From assembly GCA_963719515.1 (NCBI GenBank), contig CAVRCJ010000011.1, positions 128,001 through 192,000 of the forward strand: DNA of 64,000 nucleotides, given 5' to 3'. This document shows, in pieces, positions 1 to 64,000 of this stretch. A program made the position numbers and the translations under genes. This DNA comes from an uncultured cyanobacterium. GTDB taxonomy: Bacteria > Cyanobacteriota > Cyanobacteriia > CAKZMO01. Each line of letters starts with the position of its first letter. The stretch's first letter is position 1. Under the pieces are notes generated by a model. The model ran no database searches and was not told the origin of the DNA. It saw only the letters and a list, made by a program, of their open reading frames with translations.

Positions 1-140
1 CAGCTGCGTCTTGGGAAAACCCCTCACCATTGAGCGAGACTCAGACAACGCCATTGGCCGCTTTTGGGTGCAAGATTTATCTGACGTCAGCGACGTTCGC
101 CTCCGGCTAGAGAGCTATTCTGGGGGGCCAGCAGGGGCGA

Positions 141-1811
141 TTAAAGATCTCCCTTTAGTCTCTCCTCGTGAACGACCGGCAGTCCGCTGAGCCATTCCCT
201 ATCCTCACTGACGTGGGGAAACTTCAGCTGAGCTTCAGTGATGCCGGTTTGAACCATCTGCACTCGAAGCTGCTCGAAGCTCCCGGCGGCAAGAATGCGG
301 AGGCGGGGGGAGGGAATTTGGTCGCGCCGCTTGATGCCGTAAAACTTCTGCACGCTTTTCATGGTCTCGTCAAACTGCTGCAAAAATTGCTGTGGATCAG
401 ACAGCTGTGACCCTGCGGCCACCTCGACATTGACTAGATAGTGGGCCGGAATGGCGTCTTTTGACAGGGTAATGCAAAAATTTTCGAGGTCTACGTCAAG
501 CCGCCGCTGCAGCTGCTGAATCACCTCAACCACGTGGGCCTCTGTCGTTTTCTCGGTCGATGAGGAGATCACCCTGCCCCGCCGATATCTGAACGTCATC
601 AGGGGAGCTTGCTCAAAAAAGCCGTCAATTTCAACCACATCGCCCAAATCGTAGCGGTAGAAGCCGCTGTAATTGGTGAAGACGACTCGGTACTGCTGAC
701 CGGACCGGACCTCGTGGGGGAGAACCGTCTTGGGGGATTCAGCCTCCCACTGCTCTACGGGGATAAACTCCACAAAAGCGCTTTCGATAGCCGGGATAAC
801 GCTATCGGTGTCGAAGTCGTGAGAAATGCCAAGAGCACCTTCGGCGCAGGAATAGGTGCCGCCGAACACGGGCAGATCACCAAAATACTCGGAGAATTTC
901 TCGAAGTAGAAGTCTGAGGTGCCGCCCCGGGCCGTAACCATAAACGACAGGTCAGGCCAGGCCCGCTGAGGCGTGAGTCGGCCATCCGCGCTCAGCACTT
1001 GCTGCAGCTCGGTAGCGCGCTGAGGGGCCGCCGACCATTTTTGCTCTAGACGACGCCTCAGCTCGGGTTCGAGCATTATCCAATCTGCAATCTTTCCCGT
1101 CTTGATGTCTTGAATCATGGAGTCTGCGTGGGTCTCAAGAAACTGACACAGCTGCAGCGCCAGCACCGGGAAGGTGGCCCCAATAGTGCGCAGCCGCCGG
1201 TTGCGCAGCGAAAACAGCAGGCAAACGTAATAGCGGGCTGTAGTTTCTGCGATCTGGAAGGCTTCGAAGGGGTAGGCGAAGATTTGCCGGGACAAAGCGT
1301 CCATCAGCCGCATATCGCTTGTGCTCACGGGGGCAAATTCGATTCCGCTCGGCGTTTGTCCGTGAGACTGAGTGGAGATGGGAAACAGCATCTGCCCGGG
1401 CGGTCGCTTTGCTCGGGCGGCGGCGCCAAAGACGAACCCGACTGCGGCCCGGTTAGCACGAGAGAGGTGGCGGCGCGATCGCTTAGTCACCGGGATCAAT
1501 TTCTTCTTCCCGGTGGACCCGCTGCTGATGTTGAAGTAAATCAGCGGATCGGGAACGAGAACGTTGGGTTCGCCTTCAGCCATGCGCTGGATGTAGGGCT
1601 CGAAGGTGCGGTACGGCTGCACCGGAATCCGCTCGCGGAACTGAGCCACGGTGCTGATGTCGGCTAGGCCATGGTCACGGCCAAACGCCGTGTCTTTGTG
1701 GGCCTCCAAAAGCGATCGCAAAAATTCTTCCTGTGCCGCTTCTAGATGCCCCAATTTTTTGACGAGCTTTCTCCTAGACCGCAGCGCGACGGCCGACAGC
1801 GCCGAGAACAT
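141..1811 (-). CDS. GH3 family acyl-acid amido synthetase (GH3 auxin-responsive promoter family)
   Basis: GH3 motifs ISSGSTGKKKLIP, YSCAE and FYRYDLGD. Start set at ATG 1811, which overlaps the upstream stop (TGATG); the ORF track extends to 1910. Confidence 0.85.
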   Translation of the reverse strand: MFSALSAVALRSRRKLVKKLGHLEAAQEEFLRSLLEAHKDTAFGRDHGLADISTVAQFRERIPVQPYRTFEPYIQRMAEGEPNVLVPDPLIYFNISSGSTGKKKLIPVTKRSRRHLSRANRAAVGFVFGAAARAKRPPGQMLFPISTQSHGQTPSGIEFAPVSTSDMRLMDALSRQIFAYPFEAFQIAETTARYYVCLLFSLRNRRLRTIGATFPVLALQLCQFLETHADSMIQDIKTGKIADWIMLEPELRRRLEQKWSAAPQRATELQQVLSADGRLTPQRAWPDLSFMVTARGGTSDFYFEKFSEYFGDLPVFGGTYSCAEGALGISHDFDTDSVIPAIESAFVEFIPVEQWEAESPKTVLPHEVRSGQQYRVVFTNYSGFYRYDLGDVVEIDGFFEQAPLMTFRYRRGRVISSSTEKTTEAHVVEVIQQLQRRLDVDLENFCITLSKDAIPAHYLVNVEVAAGSQLSDPQQFLQQFDETMKSVQKFYGIKRRDQIPSPRLRILAAGSFEQLRVQMVQTGITEAQLKFPHVSEDREWLSGLPVVHEERLKGDL

Positions 1812-3133
1812 CAAATTTTGCAAAGGTCTCTCCCCATCCGTTCTTTGACAACATCTGCTCGAATCTCGCTGGGCGAAAAGGTCAGTGAAGGCCGGAGGTG
1901 ATGCAAGCAATAGTCTTGCCTGAGCCTATCGATACCGCCACTGGTGATATTGAGCAAAACACTGTCGCCGCGCTCAATTTTTTGGGTCGCGACCGCCTGC
2001 TGAAGCGCGGCGACGGCAACCCCCGACGCCGGGCTAATGTCGATTCCCTCGAGCGCCCGGAAGAGGCGCTGAGCCAAGGCCGCTGCGTCATTTCTCACCC
2101 CATATAGGTGTCCCCTCGTGGCCTTCAGCGCGTCGTATACGCCGCCCTTGAGGGCGTAGGCCGGGCTGCGGTTGGTGAGCACTTTTGCCGCGACGCCTTC
2201 AATCTGCTTTTTTGCGGCGGCTTCACTGACGGGAGCAAGCTGGCGATCGCCCGCAGCCCAGGCGTTTACCATCGGCGCAAACGGTAGGTTCTGAGCGAGA
2301 TGCAGCGTCATCCGGCGCGTCCCAAAGCGGCCATCCTGCAGCAGGCGTAAATTGGCCTCCCAGGCGGAAATGCCCCCTGTGCCCGAGCCCACGGCTTGGA
2401 TATAGTGATCAGGGATATGCCCCAGGGTCACGGCGGCGTCAACGACGGTGAGCCCCATACCGTCGCGCCGCCCCACGTTGGCAGCCCCCCCTTCCGGGAA
2501 GTATCCGTCTAGCTGGCTGATCAGCTGCGCTAGGGCGATCGCATCGGAATAGTCGCCGCCCCCCGCCACAACAACCAGCCGTACGCAGGGGTGGAAGGGG
2601 GCTTGCGACCAGATGGCCTGTAGATTCTGCTCTGGAAGCACTAAGCACAGGGGGATCTCTAAGGCGGAGCAAAGCGTCGCAAACGCGCGGCCCGTATTGC
2701 CAGCGGAGGCCAGTACGAGGGTTCGCGGATGGTCTTTGGGGATACGGGCAAGGACAGCGGGGGCCTCTAGCTCTTTGAAGGAGCCTGTCGTGAGGGAAGC
2801 ATCGCGCTCGGGCCAGTAGCCGTTGAAGCTGATGTACAGATGCTCCAGCCCCAGATACTGCCCCAGCCGAGTACCCTTGTAGGTAATAGGCTTACCCGAA
2901 ACGTCAAGCCAGCGCTCTACGGGAAGCCAGTCGCTAAACTGAAAGACGCCGGGCAGATGAGGATTGACCGTAAGGGCAGTAGCGCGGTAGACGGCCCTTA
3001 AAAGCGCTGGCTCATGGGGAACAGTGCACTTGAGTTGAAATGGATTTGCGCTGTATTCAGCCCCGCACAGCGTACATTGAAGGGTATAGTGAGGCGGTTT
3101 AGCGTTCAAGGACTCTAATCGAACCCTGCCCAT
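1811..3133 (-). CDS. Cysteate synthase (PLP-dependent, threonine synthase-like fold)
   Basis: N-terminal CxxC, LYISFNGYWPE, PLP lysine in GSFKELEA, ASAGNTGRAF, EGGAANVGRRDGMG and QAVGSGTG, all typical of the cysteate synthase subfamily. Confidence 0.8.
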   Translation of the reverse strand: MGRVRLESLNAKPPHYTLQCTLCGAEYSANPFQLKCTVPHEPALLRAVYRATALTVNPHLPGVFQFSDWLPVERWLDVSGKPITYKGTRLGQYLGLEHLYISFNGYWPERDASLTTGSFKELEAPAVLARIPKDHPRTLVLASAGNTGRAFATLCSALEIPLCLVLPEQNLQAIWSQAPFHPCVRLVVVAGGGDYSDAIALAQLISQLDGYFPEGGAANVGRRDGMGLTVVDAAVTLGHIPDHYIQAVGSGTGGISAWEANLRLLQDGRFGTRRMTLHLAQNLPFAPMVNAWAAGDRQLAPVSEAAAKKQIEGVAAKVLTNRSPAYALKGGVYDALKATRGHLYGVRNDAAALAQRLFRALEGIDISPASGVAVAALQQAVATQKIERGDSVLLNITSGGIDRLRQDYCLHHLRPSLTFSPSEIRADVVKERMGRDLCKI

Positions 3134-3254
3134 TGTATTGACCTCATAATGTTGCTTTCCACGGCGGTTTGCAGCGAATGGCGGCGGAACGCCAGAAGCG
3201 CCTGCGATTTAGAGGGCTATCATACTAGACATAGGGCTAATTTAGCTAATTCGT

Positions 3255-4712
3255 GAAAGCCCCGCGCTGTATGCGCAGCATCAGCGTCGGGATGCAAGCG
3301 AGCGAGTCGCAGACGAGCAATTCTAGGGAGTAACACAACCCCTCCTAAATCTTGCTATAATTGGTACATGCTTACCTTGAACTACTCCTACCGAATCTAT
3401 CCAAGCCTTGAGCAGGAAGCCCGCATGGTGACGTGGCTTGAGACCTGTCGCGGCGTCTACAATTACGCCCTGAGGGAGCGCAAGGACTGGATAAAGTCGA
3501 GAAGCTGTCAGCTCAACGCTTGCTCGCTGCAATCGGAGTACATCATTCCAGCAGACGCGTCTTACCCCAGCTACTACGCTCAAAAGCGATCGCTGACCGC
3601 TGCCAAAAAGCAGTTGCCGCATCTCAAGGACGTGCAATCCCAGGTGCTTCAGGACGTGATAGGACGGGTGGAATCGGCGTTTGCTGCCAGGAAGGAGCGA
3701 GGTCACGGTTTCCCACGCTTTAAGAAGTTTGGGCAGTATCGCTCGTTTCTCTTTCCGCAGTTCAAGGAAAACCCGGTGACGGGTAGCCAAATCAAGCTGC
3801 CAAAGCTGGGAGAGATGCGCATTGTGCTGCATCGTCCCATCCCTGATGGGTTTGCTGTGAAGACGGTGCGCATCATCAAGAAGCATTCGGGGTGGTACGC
3901 TACCCTTTGCATTCAAGCCGATGTCAACGTGCCTGATGCTGTTCCTAGTGGGGCAAGTGTTGGGATTGATGTTGGGCTTGAGTATTTCCTGTCCACTTCC
4001 AACGGTTTGCAGGTCAAGCGACCTCGCTTTTCGGGTAAGCTGCACCGCAAGCTTGAATTGACGAGCGACCCCGCGCCGTCGCACGGCGCTAGGGAACGCG
4101 CGAGTTGCTGCAACGCAGGCTGAAGAACAAGCAAAAGGGGTCGAATAACCGCGCCAAGCTGATACGGAGGATTGGACGGGTGCATGAGCAGATAGCAGCC
4201 TGTCGCCTTGACTGGCAATTCAAGCTGGCCCATAAGCTCTGTGACTATGCCCAGATGATATTTGTGGAAGACATCGACTTCCGCATCATGGCAAAAGGGA
4301 TGCTGGGTAAGCACACCCTGGATGCTGGTCTGGGGCAGTTCGTCAACCAGGTGCTGCCATGGGTGTGCTTCAAGCGTGGTGTCTACTACGGCAAGGTTGA
4401 CCCCTACCGCACCTCTCAGGAATGCCCTGATTGTGGTGCTGCGGTCAAAAAGTCGCTGAGTGATAGGGTTCATCAGTGTCATAGCTGTGGGTCGGTCAAG
4501 CCGAGAGATATAGCTGCTGCCCAAGTCATCAACGCCCGTGGTCTTTCGGGTGTTCAAATTGTCTGTGGAGCCGAGGTAGCGGGGATGTGGGAAACCATAT
4601 CTAGCCAACTGGCTGTGTTCGCGCAGCGTGCGTGTAACGCGAAGCAGGAAACTCATCGGGCGACCGATGAAGCCCGCGCTCTATCCGTAGGATGAGCGTC
4701 GGGAGTATTCAC
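3255..4712 (+). mobile_element. IS200/IS605 family element, IS1341 type (tnpB only, no tnpA)
   Basis: Related subterminal hairpins: left AAGCCCCGCGCTGTATGCGCAGCATCAGCGTCGGG (~3258-3291) and right AAGCCCGCGCTCTATCCGTAGGATGAGCGTCGGGAGTATTCAC (to 4712). They enclose tnpB. The left boundary is approximate. Confidence 0.8.
3368..4695 (+). pseudogene. tnpB: TnpB RNA-guided endonuclease, frameshifted by a 47-bp insertion at 4061-4107
   Basis: N-terminal YRIYP region; RuvC residues in GIDVG, FVED and PRDIAAA; Zn finger CPDCG/CHSCG. Split into ORFs 3368-4123 and 4105-4695; removing 4061-4107 gives one 426-aa frame. Confidence 0.85.
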
Positions 4713-4722
4713 GAGCACGCCC

Positions 4723-5253
4723 ATGACGTTGGATCAAGCTGTTCAGCTCGGTAACCCTATCCTGCGGCAGGTCGCTCGGCCCGTTGAGGCGATCGCGGTC
4801 CCCGAAACGCAGGGCCTCATTGAGCAGATGGTAGACCTGCTGCAGCGCTCAAACGGCGTCGGTATCGCCGCGCCTCAGGTCGGCGTATCCCGCCGGCTGT
4901 TAATTGTCGCCTCTCATCCCAACCCGCGCTACCCCCATGCTCCCCACATGGAGCCCACGCCCATGATCAACCCACAGATCATAGGATACCGGGGCGAACG
5001 GAAAAAAGACTGGGAAGGCTGCCTTAGCCTGCCAGACGTACGGGGTCTTGTGCCCCGCTACTCCGCTGTTGAGGTGAGCTACTGCGATCGCTACGGCCAG
5101 CGGCAGCGGCAAATCTTGACGGGCTTTGTGGCCCGCATTTTTCAGCACGAGTTTGACCATCTAGAGGGCAAGGTATTTACCGACCGTTTGGAGAGCCCCA
5201 GCGACCGGTTTACCGAAGCTGAGTATTTGACCAAAATTGCGGCCCGCGCCTAG
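4723..5253 (+). CDS. def: Peptide deformylase
   Basis: Motifs GVGIAAPQVG, EGCLS and QHEFDHLEG. Confidence 0.95.
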   Translation: MTLDQAVQLGNPILRQVARPVEAIAVPETQGLIEQMVDLLQRSNGVGIAAPQVGVSRRLLIVASHPNPRYPHAPHMEPTPMINPQIIGYRGERKKDWEGCLSLPDVRGLVPRYSAVEVSYCDRYGQRQRQILTGFVARIFQHEFDHLEGKVFTDRLESPSDRFTEAEYLTKIAARA

Positions 5254-5280
5254 CACACCGAAGCGTACGCCGCGAAACGC

Positions 5281-6699
5281 TTAGCGCACCGTGATCAAAT
5301 AGCGGCCCTGCCCTTGGCTATCTGAGGCGTTGGCCACCGCACGATAGGTTCCGCTTTTGGGCAGTATTAGGGTCAGCGACGCGTTGACGGTGTCTGCGCC
5401 AAAGTCGTTGTTCTGGCCAATGACGCGGCCATCAGGATCCAGCAAAATCAAGTAAGGGTCAAACTCCTGACTCTCCATAGCCACCGTGACGGTCTGCCCC
5501 GCTTCCCCCTCGAAGGCGTGCTCCCGGTACAGCGAGCCATCTTGAGGCAGCACGGCAGCGCCCGGCCCTAAGACGTTTTCTTCTTGAAGTAAAAAGCTGC
5601 TGAGGGCTGACTCTCCCGCCTTCACCTGCAGCTGATAGGCTCCCGTCTGACCTGGGGCGTAAGAGTTGGCCAAAATCATATAGGTGCCCGTAATGGGCGC
5701 GGTCGCCACGAGGCGGGCATCGGTGCCCCCAGCGCTATCGTCGTCGTGGGCCAAACTTTGCCCGTTGGGCGCAACCAAAATTAGGTAGGCATCTAGCTCA
5801 CCGCTGCGCATGTCTACCGTAATGCGATCGCCCACCTGAGCTTCTAGGGTATAGACATCAAAGTAGCTTTGATCAGAATCAAGAATGTTGCTGTTGGGTG
5901 AAAGCTGACCCGAAATGGGCGAACCGTTGGCCGTAACGGGCGTAATGCCGGAAAACCGCGCCCATTCGCGAGGCGCTTGGCCGCTGCGGACCACGGTCAA
6001 AAATTCGGCGGCGGAGCCAACGGGAATGGCAAACCCAATGCCGATATTCCCCCCCTCTCGCGCCGTCGTGAAAATAGAGGTATTGACGCCGATCAACTCG
6101 CCTCGGCTGTTGAGAAGTGGCCCGCCCGAGTTGCCGGGGTTGATGGCGGCATCCGTTTGAATCAAGTTGCGATCGCGGTCGATGCGGCTGATGATGCCGA
6201 CGGTCAGCGTACCCTGAAACTGCCCGAAGGGGTTACCGATGGCATAGGCGTTCTGGCCCACGCTAATCTGAGCGTCCGCCAGGCTAATGAACGGCAAATT
6301 GCTGACGTTGCGCAGCTGAATTGCCGCGAGATCAAGCCCCGGCTCGCCAAAAGCAATCACATCGCCCTCAAACTGTCGGCCGTCTTCTAAAGAGACCATC
6401 GCAGTGCGGCTTCCTTGAACCACATGAGCATTGGTGAGCACCAGACCGTCCGCGCTTACGATGCTGCCGCTGCCTGACCCGACCTCTGCCGTCTCGACGG
6501 AAACCACCGCCGGACTAGCACGGCTGTAGACCTGAATGCGGACGGCTTCATCTGACTGGCCAGGCTGCGCTTCGGTGGACTGCGCTCTGGCGGACTGCAG
6601 TCCAAAGGGGAGACCCACCGGCACCAGCCCGCTCAAAGCCGCTAAGGCGATAGCGACACCGGCAGCAAATCCAGTAGGACGGTAAGAGGGATAAGACAT
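5281..6699 (-). CDS. Secreted trypsin-like (HtrA/S1C) serine protease with two C-terminal PPC-like domains
   Basis: Signal peptide; triad in LTNAHVV, DLA and GNSGGP; repeated D[AP]YLIL..P.G modules instead of PDZ. Confidence 0.85.
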   Translation of the reverse strand: MSYPSYRPTGFAAGVAIALAALSGLVPVGLPFGLQSARAQSTEAQPGQSDEAVRIQVYSRASPAVVSVETAEVGSGSGSIVSADGLVLTNAHVVQGSRTAMVSLEDGRQFEGDVIAFGEPGLDLAAIQLRNVSNLPFISLADAQISVGQNAYAIGNPFGQFQGTLTVGIISRIDRDRNLIQTDAAINPGNSGGPLLNSRGELIGVNTSIFTTAREGGNIGIGFAIPVGSAAEFLTVVRSGQAPREWARFSGITPVTANGSPISGQLSPNSNILDSDQSYFDVYTLEAQVGDRITVDMRSGELDAYLILVAPNGQSLAHDDDSAGGTDARLVATAPITGTYMILANSYAPGQTGAYQLQVKAGESALSSFLLQEENVLGPGAAVLPQDGSLYREHAFEGEAGQTVTVAMESQEFDPYLILLDPDGRVIGQNNDFGADTVNASLTLILPKSGTYRAVANASDSQGQGRYLITVR

Positions 6700-6864
6700 A
6701 AGGCAATATGTGACAGCTAATTGACCGGCAGATGATCGGTCCCTGATTCTTCGTAGCGCGAGCTGGGCTACCCGGAAGCGATAGGCCGGGGGAGCGGTCC
6801 TGCGGTGCGCCCCCTGGCTTTAATGTAGCTAATTAAATAGGCTTCAGCACGCCGCCCGATGGGC

Positions 6865-7401
6865 CTAGGGGAAGTCAAACCGACAAGATTCCAGCTCACA
6901 CTTCAGGATAGCCTGCCACTCTTGGGTAACGCTTCTAGGAATGTGCAGCTGGTTGGGGCTGTCCTGCTTGGTCGGGGAGTTGGGAATGAGTAGGGTAAGG
7001 GCAGCGGGCGGGGCGGCGCTCAAGATGGAAGCCAGGGGATACTGGGCCACGGTGGGGGGCGGCGCCGCGGCGCCGAAGCGCGGCGTTTGGTCGGGGACGG
7101 GGGTAAAGACACGATTGTGCACCACAATGAGCGGCGCTTGATGGTCGATGGGAGGGATGGTTGGAAAGCCCACCAGCCTCAGGGCAGCTTGGGGGTCGCC
7201 CTCAGCCTTAAAGGCGATCAGCTGCCAGCTATAGCCTTGCTCGTCCCGCAGCGATCGCAGCGATTTATACAGCGTTTCGCCCGAGGCCAGGGTCTCCTGC
7301 ATCAGGCGGGCCTGGGCTAAGGGGGCAAAGCCTAATAGAAGGCAAAGGGCGACGGCGCTGACGCACAGCCGCCTGATCCAAAGGCTTTGGCGATGCGACA
7401 T
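6865..7401 (-). CDS. Cyanobacterial exported protein, DUF3122-like
   Basis: Signal peptide; SLRSLRD..GYSWQLIAFK..LRLVGFP; ATG 7401 overlaps the upstream stop. Confidence 0.6.
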   Translation of the reverse strand: MSHRQSLWIRRLCVSAVALCLLLGFAPLAQARLMQETLASGETLYKSLRSLRDEQGYSWQLIAFKAEGDPQAALRLVGFPTIPPIDHQAPLIVVHNRVFTPVPDQTPRFGAAAPPPTVAQYPLASILSAAPPAALTLLIPNSPTKQDSPNQLHIPRSVTQEWQAILKCELESCRFDFP

Positions 7402-9029
7402 CAAAACGGCGTCTCGGCGACTAGGTGCATCCTCTGGTTCCTCTCCGGATGCCAGAATTTTAGCTCCCGGGCGTGGAGGTGGAGCCGGTCGCTGGGCTCT
7501 CCTCCGTAAAGGCGATCGCCCAAAATGGGCGCACCCAGCCCCTCCGGCGACGCGAGATGGACCCGCAGCTGATGGGTACGACCCGTCAGGGGGAAAAGTT
7601 CTAGGCGCTTGTAGTCGCTGCGGCGCTCCAAGACGGTGAACTGGGTGTGGCTCGGCTTGCCACCGTCCCAGTCGACGCGGCGCTTGGGACGGTGGTCCCG
7701 GTAGCGGCCAATGGGCAGCTGAATACTGCCCTGGTCTGGCTCAACGGCGGCGGTCACCAGCGCCTCATAGCGCTTGTCCACCCGCCGCTGTCGGAACTGC
7801 TCGCTGATCTGCCGGTGCGTCTGGGGCGATCGCGCGAAGAGCAGTATCCCAGAGGTGGCTTGGTCTAGGCGATGTACGCTGTAGACTCCCCCCGAGACTG
7901 CCGCCTGCACCTGACTGACGGCGCTGTCAGGGTGAAGCACCGAGCGACCGGGGGTCGACAGCAGGCCCGCTGGTTTGGCGATCGCGATTAGCCATTGGTC
8001 TTCGTAGAGGATACGCACCTGCCGCTCAGCCGGAGTCGGCTCAACGGGCGGCAGCCCCGACAGCAAAAATCCCATAATCGGCTGACAGCGCTCTGGGCAA
8101 GCGCCATAGAACGCTCCGGAAACTCGACTACCGTCGGCAGAGTCCCCCCACCAAAACTCCGCCATTGCCAGCGGCGTAAGTCCGTGGGTAGCCGCATAGT
8201 GGAGCAGCTTTGGGGCGCAACATTTCCCGGTGCCCGTGGGCATGGCCTGGTGCGGCACAACATCGGAGAGGGCCAACCGCTCCCCAGCAAAGTTAGTGAG
8301 GGTATAGGCCGCGTGCATTTGGGTCTGTAGCTGTCGGGAAAGCTGCTTGCGCCTGCGCTTAAGGGCTTGAACCTGAGCGTCCGCCTCAGCGATCGCCTGC
8401 TTGAGGGGAGCCAAGATGCGATCGCGCGCTCGTTTAAGGTGCCGCCGCTCGATGCCGTCACGGCGACTCTCTTCGTCTAAAGCCTCCAGAAGGCGCTGAT
8501 CCTGTACCTCCTGCCGCCGTTGTCTACGGCTTTCTTTACGCTGACGGTGGCGCTCGGCCAGAGCCGATAGCCGAGCAGAGAAAATTTGGGCTTGGACGTC
8601 GTAGGCCTGGCGGGCCGGGAGCTGGGCGAGGACGGCGAGCTCTTGTTTGATTGCCTCTAGGGCAGCGATCGCCTGAAACTCAGATAAAAGCAGCTGCTCC
8701 GAATTGGGGATAGCAGGTACCCAATCGCTCTTCCCTTCAAAAGACTGGCCCGAAAAGGCTTTAAGCACCCGGCATCCCTCAGGACTCTCGACCAGCAAAA
8801 CGCCATACATTTTACCCTGGGGCAAGTCAGATCCAGAAAGCTGCGCAGAAAGGCCGCGGGCAACCCGCTCTGCCAGCGCCGTACGAGGAAGTCTCAGCCG
8901 TGACCCGGTGCGAGGACAGCGCCCCTCGTACCAATAGGTGGCGCAGGATTCTTCGACGAGCAAGCAGCCACTGCTCTGGACGCCAAACTGCGCCAGAGCT
9001 AGTGATCTGTCCCGCTCAGCCACCACCAC
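7401..9029 (-). CDS. Long-form RluA-family pseudouridine synthase with N-terminal deaminase-like and helical domain (TrcP-like)
   Basis: C-terminal KPAGL, VHRLDQATSG and GRTHQLRVH; N-terminal GKMYGVLLV..AFSG, a coiled coil, GTGKCCAPKLL and YGACPERC. Confidence 0.8.
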   Translation of the reverse strand: MVVAERDRSLALAQFGVQSSGCLLVEESCATYWYEGRCPRTGSRLRLPRTALAERVARGLSAQLSGSDLPQGKMYGVLLVESPEGCRVLKAFSGQSFEGKSDWVPAIPNSEQLLLSEFQAIAALEAIKQELAVLAQLPARQAYDVQAQIFSARLSALAERHRQRKESRRQRRQEVQDQRLLEALDEESRRDGIERRHLKRARDRILAPLKQAIAEADAQVQALKRRRKQLSRQLQTQMHAAYTLTNFAGERLALSDVVPHQAMPTGTGKCCAPKLLHYAATHGLTPLAMAEFWWGDSADGSRVSGAFYGACPERCQPIMGFLLSGLPPVEPTPAERQVRILYEDQWLIAIAKPAGLLSTPGRSVLHPDSAVSQVQAAVSGGVYSVHRLDQATSGILLFARSPQTHRQISEQFRQRRVDKRYEALVTAAVEPDQGSIQLPIGRYRDHRPKRRVDWDGGKPSHTQFTVLERRSDYKRLELFPLTGRTHQLRVHLASPEGLGAPILGDRLYGGEPSDRLHLHARELKFWHPERNQRMHLVAETPF

Positions 9030-9038
9030 AGAGCAGTC

Positions 9039-9770
9039 TTAGCGAATCAGACCCGCACGCAGCGCCCGCACCGCAGCCTGGGTGCGATCGCCCACGCACA
9101 GTTTATTGAGGATGCTGCGCACGTGGGTTTTAACCGTGCCGACGGTAACGTAGAGCTCCTTAGCGATATCGGCGTTGCTGCAGCCCGCAACGATGAGTTC
9201 TAGCACCTCTAGCTCTCGCTCCGTCAACGCACAGGTTTTCATCACCTGCTCATATTCCGGCTCTAGCGCGGAGATGCTGGTGGTTTTGGTCCCCTCTTCC
9301 TCAAGGGTGACTCCCAGTCTATCCTGCTGGGCCTGCCGCAGAACAATTCGTGCGATGGAGGGGTCAATCCAGTTCTCTCCGGAATGGGTGACCTTGATGG
9401 CCTCAATTAGCTTCTCGATACTGGCGTCTTTAATACTGTAGGAATCTGCCCCAGCCGCAAACGCCGCGAGGACCTCTTCCTCGCCATCGTGCATTGTCAG
9501 CATCAGCACTCGCGTTGAGCTAGCGTCGTTCCCAGAGGTTTGACTTTGACTCTGCTTGAATCGACGCGTTACTTCGATGCCATCAATGCTGGGTAGCCCA
9601 ATATCGACGATAGCCACATCGGGCTCAACCTGCTGAAGCAGTTCTAGCCCTTGAGCGCCGGTTCTTGCTTCTCCGATAACCTCTATATTGTCCTGCTGGT
9701 GTAGAGCGGACTGTAGACCAATTCGCGTCAGGTCGTGATCTTCAATGAGCACGACGCTAATCTTTTGCAT
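9039..9770 (-). CDS. NarL/LuxR-family response regulator
   Basis: REC domain (IEDH, IVDIGLP) plus LuxR HTH (LTERELEVL...TVKTHV). Start chosen at ATG 9770. Confidence 0.9.
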   Translation of the reverse strand: MQKISVVLIEDHDLTRIGLQSALHQQDNIEVIGEARTGAQGLELLQQVEPDVAIVDIGLPSIDGIEVTRRFKQSQSQTSGNDASSTRVLMLTMHDGEEEVLAAFAAGADSYSIKDASIEKLIEAIKVTHSGENWIDPSIARIVLRQAQQDRLGVTLEEEGTKTTSISALEPEYEQVMKTCALTERELEVLELIVAGCSNADIAKELYVTVGTVKTHVRSILNKLCVGDRTQAAVRALRAGLIR

Positions 9771-10323
9771 AGCGTTACGGACCATAGCTTGGGCTTTGCA
9801 TACGTGTGTCATAAATTTAACGGTTCGGTACCGCATAAGCATCTATCAATGGAAATAGCCCTTCCCGTGATGCTGCAGCTGAAGGAACTGAGATAGCTGT
9901 AAGAGGGCTAACTGAAATTGAAGGGCTAGCGCTTTGGGTTTCGCGCGGCTCACTAGCCAAAATGGCGCTGAAGATGGCCCTAGAAGATATGCCTAATTGT
10001 CGACTACTGAACAGTTAATTATCCCCATAGCGGTTCATTTCTCTCTGAGGCTGTCGTTTTATAATGGGGCGTGACGATCAGCCTCATCTAGCTGAGTCAC
10101 ATCCTTGAATCTCAGGGTGCCTAAGGGCACAGGCGGCACGCGGAGCGATAGATATGAGCCAACAGGCGCGACCGCTTCATCGGCACTCAAGTTGTTTGTG
10201 ATTTTGGCAAAACTCTGCTGATTTCGTTAAGTCTGGGCTGATTTGTAGAGCTATGGCCAACTGTGCCAATAGGGGCACTTGAAAGCCAAATTTCTTTGAA
10301 TTGGAGCTGATAAACTAACTAAT

Positions 10324-12006
10324 ATGGTGCGTATTCTGCTGCTCGAAAATAACTCTAGCGACTTCGAGCAAGTCAAGGCTAGCTTAGCAGCTAGCCCCGT
10401 AGAGCACAGTCTTGATCAAGTGACGGCCTACGCCGATTTCCTGCACGAGCTGAGCTATCATCCTCCCCATTTAGTTTTGGCCAGCAATCAGCTGATTGCT
10501 ATCGACGATAGCTCAGTCTTAGCCCAGATTCGCCATCGCTATCCGGCGGTCCCGGTCATCATCATTGCCGGTAACCCAGACATCGCAGAAGCCGTCGATG
10601 CTATGCGGCAGGGGGCGTCCGACTATATTCCCAAAGCTCGACTCACCGAGCTGCTGCCTGCAGCCATTCACGCCCTCTGCGACGGTGAGGGCTTACGGCC
10701 AGGTCATAGGCAGCTTGCTCCTAAAGCTCCAACAGCGGGCACACAGCCCTATTCGATGCTGCAGTCTCGTCTCTCTCGTCAGGCGATTGTTGCCGCGCTA
10801 ATGCGCCAGGCGCTTGCTGGAATGGAGATTGGCCTGCTGTTCAAGAACGCGGTCAGCCAAATTTCTCGGGTGTTTGACGTTGAATATTGCGAAGTCTTTG
10901 AGCTGGTGTCTTACCATGCTGGGTTTGTGCTACGGGCGGCTCAAGGGTGGCCCGCTGAGGCCATCGACCAGACAACCCTGGGGGTTGAGGCCGATTCCCA
11001 ATCGGGGCTGACACTTCTTTCTAATCAACCCATTGTTATTCAAGACATCAGCTGCGATCCGCGCTTAACCCCTTCCAAGCTCATCTATCCCACAAGGGTG
11101 AGCAGCTTGGTTAGCGTGCTGATTTCCGGGGCAGGTCGGCAACCGTTTGGCCTGGTCAGCGTCGCCAGCCACGAAGCCGACCGATTTACGCAGGAGGATG
11201 CCCTGTTTTTGCAGTCGATCGCCAACGTGTTGGCGATCGCGACTGAGCGCAAGCGATCGGAGCAGTCGCTGCGGGCCCATGCGAGCGAATTGGCCTGCAT
11301 GACCACTGTCTTGGCAAAAACGAACGATGAGCTAGCTGAGCGCAACCGCGAGCTTAACGAATTTGCCTACGTCGCGTCTCACGATCTCAAGGCCCCCCTA
11401 AGAGCGATCGCCAATCTGTCGGAGTGGATAGAAGAAGAGCTGCAGGAGCATATGGGCCCTAAGACAGCCTACGAAATGAACCTGTTGCGAAAGCGCGTCT
11501 ACCGTATTGAAAGCCTGCTGAACGGCCTACTCCAATACTCACGGGTGGGTCGGCTCAATGTCGAACCTGAACTGGTCTCTACGGCGGCGATTCTTAGAGA
11601 TGTCGTCGACCTGTTGGACCCGCCCATAGACTTTGCGATTGTCATTGGCGGCAATATGCCCTCGTTCAGCGCTAGGCGTCTGCTCCTGCAGCAGACTTTC
11701 TCTAACCTCATGGGGAATGCGCTCAAGCACCACCATGGCTCTCAAGGGTTAATAGAGGTCGCGGTCCAAGACTGTGGTAAATTCTACGAATTTTCTGTCA
11801 CGGACGACGGCCCCGGCATTGCGCCCGAGTATCACGGCAAGATATTCACGATATTTCAAGTGCTTGAACCCAGGGACAAAACGGAAAACACAGGCGTCGG
11901 GCTTTCGATTGCCAAGAAAATCGTTGAGTCTGAGGGAGGGACAATAACCGTAGAGTCTGGTCTAGGCTCCGGAGCAACATTTCGATTCACCTGGCCTAAG
12001 AGCTAG
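10324..12006 (+). CDS. Sensor histidine kinase, (pseudo)REC-GAF-HisKA-HATPase
   Basis: FAYVASHDLKAPLR H-box, NLMGNALKH, DDGPGI and TGVGL; degenerate N-terminal receiver. Confidence 0.9.
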   Translation: MVRILLLENNSSDFEQVKASLAASPVEHSLDQVTAYADFLHELSYHPPHLVLASNQLIAIDDSSVLAQIRHRYPAVPVIIIAGNPDIAEAVDAMRQGASDYIPKARLTELLPAAIHALCDGEGLRPGHRQLAPKAPTAGTQPYSMLQSRLSRQAIVAALMRQALAGMEIGLLFKNAVSQISRVFDVEYCEVFELVSYHAGFVLRAAQGWPAEAIDQTTLGVEADSQSGLTLLSNQPIVIQDISCDPRLTPSKLIYPTRVSSLVSVLISGAGRQPFGLVSVASHEADRFTQEDALFLQSIANVLAIATERKRSEQSLRAHASELACMTTVLAKTNDELAERNRELNEFAYVASHDLKAPLRAIANLSEWIEEELQEHMGPKTAYEMNLLRKRVYRIESLLNGLLQYSRVGRLNVEPELVSTAAILRDVVDLLDPPIDFAIVIGGNMPSFSARRLLLQQTFSNLMGNALKHHHGSQGLIEVAVQDCGKFYEFSVTDDGPGIAPEYHGKIFTIFQVLEPRDKTENTGVGLSIAKKIVESEGGTITVESGLGSGATFRFTWPKS

Positions 12007-12232
12007 CCCTCGGTAGCGTAAATTCTATGCTGCCACTCTTGCTGCGGCGAGGTATCGTCTTCAACACTTTAGAAAGATTTTTGCAGACATCCCTCTGTAT
12101 CCCCTGTAATATGCCCCCATGTGGAGGGCGATTGTAACGAGGTTCTTTACCATTAGAGATATCACGCCTGCGTTCTCAGCGCACGACCAGTGACAGCAGA
12201 CAATAGATACGGTCACACCGAGGTAATCCTTT

Positions 12233-12685
12233 GTGCTAAGTCCAGATGAGGTGAAGGAAAGAGAGCTTCACATCCTCCTAGTTGAGGATGATGAGGTAGA
12301 CGTCATGAAGGTGAGGCGGGCGCTCAAGCGAAACGGTTTGGAGCATCCTGTCTACGTTGCGGGCGATGGCCAGCAGGCGCTCCGCCTTCTGCGGCAGCAG
12401 GATGACAAGGGTTTGCCTGCGATTCCTCAACAGCGCCGCATCGTATTTCTCGACCTGAATATGCCGAAGATGGGGGGAATTGAGTTCCTTGAGCTGCTTC
12501 GGGCTGATCCAACGCTGTGCGATATTCCGGTGGTTGTCATGACGACCTCAGATGACGATCAAGACTTGGTCAGTGCATACGACTTCAACGTTGCGGGCTA
12601 TATACTCAAATCTGTTCCCTTCTCCGATTTCGTGGAAGCTTTGGCCATTGTCGACCAGTATTGGACCGTCAACGAGATGCCCTAA
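12233..12685 (+). CDS. Single-domain response regulator, Rcp1-like
   Basis: ILLVEDD, FLDLNMP, PVVVMTTS and AGYILK. Confidence 0.9.
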   Translation: MLSPDEVKERELHILLVEDDEVDVMKVRRALKRNGLEHPVYVAGDGQQALRLLRQQDDKGLPAIPQQRRIVFLDLNMPKMGGIEFLELLRADPTLCDIPVVVMTTSDDDQDLVSAYDFNVAGYILKSVPFSDFVEALAIVDQYWTVNEMP

Positions 12686-12765
12686 CTCTCAAGGTTGGAA
12701 AACCAATTTCGGACAGGGGCTGGAGCTGAACCGAGGCTGAATTGTTTACCGCACCGCCGCTGGTT

Positions 12766-14352
12766 ATGGAAGAGCAACTTAAAATTTTGGTCGTAGATGA
12801 CGACGAAGTGGATCGGATGACCCTTCGCCGATCGCTGCGGCAGGCCAACGTTTCGTCAGAGCTACAGGAGGCTCAGGACTACACCACGGCGGTGGTGGCC
12901 CTGCAGGAGAACGTTTATGACTGCATCTTCATCGACTACCGGCTGCCTGACAAAGACGGCATGACCCTAGTGCAAGACCTGCGTAACGCTGGCGTTACGA
13001 CACCGCTCGTCATTCTGACAGGGCAGGGAGATGATCAGACTGCGGTCGAGCTGATGAAGGCCGGCGCATCAGACTACCTATCCAAGGATCGCCTATCTGC
13101 AAAAACGCTGTCGCAAATTTTGCACAACGTTATTCGGCTACATCGGGCTGAGGTAGAAGCAGCCCAGGCCACGCAGAAGCTGCGCCAGAGCGAGGAGCGC
13201 TACCGGTTTGTCTTAGAGGGGGCGAACGACGGAATCTGGGACTGGGACTTGGGGCGAAACCGAATTTACTTCAACGAGCGCCTTTTTCAAATTGCAGGAC
13301 TGTCTCGTCAGGAGTTCGAAGGCTCGTTTGAAGAGTTCCGCGATCTGATCTATGCGGGCGATCGCGAGCGATTTGAGCGCTCGATTACAGCTCATCTAGA
13401 GCGCAGTGCCCCCTTCGACTTAGAGCTGCGGCTGCAGCGGCGTTCTACAAACGACCACCGCTACTGTATTGTTCGGGCCAAGGCGCAGCGAAACCCTCAG
13501 AGCGTGCCGGTTCGCATGGCCGGTGTCGTGATTGATATTACCGAGCGCAAGCGGGCTGAAGAGCGGCTCGCTGAGCAAAATGAGCTGCTGCGCAAGACCA
13601 TCGCGGAGCGGGACCATATTGCCTCTCAGCGAGAAGACTTTGTCTCTCGGCTAACCCACGACCTGCGAACGCCCCTAGTGGCGGCAGATCGGATGCTGAC
13701 CTTGATTAGCGACGGTACGTTTGGCGCTGTCTCCAAGGAGCTAAATCAGGCGCTAGACGTCATGATCAGCAGCAACCAGAACCTTTTGGGAATGGTCAAT
13801 ACCCTGCTAGAGGTCTATCGCTACGAAGCGGGCCGCAAAACCCTTACTTTCTCACTCTTCAGCATAGCGGCCTTGATCGACGATATCTTAAAAGAGCTGC
13901 GGCCCCTTACGGTAGAGAAAGGGCTGAGTCTGGAATTTGAGCCGGTCTGTCAGCCGGCTGGGCAGACTCTGGGCGGACCAGACGCTAGGCTTTCGGATGG
14001 CAAAATCATGATGCGGGGCGATCGCCTAGAGATTCGCCGGGTGGTGATGAACTTGATCAGCAACGCCATCAAGTTTACGGATGAGGGGCATGTGACAGTG
14101 CGTCTACATCAGGTTCACCCCGACCAGCTCACGCTAGAGGTACAGGATACTGGGTCAGGTATTGCGGAAGAGGACAGAGATCTCATCTTTGATAGATTTC
14201 GCCAAACCAAAGATCGCCGCGCCGGCAGCGGCTTAGGTCTCTATCTTTCCCGGCGGATTGTTGAAGAGCACAGCGGCACCATTACCGTGGAGTCAGTTCC
14301 TGATCAAGGAAGCTGTTTCATTGTCAAGCTGCCTTTCAGCCCCGATGCGTGA
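12766..14352 (+). CDS. Hybrid histidine kinase, REC-PAS-HisKA-HATPase
   Basis: VVDDD...FIDYRLP receiver, GIWDWD PAS, LTHDLRTPL, NLISNAIKFT and GSGLGL. Confidence 0.9.
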   Translation: MEEQLKILVVDDDEVDRMTLRRSLRQANVSSELQEAQDYTTAVVALQENVYDCIFIDYRLPDKDGMTLVQDLRNAGVTTPLVILTGQGDDQTAVELMKAGASDYLSKDRLSAKTLSQILHNVIRLHRAEVEAAQATQKLRQSEERYRFVLEGANDGIWDWDLGRNRIYFNERLFQIAGLSRQEFEGSFEEFRDLIYAGDRERFERSITAHLERSAPFDLELRLQRRSTNDHRYCIVRAKAQRNPQSVPVRMAGVVIDITERKRAEERLAEQNELLRKTIAERDHIASQREDFVSRLTHDLRTPLVAADRMLTLISDGTFGAVSKELNQALDVMISSNQNLLGMVNTLLEVYRYEAGRKTLTFSLFSIAALIDDILKELRPLTVEKGLSLEFEPVCQPAGQTLGGPDARLSDGKIMMRGDRLEIRRVVMNLISNAIKFTDEGHVTVRLHQVHPDQLTLEVQDTGSGIAEEDRDLIFDRFRQTKDRRAGSGLGLYLSRRIVEEHSGTITVESVPDQGSCFIVKLPFSPDA

Positions 14353-14508
14353 CGACGACCAGCGTGGAGGGGATCAGCATTGGGGCCGTGCGTAATCTGG
14401 CGCAGCCTGCTCCTATTTCCCCACCGACGGTGACGGTACTCTTAACTTCACTGTCGCAATCTCGCGTTTTTTCTACTGAGCTTTTCTACTGAGTTGTTAG
14501 GTAGCCCC

Positions 14509-15054
14509 ATGTCCCCCGACCCCATCGAGATTTTATCGGCTGAGGCGCTGCGACGAACAATAACGCGGCTGTCGTCGGAGATTATTGAGCAGACTAAAGA
14601 CCTGCAGACTCTGGCGCTGCTGGGCATTCATACCCGAGGGGTTCCAGTGGCGCAGCTGCTGGCGCAGCAGATTGAAATCTTAGAGCACATCAATGTGCCA
14701 GTTGGTGCCCTCGATATCACACTGTACCGGGACGACTTAAATCAGATTAAGCTGCGGACACCCGCCAAGACAAAAATCTCTTTTGACGTGTCGGGAAAGG
14801 TGCTGGTGCTCGTAGATGACGTCATTCATAAGGGGCGAACGATTCGAGCAGCGCTCAATGCAGTCACAGATTACGGCAGGCCCAAGGTCATTCGGCTCGC
14901 CGTCTTAATTGATCGAGTGGGCCACCGCGAACTGCCCATCCACCCCGACTTCATTGGAAAACAGCTGCCCACATCCAAAGAAGAGGGCATTAAAGTGAAT
15001 CTGCAGGCAGTAGACGGGCGAGACGGTGTTGAGCTAATCAAGCAAACGGAGTGA
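14509..15054 (+). CDS. pyrR: Bifunctional pyrimidine regulatory protein / uracil phosphoribosyltransferase PyrR
   Basis: [27 protein letters not shown] and [13 protein letters not shown]. Confidence 0.92.
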
Positions 15055-15164
15055 TAAATTGAGGAGATGAGGCGGCCGAAAGAGATCAATCTCACTTTCG
15101 GATCGCCGCTCATTCAACTCAGCCCCATTTCAGCGCCCACAACCCCTGAGCCAACAAAACCGCC

Positions 15165-16286
15165 GTGGTTCCCTCAAGCTTTGACCCCAATCCCGTTCCC
15201 AACAAAGTGCCGAGTTTAAGCCGCGTGTCTCAAGTGGCACCCGGCCCAAAGATGCCGAGTCCTAGCTCAACCCAGGCGCGCAAGGCAGATCACATCCGCA
15301 TCTGTCTTGATGAAGACGTTCAGTTTCGGCAAACCACAGGACTAGAGCGATACCGGTTTACCCACTGCTGCCTGCCTGAACTTGACTGGTGCGACGTTGA
15401 TGTTGCGACCCAGTTCTTGGGCAAGGCTCTCCGGGCTCCCCTGCTGATCTCCTCAATGACCGGGGGCACCGAGCAGGCCCAGATGATCAATCAGCGGCTG
15501 GCGATCGCCGCTCAGCACCACGGTATTGCCATGGGCGTGGGCTCGCAGCGCGTTGCCGTTGAGAATCCTGAGGTGGCTTCTACCTTTTCAGTGCGGGACT
15601 ACGCGCCAGATATCCTGCTGCTCGCCAATCTGGGAGCGGTGCAGCTGAACTACGATTATGGTCTAGAGGAGTGCCTGCGGGTTGTAGAGTGGCTCGGCGC
15701 TGATGCCCTGATTTTACACGTCAATCCCCTGCAGGAATGTGTTCAATCCCGAGGGGACACCAACTTTTCCGGCCTTCTAGATAAAATCGCGGCGCTGTGC
15801 CGTCAGCTGGCTGTCCCAGTCGTGGTTAAGGAGGTCGGTAACGGCATCTCCGGGTCCGCTGTAGCGCGACTCATTGAAGCCGGCGTGGCGGCGGTGGATG
15901 TGGCAGGCGCTGGCGGGACCTCTTGGGCGCAAGTGGAGCGGGAGCGAGCCAAAGACGTTAAGCAGCGGCGCTTGGGGACAACGTTTGCCAACTGGGGACT
16001 CCCCACGGCGGAATGCATTGTTCAAGCTAGGGCGATCGCCCCTAGCGTGCCGCTAATCGCCTCGGGGGGATTGAGAAACGGCTTAGACGCGGCAACGGCG
16101 ATCGCCTTGGGGGCAGATTTAGCCGGTATGGCGTTTCCTTTTCTGCAGGCGGCGGCTGACTCTCCGGCTGCCCTAAATGAGCTTACCGAGGTCCTGGTTG
16201 CCGAACTTAAAACCGCGCTGTTTTGTACCGGTAGCCGGCGTCTAGAGGACTTGAGAAAGCCCGGCGTGCTCGTAGCCCTAGATTAG
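15165..16286 (+). CDS. fni: Type 2 isopentenyl-diphosphate delta-isomerase
   Basis: RKADHI, SSMTGG, GSQR, VKEVGNG, GAGGTSW and SGGLRNG. The true start may be slightly downstream. Confidence 0.92.
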
Positions 16287-16346
16287 TCCGCACTCGGTAG
16301 CTTGTACGGACGGAGGTCAGAGCTGCTTATAGTGAATCAGCCTAAA

Positions 16347-16440
16347 TTGACATCCTCTCCGCCCTGAAAAGCGGGGATTCCCGACCTGCCCACTAGGTAG
16401 ACTTCCGACAGGGTCAGCTAGTGGGACTATCTACCGAGCT
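16347..16440 (-). mobile_element. Orphan IS200/IS605 right end (omegaRNA-like remnant)
   Basis: Minus strand reads GAATCCCCGCTTTTCAGGGCGGAGAGGATGTCAA, a typical IS605 right-end hairpin plus TCAA; no adjacent tnpB. Confidence 0.65.
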
Positions 16441-16453
16441 GAATTTGGAAAGA

Positions 16454-16678
16454 CTATAAAAGAATCAGGAGAGCCGCACCGGCTAGAAGCATTGCGAGTA
16501 GCGGATTGGACTGCTTACTTTTTTTCTTATCCTTTGAGAAATCGCGGTGAAAATCGCAGCTCAAGCAGCGATATGAGCTGTCTGACTGCGCAACGATGGA
16601 AAGCTTACCGCACTTGGGGCATTGAGCCGAGGTAGAGGCCGTTGGCGTAGCTGGTGCAGGAATAGTACGAGACGTCAT
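16454..16678 (-). CDS. Small Zn-ribbon protein with C-terminal membrane anchor
   Basis: CPKCG...CLSC, hydrophobic C-terminus, GGAG RBS upstream of the ATG. Confidence 0.7.
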   Translation of the reverse strand: MTSRTIPAPATPTASTSAQCPKCGKLSIVAQSDSSYRCLSCDFHRDFSKDKKKSKQSNPLLAMLLAGAALLILL

Positions 16679-17334
16679 ATCGAAACTCCAGGGGTAGACT
16701 GTTGCCTTGCACGCAGGATTGAACTAAGTAATTTGATCTATTAGCTGAGCAAATTTGCTATAGCGCCAATGGCCACAAAAATTTAGCTCAATCTCGCATC
16801 GAACAATACGAGTATCAAACATTACAAGAAATTAAAGATGGTCAACATCTCTAACATCCAACCTTGCGTGCTGTAGCAGATACACAGCGTTAACTTGCAC
16901 TTCTAGCCGTTAATCTTTCGATTACGTGCTTACACCCTGACATGTCTGTAAATTAGTCGCTCTCAAGACGAAAAGCAATACATAAAGTCGCAGTCTATGC
17001 GATGGGTCTATACTGCTTATTCGTCACGGGACTATATAACCACAAATAATGAAGCGATCGCCTGAAGTAGATTACACAAGCTAAGCGATTTGAATCACAG
17101 CGTTAGCGCTAGCAAGTTGGCCTGCGGCTTGTGGAAACAGCGAGCCAGCCGGCCTTCCAAATCAGGTGGATTGCGCAACGACCCCAGACATCCGTAATGG
17201 CTCTTGGAACTCTGTATCCTTTGGCAGCGTCTCCATCCGTAGGGTTGCTGAGATACAGTTAACTGAAACTCTTTAGTATTTAACGGTAAATTCCGAAGTA
17301 GATCGAAAACTCGCTCGCGGTTACCCGTCAGGCT

Positions 17335-17741
17335 GCGATCGCCTCTTGGGCGGTGCAGGCCAAGATACCCTAATTGGCGTCGGGCGAAAGACAGCGCAGC
17401 AGCAGGACGACCTCTTCGGCGGCAAGGATGGCGATTGGTTTGTCCTGGGCAGTCGCAACCACAGCTTTTATGGGGGCGCGGATAGCCACGCCGTGATTCT
17501 CGACTTCAACGCGGCTGAAGGCGATCGCATCGTTCTCCATGGCGCAGCCGAACAGTACCAACTGGGCAGCATCTCCACTAATCCCCACAGCGGCACCGGT
17601 ATTTTTACCGCTATATCACCTCAGCTTGACCTAGTTGCGGTTGTTTCGAGGCGGACCATTACGCTGAACGATATAGATTTTGTTTCAGCGCAACGGCACT
17701 ACTTCCGGCAGTGCAGATCCATCAAACCTATCGATGCCTGA
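17335..17741 (+). pseudogene. C-terminal fragment of an RTX / hemolysin-type Ca-binding protein
   Basis: DRLLGGAGQDTLIG, DDLFGGKDGDWFVLG and ILDFNAAEGDRIVLHG. No ATG in frame back to the stop at 17274-17276. Confidence 0.65.
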
Positions 17742-17778
17742 GACTTGCGGAGTCGCTTGAGGAATGCGTAGCCTACCG

Positions 17779-18696
17779 CTAATTTCGATGATTATTGCTG
17801 TAGCGAATGCGGGCACCTGCCCACTGCAGCTTCTCCTGCAGGGTTTGATAGTAGGAATGATTCTCGCGCAGAATGATGAAGTGGGCCGAGCAGTCGGCCT
17901 TGCGGATGTCCACGCGCTGACCTGGCCAAATCGAGGTAGCTAAAACACCGTCCATCCAGAGCTTTGTGGATAGGTCGTGGTCGGCCAGCGGCCAAACGCT
18001 GACAACGCAACCGGGGGGAATCACGATGGGGCGGCTAGAGAGGCTGAGGGGGCAGATCGGGGTAACGACCATAGCATCCATGCCAGAATGGACGATGGGA
18101 CCGCTAGCGGCGACGGTGTAGCAGGTTGAGCCCGTGGGTGTGGCCACAATCAGGCCATCCCCCTGGTATTGGTCGACTACCTCCCCATCAATCTCTAGCT
18201 CCAAAATTGACGTGATCATGCGGTCGGCAGAGGCTGGCTTGATGCACATTTCGTTAAGCGCCAGGAAGCGATCGCTCATGATCTCTGACTGTAGGCGATC
18301 GCCCTCAAAGGTGGCGGCCTGCAGCATCATACGGCGCTCCACCGCATAGAGATCCTGGCTCAATCGATCCCAGACCCGCTCAGAGTCTTGGAATTCGTCC
18401 ACAGGTTCAGTCAGAAAGCCTAAATGGCCGCCTGCGTTGACGGCCAAAATAGGAATACCTTCGGGGGCAAGGTGTCTCGCCGCCGCCAGCGCAGTACCGT
18501 CACCTCCCAAAACTACCGCTAAATCGATAGGGCGCGCCGAGGAGAGGAACACCGGGTAGGGATTGTCTTTGGGTCCGCTTGGCCCCATCAGCACATGAGT
18601 GCCTCGCCGCTCAAGCTGCTTGGCACAGGTTTCCGCCCACTGACGGCTCAAGGAATCAGCAGCCTTATGGGCAATAATGACCTGGTTTAGCTCCAC
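17779..18696 (-). CDS. nadK: NAD(+) kinase
   Basis: LGGDGT, GHLGFL, ALNE and DGLIVATPTGST; follows ndhE. Confidence 0.92.
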   Translation of the reverse strand: MELNQVIIAHKAADSLSRQWAETCAKQLERRGTHVLMGPSGPKDNPYPVFLSSARPIDLAVVLGGDGTALAAARHLAPEGIPILAVNAGGHLGFLTEPVDEFQDSERVWDRLSQDLYAVERRMMLQAATFEGDRLQSEIMSDRFLALNEMCIKPASADRMITSILELEIDGEVVDQYQGDGLIVATPTGSTCYTVAASGPIVHSGMDAMVVTPICPLSLSSRPIVIPPGCVVSVWPLADHDLSTKLWMDGVLATSIWPGQRVDIRKADCSAHFIILRENHSYYQTLQEKLQWAGARIRYSNNHRN

Positions 18697-18700
18697 GACA

Positions 18701-19006
18701 CTACCACTTCAGTAGGTTGAATTGCTCCATGTCGACCGTATTGCGGTTGCGGTAAATGGCGAGCACGATGGCAAGCCCTACCGCGGATTCGGCAGCCGCG
18801 ATGGTGATGATGAACACGCCAAACACCTGCCCTTTGATGCCCACAGGGTCAAGGTAGTTGGAGAAAGCCAACAGATTGAGGTTGACGGCGTTTAGCAGAA
18901 GCTCAATGGACATCAGCACGCGAATCGCGTTACGGCTGGTGACCAACCCATAAATGCCGATACAAAACAGCGCGGCGGCTAAGAGTAGATAGTATTCTAG
19001 CTGCAT
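18701..19006 (-). CDS. ndhE: NDH-1 subunit E (NuoK)
   Basis: [20 protein letters not shown] and [11 protein letters not shown]. Confidence 0.95.
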
Positions 19007-19081
19007 GACTCCATCTCAATTAAGCGTGATGTGAAACTGATGGGGCGTTTGAGGCCTCTTTGGGCACCTGAGAGATTCAAC

Positions 19082-19690
19082 CTAGCGCTGAACCGGCTCC
19101 GATAGGTCCTGAGGCGTCGCCGAAAATCGGGGACGCTCGGGCAGCGACAGCATCGGCTGGTCCATTGACTCTTCTGGCAATAGCTCCCGGCGGGCCAGCA
19201 CGATCGCGCCAACGAGCGCCATCAGCAGCAGCACTGAAGCCAGCTCAAAAGGCAGCAAAAAGTCGGTAAAGAGGTGTTTGCCAATCTCCACCGTAGCGCT
19301 CTCACCCGCTGCAGGAGCCAAAGAAATAGACCAGGGCGTCACTACAACCATCGTGGCCAGCAGCGCGAACAATCCCAGACAGACCATGGCGGTGGCCGCC
19401 TTGCCTAACCAGGCCCGGCCGCTGAGCTTGTACGGCTCTTCCTTAGCCACCAGCATGATCCCAAACAGGATCAAAATGTTCACCGCTCCGACGTAGATCA
19501 AAATTTGCGCCGCTGCCACAAACCCGGCGTTGAGCAGGATGTATAGGCCCGACATGCTGATGAAAACGCCGCCCAGCAAGAATGCTGAGTAGACAATATT
19601 GGCCAGCAGGACCACCCCTAGCGCCGACCCCAACATCATCGCTCCCAAAATAACGAGGGAAACGAGCTGAACCCCTTCTGCTAAATTCAC
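19082..19690 (-). CDS. ndhG: NDH-1 subunit G (NuoJ)
   Basis: AQILIYVGAVNILILF and LLPFELAS. Confidence 0.95.
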   Translation of the reverse strand: MNLAEGVQLVSLVILGAMMLGSALGVVLLANIVYSAFLLGGVFISMSGLYILLNAGFVAAAQILIYVGAVNILILFGIMLVAKEEPYKLSGRAWLGKAATAMVCLGLFALLATMVVVTPWSISLAPAAGESATVEIGKHLFTDFLLPFELASVLLLMALVGAIVLARRELLPEESMDQPMLSLPERPRFSATPQDLSEPVQR

Positions 19691-19704
19691 AATTAGCGAT
19701 CTCC

Positions 19705-20328
19705 TTAGGTGGTACTCACGGTTTCTGCAGTTTGGTCGTCCTGCTCAGAATCGAGCTCCTCCAGGATTTCCTCTGGAAGCTTACCAGACCGGCGGGACCC
19801 TGCGGGCAGTCCATGGGGAGAAACAACGCCTTTGGGCAAATAGCCGAACTCGCGCAGCGGCGTCACCATCGGATCTTGAGTTACCTTGTAGGGCAAGCGG
19901 CCTAGGGCCACGCTGTCATAGTTCAGCTCGTGGCGATCGTAGGCCGCCAGCTCGTATTCCTCCGTCATTGATAGACAGTTGGTCGGGCAATACTCCACGC
20001 AGTTGCCGCAGAAAATACAGACCCCAAAGTCAATGCTGTAATGCTTGAGGTTCTTTTTCTTGGCCGCTTTGTTAAACTCCCAATCCACCACCGGGAGGTT
20101 GATAGGGCAAACTCGAACGCAGACTTCGCAGGCGATACATTTGTCGAACTCGAAGTGGATGCGACCGCGATAGCGCTCGGAGGGAATTATCTTTTCGTAT
20201 GGATATTGAACGGTGACGGGGCGGCGCTGCAGGTGGTCAAAGGTTACCGAGAGACCTTGGCCGATGTACCGGGCCGCTTCAACGGCCCCCTTGGTATAGT
20301 CGCCAACTTGCTTGAGAAAATTGAGCAT
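19705..20328 (-). CDS. ndhI: NDH-1 subunit I (2x[4Fe-4S])
   Basis: [12 protein letters not shown] and [12 protein letters not shown]. Confidence 0.97.
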
Positions 20329-20431
20329 GGTGCTAAACGTCTGTTAGTACGACAACACAGTGGAAGAAAAGCCTGATGTCGGGCGGTGTGGAACGGGTGG
20401 AACGGGACAATCAGGGCAATGCCCTGCGCCC

Positions 20432-21550
20432 TTACCCCCCAAATGCGAACGGAAACGAAAGCTTCAGCGCTGCGGTCAACAGGAGATTGGCCAAAGCTAC
20501 CGGCAGCAGAAACTTCCAGCCCAGGTCTAAGAGCTGGTCAATGCGAACCCGGGGGACGGTCCAGCGAAGCAGAACAGCGAAGAAAACCAGCAGGTAAGCC
20601 TTGAAGACGGTCATTATAATGCCCAGCGCCCCCGTAAGCACCTGGAGCCAGGGCGTTGCCTCACTGATGCCAATCCAGCCTGCGATCGCCTCCACCGGCA
20701 CGGGGAAGCCCCAGCCTCCCAGGTAGAGTATCGATACAAACAGCGCCGACAGCACCAGGTTAACGTAAGACCCCAAATAAAACAGGCCGAACCGCATACC
20801 GGCATACTCAGTTTGGTAGCCCGCCACCAGCTCCTCCTCTGCCTCCGGGAGGTCAAACGGCAGGCGCTCGCATTCTGCTAGGGCAGCGATGACAAAAATG
20901 ACAAACCCTACGGGCTGACGCCAGACATTCCAGCTCAAGATGCCGTAGCTCGCCTGCTGCTGAACGATATCGACGGTGCTCAGCGAGTTAGACATCATGA
21001 CGACGGCCAGCGCCGCTAGCGCCAGCGGAATCTCGTAGCTGATAGACTGTGCCGCAGCCCGCAGCCCGCCCAAAAGGGAATATTTGTTGTTAGAGGAGTA
21101 TCCCGCCATCAGCAGCCCAATGGGCGCGATGCTCGACAGGGCAATCCAGAGAAAAATACCGACGCCCACATCGCTGATCAGCAAGTTCTGGCCGAACGGG
21201 ATAATCATGTAGGACAAGAACACGGGCACAACCACCAGAACCGGCCCGAGGGTATAGAGGATAGGGTCAGCTTTAGCGGGGAGAATGTCCTCTTTGACCA
21301 AAAGCTTGAGGCCGTCCGCAACGGGAATCAGCAGCCCCATAGGCCCTGCATATTCGGGTCCAATGCGCTGCTGAACGGCGGCAGACACCTTGCGCTCAAG
21401 CCAGGTGGACACCAAAACACCAACCGTTGCCCCCACTAGCACAATCAGCATCGGGAGGGGCAACCAGGCGAGTTTGGCGACGCCAGGGGGAAGACCCAGC
21501 TGAGTCAGCAGTTGGAGGAAGCTAGCCTGCAAGTCGATTCCAGTGTTCAT
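20432..21550 (-). CDS. ndhA: NDH-1 subunit A (NuoH)
   Basis: [21 protein letters not shown] and [17 protein letters not shown]. Confidence 0.97.
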
Positions 21551-21841
21551 GCTCTCGGGTAAATCAACAAGTAAAACGGGGAGCGGTGGATATCGGTGGA
21601 TATCAAATTAATGATTCTTCAAGATCCTAATGCCAGTATATCGCTGCATCGACAATCCGCAGACAATCTGCGGCGTTCATTGGCCGTGAAGGTTGCGGCG
21701 GAAGAGGCTATCTAGATGGCCTTTTAGGTGAAGGGCTATCTAGTGCTGCGGCGTAGCGTATGAGATGCTGAGGCAAGATCAAATCCCTTTAGACGCTACA
21801 ACAGCATTACGCTCACCAGATCTGTAGGACGGTCGACTGTC

Positions 21842-22696
21842 ATGCAAATCCCCCGCTTTCCTGAGTGCTACCACGCTCTCGTCGAGGATGCCTTGAGCCA
21901 CGACGACCAAACCCTGCTGCGCCAGCTGCAGCGGCACCCGGAATCAGGGCGCTGCTTCGTGGCGCTGTTCTGTCGCTATAGCCCGCTGGTCTACAGCCTG
22001 ATTCGCCACGCCACCCAATCTTCTGTCCAAGTGGACTATCTATTTGCTCAAACCTGGAAACAGATCTATCAAGATTTGCAGGACGTCAGTCCGGAGTCCT
22101 TTGGTGAAGGTAGCCCTGACGAAGGGATGGAGACGGCTGCAGAGGGCAGCGCTGGGGAGGTCAAGGCGGCCCTGAGCCCCAATACCATCAGTCCCAATAT
22201 CGCTAGCACCAGCAGCGCTAGCCCCGACAGAAGGGAGAGCAGTGGAGCAGGCACGGGCAAGGTAGGCGCAGACGGAATAGCCAATAGCGGGGGCGATCGC
22301 CGACCCCGCTTAGCCAGCGACTTTACCGGCAACGTTTCGACCCCAATGACGCTGCAAAATTGGATCATCGATATCGCGGCTCGCTATATTCGAGAAGCTC
22401 CCCCTGAAGCTGACCAAATTCGCTACTCACTGACCTACGCGCCGCCGCCGCTGTGGTGCTACCTGGAGCGATCGCTAGAGCAGCTCTCTCCGGTCCACCG
22501 GTTAGTCGTGGTGCTCCACAAGCGGTTTGGCTGGTCCTTAGAAGAAGTGGCGAGCCACTTGGCCTCAACCGGAATGGAGGTCGATACCGCAGCTGTTATA
22601 ACGTTACTGGGAGAAGGCTATGACCAAATCGACGAGTCGCTACCGCAAGATATCCGTGAGATCTACTTAGAGCCCTCAGCGGCCCGACCCCTGTAA
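21842..22696 (+). CDS. Cyanobacterial ECF/sigma-70-like protein with low-complexity internal insert
   Basis: Region-2-like FCRYSPLVYSL and region-4-like LSPVHRLVVVL...WSLEEVA. Confidence 0.55.
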   Translation: MQIPRFPECYHALVEDALSHDDQTLLRQLQRHPESGRCFVALFCRYSPLVYSLIRHATQSSVQVDYLFAQTWKQIYQDLQDVSPESFGEGSPDEGMETAAEGSAGEVKAALSPNTISPNIASTSSASPDRRESSGAGTGKVGADGIANSGGDRRPRLASDFTGNVSTPMTLQNWIIDIAARYIREAPPEADQIRYSLTYAPPPLWCYLERSLEQLSPVHRLVVVLHKRFGWSLEEVASHLASTGMEVDTAAVITLLGEGYDQIDESLPQDIREIYLEPSAARPL

Positions 22697-22882
22697 ACCA
22701 GCGATAAACCAATCACCAAACTTGATGGGGGAGCGATCGCATTGTGCGGTGCAGCCGCCTGTTCAATAGTATCAATAGTAAAGAATAAGCCAGTGAGCAA
22801 GCTGCCGCAGGACTAGGGCGATCGCCCTAGCTAAGAACGCCTCACTGCACCAGAACTCGACTAAGGAAATCTGAATTACGCT

Positions 22883-23221
22883 ATGGCAAAGTACTTTTTC
22901 TTATCAGATGGTTGGACGGTAGGTCGGGTTTGGGAGCTCGGTGGGCTTTGGAACGAAACCGCTTGGCGACGCAAGCCTCAAATTCAGCAGCTTAATCTTC
23001 GCATTCGCGAAGCGGACGAGCAGCTGTGGCTCTATCAGGTGGAGGATGCCATCTTGATGGTGGAAGTTAAGCCGGGTGAGACGATATCTGCCGACGCTAT
23101 TGGTCAGGTGGTACTCAAGCGCCTGATGGACGCCGAGAAGGTAATAGAGCTGCTGTGCCTGAGCCAAGAGAGTCAGGGAGGTGATCTCGCGAAGGCCAAC
23201 TACTCGACCCTCCAAGTTTAG
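22883..23221 (+). CDS. Hypothetical protein (looks like a conserved cyanobacterial family)
   Basis: Clean ORF with AAGGA upstream; MAKYFFLSDGW..GRVWE.GGLW. Confidence 0.65.
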   Translation: MAKYFFLSDGWTVGRVWELGGLWNETAWRRKPQIQQLNLRIREADEQLWLYQVEDAILMVEVKPGETISADAIGQVVLKRLMDAEKVIELLCLSQESQGGDLAKANYSTLQV

Positions 23222-23341
23222 AGAAGATGGGTTTCGCCCAGTACCCGGCGCTTTAGGAGTTTGAGAGGTGGCCGTCTGCCGAAGAGCAGCGCCACCTCTC
23301 AAGAGGACTCAGAAACTGCGCTACGCAAGGGCCTGCAGCCC

Positions 23342-25394
23342 CTAGATATTGCCGGGGGGAATGTCTGCCAGGTTGTTGTCCGGCAAATTGCTCACAGCGC
23401 GCTGAATTGAGACTAAAGCGCGGTTGTATCCCAGCACGGCATTTACCAAGTTGGCCTCAGCTTCCGTGAGGTCTGTCTGCGCCTGGATCACGTCCGACTG
23501 AATTCCCACCCCAGCCTGGAACCTCAGGCGAGCCAGCCGCAGCGACTCTTCTGCCAGCCGGACGGCTGCTTGAGCCGTCGTAATGTTTTCGAAGTTTGAC
23601 TCTAGACCAAAAAAGGCCTGCTCGACCTCAAAGCGGATAGACTCGCGGGTGTCTGCAAACGTTGTCTCTGCAATCTCGCGGTCTATGCGCTCCTGTCTCG
23701 CCCTAGCCCTTGATGCGCCGCCGTCGAAGAAAAGCCAGTCGAGCTGTGCGCCGATAGAAAACGAATCGCTGTCTCCACTGCTAAACCCCTGATCTTGGTC
23801 GACCTCGTCTATTAACTCCTGCACTTGATACTGCGCTACTAGAGAAAGCTGAGGTAGAGTGCCGGATCGCGCCACCCGCTGCTGCTGACGATCGATCTCG
23901 CGCTGTACGAGCTGCTGCTCAAGCTCAGCGCGGTTCTTATAGGCCAGCGTTAGGCTCTCTGATAGGGAAAGCTGCCACTGCCCGGCAATATTCACTGGGT
24001 CCGCCGCCGTCAGGTTAACGCCAGGGGGCAAGCTCAACAGCTCAACGAGCTGTCGCTGGTTAATCAGCTGGTTGCTAATCGAATTGCGTAACTCTTGGCG
24101 GGCATTGGCAACTTCTACTTGGGCCTGAAGCCTATCAAACCGCGTTCCTACGCCGGCGCGCTCTCGGGCCGCCGCGTCGCGAAAACTAATTAGCGCTTCG
24201 TCTAAATTGTCGCGGTTGATGCGAACGGTTTCGTCAGCTTCTTGGATGTCGTAATACGCTTGGGTAACGTTGAGCTGTATTTCTTCGGCGATGACCTCTA
24301 GCTGCAGCGCCTGGAGGCGCTGCGCCTCGCGAGCGGCTCTGATGTTGCCCTGACGCGCGCCTGAGGTAAACAGGTCGTAGCTTAAGGCGACGGTACCTGT
24401 CAACGTGCTGTTGGTCTGAGAATCACGTTCTGATTCGAAAGAGGGATTGAAGGGGTCGTCGCTGCTGTTGACGGTAGTAGACTGATTTGTCGTCGTACGA
24501 TTCAAAGCGCCGGTAGTGCTGAGGCTTGGAAACCGCTGGGCCCGAGCTTCCCTCACCTGAGCTTGAGCCCGCTCAAACTGAAGCTGGGCATTTTGTAGGT
24601 CGCGGCTGTTGCGGTAGGAAACCTGCAGCGCCTGCTCAAGGGTAACGGGAATGTTCTCGGTGACCTCCAGGGTTTCTGGATCGGTCGGAAAGAACAGCGG
24701 ATTCGCAGGGGCGCGCAAAATCTCTAGAACGGTCTGCACCGTTTGGGAGAGGTCGTCATCGGCGTCGACATCCGCCTGAGGGACGTCAGCTCATCCGCTG
24801 GGGTACGTCAGCTTCGACCTCAGGATCGCCGCTTGGGTCTGCAAGATCCGCATCATCTAGATCGAGGGGCTGGGAGAGGGGGTCATCGTCATCGAAAGCC
24901 TCGACCTCACCGGCACTGCCTTCATCTAAGAACTCTTCCACTGACTCTAGGTCGGCCTCCTCGGCGGCTTCAACCTCGTCTTCTACCCCTAACTCGTCCG
25001 GGTCATCGTTGATTAGCGGGGTAGACTCAGCGCTTGGATCTGAATTGGCGGGATTGGAACCGGGGTCAAGGGGTATACTGTCGCCGGTCGGCTCTTCGGC
25101 TTGAGCCAAGTCAAACCCTGCCAGCGGGCGATCGCCAATTCGATAGACGACGTTGACAGACTCTGGGGAGGTATCGAAGGCTGGGGAACCAGAGAGTGCA
25201 GCGCTCGGGACTGTAGCGTGAGGCGACGCATCAGCGATCCAAACGACAGGCTTTTGAGAGGGTAGCTTCAAAGCCTCAGTTGGGCTTGACTCGGGTACTG
25301 GAGGGGCATCAGACTGGGCATTTGCCAGACCAGCTGGTCCAAGTATGACCGCTGCACTGATGCCAATGGCGATAACGTTGCTATGAGCTTGCAT
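23342..25394 (-). CDS. tolC: TolC-family outer-membrane efflux protein, split by a frameshift at ~24790
   Basis: ORF 24786-25394 carries the signal peptide and acidic linker; ORF 23342-24739 carries two OEP repeats. The junction lies in a ~24-nt tandem duplication. Confidence 0.8.
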
Positions 25395-25799
25395 ACTGCT
25401 GTCGTCTCAACGATCTGTAAGAAGGTAACCAGTCGGCGGCTGTGGTCGTGGGTTGTAGAAACAACCTTATGCAGAATATCGGTCACAAGCGAATTTGGCA
25501 ATTTTTACAGTGCCCCATATTCGGACGGCGTGCCTCACCCTACTCGGTGATCTTCGCACTTTCGCGCTCTAGATATACTGGTCAATTTAGCGTTATAGGA
25601 CCGTGAGTAGCCGTGATTGCAATCGCAGGATTACACAAAGGGGAATCCCAGTCGTCAGCGACTCAATGACCTATTCAAACTTCAGATACTTACAAAACGA
25701 CTAGTTGCTGGGCAGGATAGTTTCTTCTCCGGCTGACGAATTAGGGCTTGAGCGGGGTAAACCTTGGGACCACTGGGCTTGATTTAGCGTGACTCAAGG

Positions 25800-27287
25800 C
25801 TATAGGTTGCCAAATCCTTTCTTTTTCTTGCTCTTCTTTTTCTTCTTGCTCCCTTTCGCACCTTGATAGCCTCGCCATCCCGGCATACCGCCGCCTGCGC
25901 CAGGCATGTCGCCGCCCATACCGGGCATCCCACCACCAAACATGCCGCCCATACCGGGCATGCCGCCACCCATGCCGGGCATCCCCATTTGCCCCTGCCC
26001 CATTTGCTGCATCAGCGATCGCATCTTCTGAAAGTCGCTGACCAGCTTGCTGACGTCGTTGATGTCATAGCCGGCCCCGCGAGCAATGCGGCTGCGGCGG
26101 CTCGGGGACCCTGACAGGAGTTCGGGGTTGCGCCGCTCCTCTAGCGTCATGGACTTAATCATCGCCTCTGCCCGCTTGAGCTGCGTTTCCCCCTGCTGAA
26201 GCTGGTCCCCCGAGATCTTGTTCATGCCAGGAATCATCTTGGCAATTCCGCCCAACGATCCCATCGTCTTGAGCAGGCGCGTTTGCTTAAGAAAATCATT
26301 GAAGTCAAACTGAGCCGACAGGATCTTCTCCTGCATCTTTTCGGCTTCCACCATGTCGACTTCTTCTTGAGCCTTTTCCACCAGGGTGAGCACGTCGCCC
26401 ATTCCCAAGATGCGAGAGGCCATACGGTCAGGGTAGAAGGGCTGCAGCGCCTCTACTTTTTCCCCCACGCCAATAAATTTGATGGGCTGCCCCGAGATGC
26501 TGCGCACGGAAAGGGCCGCCCCCCCTCGCGTGTCGCCGTCCATCTTCGTCAAAATCGCGCCCGTCACCCCAATCTCATCGTGGAACGTGCGGGTGAGGGT
26601 GGCCGCCTCCTGGCCGGTCATTGCGTCAACAACCAGCAGCGTATCGTGGGGCTGTACTGCCTTCTTGACCTTGGCCAGCTCGGCCATCATCGCTTGGTCA
26701 ATTTGCAGTCGACCCGCCGTGTCGATAATCACCGTGTCGACGCCATCGGCCTTAGCCTTCTCAACGCCCTGACGGGCAATTTCGACGGGGTCAGCGTCTG
26801 AGCCCAGCTCAAACACCGGCACGTTGATTTGCTTACCCAAAGTCACCAGCTGGTCGATGGCGGCAGGGCGATACACGTCTGTAGCCACCAGGAGCGCACT
26901 GCGGTCTTGCTTGCGCAGGTGCAGCGCCAGCTTAGCTGAGGCCGTGGTTTTTCCTGTTCCCTGCAGACCCGCCATCAGCACAATGGTGGGGCCGGGGTCA
27001 GCCTGCGCGAGGGGAACGCCCGTCTCCCCCATAACGGACATAAGCTCATCGTGGACGATTTTGATGAACTGTTGGTCGGGGCGTACCCCTGCGACCACTT
27101 CAGCGCCCTGGGCCTTGACCTTGACCTGGGCGACAAATTCTTTGACCACCTGGAGGTTGACATCTGCCTCTAGTAGGGCTCGGCGCACCTCCCGGAGCGC
27201 CTCCTGAATATTTGACTCGGAGATTTTGTCTTGACCCCGGAGGGTTTTCCAAGCGGATTCCAGCCGATCTGAAAGGGCTTCAAACAT
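25800..27287 (-). CDS. ffh: Signal recognition particle protein Ffh
   Basis: GLQGTGKTT, DTAGR, TKMDGD and a Met/Gly-rich M domain. Confidence 0.97.
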   Translation of the reverse strand: MFEALSDRLESAWKTLRGQDKISESNIQEALREVRRALLEADVNLQVVKEFVAQVKVKAQGAEVVAGVRPDQQFIKIVHDELMSVMGETGVPLAQADPGPTIVLMAGLQGTGKTTASAKLALHLRKQDRSALLVATDVYRPAAIDQLVTLGKQINVPVFELGSDADPVEIARQGVEKAKADGVDTVIIDTAGRLQIDQAMMAELAKVKKAVQPHDTLLVVDAMTGQEAATLTRTFHDEIGVTGAILTKMDGDTRGGAALSVRSISGQPIKFIGVGEKVEALQPFYPDRMASRILGMGDVLTLVEKAQEEVDMVEAEKMQEKILSAQFDFNDFLKQTRLLKTMGSLGGIAKMIPGMNKISGDQLQQGETQLKRAEAMIKSMTLEERRNPELLSGSPSRRSRIARGAGYDINDVSKLVSDFQKMRSLMQQMGQGQMGMPGMGGGMPGMGGMFGGGMPGMGGDMPGAGGGMPGWRGYQGAKGSKKKKKSKKKKGFGNL

Positions 27288-27502
27288 AGCGATAGCGACG
27301 GTAACGGTGGTTCATGCTGCAGACGAGAGCGGTCGTACTGCGCGCAGCGGGTTGTCTGTATCTATATCTATATTAGGGGGTGTTGTCTCGGGGATGCGGC
27401 CAGGCGGCAAATGTGTCGACTGCCGCTGCAGAGAAGCGCGATCGCAGCAGGTCACGCAGGAAGGCAAGCCTAGCTCCGAAAAAAAGGGAGAGCCACTAAA
27501 GC

Positions 27503-27534
27503 AAAAAAAAGGGAGAGCCACTAAGGACTCTCCC
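27503..27534 (-). terminator. Rho-independent terminator; its 3' half is duplicated at 27479-27499
   Basis: GGGAGAG-TCCTTAGTGG-CTCTCCC-TTTTTTTT on the minus strand. Confidence 0.75.
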
Positions 27535-27552
27535 AACCATCAGGGTGCATCT
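27503..27552 (-). ncRNA. Candidate ~50-nt small RNA
   Basis: TATTAT -10 box (27560-27565), then AGATGCACCCTGATGG, then a terminator hairpin with U8. Confidence 0.45.
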
Positions 27553-27639
27553 GAATAACATAATAGGGTATTTGACCCATAGGGGGTCGTACCCCCTACC
27601 AAATTCTTAACAAAACTTAAAAATTGGCGGCAGCTAGCG

Positions 27640-29145
27640 TTAAGGAGACTCGACCGTCGTCGCATCGGCGATCGCGGCAGAGCCCTCTTTCGGTCCGACA
27701 AGAACGTAGGTCGTCATCAAACCTTTGCCTTTTACAGCAACATCACGCCGGGGGCTGAATCGATACTGACTTCGGAGTCGCTCGTAGGTGGCGGCGCTCA
27801 CCTGAATGGCCCCGGCAATTCCATGGGACTCCATACGGCTGGCGAGATTAACCGTATCACCCCAGAGATCGTAGATAAATTTCTTAGTGCCAATCACGCC
27901 GGCTGTCACAGGTCCAGTATTAATGCCAATGCGCAGTTCAAGCGCTTCACCCGTTTCCGCTCGCAGTCGCTTAACCTCTCGCTGCATGGCTAGGGCCAGT
28001 TCTGCGATCGCCTCAGCATGGTCTGAGCGCTCCATTGGGAGCCCGCCTACAACCATGTAGGCATCGCCAATAGTCTTAATTTTTTCTAGCCCAAAGCGCT
28101 CAGTGAGCTGGTCAAACGCCGAGAAAACGACGTTAAGCAGCTGCACTAGATCGTTGGGCGGTAGTCGCTCTGCCAGCTGAGTAAACTCGACCAGATCGGC
28201 AAACAGAACCGTGGCGTCCGCAAAGCCATCAGCGATATCCCGCTGCCCTGCTTTGAGCCGGGTAGCAATGGGGGGCGGCAAGATATTGAGCAACAGCTGC
28301 TCGGACTTACGCCGCTCTTGGTCGAGCTGCTGGTTCGTTTTCCTGAGGGCAGCGGTGCGATCCTGCACTCGCTGCTCTAGCTCGCGGGAGATATGTTTCA
28401 GCCGTCCGATTACCAGCGTCAGCCCCAGCACTGCCAGTCCAAACAAAATGACCAGCGTAATGCTGGTGCTCTTAATCCGGCGGCGGGCCTGCTGCGTAAA
28501 GTCTGCAACCGGGGTAATAATTTCCAGGACGCCCCGTACATCTCCCACTGTCCACCCTTTTTGAGGGCTGTCGGGGTGGGTGTTGTGGCACTCCACGCAG
28601 CTGGGCTGGAGCACGTCGGCAACGGCGTATCGAATCGAGCGCTCTCCCTGGAAAGTCTCAAATCGAATAAAAGGCTCGTCTGGAGACTGCTGCAGGGTTT
28701 GGAGAGCGATGCGCTCGAAATCATCGTGGGCTCCGCCGTCTTCTCTCCAGGGAAAGGGAAGGTCGCTGTAGAGCCGGACCGTGGTCATTTCAGTTTGCGT
28801 GGTCAACTGATGACTGAGGTCGATTAAAAAAGTGGCTGGAACTGGAATGGAGTGAGGTTTTTTCGTGAGGTCATGGTGAATCTCCACGCCGTCGACATCC
28901 CGCAGGGGGGCGATGATGCGATCGCTGTAGAAGGTGCGGGCCTCCTGAAGCGCTTGAACGTAGAGCCGCGAGCTTTGAGTGGCCTGAGATTCCATCAGCG
29001 TTGTGGAGAGGCGAGCCATATTCCACAGCGCGGCGATGGAACCGGCCAGCAGCAGCAGCGTCAGCAGCAGAATGGTCCGGCGGTACAGCAGCCGCGTTAG
29101 GGCTCGAACAATGGGGTTTTGCCGCAGCGAGATCGGAGATACCAT
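27640..29145 (-). CDS. Membrane class III adenylate cyclase with periplasmic c-type heme (DUF3365/Tll0287-like) sensor
   Basis: TM, then CVECH, then TM and a coiled coil; LFADLVEFT, EKIKTIGDAYM and IYDLWGDTVNLASRMES (K/D residues indicate ATP specificity). Confidence 0.88.
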   Translation of the reverse strand: MVSPISLRQNPIVRALTRLLYRRTILLLTLLLLAGSIAALWNMARLSTTLMESQATQSSRLYVQALQEARTFYSDRIIAPLRDVDGVEIHHDLTKKPHSIPVPATFLIDLSHQLTTQTEMTTVRLYSDLPFPWREDGGAHDDFERIALQTLQQSPDEPFIRFETFQGERSIRYAVADVLQPSCVECHNTHPDSPQKGWTVGDVRGVLEIITPVADFTQQARRRIKSTSITLVILFGLAVLGLTLVIGRLKHISRELEQRVQDRTAALRKTNQQLDQERRKSEQLLLNILPPPIATRLKAGQRDIADGFADATVLFADLVEFTQLAERLPPNDLVQLLNVVFSAFDQLTERFGLEKIKTIGDAYMVVGGLPMERSDHAEAIAELALAMQREVKRLRAETGEALELRIGINTGPVTAGVIGTKKFIYDLWGDTVNLASRMESHGIAGAIQVSAATYERLRSQYRFSPRRDVAVKGKGLMTTYVLVGPKEGSAAIADATTVESP

Positions 29146-29527
29146 GATTTAAGGGGTGCGCTAGTCACAAGCAGGGGAAACCATAGGCAAACGCAGTCGC
29201 GCGAGCAGAGGCAGGCAGTCGAATCGTCGGGGGTGACGGCTCGATGGGCGGGCCTGAACGCGGTTTGCTGGACATAGCGCTTGCTGGCGTGACGAACAGC
29301 ATGCGATAAAAGTTCCAACAATACTTATCTCTACAAGCACTGTGCCTGCAATTTAGGAAACGTTTACAAAAAAAAGGAAAAGTAGCTCGCTCCCCTCAGT
29401 CCTTCTGGCGGCTTCACAGCACAGTTGCGGATAGCCTCACTAAATAACCCAATCTGTAAGACCCAATCTGTAAGACCCAGCATCGCCAGTTTTGCCCGCT
29501 CTCACTCACCCCTTGGAACTAACCTCT

Positions 29528-31051
29528 ATGACGGATGCAGACGCCATTATTATCGGCAGCGGCATTGGCGGACTGGTAGCTGGATCCCTGCTAGCCCGCT
29601 ACGGCTGGCGTGTTCTTATTTGCGAGAGCCACAGCATTGCTGGCGGCGCAGCCCACAGCTTTTCCCGCCAGGGGTTCCACTTTGACTCAGGGCCGTCTTT
29701 CTACTGTGGGTTAGGCACCGAGCCCAAAACGGGCAGCGGCTCTCTTAACCCCCTGCGCCAGGTGCTTGACGCCCTAGAGGTCGAGCTGCCCACGGTGGCC
29801 TACGACCCCATGGGGCACTATCACTTTCCCGACGGGACGCTGCCGGTCTATGGCAATAGCGATCGCTACCGCCAGGCTGTCGCTCAGTTTACGCCCTCAG
29901 GAGCCCAAGAGCTGGCCGCTTTCGAGTCTCGTCTGCTGAAGCTTTACGACGCCCTGCGGCCTATCCCAACCCTAGCGCTGCGCGCTGACCTGAAGGCGCT
30001 GCCGCTGCTGGTGGGGCGCTACGGGGGCTCACTGCTGAAGCTACTGCCCCAGCTATCCGTTATTCAGGGCTCCGTTGGAGACATCTTGGATCAAACGGTC
30101 CAGGACCCCTGGGTACGACGACTGATCGACCTAGAGTGCTTTTTGCTTTCAGGCCTAACCGCTAGCGGCACCGTTGCCCCAGAAGTGGCATTTATGTTTG
30201 GTGAGCGTACTCACTCGGTGATCGATTACCCCCTCGGGGGCAGCGGAGCCATCGTTACCGCGCTGGTTAAAGGGCTAGAGCGCTGGGGCGGAGAGCTGCG
30301 GCTCAATAGTCCCGTCGAGCGGGTGGTGGTGGAAGCCGGCCAGGCCACAGGCGTCCTGCTGCAGGGAGGGCGTCGCCTGAGCGCCCCGGTCGTCATTTCC
30401 AACGCCACAGTGTGGGACACCTACGGTCAGCTTCTAGCGCCAGAAGACCTCCCCCCGGCCTTCCGCCAGCGATCGCTGCAGACTCCGGCGGTCCATAGCT
30501 TCATGCATCTCCACCTTGGCCTACGCGCCGAGGGCCTAGAGGGGCTAACCGGCCACCACGTCGTGGTGCACGATAGTGACCTTACCCAGCCGGGCCACAC
30601 CTGCATGATTTCCATCCCGTCGGTGTGGGACCAGAGCCTCGCGCCTGAAGGGCACCACGTCGTCCATGCCTATACCCTAGAGCCCTATGCCGGCTGGCGG
30701 CGGGACGATGACTACCCCATGCGCAAACGACAGCGGGCTGAACCGCTGTTTCGTGCCCTAGAGCGGGTGATTCCGGACGTGCGATCGCGTATTGCCTTAG
30801 AGCTGATCGGCACCCCCCTCACCCACGCCCACTACCTGCGCCGCCACCAGGGAACCTACGGACCGGCGATCGCCGCCCAGGACGGGCTGTTCCCCAATCA
30901 CCGCACCCCGGTAAGCGGCCTCTACCGTGTAGGAGACAGCACCCTACCCGGCATCGGCGTCCCCGCTGTGGCGGCGTCCGGCATTCTGTGCGCCAACACT
31001 TTGGTGTCGCCTCGGCAGACCAAAACGCTGTTAGAGGCCTTGGCGCTCTAG
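29528..31051 (+). CDS. FAD-dependent oxidoreductase, phytoene desaturase / carotenoid isomerase family
   Basis: IIIGSGIGGL, FDSGPS, GTPLTH and GDSTLPGIGVPAVAASG. Confidence 0.85.
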   Translation: MTDADAIIIGSGIGGLVAGSLLARYGWRVLICESHSIAGGAAHSFSRQGFHFDSGPSFYCGLGTEPKTGSGSLNPLRQVLDALEVELPTVAYDPMGHYHFPDGTLPVYGNSDRYRQAVAQFTPSGAQELAAFESRLLKLYDALRPIPTLALRADLKALPLLVGRYGGSLLKLLPQLSVIQGSVGDILDQTVQDPWVRRLIDLECFLLSGLTASGTVAPEVAFMFGERTHSVIDYPLGGSGAIVTALVKGLERWGGELRLNSPVERVVVEAGQATGVLLQGGRRLSAPVVISNATVWDTYGQLLAPEDLPPAFRQRSLQTPAVHSFMHLHLGLRAEGLEGLTGHHVVVHDSDLTQPGHTCMISIPSVWDQSLAPEGHHVVHAYTLEPYAGWRRDDDYPMRKRQRAEPLFRALERVIPDVRSRIALELIGTPLTHAHYLRRHQGTYGPAIAAQDGLFPNHRTPVSGLYRVGDSTLPGIGVPAVAASGILCANTLVSPRQTKTLLEALAL

Positions 31052-31102
31052 CCCGCGACGCGAATTTACCCAAGCCATGGCCCAAATTGATGGCCCAAAT
31101 TT

Positions 31103-32023
31103 ATGGACAGCATCACCTCAATTCGCGGTGAGCTAGCAGCTCTTACCGCCGCCTTACTCTGGGCCCTTTCCTCTACGGTCTACGCTGGCATCGGCCGACA
31201 GATTCCGCCGCTGACGCTCAATTTACTCAAAGGGCTGGCCGCTATTGGCTTTACGCTGCTGACGCTGGCTGGCCGACAAGAGCCCCCTCAGCTGAGCGCC
31301 GCTTCGGTTGGTTTACTCGCCCTGAGTGGAGCGATCGGGATCGGCTTTGGGGATACGGCTTTTTTCGAGAGCCTAAATTGTCTAGGAGTCCGGCGGGGGC
31401 TGTTGCTAGAGGCCCTGGCCCCGCCCCTCTCGGCCCTCATCGCCTGGCTCACCCTAGGAGAACAGCTGCCGCCCGTCGCTTACCTAGGCATTTTGCTCAC
31501 CGTCGGCGGCGTCGCCTGGGTGATCGCTGAGCGCACCCTGCCTCGCCCTGACAAAGCCGCCTCTAGAGGGAGCCACAGTCCCCTAGAGCCCCTGCTAGGC
31601 CGAGGGGTCATCTGGGGCAGTCTTGCCGCCCTCGCCCAGGCCAGCGGCGCGGTGCTCTCGCGGGCCGCCCTTGCGGACACCCCCGTCTCGCCCCTCTGGA
31701 GCAGCTTAATTCGCATTGTGGCAGGCTGCGCCGTCTTGATCTTGTGGCTTGCTGCCCGCCCTCAGCCAGATCGGCTCAAGGGGCTGCCACTGCGTTTGGT
31801 GCTGCTGGTCGCGGCCACTGCCTTCGCCAGCACCTTCCTAGCCATCTGGCTGCAGCAAACGTCGCTCAAATATGCCGCCACCGGCATTGCCCAAGCCATC
31901 GGCGCAACTAGCCCCCTATTTGCCATTCCCATTGCCCTGGTGCTGGGCGATCGCGTCAGCACCAGGGCTATTCTGGGCGCTTCGATAGCCCTCATCGGTA
32001 TCGGGCTGCTGTTTGCGGCTTGA
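31103..32023 (+). CDS. DMT/EamA family transporter
   Basis: About 10 hydrophobic helices in two EamA-like repeats. Confidence 0.85.
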   Translation: MDSITSIRGELAALTAALLWALSSTVYAGIGRQIPPLTLNLLKGLAAIGFTLLTLAGRQEPPQLSAASVGLLALSGAIGIGFGDTAFFESLNCLGVRRGLLLEALAPPLSALIAWLTLGEQLPPVAYLGILLTVGGVAWVIAERTLPRPDKAASRGSHSPLEPLLGRGVIWGSLAALAQASGAVLSRAALADTPVSPLWSSLIRIVAGCAVLILWLAARPQPDRLKGLPLRLVLLVAATAFASTFLAIWLQQTSLKYAATGIAQAIGATSPLFAIPIALVLGDRVSTRAILGASIALIGIGLLFAA

Positions 32024-32135
32024 GGTCCTCTCCCATGATTCGCTGCTATGCTATTAGCTAGCGGCGCAGCGCTCTATCGCTGGAGCTGTTCTGCGATCGC
32101 CCCAAAATTGACGCTTTACGCTTTAAGGAATCCAA

Positions 32136-32348
32136 ATGGCAGCATCACAACCCTTAACAGGCTCAGAACTCGTGTCGTGTGCAAGGGCCAATGCCAGACG
32201 GGGCATTTCTGCGGCGGCGGTAAACTGCGGCTACGGAGAAGACGTCAGCCAGTTTGAAAAAGCCTTGAAAGAGTCCTGCGAGGCCATGGGGGTTGAAATG
32301 GAAACCTTCTCTGAAGTCATCGAAGACGTCATCGACGAGGCTCTATAA
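32136..32348 (+). CDS. Small hypothetical protein
   Basis: AAGGA RBS before the ATG; LTGSELVSCARANA..CGYG. Confidence 0.65.
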   Translation: MAASQPLTGSELVSCARANARRGISAAAVNCGYGEDVSQFEKALKESCEAMGVEMETFSEVIEDVIDEAL

Positions 32349-32411
32349 GGCCGCTGCCTTGAGCGAGTCAACTGCTTTTGAAAAATCGTTTATCCCATCG
32401 GGAGATCAGCC

Positions 32412-32759
32412 GTGGGTAACCCCCAAAGCCAAGGCCGCTATCGTGAGGCGCTTCGAGTTGAACTGACGCAGTTCGACGGAAAGATCGAATCGTTGAGGCA
32501 GCAGATAGCCCACCTTCAGGGACCTAACGTTGAAGAAGCCTCGACCTACCAGAGCTACCTAGATGCGCTCCACCTAAAGCGTAGAGCGATCGAGATGAAG
32601 CTTGAGCAAGTCGGCACGACAGACGACGGACTCTGGGATGACTTTCAAGCAGGCCTTGAGGACGTCTGGAATGACCTCAAGCTGACGTTTACCAACGCGA
32701 CCGAAGAATTTGAGGCAGGGCAGCGCCTGAAAGAGAGCCGACAAGACTCTGAGACCTAG
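32412..32759 (+). CDS. Small coiled-coil protein (Sll1863-like stress protein)
   Basis: GGAG RBS before GTG; W.DFQAGLEDVWNDLK motif. Confidence 0.6.
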   Translation: MGNPQSQGRYREALRVELTQFDGKIESLRQQIAHLQGPNVEEASTYQSYLDALHLKRRAIEMKLEQVGTTDDGLWDDFQAGLEDVWNDLKLTFTNATEEFEAGQRLKESRQDSET

Positions 32760-32779
32760 GCTAAAGCCTTAGATTATCC

Positions 32780-33493
32780 CTAGAGCAGCGCGCTCAGAGT
32801 CCGACCAAGCTCTTGAGGACGGTCGAGGTCGATCACCTGGACATGGTTCGACGCCAAAAGCTGGGTGGCCCTGGAATCGACGGCGGCACCCTGAGCGACG
32901 GCGGCAATCACGTCCGCTGTCCGTCCGCTCCCCGCGATCACAACGACGGCTCGCCCCACCGAGGTGTTAGCGGCAGCATCCTTCCAGGTAATTTCGCCTC
33001 CGTTGGTCAGCACAGCCGCAGAGCCGCAGACCCCCGAGAGGTGAGTGGCCACTGCCGAAATCCAGGAGGATTCGTCGCCCCAGCTGTTTCCGGGCACCAG
33101 TAGGCAGTGGGTATGGTGAGGCTCTAGCGGACAAGCCTCTTCAGAAGTTAGGCCGCTGTGGCGGTATTCAGGGAGGTCAACTAGACCAATAGGCGCAACG
33201 CCGACGAGGGGAAACGTGCCGCCTAAGGCCTCGCGCGCTTGGCCGATAAGCCTCATGACGCCAGCGTCGGTTCCCCCATCAACAACGGTGAGGCCTCTAG
33301 CCTCAGCCAGCGGGGCCAGCACCCCGCCAAACATATCCTCGACGCGGGCAAAATCGACGTCGCTCAGCTTGCTGGCCCCGCCGATGATCACTAGAGTAGG
33401 CCGTGGTCTACACAGACCCAAAGCGTCTAGCGCCTCTGGCAAAGCGGCTTGGTTATCGATGCGCAGAAGCTTCGTCGGGGGGTGCGGAGTCAT
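32780..33493 (-). CDS. SLOG-superfamily protein (prokaryotic TRPM-SLOG / LSDAT-like)
   Basis: LVIIGGAS, VDGGTDAGVM, LEPHHTH, WGDES, NGG and GSGRTAD. Confidence 0.75.
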   Translation of the reverse strand: MTPHPPTKLLRIDNQAALPEALDALGLCRPRPTLVIIGGASKLSDVDFARVEDMFGGVLAPLAEARGLTVVDGGTDAGVMRLIGQAREALGGTFPLVGVAPIGLVDLPEYRHSGLTSEEACPLEPHHTHCLLVPGNSWGDESSWISAVATHLSGVCGSAAVLTNGGEITWKDAAANTSVGRAVVVIAGSGRTADVIAAVAQGAAVDSRATQLLASNHVQVIDLDRPQELGRTLSALL

Positions 33494-33643
33494 GGTGTGA
33501 TTGGCATGGGGTTAGGGCGGCGCTACAGCCAGTCTGTGGGTGCGGCTGGAGCTGCGCCAGAATGCCTGTATATATTGTGAGTGGAGCAGTATTGGCCATA
33601 ATACTAGTGCAGTCCCTGTTTGAACAGCAGATCGAACAGCAGA

Positions 33644-34810
33644 TCATTTAACGTAGGCCAAGATTGCCGCAGCGGCGCGATCGCATGCCCCCGGCTTCCC
33701 TAGCGCCTGCCGCATCCGCGCATACCCCGCCCGCATATGCCGCCGCGCCTGCTCGTTGTTGAGTAGCTCTAGGGCAGCGGTCGTCAGGTTATCTGCCGTC
33801 GCTGCCGACTGCAAGAATTCGGGCACGATGCCCTCCATCAGCGCCAGGTTTGCCGGAGACATAAACGGAATCGAAAACCGCAGCAGGCGGCGGGCTACCC
33901 AAAACGTTAGCGGGTTGACGCGGTAGAGCACCAGCTGGGGGACGTCCATCAGCGCCGTTTCCAGGTTCACCGTGCCGGACTTGCAGAGGGCCAGGTCGGC
34001 GGCGGCAATTACCACCTGGGGCTGCTGCTCCACGAGCTTAGCCCGCAGACCAGAGCGCTCTATCTCGCGCTCTAGCGCCGAACGATAGTGGGGTAGCGAC
34101 AGCGGCACCCAAAACGTGAGGTCCGGCAGCTTGTCCTGGAGGCGAGCTGCGGTCTCAAACATGACAGGCGCGAGAGAGGCTATCTCCTGGCGGCGGGAGG
34201 CAGGCAGCAGAGCTATGGCCCGCTCGTCTGCAGCAATCCCCAGCTGCCGCCTAGCCTCACTCCGGGACGGCGCGTCGAGGACGTGGTCCACGATGGGGTG
34301 GCCAACCCAGGTGACGTTGGCCCCATGACTTTTGTAGTAGCGGGCTTCTTCGGGGAAAATAGCAATCAGCCGGTCCGTTGCTTCCACAAGCCGCGCGGTA
34401 TTGTTCGTGCCGACAGACCACACCCACTCCTGGGGGGCAATGTAGTAAACCAGGGGGAGAGCGGGCCGCGCCTGCTTGAGGTAAGCGCCTAGCTTCAGAT
34501 TTGGCCCCATGTAGTCTAGCAGCACCACCGCATCGACAGCGTTCTGGGCGAGATAGCGCTTTACCCGCCGCTGAATTTGTAGCGTAGGGAGGATGAAGGG
34601 AAGTGACTCCACCAGCCCCACCGAGCCGATGCTGCTGGTGTTGGCCAGCAGGGTGGCCCCAGCTTGGGCCATGCGATCGCCGCCCAGAGCCACGATTTCC
34701 AGACTAAGCTGCTGCGCCGCCGCCTGACGCTGGAGCGCGTCAATTAATAGGGCCCCCTGCAGATCTCCTGACACTTCCCCTGTGCTGATTAAGATTCGCT
34801 TAGCGCCCAT
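33644..34810 (-). CDS. lpxB: Lipid-A-disaccharide synthase
   Basis: STGEVSGDLQG, YYIAPQEWVW, LPASRRQE and KSGTVNLE. Start ATG 34810 overlaps the end of lpxA. Confidence 0.93.
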   Translation of the reverse strand: MGAKRILISTGEVSGDLQGALLIDALQRQAAAQQLSLEIVALGGDRMAQAGATLLANTSSIGSVGLVESLPFILPTLQIQRRVKRYLAQNAVDAVVLLDYMGPNLKLGAYLKQARPALPLVYYIAPQEWVWSVGTNNTARLVEATDRLIAIFPEEARYYKSHGANVTWVGHPIVDHVLDAPSRSEARRQLGIAADERAIALLPASRRQEIASLAPVMFETAARLQDKLPDLTFWVPLSLPHYRSALEREIERSGLRAKLVEQQPQVVIAAADLALCKSGTVNLETALMDVPQLVLYRVNPLTFWVARRLLRFSIPFMSPANLALMEGIVPEFLQSAATADNLTTAALELLNNEQARRHMRAGYARMRQALGKPGACDRAAAAILAYVK

Positions 34811-35621
34811 TGCTTCGGCCAGGCGTAAGACCTCGCCGCCCCTCGTCTTGACTGTGGACCAAAAAATTGTGGAGATGCTGAATGACGCTGCCGCTCTTGC
34901 TGTCCTGGCGCGCCAGCGTCTCGATGGCCTCATCTAGCGGCAGGCTATCGCGGTAGAGCGTCCGGTAGGCTTGCTTTAGCGCCTTGAAGGCATGTCCTTG
35001 GTCGAGCTGGGCTAGCCCAGCTCGGCGCAGCCCCACCTGATTCAGGGCGCGGATGCGACAGGGATTGCCCTCGGCCAGCATGAAGGGCGGCACGTCTCGG
35101 TCAACTCGGGCCATGCCGCCCACCATGGCGAGCTGCCCGATGTGAACAAACTGGTGAATGCCGGTCATACCGCCCACCACCGCTCTAGACTCAATGTGGA
35201 CATGGCCTGCGAGTGACACTGCGTTGGCAATCACCACGTGGTTTTCAATGAGGCAGTTGTGGGCCACATGGACGTAAGCCATGAGCAAATTACGATCGCC
35301 GATGACGGTGGCTTCCCCGGCTTGGGTGGCTCTGTTGATGGTGACATACTCACGAATGCGGTTTTCGTGGCCGATTTTAACCTGACTAACCGAGCCGTCG
35401 TACTTGAGGTCCTGAGGCTCTAGGCCAAGGGCGGCTCCCGGAAAAATCTCGTTGCGATCGCCTACTTCAGTGCAGCCGTCAATGATGACGTGAGCGCCAA
35501 TGGCCGTACCGGCTCCAATTTTTACGTGCTCTCCAATCACTGCATAGGGACCCACCCGCACCGTCGGATGAAGCTGCGCTCCAGGGTGAATCACGGCAGT
35601 AGAGTGGATCAAAGCTGTCAA
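34800..35621 (-). CDS. lpxA: UDP-N-acetylglucosamine acyltransferase
   Basis: Hexapeptide repeats, PQDLKY, HVAHNC and IHQF. Confidence 0.95.
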   Translation of the reverse strand: MTALIHSTAVIHPGAQLHPTVRVGPYAVIGEHVKIGAGTAIGAHVIIDGCTEVGDRNEIFPGAALGLEPQDLKYDGSVSQVKIGHENRIREYVTINRATQAGEATVIGDRNLLMAYVHVAHNCLIENHVVIANAVSLAGHVHIESRAVVGGMTGIHQFVHIGQLAMVGGMARVDRDVPPFMLAEGNPCRIRALNQVGLRRAGLAQLDQGHAFKALKQAYRTLYRDSLPLDEAIETLARQDSKSGSVIQHLHNFLVHSQDEGRRGLTPGRSNGR

Positions 35622-35796
35622 GACCTAGCTCCAGCGGCGCAAACGCCGACGTGACGACATCAGTTCATTACGACGATTAGTCATTAGCCCGGGGATTGTT
35701 CGTGTAAGGCGGTTGGCCACTGGCTGCCTGCATACGACGATGAGCCTAGCTAGTCGTATGCGGCAATGGACTAAGCCGCTTGTATACGGCAGTTGG

Positions 35797-36348
35797 CTAA
35801 TACACCAAGGAAAACATCAGCTCTCCTTCTGCGGCCAGCTGCCCCTCGACCGTGGCTCGCCCCTGCATCTTGCCAAAGCGTCGCCGCTTGACCGACAAGA
35901 GGTCAACCGTCATTAGCAGCTGATCCCCAGGCACAACCGGACGCCGAAAGCGCACCTTATCGATACCCGCAAACATCAGCAGTCCCTCAGGCACATCGGG
36001 AAGCTGCGTTAAAACGATGCCGCCAACCTGCGCCATGGCCTCAACGATGAGCACGCCTGGCATAATGGGTCGACCCGGAAAATGACCCTGAAAGTGAGGC
36101 TCGTTGAAGGTCACATTCTTGAGACCGACGGCCCGCTCGCCCGGCGTATAGTCGATGATTCGGTCGACGAGGGAAAACGGGTAGCGGTGGGGTAGGAGCT
36201 TCTGAATTTCCTCAATCGTCAAAATCGGTGTCTTAGCAGGACAGTCTTGCTTGGCATCATCTTGCTTCGCATTATCTAGCTTGGCGCTGTCCTGTTGGAC
36301 GGAGTCTAGCTGATTTTTAGAGGCGTGAGCGTCGGTCAATGTGGACAT
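35797..36348 (-). CDS. fabZ: 3-hydroxyacyl-ACP dehydratase
   Basis: [11 protein letters not shown] and [20 protein letters not shown]. Confidence 0.95.
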
Positions 36349-36390
36349 AGATATTAGTAGATTAAAACGGTGTGTAATATGAGCGGTATT

Positions 36391-37416
36391 CTACAACGCG
36401 GCGGGATGCGGCGCAGCGGGGAATGTTCCAGTGGGGCAGGCTGCGCTGAGCTGTTGCGCAAACTGAACGTGCAGACGGTGGCTAGCCTTGTAGGCAACGA
36501 TATGGGCCTGGGGAAGAGCGCCTATCAAACTCATGTCTCCCACTAAGTCTAAGAGTTTATGCCGCGCTGGCTCATTTGAAAACCTTAGGGGTGGATTCAG
36601 CCAACCCTCGTCGCCACAAACCAGCGCATTGTCAAAGCTGCCGCCCCGAATTAGGCCTAGCTGCCGCAGCTGCTCAACCTGATGGGCGATCGCAAAGGTA
36701 CGGGCCGGGGCGATCGCGCTCTCGAAAGGCTCTTGCGCCGGACTCCAGCTGTGCCACTGGTTGCCAATGGCGGACAGCTCAAAATCAATGCCGTAGGTGA
36801 AGCGATGCTGAGGCGCGGGAAAGGCTGCAATCCAAGCCTCTCCCTCCTGGAGATGAATCGGCTCTTGGAGCATCCAGGGTACTGACTCCCCCTGCTGCAC
36901 CCGCCCCGCCGCTGCGATCGCCGCTGCCCAAGGCTTGGCCGACCCATCTAAGAGAGGAACCTCCGGGCCGTCAATTTCGATGCGGGCATCGTCGATTCCC
37001 ATACCCACCAGCGCGGCCAGCAGGTGTTCCACCGTGCGCACCGTGAGCGGCCCAAGCCCGAGCTCAGTCGAGAGCTGGGTACCCACAACGTGGTCGACGG
37101 TGGCCGGAATGATGGGGGATCCGGGCTGATCAACCCTCACAAACGCCCGACCGCTAGCGGCGGGAGCGGGGCGAATGCAAACGCGGCTCTCAATCCCAGA
37201 ATGCAATCCCACCCCAGCCCGTTCGATCGGGGCAGCTAGCGTATTGCGGCTCATAGCGCCTAAGCTCACAGCACCCGAACCTGTAGCGCTCAAACCCACA
37301 GCATTTGGGCGATCGCCGCCGGGGCCAACAGGGTTCGGACTGTCGGCATTGGGACTGTCGGCGTTGGGACTGACAGCGGGCGATAGATTGTCAGCCTGTT
37401 GGGCAGTCGTCTCCAT
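36391..37416 (-). CDS. lpxC: UDP-3-O-acyl-GlcNAc deacetylase
   Basis: [21 protein letters not shown] and [11 protein letters not shown]-terminal SPNAD repeats. Confidence 0.93.
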
Positions 37417-37528
37417 TTGATTTCAGCTGGGCAAAACGGTCCCGGATAAAAGCAGCGTTGGCCTTTGAACTGTATCACGTTCTGTGAGTGAACTTTGAGC
37501 AAGCTAATTTGAGCAGCGATGCGCCCGG

Positions 37529-39976
37529 CTAGAAGCGCTCGCCGATGCCAAAGTGGATCCGGCCATCGCCATCGTCGTTGATGCCATAATCCACCCGAAT
37601 GGCCCCCAGCGGCGATCGCACCCGAACGCCGATGCCGTAGCCGAAGCCCGTGCCGGGTTTGTTGCGCACTTCACCCGGCTCCCCAGGGACGTCGGTTCCC
37701 GTGCCCAGGTCTGTACCAAAATCGGCAAAGAGTGCTCCGCCTATGATGGAGAAAACCGGAAAGCGGTATTCGGCAGTGGCCTGCACAAAGCTGCGACCGG
37801 CAGCCAAATCTCCAGCATCGTAGCCGCGAACCGAGTCTGTTCCCCCTAAGGAGAAGGCTTCGTAGGGCGGCAGGTCGCCAAGTATCGTACCGGCCTGAAC
37901 GTTGAAGGCAAAGGCTTCCGGCCCATCGGTGAAGCCGGTAAGATCGGCGGGCAGATAGAAGCTATAGCTGCCCCGCAGCCGGTTAAACAAGATGCTGCCG
38001 CTGCCGAGAGGAACAGACTGCTCAGCGCCCACGCGCAGCAGCGATCCCTGGGTCGGCTGCTGCGGATCGTTGCGGCGATCGCGCACGGCCCCAAGCTGCA
38101 GCGTAAATAAGTCATCGGTGCCGTTGCCGCTAAAGCTGAGATCGTTGCCGAACTCGTCTTCAGGCTCTAAATCTCCGTCTGCATCTCGGATAGACACGCG
38201 CTGGTACTGCACCCCAGCCGACGCTCGCCAGCCGTCCCACCCTAGCCATTCGTCGAGGGGGCGGCTAAAGCTGACGGCCCCGCCCAGCCGCTGAACGCGG
38301 GGGCTATCGCCGTTGGGCAGGTCCACATCGTCTTCACCGCCGTCGAAGATCAAGGAGATAGACCGGCGGCTAAAGGCGTTGACGGTGTAGGACGTGCGGT
38401 AGGGATCCCCTGCAATCCAAGGGTCCGTGAAGCGCACGTCAAACAGGAATTCCCGCTCACCAATCTGCAGCTCTGCTCCGAGCTGCTGGTTGTTGCCGCC
38501 GAGGTTGCGCTGCTGATAGCTGACGCTGCCAAAAACGCCGCTGGAGGAGCTAAAGCCCAAGCCCGCCGCGAGAGATCCCGTATTGCCTTCAATCACGTTC
38601 ACCACCACATCAACGTTGCGGGGATCATCGCCGGGCTCCAACGTAACCCGCACGTCGTCAAAGATGCCCAGCCCAAACACCTGCTGCAGGTCTTCCTGAA
38701 TGTCCTGCTGGTTGAACACATCCCCCGGCTGAGTCTCAAACTCGCGGGTGACGATGAAGTCGCGGGTCTTGCCGTCGATGGGCTCGCCGTCTTCGTCAGT
38801 GTCTAGGCCGTCTTCATCCAAAAACTTGACTTCAATGTCCTCAATCACGCCCTCAGAAACTTCCAACACCGCCACACCACTGTCGGAGACCTGCCGCGCA
38901 TCTAGCACTTGGGCCAGCACGTAGCCGTTTTCTTCGTAGACATCGTTGAGCTGATTGATGCCCTCCTGGAAATCTAGCAGGTTGAGCGTGGTGCCATATT
39001 GAGACGAAAAAATAGCGTCAGCGAGCTGTTCGACCTCTAGCTCTTCCCCTTCGAAGGTCAGCATGACGTCCTGGTCAGCTAGCTCACTGCCCACAATGTC
39101 GACCTCCCGCAAAATTGGGTTAGGCTCGATGGCAAAGGTGATGCGCACCCCCAACGGCGTGTCTTCTGGCACCGCCTGCACGTTGGTGAAAAATCCCGTG
39201 GAGAAGACGGCGTTAATGTCGTTTTGAAGCTGCGATCGCGTTGTAGTGCGACCGGGCTGGGTTTGGATCTGGCGGTATACCAGGTCTTCAAGGTCTGAGC
39301 GATTCTCCAGACCGCTGACTAGAACCTCAGCCACCAGCACCCTCACTTCAGACTCGGGTTCCGCCTGAGCATCGTCGCTGGGAGGCGCTTGCAGGTCCGG
39401 TTGCGGTGTAGGTGACGCGGGCGCTTCGGACTCGGGTAACGCCGGCGCTTCAGACTCGGTGGGATCTTCGTCGGCGTCATTATCAGATTCAAAGATGTCG
39501 TCGTCTATTGGCGTCTCATCGTCTAGGTCAATTTCAAACTCAACCGCCGGATCGCGAGGCTCGTTCGAGTCAAAGATGTCTTCTGGATCGGCCTGGTTCT
39601 CGGGATCCACCTCGATAGTGGTCTCCTCATCCTCAAGAATTTCCTGCTCTGCGTCAGGGGCAGGGGCTTGCTCGACCTCAAGCGGCTCAGTCTGCAGCTG
39701 GGCCAAGCTCGGCGGCGTCAGATCGGCTAGTCGCCAAGCGTTTCCGGTAGGGCTCATCTCAACAAAAGGCACCGCGACCGGTGCGATCGCCGTCGGCCCA
39801 GATCCGTTAGAGACCTCTGACTGAGGACGGCTCGACCTCAGCGGCCCGTCAGCTAGAAGACTATTAGCAGCGGCGTCTAGCTGGGTGGGTTGGGGCTGAG
39901 CTTGAACGGTTGAGGCCAATCCAACGGTTGCCGATACCGTTAGAGAGGCGAGAACGAGATGAAGCCGATTACGCAT
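37529..39976 (-). CDS. bamA: Omp85/BamA outer-membrane protein assembly factor
   Basis: POTRA domains, SVRGY loop, C-terminal FGIGERF; lies upstream of lpxC. Confidence 0.92.
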   Translation of the reverse strand: MRNRLHLVLASLTVSATVGLASTVQAQPQPTQLDAAANSLLADGPLRSSRPQSEVSNGSGPTAIAPVAVPFVEMSPTGNAWRLADLTPPSLAQLQTEPLEVEQAPAPDAEQEILEDEETTIEVDPENQADPEDIFDSNEPRDPAVEFEIDLDDETPIDDDIFESDNDADEDPTESEAPALPESEAPASPTPQPDLQAPPSDDAQAEPESEVRVLVAEVLVSGLENRSDLEDLVYRQIQTQPGRTTTRSQLQNDINAVFSTGFFTNVQAVPEDTPLGVRITFAIEPNPILREVDIVGSELADQDVMLTFEGEELEVEQLADAIFSSQYGTTLNLLDFQEGINQLNDVYEENGYVLAQVLDARQVSDSGVAVLEVSEGVIEDIEVKFLDEDGLDTDEDGEPIDGKTRDFIVTREFETQPGDVFNQQDIQEDLQQVFGLGIFDDVRVTLEPGDDPRNVDVVVNVIEGNTGSLAAGLGFSSSSGVFGSVSYQQRNLGGNNQQLGAELQIGEREFLFDVRFTDPWIAGDPYRTSYTVNAFSRRSISLIFDGGEDDVDLPNGDSPRVQRLGGAVSFSRPLDEWLGWDGWRASAGVQYQRVSIRDADGDLEPEDEFGNDLSFSGNGTDDLFTLQLGAVRDRRNDPQQPTQGSLLRVGAEQSVPLGSGSILFNRLRGSYSFYLPADLTGFTDGPEAFAFNVQAGTILGDLPPYEAFSLGGTDSVRGYDAGDLAAGRSFVQATAEYRFPVFSIIGGALFADFGTDLGTGTDVPGEPGEVRNKPGTGFGYGIGVRVRSPLGAIRVDYGINDDGDGRIHFGIGERF

Positions 39977-40251
39977 GAGTTTTTCTCCACACACCGTAGC
40001 TCACTGCGATACACCTCCGCACGAGAGATGCAACCGTCGGCGAAGTCGCGATGATAGTTGTACAAAAATTGATCCAAACGGACAGATCTTACAGCATTCC
40101 CGACGCCTCTTCAGGCAAAAACCGGTTGCCAAAACCTGAGTCGGCGAAAACTGATGTGCCGGAGTCGTCGAAGCGATATCACGCTATCTTCCCGGCGCTG
40201 GCGACAGTTCCTCCGAGACGCTGGCGATAGTTTCAGAAGAAGCCCAGAGGA

Positions 40252-41946
40252 TTACTCCGTCCGGCCTTCTGGACTAGAGAGGGCATCGTAGGTCAGGGCA
40301 GAGACCTGCCTAATCAGCTCGTTAGCTTGATCGTCATCATGGGGGCGCTCCACCATCACAGCGATGGCATAGCGCTTACCCGTGGGGGTATCGACAACAC
40401 CGACATCGCCCAGCATTTTGCCAATAGTCCCAGTTTTATGGGCGATCGCCGCCTCTAGCGGAATGCCCTGTGGCAGAAGCGAATCTGTCACGGTAGCCTG
40501 CATAATATCGAACAGGCGATCTCGCGACCGTGGCGAGAGCAGATCGCCATTGCTAATCCAGGCGAGCAGGGTCACCATATCCAGCGGGGTTGTGGTGTTT
40601 TGTCCCTCTAGGTCAGGCAGTGGCTGGGCCACAGCGGTTTGGGCTAGGCCCCACTGGGCAAAGCGCTGGGTAAGGGCAACGTTCCCCCCCAGCTCCCGGA
40701 TCAAAATGTTGGTCGCCGTGTTGTCGCTGATGGTGATCATCAAGTCCGCCGTCTCTAGGGCCGTGTAGGTCGTGCCGGGCTCCTGAAACTGCATATCCCC
40801 CGCTTCTCCAACGATATCTTCTGCTTCCAACGTCAGCCTGTCGTCCAGAGCGATGAGGCCCATTTCGACGTGCTGCAATAAGGCAACCAAGATCGGCACC
40901 TTGATGATGCTGGCCGAGGGCATGACGGAGCGCGCGTTGATGTCGACGTAGCTCCCAGTGTCTAGATCTAAAACCATGACGCTGGGGGAGAGGTCTGGGA
41001 AGGCCGCGATCGCCTCGCTGATGTCTGTTTTAAGGGAAGTGAGCTCAGACCCTAGGGCGAGGGGTGCTGTCGCGGTGCCCCTCACCCCAGCGGCCTCAGC
41101 GGCCTCAGTGTCCTGCGGGGCGTCCGGGGCCTCAGCGAGGCCGCGCTCTTGAGCGGGACTGAGCACGGAAAGCAAGGTGCCGGCGATCGCCCCAATCCCC
41201 AGCCCCAAAATCAGCAGTCGAATTGCGTAAAGCCACCGTGAGGGCGACGTCCGAGGCTGCCGGCGTCTCGGCGGGTGCGGCGATCGCGATCGCGGGGGGC
41301 GAGCCGTAGGGGCGAGGGGAATAACGGCTGGCGTCGACGGCACGGGAGTGAGCTGCGGGGACCGACGCCGTCGGTCTAGGGCGGCACCTTGGGGAGCTGG
41401 TGGAGTCAAAGCCTGAGTCGTAGATCGCTGACGCGATCGCGCAGTTTGGCGCCGGCCCCCGAACGCTGAGGCGTAGTCAGACACTTTAGGCCGTCGTCGT
41501 CGCGGTCCGCTGCGGTGAGGCGGCAAGCTGGGGTGAGGCGGTAAACCGGCTGGCCGGACAGGATGAGGCGCTCCCCCTGGGGCACCAAGCCTCCTAGACT
41601 CTTCGCGCTGTGGGCGAGCGCTGCTGGCGGCAGGATTGGGCCGCTGGGGAGGTGCCGCCAACAGCTGGGGCGTAGAACTTGAGGGAAGATTGGGGGAAGC
41701 TGCGGGAAGAAGACGCAGCCCAGAAGCTTGTCCCTGACTGGCCGCTATGGGGCTAGGAGGGGAGCCGGAAGGACGGCGGGGGGCAGCGGGAGGTAGATTG
41801 AGCACCTGCCGCCGCGAGGGACGCGGCCTATCGGGTTTGAGCGATACCCTCGGCGGCACTAACCCCTGCCTGCGGCCAGTGCGCTGACGCGATCGTTTGG
41901 AGCGACCTCCCAGTTCTGCCATCAATTTGCCTCTCGCTTCTGCCAC
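40252..41946 (-). CDS. Membrane-anchored serine hydrolase (class A beta-lactamase-like) with long Arg/Pro-rich N-terminus
   Basis: ASIIK (SxxK), SDN and HKTG after a TM helix. Start uncertain. Confidence 0.8.
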   Translation of the reverse strand: MAEARGKLMAELGGRSKRSRQRTGRRQGLVPPRVSLKPDRPRPSRRQVLNLPPAAPRRPSGSPPSPIAASQGQASGLRLLPAASPNLPSSSTPQLLAAPPQRPNPAASSARPQREESRRLGAPGGAPHPVRPAGLPPHPSLPPHRSGPRRRRPKVSDYASAFGGRRQTARSRQRSTTQALTPPAPQGAALDRRRRSPQLTPVPSTPAVIPLAPTARPPRSRSPHPPRRRQPRTSPSRWLYAIRLLILGLGIGAIAGTLLSVLSPAQERGLAEAPDAPQDTEAAEAAGVRGTATAPLALGSELTSLKTDISEAIAAFPDLSPSVMVLDLDTGSYVDINARSVMPSASIIKVPILVALLQHVEMGLIALDDRLTLEAEDIVGEAGDMQFQEPGTTYTALETADLMITISDNTATNILIRELGGNVALTQRFAQWGLAQTAVAQPLPDLEGQNTTTPLDMVTLLAWISNGDLLSPRSRDRLFDIMQATVTDSLLPQGIPLEAAIAHKTGTIGKMLGDVGVVDTPTGKRYAIAVMVERPHDDDQANELIRQVSALTYDALSSPEGRTE

Positions 41947-42094
41947 TGTCTTTAGATTTTAGGCCCTTAGGTTTTAGGCCCTTAGGTTTTAGGCCGCTTG
42001 GCCCCGCAGGTCAGGCGACCAGCGCTAGGGGGTAAGGTAACCCAACGCCCACAGGATCCACAATAGCGATCTGCCTTAGCTTTAATTAAGTTTC

Positions 42095-42829
42095 TTAAAG
42101 GAATTTTTCTCCGAACCAGCCGATCTGACGCAGAATGCCCCGCAGCATGGTGACTTCCTGTGAGGAGAGCTGTGCCCGATGCCCCAGCACGCGAAACTTT
42201 TCCATGCGGCTGGCTGCGGTGTGGGAGTGGAGGTAGCCAATCCGGAGCAGCGTCGATTCTAAATGTTGATAGAGTCCCTCAACTTCATTGAGGGGCGCAG
42301 CGGTCTCATCCACTCCAGACAGGGCCGGAGCGACGACGGGGTCACTCAGCGCCGGACGTGACAGCTCATAACAGCAGATGGCAACGGCCTGCGCCAGGTT
42401 TAGCGACGGGTAGATAGGGCTTGTGGGAATCCGGATGCTGCACTGGGCATAGGCCAGCTCCTCATTGCTCAACCCCCGATCCTCGGGGCCAAAGATTAGC
42501 GCGGATTTTCCAGCCTCCGCCAACAGCCGACCTAGCCCCACCTCTGGGCTGTACAGGGGGCGATTGGCGCGATCGCGGGCGGTGGTGGCTACCGCCTGCT
42601 GACAGCCTTCCAGCGCCTCAGGAAGCGAGGCAACCCGCTGGGCCTGCTCTAGGACATCTGCCGCATGCACCGCCATCAGATAGGCTTCATCCCCCAGGGG
42701 ATCGCAGCGGGGGTTGACCAGCACGAGCTGCGAGAGCCCCATATTTTTCATGACGCGGGCGATCGCCCCCACATTGAGCCCCCCCACGGGCTCGACCAAC
42801 ACGATGCGCAGTTTATCCAGCTTTGCCAT
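42095..42829 (-). CDS. trmJ: TrmJ/LasT-family tRNA methyltransferase (SPOUT)
   Basis: NVGAIARVMKNMG, FGPEDRGLSNEEL and SLNLAQAV. Confidence 0.88.
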   Translation of the reverse strand: MAKLDKLRIVLVEPVGGLNVGAIARVMKNMGLSQLVLVNPRCDPLGDEAYLMAVHAADVLEQAQRVASLPEALEGCQQAVATTARDRANRPLYSPEVGLGRLLAEAGKSALIFGPEDRGLSNEELAYAQCSIRIPTSPIYPSLNLAQAVAICCYELSRPALSDPVVAPALSGVDETAAPLNEVEGLYQHLESTLLRIGYLHSHTAASRMEKFRVLGHRAQLSSQEVTMLRGILRQIGWFGEKFL

Positions 42830-42936
42830 TTGTCATACTTCAACAAGTGCAGGGCGCTGTTATTACAGTCCGCTGCTAATACAGAGCCCTGAGATAGGGC
42901 CAACGCAATCAAGTATCACGTTACAGCTATTTAGCC

Positions 42937-43101
42937 ATGGGACGCACCCGATCCAAAGCCGACCTGCCCAGTAAAATCTGCCCCGTGTGTCAGCGCCCCT
43001 TTACCTGGCGAAAAAAGTGGAAAGACTGTTGGGACGACGTCAAGTATTGCTCCGAGCGCTGCCGGCGGCGGCGGCGCTCGGAGCGAGAGACGCCCTCGTA
43101 G
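42937..43101 (+). CDS. DUF2256-family small protein (54 aa, not in the ORF track)
   Basis: Translated by hand: MGRTRSKADLPSKICPVCQRPFTWRKKWKDCWDDVKYCSERCRRRRRSERETPS. Confidence 0.85.
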   Translation: MGRTRSKADLPSKICPVCQRPFTWRKKWKDCWDDVKYCSERCRRRRRSERETPS

Positions 43102-43254
43102 TACCCAGTGGCAGATCGAACCCGTGGCAGATTGAACCAGTGACAGATTGAACTAGTGGCCTGCTGTGCTCATCCAAGGGACATCCTGCAATTCAGTGAC
43201 GCCTATAGGGTAAGCTTTGTACGATCTACAGACGGCAAGGCAGCAGCAAAACCC

Positions 43255-44229
43255 ATGGCACCCCCCCAAACAGCGAACCCAGTCCAGCCCAAACTCATCA
43301 TTCACGGCGGAGCCGGTAGCTCGCTCAAAGGAAAAGGGGGCTTAGAGGCGGTGCGGCAATCGCTGCACGCCATTGTGCGAGAAACGTTTGCCTGCCTGGA
43401 GAAGGGAGGATCGGCAGAAGACGCCGTCATGCTGGGCTGCCGCCTACTTGAGGATGAGCCTCGCTTCAACGCCGGGACCGGCTCGGTACTGCAATCTGAC
43501 GGACAGGTGCGCATGAGCGCAGCCCTGATGAAGGGAGACCTGCAGCGCTTTAGCGGCGTCATCAACGTGGGCCGGGTCAAAAATCCAATCGAGCTCGCCC
43601 AGCAGCTTCAAGGCTCACCCGACCGGGTGCTGTCGGAAACCGGAGCGGCGATGCTGGCCCGGGAGCAGCAGGTGCCTCCCTACGACCCGGCGACAGACCT
43701 GCGGCTGCAGGAATGGCTACAGGAGCGGGCCGGTAACTTTGAGCCCGGAATGGCAAACGTTATCGCCGAGGTCCTACCGGCCACAGCTGCCGGAGACACC
43801 GCCGGGCGGGGCACTATTGGGGTGGTGGCCCTAGACGCGCAGGGGCGTTTGGCGGTGGGGACCTCCACCGGAGGAAAAGGCTTCGAGCGCATTGGCCGGG
43901 TCAGCGACTCCGCCATGCCTGCCGGCAACTACGCTACGCCCACCTCGGCCATCAGCTGCACCGGCATCGGCGAGGACATCATTGATGAATGTCTGGCCCC
44001 CCGAATTGCCGTTCGCGTCACCGACGGGGCGACCCTAGAGACTGCCTTTGCCCGCTCCTGCGCCGAGGCCCACCAAAACCAGCGAGACCTCGGGGCCATC
44101 GGCCTCGACCACACCGGGGCGATCGCCTGGGGCAAAACCAGCGACATCTTGCTGGCGGCCTACCATACGGGCGCTGAGGTGGGCGACACTTTAGAAGATC
44201 CCATCGGGCTATACACGAAAGGGTGCTAG
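43255..44229 (+). CDS. iaaA: Isoaspartyl peptidase / L-asparaginase (Ntn hydrolase)
   Basis: IIHGGAG, FNAGTGS, GTIGVVALD, TSTGG, GRVSDS and CTGIGE. Confidence 0.88.
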   Translation: MAPPQTANPVQPKLIIHGGAGSSLKGKGGLEAVRQSLHAIVRETFACLEKGGSAEDAVMLGCRLLEDEPRFNAGTGSVLQSDGQVRMSAALMKGDLQRFSGVINVGRVKNPIELAQQLQGSPDRVLSETGAAMLAREQQVPPYDPATDLRLQEWLQERAGNFEPGMANVIAEVLPATAAGDTAGRGTIGVVALDAQGRLAVGTSTGGKGFERIGRVSDSAMPAGNYATPTSAISCTGIGEDIIDECLAPRIAVRVTDGATLETAFARSCAEAHQNQRDLGAIGLDHTGAIAWGKTSDILLAAYHTGAEVGDTLEDPIGLYTKGC

Positions 44230-44663
44230 CGGCAGCTCCCTAAAAGGCAGCCTCCAGTTTGACTTTGCAAATCGCCTATGCCGTCCGGACGAAGAGACTG
44301 GCGATCGCTATAGTGGACAAGCGCTAGCTGTCATTGCCTCCCAATTTCTTGCCTGAGCGGTCGGCGATCGCCATATTGACGGCTTATTTTTGGCCATTGG
44401 GGAACTCTAACCGCTGTTTTACAGACAGCTGTTATCGAGGTAGTTCCAATTCAGGCAAGCGCTAATGAGCTGAATTTGTCGGATGGGGACTATAGCGACT
44501 ATCCTGGGAAGCTGAGACCGTGATTATGGTCGATTACAATGGGTATTGCTTGCGCACTTAACCCCACCCTTTATTTTTAACCTCAGCTATCGGTAGCTTC
44601 CGCGCCCTCGAAACACCTGCCAGATAGCGCCAACGTATTTAAGGCTGACGTACAAGTACGATT

Positions 44664-46175
44664 ATGATTAAGCATTCTTCTAATAAATCTTATCAACGAG
44701 CCTGTTCAGTGATAGCTAGCGGGCTAAGCTGTGCCGGCCTACTGGGAAGCGCGGCCAACGTGGCGATCGCCAAGCAGGTCATCACCGTGGCGTCTCAGTC
44801 GGCGACTGACGCCCCACCCCCAGCCCTTTCGCTAGACGCCGCTCCCCTAGAGACGGCGGTTGTGTTGCCTCCAGAATACTTCCCGCTTGAGATACCGACT
44901 GCTGAGGAGACGGCCTCCAAATCCAATGCGCCTAGTTCTGCCACCGCCGGCGCTGTTGCCGAAGATTGGGTGGCCTCGGCGGCAGAAGCCCCCGCTGACG
45001 CCACCATCGACATCGACGTTTCCGCAGCTGACGCCCCCTCGGTAGCAGCGCCCGCCGCCGAGCTGATAACCCCGGCTCCTGCTGCGCAGCCGGTTCTAGA
45101 CCCTGTGGAAGTTCTCCCTACGGAGTCGACTTCGGCCCCGACCGATTCTGGGGCTGAAGTCGACTTCGGCGCTCAGTACATTGACCCCACCGACTACAGC
45201 GTTGGCGCTACAGAACCTACCGCTGCCCCTGACGTGGTGCTCTCAGAGCGCTCCACAGGCTGCAAAACTGTACTTCGCCAAGGCGAGGCCATTCCCTCTA
45301 GCGTCTGCGGCGACGCCGCGCCGGCGGCACCAGGATCTGCAGGCTCTGCAGGCTCCGTCGCCCGTCGTGCATCCCCCCGGCCAGCGGTCAATGCGGTTCG
45401 CGTTGGGGCGGTTAGCATTGACGGCAACGGCATTCACCTGCGCCGCTCCGTCCGCGATTATTACAGCCGCACTGCCCGCCCCAGAGCGCTGCAAAGCAAC
45501 GGCAACAGGGCGCTGATGTTTCCCCTGGCCATTCCCGCTCGAATTTCCTCCCCCTTCGGCTGGCGGGTCCATCCCATCTTCGGCAATCACCGCCTCCATA
45601 CCGGAACCGACCTGTCCGCGGCCCAGGGAACGCCCATCGTCGCAGCCTACTCAGGGCGGGTCGCCCTCTCGGATATTCTGGGGGGCTACGGCGTCACGGT
45701 GGTGCTTCAGCACGATGAGCGCTCGGCGCAAACGCTGTACGGCCACATGTCTGAGGTGTTCGTTAAATCTGGCGAGTGGGTCGAGCAGGGAACGGTGATT
45801 GGCCGCGTGGGCAGCACCGGCAACTCCACCGGCCCTCACCTGCACTTTGAGTACCGTCAGCGCACCGCCGATGGTTGGGTGGCCGTCAACGCGGGCGAAC
45901 TGCTGAATCAGTCTTTGGCCTATCTGCAAGATGGCTTCCAGCTCGCCGCTGTGCAAATCAACGCCGGGACAAGCCTAGAGATCCCTCAGCTCAGCATTCC
46001 TAAGCTGCTGCGAGCCGGCAAGGATGCGACGAAAGAGGCGTCGCCAGATGGGGCCATCGCCGCCAATATCGCCGCCCCCGAAATGATAGCAGTGCCCGGC
46101 ATAGTCGCTAAGTTTGAGTCTAGAACTCCGGCTGCGCCTCAGCTCGTTACTGAACTTGAATCCATAGCGCGATAG
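44664..46175 (+). CDS. Exported M23 family metallopeptidase
   Basis: HTGTD, YGH and STGPHLHFE. Confidence 0.88.
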   Translation: MIKHSSNKSYQRACSVIASGLSCAGLLGSAANVAIAKQVITVASQSATDAPPPALSLDAAPLETAVVLPPEYFPLEIPTAEETASKSNAPSSATAGAVAEDWVASAAEAPADATIDIDVSAADAPSVAAPAAELITPAPAAQPVLDPVEVLPTESTSAPTDSGAEVDFGAQYIDPTDYSVGATEPTAAPDVVLSERSTGCKTVLRQGEAIPSSVCGDAAPAAPGSAGSAGSVARRASPRPAVNAVRVGAVSIDGNGIHLRRSVRDYYSRTARPRALQSNGNRALMFPLAIPARISSPFGWRVHPIFGNHRLHTGTDLSAAQGTPIVAAYSGRVALSDILGGYGVTVVLQHDERSAQTLYGHMSEVFVKSGEWVEQGTVIGRVGSTGNSTGPHLHFEYRQRTADGWVAVNAGELLNQSLAYLQDGFQLAAVQINAGTSLEIPQLSIPKLLRAGKDATKEASPDGAIAANIAAPEMIAVPGIVAKFESRTPAAPQLVTELESIAR

Positions 46176-46254
46176 CGAGCCGAGCGGGCGCAGTGGCCCC
46201 AAGCTGCTGCGCCCGGGCATACTGAACCTGCCGTCTATCGCTGCTCACCTACCC

Positions 46255-47016
46255 ATGACATCTGCTCCGTTTTTGCTGCTCGGTGAACAGCCGATTTCCT
46301 TGAGTGAGGCAATTCGCTATCTGCAAAGAGGCCAGAAGTTTGACGCTCTGGTGGGTGAGGTCGTGCGGCAGTACGTGCTGGAGCAGGCTTTGGCGCAGCA
46401 GTCCACTCCTATTGATGCGGCGGCAGTAGAGCAGGCCGTGATTGACTTTCGTCTGCAGCAGCAGCTTGCAGACCCAGCAGCTTTCCAGGAGTGGCTAACG
46501 AGCAACGGCCTGACCTTTGAACAGTTTCAGCAACAGGTGACGGCGGGTTTTCGCGTCAGAGCGCTAAAAGAGGCGATCGCCCTCCCCAAGCTGCAGCAGT
46601 ACTTTATCGAGCGCAAGCTCTACCTAGACCGGGTGGTGCTCTCGCGCATCATCGTCGAAGACAAAGACCTGATAGAAGAGCTGCGTCACCAGGTTGTAGA
46701 GAAGCAGGCCAGTTTCGAGGCGCTGGCGCGGGAGTTCTCTATCACCGACGATCGCATCGTCAACGGCATGGTGGGGCCGGTGAGCCGGGGTACAATGCCG
46801 GATGAGCTGCGGGTTGCGGTCGACGAGGCTGGCCCTGAAGAGCTAGTCGGCCCGATTCACATGGACGAGCGCTGGGGACTGTTTCGCGTTGAGGCGGTGC
46901 TGCCCGCTTCCTTAGAAGACGACGCCCTCAAACAAGCGCTCATCGACGAGATATTTGAGCAGTGGCTGGCCGAAACCATCGAATCAACACCGATTCAGCT
47001 CCAGGTCACAGCATGA
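46255..47016 (+). CDS. PpiC/parvulin-type peptidyl-prolyl isomerase associated with T1SS
   Basis: SFEALAREFS..D...NGMVG; ATGA overlap with the downstream ABC transporter. Confidence 0.8.
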   Translation: MTSAPFLLLGEQPISLSEAIRYLQRGQKFDALVGEVVRQYVLEQALAQQSTPIDAAAVEQAVIDFRLQQQLADPAAFQEWLTSNGLTFEQFQQQVTAGFRVRALKEAIALPKLQQYFIERKLYLDRVVLSRIIVEDKDLIEELRHQVVEKQASFEALAREFSITDDRIVNGMVGPVSRGTMPDELRVAVDEAGPEELVGPIHMDERWGLFRVEAVLPASLEDDALKQALIDEIFEQWLAETIESTPIQLQVTA

Positions 47017-49579
47017 TCTCTGAAGCGCCCCAGCTCGACTGGGATCAGCCGCCGCTGCAGTTGCTTGCCCCCCACCAGCGCGATCGCATCCAGCAGGCAG
47101 CAACCCAGAGAACCTATCGGTTGGGTAAGGTAATTTGGCCCGCCGCATTACAGAGGGGCCGGAGCAGGGGCCGGAGCAGGGGCCGGAGCAGTATCTAATC
47201 CTCTCTGGGCAGGTGCGGCTGGTGTCTCCCGACGGAGATGCCCTTTTGGGGGCGGGGGACTGGTTTGGCGAGCTGCTGCAGCTAGAGGGCTGGAAGGCGA
47301 GGGCTGCGAGCCGGGAGGTGGTGGTTCTAGCCTGGGAGGCGGCCCTGTGGCGATCGCTGCTTCAAGCTCCGGCCCAACGCAGCGCCAACGACCCAGCGCC
47401 GCTACAGAAATTTTGGACCGAGCTACAGGCGCGCTATCAGCCTGTCTCGCTGGACTTAGACCTCGTGGCAGCTTACCCCTACGTGGGCCACATCAACGCG
47501 ATCGCCGCCTGCTTGACCATGGTGTCTCAGCAGCTAGAAGTGCCCGTCCAGCTCGACTGGATGGTGCGGCAGGTGCGCGGACAGCGGCCCAAAGATCTCT
47601 CCAGCGCTGCAGAAAAGGCGGGACTGCAAAGCCGGCGGCTGATGATTTCCACCTGGTCCGATTTACGCCAGACGGTCCTGCCGGCGATTCTCCCATGGGA
47701 CGACCACTGGGCGGTGCTTTACGCCGTTAGGGGCAATAGCCTTACCATCGCCGACCCCTACAGCCCGCACCAGAGCGCTCAGCGGCTACCTAAAGAGGCG
47801 GTAGAGGAGCATTGGGACGGGGAGCTGTGGCAGCTAGACCCCGTACAGGCTCAGGAGAAGTTTGGCCTCAGCTGGTTCCTGCCCGCCGTAATGCGCTATC
47901 GCGGCCTGCTGGGAGAAGTGCTGCTAGCCTCGTTTTCTCTGCAGCTGTTGGGCCTCACTACGCCCATCATTACCCAGGTGGTGATCGACAAGGTCATGGT
48001 GCAGGGCAGCATTCCCACCCTAGACGTGATGGCGATCGCCCTCCTTGCCGTTGCAATCTTCGAGGCGGCGCTGGGCATCCTGCGGATGTTCATCTTCACC
48101 CACACTACAAATAGACTCGATTTGAGCCTCTCGGCCCAGCTGTTTCGTCACCTGCTGCGGCTGCCGCTGTCCTATTTCGAGGCTCGCCGCGTGGGGGATA
48201 CGGTGGCCCGGGTTCAGGAGCTAGAGGAAATCCGCCAGTTTCTCACCAGCACCGCGCTGACCGTGATGCTCGACAGCGTCTTTGCGGCGATTTACCTGGT
48301 GGTGATGCTCTACTACAGCGTTACCCTGACGGGGGTGGCCTTGGCGGTGCTGCCTCTATTTGCGGTCCTCACCCTCGCGTCTACCCCCATTTTGCGGCGC
48401 TGGCTGGACCAAACCTTTGACCGCAGCGCCGACAGTCAGTCCTTTTTGGTAGAGACCGTCACCGGCATCCAAACCGTAAAGGCCCACGCTGGGGAAAAAG
48501 ACGCCCGCGATCGCTGGGAGGGCCTCTATGCTCGCTTCGTGCGCACCGGCTTTCGCGCCAACACCACCGCCAACATCAGCAACCACCTGGGAGATTTTTT
48601 GACCAGCTTCTCTAGCCTGCTGCTGCTGTGGGTGGGGGCGCGGCTGGTGATCAATCAGGATTTTACGATTGGTCAGCTGATTGCCTTTCAGATGTTTACC
48701 GCTCGGGTCACCGGTCCGCTGCTGCGGCTGGTGCAGCTGTGGCAAAACCTGCAGGAGGTGCTGCTGGCGGTAGACCGTATTGGCGACATCCTCAACGTAC
48801 CGCCGGAGGCGGAGCCCGGGACGGGGCTAGTGCTGCCTGCCCTGAAAGGTGAGGTGGCCTTCGATAAAATCTTTTTCCGGTATCAAGAGGCGCAGGAGCC
48901 GATTTTGCGGGGGGTCTCCTTTAAGGCCGAGCCGGGCATGTTTGTGGGCATCGTGGGCCGCAGCGGCTCTGGGAAGAGCACCCTGTCAAAGCTGATGCAG
49001 CGGCTCTATACGCCAGAATCAGGGCGTATCACTGTGGATGGGTTCGACGTTAAAAGCGCCGATTTGGCCTCCCTGCGGCCCCAAATAGCCGTGGTGCTGC
49101 AGGACGACTTTTTGTTCAACGGTTCCATTTTAGACAACATCACTCTGGGCAACTTGGACGTGACGGCGGAGGCGGTGGTGGAGGCGGCGCGACTGGCGGT
49201 GGCCCACGACTTTATATCTGACCTGCCTGAGGGCTATGAGACCAACGTGGGGGAGCGGGGCGTGGCGCTCTCGGGCGGCCAGCGACAGCGGATTACGTTG
49301 GCGCGGCTGTTTCTGTCCCAGGCTCCGATTCTAATTTTGGATGAGGCCACTAGCAATCTAGATGCGGAGACGGAGCAGCAGGTGCTGGAGAACCTGCGCC
49401 AGGCGTCTGAGGGCCGTACGGTGTTTTTGATCGCCCATCGGTTTGCGCCGCTGAAGCGGGCGGATTTAATTCTGGCGATGGAGAAGGGGGTGGTGGTGGA
49501 GCGGGGCACCCATGAGTCGCTGCTGGCGGAGAAGGGGCTGTATCATTCGCTCTACCGGCGGCAGCAGACGTCGGTGTAA
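47013..49579 (+). CDS. HlyB-type T1SS ABC transporter (cNMP-like, C39-like, TMD, ABC), frameshifted near 47150
   Basis: ATG 47013 frame runs to YRLGKVIW; a second frame continues EQYLILSGQVRL. Walker A GRSGSGKS, LSGGQRQR and DEATS. The C39-like domain lacks the first (catalytic) Cys (NAIAACL). Confidence 0.85.
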
Positions 49580-49602
49580 CAAATCCCTTTTCGGAAATTG
49601 GT

Positions 49603-49971
49603 TTAAGACATTGCGGGGGCGGGCTTGCGGCTGGCGCGCTTGCGCTCGGACTTTTTCTTTAAGCCGACGGCTTGGGCTTCGTCGCTGTCGGGGCCGTACT
49701 GGCCGCGCACGCCTTCTTTCATGGCGAGAACGGCGTTGTGGAAGGTCCATTCTGCTAGGCGGGCGGCGTCGGTGGCGGCTTTGTAGGCGGCTTTTTGTTC
49801 GGTTTCGCGCTGTTGGGCGGTGAGCATGGCGCTGTAGGCGTCTTTTAGAACTTCGGGGGCGGCGTCGAGCCTTGGGGGGATGTAGTCTTTGACGTAGGTG
49901 AAGCCGTTGTAGGAATTGATGTCGCGTTTGATGACGTTGCCGGTGAGGCGGCGGTTGGTGTTTTGAATCAT
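49603..49971 (-). CDS. Hypothetical basic protein
   Basis: ATG 49971; helical; ends in RGQYGPDSDEAQAVGLKKKSERKR. Confidence 0.65.
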   Translation of the reverse strand: MIQNTNRRLTGNVIKRDINSYNGFTYVKDYIPPRLDAAPEVLKDAYSAMLTAQQRETEQKAAYKAATDAARLAEWTFHNAVLAMKEGVRGQYGPDSDEAQAVGLKKKSERKRASRKPAPAMS

Positions 49972-50041
49972 TGTTAGGGCGGTGTTACCTAAGTGTGGTA
50001 CAGGCTTATTGTGCCCGTTGCGACACTGGCGGCGATCGCCG

Positions 50042-50694
50042 CTACGGAGAAGCTTCACAGAGTGGGACGCGGTTGGGTTGGGGGGTCAGGATTTGGACTA
50101 GGATTCGCAGGAGGTCGCCTAGGTCGGCGGGCACGCGGTAAAGATCCACATCTTGGGTCACCTGGCGAGACTGGCGATCGAATTGGCCAAATTGCCAAAT
50201 ATTGCCGGTGGAAATTGCCCCTTGTAGGATTGCGTGCTGTCGGACTCTATCCATTGGTCGAGGGCGATGAGTTCAATTGCGAGCTGAACAAAGCCTCGCT
50301 CTAGGTCTTCGTTTTTGGCTTCAATCACCAGGAACGTTTGGTCACTGCGGAGCAAATAATCTAGAGAGCCTTTGAGCTGGCTGCTGACGGCTACGGGATA
50401 TTCAACGTTGAGGGTGGCTTGGGTGTAGTGCAGGAGATCGGTTAGGACAGGGGCAATCAGAAATTCCCGACGGGCCATTTCGCTGGTGAGGCTGAGGCGG
50501 GGCAAGCTTTCTTCGATGCGGGCTTTGAGGTCGGTGAGGCGATCGAGGGGGCCTTGGTATTGGGGGAGTTTTAAGGAGCGGCGCTGGAGGGTGACGCCGA
50601 AGTAGGCGAGGATGTCTTGCGGGGCAAAGTTGAGCTTGAAGTAGTCTGAGAAGGTGTAGGACTGGTCGGGGTGGATGATGTTAGCTTTGGGCAT
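50042..50694 (-). CDS. PD-(D/E)XK-like cyanobacterial protein, frameshifted near 50242
   Basis: SEMARRE..IAPVL and LKGSLDY..VIEAK; continues in another frame as ILQGAISTGNIWQFG. Confidence 0.7.
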
Positions 50695-50766
50695 GGCTTT
50701 TGTCAGAGATACAGCTTGTGATGCTAGTGGCTGTTGTCAGGGCTTGCCCTCTGGTCTCCTACGAGC

Positions 50767-50855
50767 TTAGTCCTGCTCGAACTGCTGGGGTAGCAGGAAG
50801 ATGTGATCAATGATGGCTAAGTTGAGCAGGGGGAGGTGTCACTGACGACGGGCAT
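50767..50855 (-). pseudogene. N-terminal stub of a DUF3368/PIN-domain toxin
   Basis: MPVVSDTSP(L)LNLAIIDHIFLLPQQFEQD* when one C is added; overlaps the antitoxin stop. Confidence 0.6.
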
Positions 50856-51120
50856 AGTTTAGGTCTTCTGTCAGTTCGGTTTCTGAGTAGTGCCGGGGGA
50901 TATCGCGATCGCGCAAGCGCTGACTTGTCGGTTCGCCTATGAGCTGGCTGAACTGGTGGTGATTGAGGTGGGCGAGTTCGCGGGCTTTGCCAAAGGATAG
51001 GAGTTCTTGAGCATAGAGGGCTAAGGCGAGTTCTTTGAGCAGTTCGGCCTCAATGCGGTTTTCGGGGAGGCGGATGGATTGGATGATGGATTCGGGGATG
51101 GATAGTTGCCTTGGCTTTAT
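50839..51120 (-). pseudogene. UPF0175-family antitoxin-like gene with no ATG and a 24-nt insert
   Basis: QLSIPESIIQSIRLPENRIEAELLKELALALYAQELLSFGKARELA...IPRHYSETELTEDLNYA. Confidence 0.7.
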
Positions 51121-51194
51121 AGCTTTGGATAGGTTGACGAGGATGTTGTGGACTTTAGCGGCATTAAGCTGAGGTCTGGGAAGGGTTCATGGCG

Positions 51195-51394
51195 ATCGCC
51201 TCGCGGGAGCTTTACTCTTATCGCCTCGCGGGAGCTTTGCTCTTATCGCCTCGCGGGAGCTTTGCTCTTATCGCCTCGCGAGAGCTCTGCTCTTATCGCC
51301 TCGCGGGAGCTTTGCTCTTATCGCCTCGCGAGAGCTCTGCTCTTATCGCCTCGCGGGAGCTTTGCTCTTATCGCCTCGCGAGAGCTTTGCCCCT
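51195..51394. repeat. Tandem array, 8 x 25 bp (consensus ATCGCCTCGCGRGAGCTYTGCTCTT)
   Basis: Units start at 51195, 51220, ... 51370, with no spacers. Confidence 0.95.
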
Positions 51395-51511
51395 ATTGTC
51401 CCTTGATAGTTTTCTTCTGCGATTTCGGGAGCTGGCTTCTGAGGCGATAGTCGTTTGAGATGTTGGCTCGGTTTCAATAACGCGCATATTGCTTGGGCCT
51501 TATCTCGAAGG

Positions 51512-52231
51512 TTAATGGCTTCGCCAGGTCTCTGCGGCTAGCGGCAACTCGTTCAGCTCAGCGCGGGCTTCGCGCCAGGTTGGGTAATGTTGATTTAGCA
51601 GCGCCATGAAGCGATCGCTGTGGGTTGGTTCAATCAGATGCGCCATTTCGTGAACGACGACGTATTCGAGTAAGTCTTTGGGCTTTTTGACTAGCTCGGT
51701 ATTGAGCCGGATATTCTTAGCCTGGTGGCTACAGCTTCCCCACTTTGTTTTCATCCGCTGCAAGAAGTAGCGCTCTACCTCGACGCCTAGCTTCTCCTGC
51801 CACTTTTGAATCAGCGGCGGAATGGCTTGATGCAGCAGCGATTTATGCCACTCATGCAGTACAGCGGCGCGCTTGACCCAGTCGCTGCCGGGGCGGACCT
51901 GCAGCAGGATGCGTTTGTGGTCAAGGGTTATGCTGGGCTTAGCATCTTGGTAGATTACTGACAGTAGATAGCGACGTCCCCAAAGGGAGTGGCTTTCGCG
52001 CTCCACAAACTGTCGAGGCGTTTCTCGGGCCTGGTGCTCAAACTGGCGCTGCTGCTCGCGAATCCAGCTCAGCTTGCTGATGGCGTAGGCGCGGGCTACG
52101 TCGAGGCGGGTAGACGTAGGTGCAACTAGGGTGACGCGACCGTCGGGGGGATGCACCGACAGATGGACGTTTTTAACGTCTTTCTGGGTGATGGTGAGGG
52201 CAATGTTCCCTAGCTGGATGGTCTCGGTCAT
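51512..52231 (-). CDS. M48/YgjP (DUF45) metal-dependent hydrolase associated with type I R-M
   Basis: MKTKWGSC and [13 protein letters not shown] overlap with hsdR. Confidence 0.88.
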
Positions 52232-55200
52232 GGGTAGCCGCTTTGGTTTTTGATGATGTCGAAGATCGCTTCAGTTGCTCTGCGGTCTCGGGACATTATA
52301 GGGTAAAGCGCGTTAAGAACTTGCTTCGCTCTAGGGTCATCTTTCTTTCCTTTCCAGCCTGCCGGCGCTTCGTTACGCATCACGCGGTCCAGCTCCAGGG
52401 CGATCGCCGCTTTCTCATCTTCGTTCTTGGGACATTGAAACGTGGTGGCTTCAATGGTGGCTAAGTTGTTAAACAGCACAATCGCCTCGGCGTTGCCGCG
52501 TAGGGCTTCCGGCACCGTCGGGTCGGGGGCTTTCCTCGCCATGCGGTTGACCAGCGCCTCGACGTCGCGAAGGAACTGCTTGTAAGTCTCGGTATCGTCG
52601 CGCTTTTGCTGAATCAGGTCGTCCAGCAGCTTCGACATCTCGTCGTAGAACTTAGGATCGGTGAGGTTGTCGCGGATGATGGTGCGGCGGACGTTGTTGA
52701 TGATGGTTTCGGCGATCGCGCTGTTGGAGAGCTTGCCCTGGTGGTTGAGCTTTTGGGCGATGGCGTCGTGGATGCCGGTTTCGATGATGGCGTCGGTGAG
52801 GGAGAGGTTGCCGAGATTGCCCAGGGTTTGGGAGGCATCGGCTTGGATATAGCTGTTGATTAGGTGGCGCATATCCGCCTCGTAGGGCTTGGTGTCGAGC
52901 TCTTCGCCCGAGTAGTTTTTGATGGCGGTGCGGGTATCGGCGAAGAACTGGCCCTCTTGTTCAAGGGCGATAATGTCAGCGCTGGAGTAGCCCGCCTCTT
53001 GAAGCTGCTGGGCTAAGGTGGCGTAGGTGCGGACAAAGGTCGCGACCGCTTTGTAGAAGGCGATGCGCTGGGGCTCAGTTTCCTTGAGGTCGTCGGGGTT
53101 GGCGGCGTCACCGCAGAAGTAATGGAGGTACTGCTCAATTTCTTTGGGGGGCGGCACAGGCTCACAGAGATAGTGAAGCGCGTCGCGAGCAGTGTCGAGC
53201 TGGGCTTTACCTTCGGCGAGGTGGTTTTTAAGGGTGATGTTGGTGGGGCCGTCTTCGCTGGGGTCTAGCTCCTCGGAGTTGTAAACAGCGATGGAGGTTT
53301 CCACCTGCTCTAGCAAGGCTTTGTAGTCCACGATGTAGCCAAAGTCTTTGTCGTCGCCGTCCAGGCGATTGGTGCGGCAGATGGCCTGAAAGAGGGTGTG
53401 GTCCCGCATCTCGTTGTCGAGGTAGATGTAGGTGCAGGAGGGGGCATCGAAGCCGGTGAGCAGCTTACTGACGACGATCAGCAGTTTGCAGGTGGCGGGC
53501 TCTTTTTCGAAGCGGCGCTTGACGTCGTCTTCGTATTTTTTGGTGGTTTGTCCCGCTGTGAGGACGTGCTGGGTGTAGGTGTTGAATTTGTAGCGCTCGT
53601 TGCTGTTGGTCGGTTCGCGAGAGATTTTGCCGGGGCTGGGCTCGTAGGAGGTGACGATGCCGCAGTAGGGTCCAAAGTCGGTGTTTTGGAACAGGCGGAA
53701 GTAGTGGCAGGCGTCGTAGATGGAGGCAGCCACTAGGATGGCGGTGCCTCGGTCGTTGCTGAGGCGGGGCTTGAGACCGAAGTCGTGGATGATGTCGGCG
53801 ATGATGCGCTGCTTGCGCTCTCCCGCGCTCATCAGTTTCTCCATGCTGGCCCAACGCTCGCGCAGAATTGCCTGCTGGGGTTTGCTAAGCCCCCTGGTCT
53901 TTTGCTCAAACCACTCGTCGATATGCCGCTGCGAAGTAAGGCGCTGGGGCACGTCGCGGGCCTCGTATTTGAGGTCGAGGATGACGTTGTCGGCCACCGC
54001 TTCGTAGAACTTGTAGGTGTGGATGTAGGTGCCGAAGACCTCGCGGGTGGTTTGCTTGGCGTTGAGCAGCAGCGGGGTGCCGGTGAAGCCGATGAAGATG
54101 GCGTCCTTGAGCCAGCGGCTTTTCATCTGCTTGTTCATGTCGCCGCCCTGGGTGCGGTGGCATTCGTCTACGAAGACGTAGAAGCGCCCGTAAATAGGGG
54201 GCGGCTCGGTGCTGAAGTCGGGGTCAAATTTGTGAATTAGGGCGCAGAGCACGCGGGGGGTGGTTGCGGCGAGGGTGCGCTCGAACTGCTTGCGGGAGGT
54301 GATGCGGGGCGAGGCGGACTCTTCGGTGATGATGCCAGCATTTTTCATCACGCCCCAAATTTGCCTATCTAGCTCGTCGCGATCGGTGACGATGAGGATG
54401 CGGGCCTCGGGGTCATGCTCTAGCAGCCACTTGGTGAGCAGCACCATCAAGATGCTCTTGCCGCTGCCCTGGGTGTGCCAAATAATGCCGCCTTCGCGCT
54501 GGCGGATGCGGGCTTGGGCGGCTTTCATGCCGGTGTATTGGTGGGGGCGGGGCACTTTTTTGATGCCGCCGTCGAAGATGACGAAGTTATGGATCAGGTC
54601 GAGCAGACGGGCTTTATCGCACATCTCGGCCAGGGGGCGATCGAGCTTGGCACCAGCGGCATTGGGGTCGGGGTCAGGGTTCTGAAGCTTCCAGGGCGTA
54701 AAAAATTCTTCTAAGGTGTCGGTGGTGCCGTAGTGCAGCCCTTGAGCGTCGTTTCCGGCAAAGACAAACTGAACGGTGCTGAAGAAGCTTTGATTGAATA
54801 TCGCTTCTTGGTTGGTAATTAGCTGGCGGATGCCTTCGGTGATATTGACGGAGCTGCGCTTCAGTTCAATGACGCCGATGGCGATGCCGTTGAGGTAGAG
54901 GACTAGGTCGGGGCGGCGTTCGTAGCCGCCCTTGAGCGTGACTTCTTCGGCTAGGGCGAAGTCGTTGGCCTCGGGGTGGTCCCAGTCAATCAGGTGGATG
55001 GTTTCGTAGTTCTTTTTTAGGTCTGTTTTGACCTGGATGCCGTAGCGCAGCAGCTGGTAGGTGCGCAGGTTGGCCTGATAGAGGGTGATGCCGGTGGTGT
55101 CAGCGGCGGCTTTGAGCTTTTCTAGGGCGGCGTTGATGTGGGGGGTGGTGTAGCCGCGCGCCTGGAGGTTTTGGTGCAGCAGTTCGGTTTCGATGGGGCG

Positions 55201-55323
55201 GTTGTTGTCTCGGTGTTGCCAGTTGCCCAGGTAGCGGTAGCCGAGGCTGTCGGGGCGGCTGGGGTCGGTGAACAGGGCGACGACGCGGTTTTGGGTTTGG
55301 CGTTCTGGGCGGGGTTCTGGCAT
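52228..55323 (-). CDS. hsdR: Type I restriction enzyme R subunit
   Basis: [14 protein letters not shown] nuclease motif, [17 protein letters not shown] and QAICRTNR. Confidence 0.95.
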
Positions 55324-55326
55324 GGT

Positions 55327-55615
55327 TTAGGCAACTCCATAGCCGGTGTAGGGGCGCTTGTAGGCGGGGTGTAGGCCGAGGATGATATCTGCTTTTGGGA
55401 TGCCCATGCTAATAAGTTCTTGTTCTAGTAAAGCTTTTGATTTCAACGGCGATTTTCTCCTCTCCCCGCTCAGCGGCGATCAGTCGCTCGGCGGCTAGAT
55501 CAATTTTAACTTTGACTTCTTCCCACTCCAGCGCTAGCGGGTCGCTGGAGATGTGCCACTGGTCTTTTTCGAGGCCACGACGGACGGCGTTGTGGAATAG
55601 ATCTCTGGCGCTCAT
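55327..55615 (-). pseudogene. xisH'-'xisI deletion fusion
   Basis: XisH N-terminus (MSARDLFHNAV...IAVEIKSF) joined out of frame to the XisI C-terminus (ELISMGIPKADIILGLHPAYKRPYTGYGVA*). Confidence 0.8.
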
Positions 55616-56958
55616 AGTAGGCGAGTTTTGCCGGTGAGGAGTTGTTGCATCATGCCCTGTTTGAGGGCGCGAGTTTTGCTATGGCGCTGCTCTAGGGCGG
55701 TGATTTCGGCGTCAATATCGGAGAGGACTGTGGCGATCGCGGTTTGTTCTGCTACGGGGGGAAGTAACATGAAAAACTTTGCCAAGTCTTGCGCGCCAAG
55801 GTTGGGTTGCGCAGCCCCACCTGACCAAGCCTCAATCATTCGCTCGCACAAACTAGAGCTAAAATAGCAGTCTAAATACTTGCGAAACACTGAATTATGT
55901 TCAAGGCGAATAATTACAAGAGAGCTCGCTATAGCTCCGTCTCCAAAATCGCTTTTTACAATTCCAAACTTTCCTAGTGAACCTCGAAGGCAGAATAGAA
56001 TGTCTCCAGCTTTGACTTTCCCGCCTCCAAGCCTATCGTAACTATCTTGGGTTATGTAGTCCATTGAGGCATGATCAACTTGTCCTTTATTAATATGACC
56101 AGCATTTATAAATGGAATTCCGCTAAATACAAAGTCTTTTCGGGACGGGTAGTTACTACCTCGGTCGCCGTTCTCAAACACGCATATCTCTCCAAGAGTG
56201 GCCAATCGCCAATCCTCCGGAATCATCCCCACCTCAGTCTCCTTATACCCCTTCCCCTCACCAAACCCCGGTAGTCGCCGCTTACCCGTGAGGAGCTGCT
56301 GCATCGCCCCTTGCTTCAGGTCGCGCTTCTTGGCAATAAGCTGCTCTAGCGCTGCCAGCAGCTCGTCTACGTCGGAGAGGGCAGAGGCGATCGCGCGTTG
56401 TTCGGGGAGATTAGAAGGTAGACCAACATACATCAAGTTTACAATAGTGATATATATATGCTTGATGGTTGATCCACCTGAGTCTTCAAGCATCTTTCTT
56501 TGATAGAAAGGGCTTTCCAACAATAGCTTTAAGAAGATTGGTTCAACTTTTTCATTCGGGCGTATTACTGCTACTGATTGATTAATACAAATCTGTTCGT
56601 CACCCACTATCGCAAGACGGCCAAGCGAGCCGTCTTTTGTAAGTAAGAGATCATTTCTTCTAGGCTTACTCTTTGAAGATAGTAAAGTTTTATAAGCGTT
56701 CTCTGTCGTTTTCCTCGCAGTTTCAAATTGAATCCTACCGCTGTTAATATCCGCAGCAGTAATCATGAAAATCCCGGATTCTACTGTAGGCATCGGATTG
56801 GTAAAGCCGTAAGAGATAAAAGAAAAATAATTTTCTAGTCTGTCGCATTCCCAATCCTCTGGAATCACCCCCACCTCAGTCCGCTTATACCCAGCCGGAA
56901 CCCCATCAGCCTTCAATCCCTCACCCCTTACCTCTCTCATCATCCGCTCCAACAACAA
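55612..56958 (-). CDS. hsdS: Type I restriction enzyme S subunit
   Basis: Two TEVG.IPEDW...EQ.AIA..LSD.D...QQLLTGK.RL conserved repeats framing two TRDs. Start uncertain. Confidence 0.93.
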   Translation of the reverse strand: MLLERMMREVRGEGLKADGVPAGYKRTEVGVIPEDWECDRLENYFSFISYGFTNPMPTVESGIFMITAADINSGRIQFETARKTTENAYKTLLSSKSKPRRNDLLLTKDGSLGRLAIVGDEQICINQSVAVIRPNEKVEPIFLKLLLESPFYQRKMLEDSGGSTIKHIYITIVNLMYVGLPSNLPEQRAIASALSDVDELLAALEQLIAKKRDLKQGAMQQLLTGKRRLPGFGEGKGYKETEVGMIPEDWRLATLGEICVFENGDRGSNYPSRKDFVFSGIPFINAGHINKGQVDHASMDYITQDSYDRLGGGKVKAGDILFCLRGSLGKFGIVKSDFGDGAIASSLVIIRLEHNSVFRKYLDCYFSSSLCERMIEAWSGGAAQPNLGAQDLAKFFMLLPPVAEQTAIATVLSDIDAEITALEQRHSKTRALKQGMMQQLLTGKTRLL

Positions 56959-56980
56959 AACCCATTCAAATGCTGATTTC

Positions 56981-57010
56981 GTTGGGTCACGCTAGCGCTC
57001 TGACCCAATC
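56981..57010. repeat. REP-like hairpin, copy 1
   Basis: GTTGGGTCA-CGCTAGCGCTC-TGACCCAAT. Confidence 0.7.
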
Positions 57011-57027
57011 TACGGCTCTCACAACAA

Positions 57028-57273
57028 TCACAATCGGCCTAGCTCTTGCAAATGTCGGACATCATGCTCAAAATCATCAACGCCATAGTGAACCGGAATC
57101 TGGCGACTCGCTAGAATGTGCTGAAATGCCATCCGATGCACCCCTGCAAACCGGCTTGCCTGAGCCAAGGTAAACTTCTCCTTCTGAAAAAGTAAGATCG
57201 CAATTTCCTGACGCATCTCTGCCTCAGTCATCCGAGCCGTAGCCAAAATCTCATTAGAAATCAAAATACTCAT
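57028..57273 (-). CDS. UPF0175-family protein
   Basis: EIAILLFQKEKFTLAQASRFAG..FQHILASRQIPVHY; GAGG RBS. Confidence 0.85.
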   Translation of the reverse strand: MSILISNEILATARMTEAEMRQEIAILLFQKEKFTLAQASRFAGVHRMAFQHILASRQIPVHYGVDDFEHDVRHLQELGRL

Positions 57274-57301
57274 CGATTTACCTCGCTTACCGACCGGTTT
57301 T

Positions 57302-57331
57302 GTTAGGTCACGCTAGCGCTCTGGCCTAACC
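57302..57331. repeat. REP-like hairpin, copy 2
   Basis: GTTAGGTCA-CGCTAGCGCTC-TGGCCTAAC. Confidence 0.7.
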
Positions 57332-57339
57332 TCCCTCCC

Positions 57340-60063
57340 TCAATCCCATGCTAGCCCCATAGTCTTCAGGTGCTCCTCCACCCGCGCCGCTAGCCCCTCC
57401 ACCTTCGCCTCTAGCTCCGGCAGCGGCACCGCATAGCGCTCCGCCAGCTCCCGAATTCGTCCCGTCAGCCTCTGCGATACCCGCTCAATCTCCCCCTGCA
57501 CCGCCGCGCTCAGGGTCGGCATCCACTTGTCATTCACCACTAGCGTCTTCACTTCGTCTTCGGTGAGCTGCGGATACTTGTCGTAGGCCAGCGTGTCTAG
57601 CTCTGCCTCCATATCCTTAATCTCGCTTTTCAGCCGCTTCTCCTCGTCTAGCTGCGCCAGATAGCGTACTACCACCTCCAAGTCCTCTAGCTCCTCCGGG
57701 AGCGGGTCTTTCGTTAGGCGGTCTAAGTGTCGTTTCTCTGCCACCACAAATAGCTTCTTCGCCTTTTTAACAGTGGCCTTCATTGCCTTGTCTGTCTCTA
57801 AATACTCTGAGAGTACCTTATGCTCTTCGCCGACTGACTCCGCTAGCCGAGTCTTAATCATCTTCAGCGTCAAGCTACCCTTTTTGGGTTTTAGTGCTGT
57901 CAGGAAGTGATTGCTACTCAACTCCTGTAGCTGGGCAGCATTTTCGTCTGCTATCTCCCGAGCGGTGCTGTAAGTAAAAAATGCTGAATCTTCTTCCTCC
58001 CGCCATAGCGATACTACGACCTCCTCATAGGCCACCTGGGCGTCAGCTTTAGAAGATACATCTTTTAGCGCCCCCTCTTCGCCGCCGTGCTCTTCCAGTA
58101 GTTCCTCCAGATTGGCAACCACTGCCTCTAGCTCAGCCTGCAGCTTGTCAATCGCCGCCTGTTCCTTAGCAAAGTAGCGAGCCACAATCAGGGGCTTGGG
58201 TACCAGGTCGCAGGTCCATCCTTTATCCGTCTGTTTGCCACTTTTTGCTTCCTCTATAACCCGATAGGTTTGGGCCGCCCACCCCTCTGCCGCAATAATG
58301 TAACAGTCGTCCTGCATGGTCTCCGCCCAGTAATCCATCAGGTGCTGATATACCGCGTAGGCATCCACCAGCGGCGCGGGTTTGAACCCATCAAGCAGCT
58401 CCTCGGCGATAGTTTTAATCAATTCCTTGGGCAGGCCATCTTTATCAAATTCCTTGAGGCGGGGCACCTGCACCTGCTGCCACTGCTCAAACCGCTGCGT
58501 TACCCGCTGGGTAAAGGCGGCAAATTCCGCGTGATCTAAGATGGTCGCCTTCACCTGGGCGATCGCGGGCTGCAGGTGAAAGTAATCGGGGCGATCGGCG
58601 GGCTGAAATAGGGCAGAGCGCACCTGGGGCATCACCTGCCAGTAGCGCTCTAGGTCATCAATATCTTGCTTGGGGATGCCGCCGCGCAGGTGGGCCTCTA
58701 GGTCTTGGATATCCTCCGGCTCGGTGCTGTCGATATAGCGCGGCAGGTTGAGGTTGTAGTCGTTCTTCGGGTCCGCAATCTCCTCAAAGGGCACCATGCG
58801 GGCGTAGCGCGGGATATTGGTCTGTTTGGTAAAGGTATCTACGATGCGGTGGATGTCCTGCTCCCGCAGGCGGTTCTTGTTGCCGTCTTTTTTGAACCCC
58901 TTGGAAGCATCCACCATAAAAATGCCCCGCCGCGCCGTGGCGTTTTCCTTATCCAGCACCACAATGCAGGCCGGAATGCCCGTACCGTAAAACAGGTTAG
59001 GGGGCAGGCCAATGATGCCCTTTAAGTAGCCTGAATGCACTAGCTGCTGGCGAATCACCGCTTCCGCATTGCCGCGAAACAGCACCCCGTGGGGCAAAAT
59101 GCAGGCGGCTTTGCCCGTGCGCTTCATGGAGCGGATGATGTGCAGCAGATAGGCATAGTCCCCCTGCTTAGCCGGTGGCTCGCCCCATTCAAAGCGCTTG
59201 TAGCGCTCGCTGGCGGGCGTGAGGCCCGTGCTCCAGGTCTTATCGGAAAAGGGGGGATTCGCTACCACATAGTCGTAAGTGCGCAGCTGCTCACCGTCCT
59301 TGAACTTGGGAGCCGCCAGCGTATTGCCCGACAGAATATTCGCCGTGGGGAAATCGTGCAGAATCATATTCATCCGGGCTAGACCGGAAGTAGTGACGTC
59401 CTTCTCCTGCCCTTCTAGGGTGATGCGCTTGCCCGCCTGGGCCGCTACCTTCAGCAGCAGCGACCCGGAGCCGCAGGTGGGGTCGTAGGCGGTGGTAGAG
59501 GCTACGGTGTTCTCTGGCGAAATGCCAATCACCTGAGCAATAACGCGGCTCACCTCTGCCGGGGTATAAAACTGCCCTTTGCTTTTGCCGCTTTCGGTGG
59601 CGAAGTGCCGCATCAAGTACTCGTAGGCATCCCCCAAGATGTCGTCGTGGTCGGCCCGGTTTTTAGAAAAATCCAGCTCCGGCTTTTGAAAGATGGCCAC
59701 CAAGTTGGTGAGCCGCTCCACCATCGCCGACCCTTCCCCCAGCTTGTTGGGGTCGTTGAAGTCCGGGAATTCGCTGCGGGCTAGGCTTTGATTGGCCTCG
59801 ATCAGCGGTGAGATAATCTGCTTATTAATTTTGTCGCCAATATCGTTCTTGCCCTTGAGGGCCACCATATCCCAAAAGCTTGCCCCTTCCGGGATGGCGA
59901 CGGGCGGCGCGTAGTCGTCAGAGTCGGCGTATTTGTCAGAGATATATTTGATGAACAGCATAAACAGGACATAGTCCTTGTACTGGCTGGCATCCATGCC
60001 GCCGCGCAGTTCATCACAAGAGGCCCAAAGTGAGGAGTAGAGTTCGGATTTTTTAATTGCCAA
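57340..60063 (-). CDS. hsdM: Type I restriction-modification M subunit (m6A methyltransferase)
   Basis: GQFYTP, YDPTCGSGSLL, ANPPF and YNLNLPRYID. Confidence 0.95.
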   Translation of the reverse strand: MAIKKSELYSSLWASCDELRGGMDASQYKDYVLFMLFIKYISDKYADSDDYAPPVAIPEGASFWDMVALKGKNDIGDKINKQIISPLIEANQSLARSEFPDFNDPNKLGEGSAMVERLTNLVAIFQKPELDFSKNRADHDDILGDAYEYLMRHFATESGKSKGQFYTPAEVSRVIAQVIGISPENTVASTTAYDPTCGSGSLLLKVAAQAGKRITLEGQEKDVTTSGLARMNMILHDFPTANILSGNTLAAPKFKDGEQLRTYDYVVANPPFSDKTWSTGLTPASERYKRFEWGEPPAKQGDYAYLLHIIRSMKRTGKAACILPHGVLFRGNAEAVIRQQLVHSGYLKGIIGLPPNLFYGTGIPACIVVLDKENATARRGIFMVDASKGFKKDGNKNRLREQDIHRIVDTFTKQTNIPRYARMVPFEEIADPKNDYNLNLPRYIDSTEPEDIQDLEAHLRGGIPKQDIDDLERYWQVMPQVRSALFQPADRPDYFHLQPAIAQVKATILDHAEFAAFTQRVTQRFEQWQQVQVPRLKEFDKDGLPKELIKTIAEELLDGFKPAPLVDAYAVYQHLMDYWAETMQDDCYIIAAEGWAAQTYRVIEEAKSGKQTDKGWTCDLVPKPLIVARYFAKEQAAIDKLQAELEAVVANLEELLEEHGGEEGALKDVSSKADAQVAYEEVVVSLWREEEDSAFFTYSTAREIADENAAQLQELSSNHFLTALKPKKGSLTLKMIKTRLAESVGEEHKVLSEYLETDKAMKATVKKAKKLFVVAEKRHLDRLTKDPLPEELEDLEVVVRYLAQLDEEKRLKSEIKDMEAELDTLAYDKYPQLTEDEVKTLVVNDKWMPTLSAAVQGEIERVSQRLTGRIRELAERYAVPLPELEAKVEGLAARVEEHLKTMGLAWD

Positions 60064-60139
60064 GGCGAGCTAACTGTATACGAACGCTGTATTTGCCAGA
60101 TAATACCCCTCTTTTCGTGTCTTATCCCTATGTTTCAGC

Positions 60140-61096
60140 ATGTTATTACCCACCTACGATGAACTCATGCTGCCCCTACTGCAGCTCGCCGCCCAAAGCC
60201 CTCAAGAGCAGCCCGTCCGTAACCTACGGGAACAGCTCGCCCAACAGCTCAACCTCACCCCCGAACAGCGCGCCATCAAGCTTCCCAGCGGTCGCCAAGC
60301 CGCCTTTGATAACCGCGTTGGCTGGGCTTCCACCTACCTACGCAAAGCAGGGCTGCTAGAGAGCACGCGCCGAGGCTACGTCAGGATTACCCTGCGAGGC
60401 CAAGAGGTCTTAAACCAGCGCCCAACCGCGATAGACAACGCCTACCTACAGCAATTTGAAGAATTCAAAGACTTTAGCGATCGCGCCAGCGGGGACGACA
60501 GCGCTCTACGCACCACTCCAATAAAGGGAACCGATGTAGTCACCCCAGGCCCTCAACCTGACGAACGCACCACGCCAGACGAGCGCATTCGCCAAGCTTA
60601 TGCCGTTCTAGAAGCCGACTTACGCGACAACCTGCTCGAAAAGGTCAAGCAAATGGACCCAGGTGACTTTGAGGGCCTAGTCCTCCAGCTCCTCCACGCC
60701 ATGGGCTACGGCGGCAGCCTCAAAGACGTCGAAGGCGTCCCCACCGGCCCAGACGGCGGCATCGACGGCCTGATTAAAGAAGACAAGCTCGGCCTCGACA
60801 CCATCTACATCCAGGCCAAGCGCTGGGGCGATAAATCCGTCGGTCGCGAGAAGATCCAGGCTTTTGCAGGAGCGATCGCTGGGGTCGGGGCGCGCAAGGG
60901 CGTTTTCATGACCACCTCCACCTTTACCCAGCAGGCCCACAGCTACGTCAACGGGCTGCAGGGCAGCAAAATCGTTCTAGTCGATGGGCAAACGCTAGCG
61001 CAGCTGATGATTGAGCACAACGTCGGCGTCAGCATCCGCGAGACCTTCGAAATCAAGCGCATCGACGAAGACTTCTTCTCTGATGCAGAAATTTAG
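60140..61096 (+). CDS. mrr: Mrr restriction endonuclease (type IV)
   Basis: Mrr_N (PTYDELM..NRVGWASTYL) and Mrr_cat (DGGIDG...YIQAKRW). Confidence 0.93.
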   Translation: MLLPTYDELMLPLLQLAAQSPQEQPVRNLREQLAQQLNLTPEQRAIKLPSGRQAAFDNRVGWASTYLRKAGLLESTRRGYVRITLRGQEVLNQRPTAIDNAYLQQFEEFKDFSDRASGDDSALRTTPIKGTDVVTPGPQPDERTTPDERIRQAYAVLEADLRDNLLEKVKQMDPGDFEGLVLQLLHAMGYGGSLKDVEGVPTGPDGGIDGLIKEDKLGLDTIYIQAKRWGDKSVGREKIQAFAGAIAGVGARKGVFMTTSTFTQQAHSYVNGLQGSKIVLVDGQTLAQLMIEHNVGVSIRETFEIKRIDEDFFSDAEI

Positions 61097-61164
61097 GCCA
61101 GAGTTCTGCGCTCGCAAAACGAAGGCAAAGCCTTTATCCCCTCGCAAACGCCAATGCAGCGCCC

Positions 61165-61400
61165 CGATCTTTAAAGATCACACCCTACACTTTAAACGCA
61201 GCACCCGATCTTTAAAGCGTGACCCCTCAACTCTCAAACGTAAGCCGCGATCTTTAAGGTGCGATCGCCCAACTCTCAAACGCAGCCCGCGATCTTTAAA
61301 AGCGGAGCCGTCGATCTTCAAAGATCGCCCCCAACAACTCAAATTGCCCCGCCCAACTTCAAAAATTGCCCCGCCCCATCCAAAGCATCGCCAGCAACTT
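61165..61400. repeat. Degenerate ~21-bp tandem array with 42-bp super-period
   Basis: CGATCTTTAA at 61165, 61206, 61248 and 61290; AACTCTCAAACG at 61229 and 61271. Confidence 0.75.
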
Positions 61401-61476
61401 TCACCATCGCCCTCCCCCCAAACCAACCTCTAGAGCAAACCCCAACGCTCAAAACGCCAACCAAGACAAACCCTAA

Positions 61477-61525
61477 ACCCACTTCAGTGGGTGTCTTCAG
61501 GTTAGCCCGCGCTTCAGCTGCGGGC
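61477..61525. repeat. Two REP-like hairpins with TTCA-containing loops
   Basis: ACCCAC-TTCA-GTGGGT and GCCCGC-GCTTCAGCT-GCGGGC. Confidence 0.55.
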
Positions 61526-61665
61526 GAGGGTAAACGCCCCAAAAGCGATCGCCCCCGCAAAAATTTCCCTCTTCCCTCTTGCCATCCCAGCACAAATGGC
61601 CTATTCTCTTGAGCTAGAGCCGTGGTCCCCATGGCTTCAGTCTCCCAAGAATTCGGTCGGGCGGA

Positions 61666-61838
61666 GCTACTGGTTGTTCACAGCAACCCGTAGCCCCTAA
61701 GCCACCCAAACAGAGTAAGGCTGTCAGGATGACCTGAGGTTGATCATAAGAGATACCCGCGTCATTCCGAACCTCATAACGTCTGGAATGACCGGTTCCT
61801 GGGGGACTCCTAACCCAAAACATCAACAGGAGTCCCTC
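61666..61838 (+). promoter_or_regulatory. Structured 5' leader with RBS-sequestering stem
   Basis: Three inverted repeats; the last pairs GGGACTCCT with AGGAGTCCC just before ATG 61839. Confidence 0.55.
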
Positions 61839-62213
61839 ATGTCATCTCAATATAATTCGCTGCCTCTTTCCCTAGAGGCGGCACAGCTCGCATTGGCACA
61901 GCACGCCGCCGAGCAATCTACTCGCCTGCCCTCCCCCACCGGCGGCGAGCCCCACATCCCCACCCTCGTCGAGCCCGCCCCCGCGCCAGGGTGCGTTGGT
62001 CCTTCAGGACCAGTCGAAGACTCACACCTGCGTCACATCATCATCGGCTCCCCCGAAGGCGTGCAGGAAGCGATCGCCCGCCTCCACATGCTGCACTACG
62101 TCGAGCGGCGCTACTGGACCCCGCCCATGCCCATCCGCGACCAAGGCCTGCGGATTACCCCAAATCTGGGGCAGGTCATGAGCTACCTGGTGCAGCAGCG
62201 ACCCCTGAGGTAG
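61839..62213 (+). CDS. Hypothetical cyanobacterial protein (IIIGSPEGV...LH.LHY...W family)
   Basis: AGGAG RBS before the ATG; conserved-looking C-terminal domain. Confidence 0.65.
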   Translation: MSSQYNSLPLSLEAAQLALAQHAAEQSTRLPSPTGGEPHIPTLVEPAPAPGCVGPSGPVEDSHLRHIIIGSPEGVQEAIARLHMLHYVERRYWTPPMPIRDQGLRITPNLGQVMSYLVQQRPLR

Positions 62214-62237
62214 CTCATTCGCCTACCCCCCTTAATT

Positions 62238-62457
62238 GATACCGCTGGCGAATTTCATACCTTGCAACATTCGTGCTGTTTCACCCCTTAAAGAGGCCCC
62301 CCAGCCCCCAAGTTTGGGGGAGCAAGATTCGAAGTCAGAATTCTTGAAAGCATTTAATAGCAAGAGATCTGGCATTTTTCTGGTTCCCCCAGGATTGGGG
62401 GCGGAGGGGGCCAGCAAGACGCCAAATGCCATTACGAGATATTTCGCCAGCGGCATC
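62238..62457. mobile_element. MITE-like element (220 bp) with 15-bp terminal inverted repeats
   Basis: GATACCGCTGGCGAA versus TTCGCCAGCGGCATC (14/15 match); internal CCCCC..GGGGG hairpins; no credible gene. Confidence 0.65.
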
Positions 62458-62692
62458 TTGGCAAGGGGGAGCTAGAGGGGGTCAGACCAACCTGTGTGTA
62501 CACCGTGGCTTACCAAGGGGGACGCCGGAGGCGGGAGTCTATCCAAAGCTGATAGCTGTCTATCTGCCCCCCTCAACCATCCGATCCTGATTCACCTAAA
62601 TATTGTCAATGTTAAGATCGCGGAGGGTTTCCCTCCGCAAAAGGAGTAGCGACCTATACTGGAATCCCCCGCAGCAACCGGGCCGAATCATC

Positions 62693-63685
62693 ATGGGCGT
62701 TGACATTCAGCAATACAAAACCCAGCAGTTCACCGAATGGGCTCCCCTAGCCTGCAAAGGCGCACTGGGGCTAATGGCGATCGCCACCCTCCTTTCCTTC
62801 TTCCTGCCCCGGCAGGTCTTAGACGAGCGCGTCACCATCGCCGCCGAAGAGGTGGCCACCATTGGCCCCATTCAACCCCAGCAAAGCCCCATCGGTGCCA
62901 TGCGCATCGACGCCGAGGCGCAGCTCCCCGCCAACAGCTGGGCCACCTTCGAGCTGCAGATACTCGACGAGCAGGGCGAAGTGATCGCCTCCAGCCTAAA
63001 GCCCGCCTGGCGAGAGTCAGGCACCTGGCGAGAAGACGGCGAATCGGGCACCTGGGACGAAGAAGACGCCAAAGGCCGGTTCGACATCCGTCAGGCCACC
63101 ATCGACTCACCCGTCAGCATCGCCGTCTCCAGCCTTGAGCAAGGCTCAGCCAACGGACAGCCCCTCAGCCAGCCCGTCACCTACCGCGTCAGAGTCTGGG
63201 ATGGCGCAGTAGACCGCCGGTTTTTGTGGAGCGGCCTTGTGGGCGTAGGGCTTTTGACCTGGATCACCGGAGCCTCAGTGAGCCGCACCGGGCGGGTGGC
63301 CGTTTCCAAAAGCATCGGCGACAGCGACCTAATGGCCCGCACCCAGGTGGGCGGCCCCGACGCCCTCGTACAGGTCGTCATCAGCGTGCTCTCAGACGAC
63401 ACCTCACCCCCCTTCCTAACCGCCAACTTTTTCCTCAAAGACAGCCAGGGGGAAGCGGTCTACGAAAAGCAAGTGCCAATAGATCTTTCATTTAAAAGAG
63501 AAAACGGCAAAATCGACAGCGCTCGGGGGCAATGCGCCCTCGACCTGATCATCGAGCCGCAAGCCTCCTACGGCTTTTACGTCGAGATCACCCCCGACAT
63601 GCCCGTCGATAAAACAACCCTCAAGGTCATCCAGGGCGCTCGCCGCACTGGTCCCGTCGAAGTCACCCACCTAAAACTCTCCTAG
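62693..63685 (+). CDS. Hypothetical membrane protein
   Basis: Two TM segments; W.ESGTWREDGESGTWDEED motif; first gene of an operon. Confidence 0.7.
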   Translation: MGVDIQQYKTQQFTEWAPLACKGALGLMAIATLLSFFLPRQVLDERVTIAAEEVATIGPIQPQQSPIGAMRIDAEAQLPANSWATFELQILDEQGEVIASSLKPAWRESGTWREDGESGTWDEEDAKGRFDIRQATIDSPVSIAVSSLEQGSANGQPLSQPVTYRVRVWDGAVDRRFLWSGLVGVGLLTWITGASVSRTGRVAVSKSIGDSDLMARTQVGGPDALVQVVISVLSDDTSPPFLTANFFLKDSQGEAVYEKQVPIDLSFKRENGKIDSARGQCALDLIIEPQASYGFYVEITPDMPVDKTTLKVIQGARRTGPVEVTHLKLS

Positions 63686-63697
63686 CGCTTATTCACT

Positions 63698-63928
63698 ATG
63701 CTGCCAAAACTCATCGCCGCCTCCGCCCTCCTCATCGCCGTGCTCGCCGTCTGGGGCAGCTTCACCCAAACCTCGGCCCTCAACCTAGGCCAAGAACAGC
63801 AGCCCTTCTACCGGCCCTACTACGGCACCCGGCTCTCCGGCATGCGCTACGGCGGCCAGTGGCAGCCCACGCCGCTGCGCAACAGCTACGAGGGCTTTAG
63901 CGGTGGGGGCACCGGAGCCGGGAAATAG
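63698..63928 (+). CDS. Small membrane protein ending in GGGTGAGK
   Basis: N-terminal TM segment; abuts the next gene. Confidence 0.7.
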   Translation: MLPKLIAASALLIAVLAVWGSFTQTSALNLGQEQQPFYRPYYGTRLSGMRYGGQWQPTPLRNSYEGFSGGGTGAGK

Positions 63929-64000
63929 ATGGGCCAATCCCTGACGCGCCGCCAGATTCGCTGGCTGCTGGCGGCGGCGGCGGTCTCCTCCGGCTGCGGG
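63929..64000 (+). CDS. 5' end of a probable membrane polyamine aminopropyltransferase (spermidine synthase-like), partial
   Basis: MGQSLTRRQIRWLLAAAAVSSGCG resembles the N-terminus of membrane SpeE-like proteins; only 24 codons are visible. Confidence 0.4.
   Translation, partial: MGQSLTRRQIRWLLAAAAVSSGCG

Follow-up and report, generated by a model that had tools for sequence, protein, structure and literature searches.

A conserved cysteate synthase–GH3 ligase gene pair in cyanobacteria and its predicted sulfono-aminolipid product

The window analysed here is a 64,000-nt stretch from an uncultured cyanobacterium of lineage CAKZMO01 (assembly GCA_963719515.1, 100% completeness; contig CAVRCJ010000011.1, positions 128,001–192,000 of the forward strand). 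Two neighbouring minus-strand genes lie near its beginning, where a first-pass annotation had placed them: P0002 (1811..3133), encoding a 440-aa fold-type II PLP enzyme of the cysteate synthase family, and P0001 (141..1823), encoding a GH3-family acyl-acid amido synthetase. The same annotation had suggested a third gene starting at an ATG at position 54, but this frame comprises 18 codons, meets a stop just past the window edge and runs antisense within a 224-aa plus-strand ORF. This ORF (L001 15516–16190), whose 3' end occupies positions 1..190, converges on the GH3 gene with a 50-nt overlap; a Pfam scan of it returned no match. It adjoins the pair only in the source genome (G000) and in G003, and is outside the cysteate synthase/GH3 unit. 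A downstream desaturase gene (L001 14151–14984) and an upstream tnpB were considered as members and rejected, as neither is conserved next to the pair. A scan for promoters and terminators found about as many as chance predicts (1 vs 1.4 and 4 vs 3.9).

The junction between the two genes had been read as a TGATG overlap of stop and start codon, and this as translational coupling into one operon. The letters are indeed present at 1813–1809, but the GH3 start is probably TTG at 1823 rather than ATG at 1811, judging from a start-position comparison across 32 loci: the position aligned with TTG 1823 holds a start codon in 25 of 31 homologues, with five starting one codon later and one earlier by one. 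The closest relative, G003, has a GTG at this position and no start codon where ATG 1811 aligns. From the probable start, P0001 would measure 560 aa (556 aa from the ATG) and the genes would overlap by 13 nt (1811..1823, minus strand), exactly as in G003; a GGAG, which may act as a Shine-Dalgarno-like element, lies inside the cysteate synthase gene at 1830..1833 on the same strand, 6 nt upstream of the TTG. Genes overlap in only 2 of the 26 directly adjacent, same-strand pairs measured, and gaps of 22–264 nt separate the remaining 24. Coupling is thus confined to the source genus, whereas adjacency is general.

P0002 scored 491.1 bits against TIGR03844, 166 bits above the equivalog cut-off of 324.9, and phmmer aligned its residues 13–429 almost gap-free with PDB 9K3C, 'Cysteate synthase' (427 bits, E = 7e-127). 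Scores against the ThrC models fell below their cut-offs (73.4 vs 303 bits; 31 vs 167.1 bits), and a separate true thrC that passes its cut-off lies elsewhere in the genome (C3:497674–498657). We therefore reject ThrC identity and retain the original assignment to the cysteate synthase family, whose known function suggests that P0002 makes L-cysteate. K120, G145, N146, R223, G249, G251, G253 and Q281 are invariant in all 72 aligned relatives; K120, within an SFKE motif, is presumably the PLP lysine, and the invariant glycines include a glycine-rich loop. In a quick tree, which omits G004 and sequences shorter than 380 aa (G016, G463), the cyanobacterial clades stand on their own stems. The hint of two separate origins in this tree is unsupported, because a single clade was not rejected (AU p = 0.79).

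As first annotated, the second gene encodes a full GH3 amide synthetase, with N, M and C domains (PF03321, GH3; PF23571, GH3_M; PF23572, GH3_C) and the GH3 fold: its AlphaFold model (pLDDT 88.8, pTM 0.84) matched plant GH3 structures in Foldseek with TM up to 0.89. Three nucleotide-binding motifs (residues 96–104, 319–324 and 383–391) match those given in the available text of PMC12493201, and K421, present in 45 of 45 aligned GH3s, would by alignment correspond to plant Lys428/435. We found no clear residue diagnostic for sulfonate binding: no basic residue is invariant in cysteate-synthase-linked GH3s yet absent from all unlinked ones, and the best candidates (R113, R133 and R175) are also K/R in 6–7 of 14 unlinked GH3s. 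We take K158 of 4B2G to be equivalent to plant Lys146; at this position P0001 has Q148, and the main clade has N, K or Q. Lys146 has been tied to acidic acceptors in plant GH3s (PMC6073592); at ~22% identity between P0001 and the plant enzymes, it is a weak marker here.

The adjacency of the two genes is real and conserved across genomes, as the initial proposal required. A GH3 gene lies within one gene of cysteate synthase at 34 of 36 cyanobacterial loci: directly downstream on the same strand in 27, head-to-head in one (G262) and with one intervening gene in six. At the other two loci, a contig end cuts the neighbourhood (G463), or DedA and an amidase-like gene come after cysteate synthase while GH3 lies on a different contig (G443). 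By comparison, none of 154 cysteate synthase loci from more distant relatives has a GH3. The pair is present in 27 of 401 sampled species (about 7%), and the link persists through changing flanks and one inversion; since the genomes are related, these counts overstate independence. The linked GH3s are not monophyletic (AU p = 4.8e-5, 45 rows; quick tree without G004 and pieces shorter than 500 aa, G390 and G084), so the link has been re-made or kept across GH3 sub-branches. Neighbourhood comparison found no third gene common to the whole main clade, and no OlsI-like O-acyltransferase recurred beside the pair among the scanned neighbours (Pfam scan of 120 proteins, one per cluster, mostly ≤2 genes from the pair). 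We found no description of the pair in the literature searched.

Variant loci bear on what the ligase accepts. Five, among them G195, have the order cysteate synthase–DedA–GH3–group II decarboxylase, and mouse CSAD is the best PDB match of the linked decarboxylase (363.8 bits). All five copies read F-X19-S-X-A against the CSAD signature F/W-X19-S-X-Y, matching two of three positions with Ala instead of Tyr at the third. At one further locus (G391), an Asp/Glu-family racemase gene sits between the cysteate synthase and GH3 genes; its top NCBIfam match is the cysteate racemase CuyB, although 127.9 bits falls short of the cut-off of 190. These arrangements point to L-cysteate, taurine or D-cysteate as predicted GH3 acceptors. 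As we found neither a CSAD-type decarboxylase nor a racemase homologue in the source genome, the acceptor there is expected to be L-cysteate itself. A GH3 paralogue at C1:9617–11263 is predicted to use another amino acid.

A sphingolipid-like module travels with this GH3 subfamily. Its genes, of which the first three often adjoin one another, encode an SPT-like alpha-oxoamine synthase, a GNAT, an NAD-dependent reductase and a Rieske protein. Across 61 relatives, the SPT-like gene is present in all 31 genomes with the GH3 subfamily, and the subfamily in none of the 27 genomes without the SPT-like gene; these counts omit the 26% GH3 match of G039 and others under about 45% identity. In family f18, three of 21 GH3-positive genomes have no detected SPT-like gene, two of them being 99–100% complete. 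GH3 genes lie inside or adjoining an SPT-like/Rieske/MFS cluster in G029, G040, G056, G326 and G391. Recurring neighbours of the subfamily include SPT-like, GNAT, OlsC-like hydroxylase, fatty acid hydroxylase, Mpo1-like, DedA, PAP2 and HpnI-like glycosyltransferase genes. A strict Rieske–GH3 dependence is unsupported, because GH3 occurs without the close Rieske orthologue in G025 and G051, and the orthologue without GH3 in G037, G042 and G060. The SPT-like alpha-oxoamine synthase falls below every SPT, BioF and Kbl cut-off. Searches of the ESM Atlas placed the module GNAT in generic GNAT clusters only, and by their arrangement the GNAT and reductase are tentatively labelled bCerS and CerR. The Spt–bCerS–CerR ceramide pathway likewise combines enzymes of the first three types, but GH3 is not named in the accessible part of its description (PMC11334938).

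Taken as one working unit, which they likely form, the two genes suggest a short route. Cysteate synthase would convert O-phosphoserine and sulfite to L-cysteate; the GH3 enzyme would likely use ATP to adenylate the carboxyl group of a lipid acid, which it would then join to cysteate through an amide bond, with an N-acyl-cysteate sulfono-aminolipid as the predicted product. On the sequence evidence, we consider it reasonably likely that the unit joins cysteate to a lipid acid in this way. Several of the observations above count against it: Q148 at the Lys146 position, the lack of a basic residue specific to linked GH3s, no OlsI-like neighbour or conserved third gene, Ala in the CSAD signature, the unlinked GH3 of G443 and the three f18 genomes without a detected SPT-like gene. 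Linkage and the variant operons suggest cysteate as the acceptor. The lipid-gene context points to a lipid acyl partner, as does OlsH, a GH3 of Singulisphaera acidiphila that forms N-acyl amino lipids from free fatty acids and ATP (PMC12493201, available text); OlsH was active in extracts but not within E. coli cells. The amide conjugate proposed by the first-pass annotation is strengthened by the decarboxylase and racemase variants and the OlsH precedent. We favour a lipid over the aroyl or signal conjugate that the annotation also put forward, given that the GH3 subfamily co-occurs and co-localises with the sphingolipid-like module. For the acid, there are two leading candidates, a (hydroxy) fatty acid and a carboxylate-bearing compound made by the SPT-like/GNAT/reductase/Rieske module, and we lean towards the second. 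A broader reading, which we offer tentatively and regard as doubtful, is that many cyanobacteria make a sphingolipid-like membrane lipid with a free carboxylate and swappable GH3 head-group ligases, so that cysteate synthase alone, with the racemase or with the decarboxylase would yield L-cysteate, D-cysteate or taurine amides, respectively.

Among the alternatives, a capnine-type route survives best, although we judge it unlikely. Here the SPT-like enzyme would condense cysteate with an acyl chain, as CFAT/CapB does, and GH3 would N-acylate the sulfonated base or act at another step to give a sulfono-sphingolipid. The Cys–CFAT–KCR pathway is established in Bacteroidota according to the available text of PMC11211663; there, as predicted here, phosphoserine-derived cysteate feeds a sulfonate lipid, but there an alpha-oxoamine synthase uses it to form a C–C bond. 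In the cyanobacterial loci, by contrast, the partner that recurs is an amide ligase of the GH3 family, joined in the variants by a decarboxylase or racemase. In its favour, 18 of 19 tested cysteate-synthase-positive genomes have the SPT-like gene, the source genome has it (C3:25637–26905) together with GNAT and reductase genes (at C6), and the pair of G391 faces the SPT-like cluster. Against it, genomes with and without cysteate synthase alike carry one copy of the SPT-like gene, whose products resemble each other (about 68–83% to the G391 protein). Cysteate synthase was never seen next to this gene without an intervening GH3, and the module already holds a GNAT that could perform N-acylation. 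Moreover, alpha-oxoamine synthases must release the carboxyl of their substrate, which is missing from taurine, the compound that the decarboxylase variant is predicted to make.

Rather improbable, too, is that GH3 conjugates cysteate with a small acid other than a lipid (aromatic, indolic or short-chain) in the manner of plant GH3s, to form a soluble conjugate for signalling, storage or detoxification. The nearest solved relatives of P0001 are indeed plant enzymes conjugating auxin, jasmonate and benzoate, and no conserved lipid gene adjoins the main-clade pair; yet those matches are only 20–24% identical, come from a PDB match list that contains no bacterial GH3, and are set against recurring neighbours of lipid type. 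More remote still is a cysteate synthase fold that uses another nucleophile, with a different beta-substituted alanine as the GH3 acceptor. The separate stems of the cyanobacterial clades and the lack of an assayed cyanobacterial cysteate synthase in the literature searched would allow for it, but the margin over the equivalog cut-off, the nearly gap-free match to a solved cysteate synthase and the CSAD-like and CuyB-like partners, both indicating cysteate, argue otherwise. A threonine or coenzyme M synthesis enzyme with a chance GH3 neighbour is largely refuted: a comDE-like gene lies beside cysteate synthase at 42 of 74 archaeal and Nitrospirota loci, but the complete source genome has a separate thrC and yielded no match to TIGR03845 or a Nitrospirota ComDE-like protein (comD/ComDE), and the GH3 link holds through changed flanks and inversion.

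In methanogens, cysteate synthase belongs to the coenzyme M route (TIGR03844), reportedly described by Graham et al. in 2009. P0002 belongs to one family with the methanogen enzyme and PDB 9K3C/9K3O, above cut-off and at full length, but its partner is GH3 rather than comDE, and no sulfopyruvate decarboxylase was detected in the source genome. SQDG is the familiar sulfur lipid of cyanobacteria; from the pair, we would expect about 7% of the sampled species to make another sulfonate lipid, free of phosphorus and so far undescribed from cyanobacteria. Only two ceramides had been reported from cyanobacteria as of 2022, according to the available text of PMC8895605.

Like OlsH/OlsI, the predicted system would pair a bacterial GH3 bearing the three nucleotide-binding motifs with ATP-dependent amide bond formation between an acid and an amino acid. 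P0001 nevertheless lies far below the OlsH model NF052613 (111.8 bits vs a cut-off of 620) and its linked gene would provide a non-proteinogenic sulfonate as acceptor, where OlsH is paired with the OlsI acyltransferase; the distribution account in the available text of PMC12493201 mentions no cyanobacteria. If our reading is correct, it would extend bacterial GH3 chemistry from ornithine to a purpose-made sulfonate acceptor. In roseobacters, another group of aquatic bacteria, the gene known for the sulfur-bearing aminolipid SAL encodes SalA, a PlsC-family acyltransferase, with neither GH3 nor cysteate synthase named in the accessible text (PMC8319176). A further counterpart is cerilipin, a taurine-amidated ornithine lipid of Gluconacetobacter cerinus whose enzyme and gene are unknown according to the available part of the review PMC12971839, which also states that none of the ornithine lipids identified to date is from cyanobacteria. 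Cerilipin formation would involve moving a sulfonate amine onto a lipid carboxylate at the expense of ATP, as we predict chiefly for the decarboxylase variant, and the GH3s described here are a candidate enzyme class for such amidation with taurine or cysteate. Should the tentative swappable-ligase reading hold, the amides would be cyanobacterial sulfonolipids of a new class, and the ligases the first gene family assigned to this orphan reaction. Because cultured strains carry cysteate synthase (Moorena producens) or the pair (Vasconcelosia minhoensis LEGE 07310), the product can be sought directly.

The cysteate synthase gene (P0002; 1811-3133, minus strand, 440-aa ORF) and the adjoining GH3-family ligase gene (P0001; minus strand, ending at 141) form a conserved two-gene unit in which both enzymes are correctly identified. 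Both proteins belong to known families, and the novelty is their pairing; the likely product is a cysteate amide that has not been described, most probably a lipid one. Going by its family, P0002 would replace the phosphate of O-phosphoserine with sulfite in a PLP-dependent reaction, giving L-cysteate. Fold and motifs suggest that P0001 would make an acyl-AMP, which, judging from gene linkage and variant loci, the cysteate amine may attack to form an amide. The acid is the least certain element: it would be a lipid, whether a (hydroxy) fatty acid, as with OlsH, the GH3 of ornithine-lipid synthesis, or a carboxylated product of a module built around an SPT-like alpha-oxoamine synthase. We favour this whole four-step scheme, cysteate amide-linked to a lipid acid, with moderate confidence.

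Among 61 relatives, the SPT-like synthase occurs in 34, a GNAT in 33, a close Rieske orthologue in 32 (at least 55% identity; 43 genomes match at the E-value threshold used) and the GH3 subfamily in 31 (from about 45% identity upward). The SPT-like gene is present in every one of these 31 GH3-positive genomes, and the 27 genomes lacking it also lack GH3. In family f18 (n = 48; two genomes shared with the previous sample), 18 genomes have both genes, three have GH3 only (G136, G271, G478) and 27 have neither. GH3 genes lie inside or beside an SPT-like/Rieske/MFS cluster in G029, G040, G056, G326 and G391, and within ~5 kb of the SPT-like gene in G032, G215, G370, G476 and G477; recurring GH3 neighbours are an OlsC-like hydroxylase, fatty acid hydroxylases, Mpo1-like, DedA and PAP2 genes and an HpnI-like glycosyltransferase. 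In four genomes (L163, L169, L170, L172; the L163 gene alone was scanned) the pair itself has HpnI-like or other hopanoid-type genes nearby, and the source genome (G000) has no HpnI-like match.

In G000 the module is found on contig C3 (about 21,700-26,900; L173 5666-10933) and at C6:387410-389493. Its members, present in 32-34 of the 61 sampled cyanobacteria, are the SPT-like synthase, a Rieske oxygenase, an MFS protein, an OlsC-like hydroxylase, a GNAT and a NAD-dependent reductase; it also occurs at loci L142, L144, L146, L162, L174 and L176. The SPT-like protein falls below every family cut-off (best solved match, a bacterial SPT; best NCBIfam model, BioF), and the best model for the Rieske protein, also under its cut-off, is the sterol methyl oxidase SdmA, an enzyme that makes carboxylates. 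By gene arrangement, the GNAT and reductase are putatively bCerS and CerR of the bacterial ceramide pathway Spt-bCerS-CerR (PMC11334938). The module is a candidate ceramide-type pathway of cyanobacteria. As of 2022, only two cyanobacterial ceramides were known according to PMC8895605, one of them from Moorea producens, which encodes the cysteate synthase. A second alpha-oxoamine synthase domain in G000 (C8:111357-112388) lies in an ORF of 2692 aa and has counterparts in both G003 and G326. The capnine route as an alternative fate of cysteate is weakened, and in our view unlikely, because the SPT-like gene shows no difference between genomes with and without cysteate synthase and taurine could not be a substrate of that route.

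P0001 contains all three GH3 Pfam domains, its predicted model (pLDDT 88.8) matches plant GH3 structures with TM up to 0.89 at 20-24% identity, and it carries the three nucleotide-binding motifs described for GH3 and OlsH in the accessible part of PMC12493201. It is not OlsH itself (111.8 bits against a cut-off of 620). One lysine of plant GH3 is tied to acidic acceptors in the portion consulted of PMC6073592; it aligns to Q148 in P0001, and the GH3 alignment yielded no residue cleanly marking the cysteate-synthase-linked copies. The P0001 pocket does not reveal the acceptor. A soluble conjugate as the GH3 product, in place of a lipid amide, we regard as quite unlikely. The second GH3 in G000 (C1:9617-11263; L137 8106-9785) has 54% identity to P0001 and no cysteate synthase nearby, and probably takes another amine.

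For the amide-forming scheme, variant loci bear on the acceptor. In family f14, five loci have the order cysteate synthase, DedA, GH3, group II decarboxylase. The best solved match of this decarboxylase is mouse CSAD (363.8 bits), followed by GAD (344.1), and it reads F-X19-S-X-A at the positions of the CSAD signature, F/W-X19-S-X-Y in the available text of preprint 10.64898/2026.08.27.747329. In G391, a racemase gene separates cysteate synthase and GH3; its top NCBIfam match is the cysteate racemase CuyB, under cut-off, and it passes a general amino acid racemase model. Cysteate would be the substrate of both enzymes, and each product would retain an amine, as suits an amide ligase. The G000 genome has no racemase homologue and its best decarboxylase match reaches only 27-32% identity, so L-cysteate is the expected GH3 acceptor there. 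A decarboxylase with the full W-X19-S-X-Y signature occurs in G003 (L175 8435-9904), unlinked to the pair.

The identity of the PLP enzyme proposed by the first-pass annotation is borne out: on TIGR03844 P0002 reaches 491.1 bits, against a cut-off of 324.9, and on threonine synthase models at most 73.4 bits. Residues 13-429 align with 427 bits to PDB 9K3C, a structure deposited under the name cysteate synthase, against <39 bits for solved threonine synthases, and K120 and the glycine-rich loop do not vary across 72 aligned relatives. The established reaction of this family is phosphoserine plus sulfite to cysteate, and we infer the same for P0002; a changed nucleophile is very unlikely. As G000 carries a separate thrC above its cut-off and its genome has no sulfopyruvate decarboxylase match, neither threonine nor coenzyme M accounts for the gene.

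Among 401 genomes of the class, 27 carry cysteate synthase (26 above cut-off), and a deeper search of three families detected it in 6/90, 9/57 and 6/48, together 36 distinct genomes. In 27 of these, GH3 follows immediately downstream in the same orientation; it is head-to-head in one (G262) and one gene away in six. G443 has no GH3 at the locus, and the G463 locus runs into a contig end. The co-occurrence sought in the neighbourhoods thus extends through most of the set, with flanking genes varying by genus; as these genomes are kin, the counts are not independent. A single clade of linked GH3s is rejected (AU p = 4.8e-5; 31 vs 14 rows) and a single origin of the cyanobacterial cysteate synthase is not (AU p = 0.79), so that the link either arose anew with different GH3 copies or was retained by some while others lost it. 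Chance pairing of the two genes is highly improbable.

Individual loci depart from this pattern. In G390 (L159 4988-6668) the GH3 that follows cysteate synthase is broken into several pieces, and two intact tandem GH3 genes lie elsewhere. In G443 (L164 7859-10281), cysteate synthase and DedA precede an amidase-like gene, labelled by reading the sequence rather than by family scan, which takes the place of the relatives' GH3 and within which the contig ends. Both proteins of G279 (L154 7641-10782) sit on unusually long branches (0.7 for cysteate synthase, 0.8-1.1 for GH3), as if co-diverged. A GH3 profile had no match in 154 loci from more distant relatives, of which 74 are archaeal or Nitrospirota and 80 come from metagenomes (many of the latter short and with no taxonomy); a comDE-like gene occurs in 42 of the 74, and an alpha-oxoamine synthase in one of the 80. 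At Nitrospirota loci L044, L045, L046 and L108, cysteate synthase is directly followed by a comDE-like gene, and what are presumably methyltransferase and corrinoid protein genes lie beside it, a possible bacterial coenzyme M route.

A literature search of open-access papers found no description of the unit; the homologue lists of the OlsH paper could include cyanobacterial GH3s. The closest systems are OlsH/OlsI, the capnine pathway (PMC11211663), cerilipin and the roseobacter SAL (PMC8319176). For cerilipin, the gene for ATP-dependent taurine transfer is not known according to the available text of PMC12971839.

The nearest named records of the gene are from Elainellaceae cyanobacteria (71-74% identity), and the GC content of the pair (0.587) is close to that of the genome (0.57; 5.28 Mb, completeness rated 100%), in which the window occupies C11:128001-192000. 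The TGATG overlap taken as a sign of one operon is present in letters at 1813-1809, but GH3 probably starts at TTG 1823 instead, since the aligned position is a start codon in 25 of 31 homologues, the closest relative has GTG there and no start where ATG 1811 aligns, and the word GGAG precedes TTG 1823 by 6 nt. Of the 26 same-strand pairs that are directly adjacent, just 2 show an overlap; the remainder are spaced by 22-264 nt. The suggested third gene from ATG 54 dissolves into 18 codons antisense to a plus-strand ORF of 224 aa. Divergent from cysteate synthase is a tnpB-family gene (3368-4695, plus strand), broken into two frames near 4050-4123, with about ten near-full-length relatives (~80% identity) elsewhere in G000 and an identical 465-nt piece on C19. 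Left of the window, L001 3-3800 (plus strand) encodes a long protein that combines a coiled-coil-like stretch with ~16 near-identical repeats, WD40-like by inspection.
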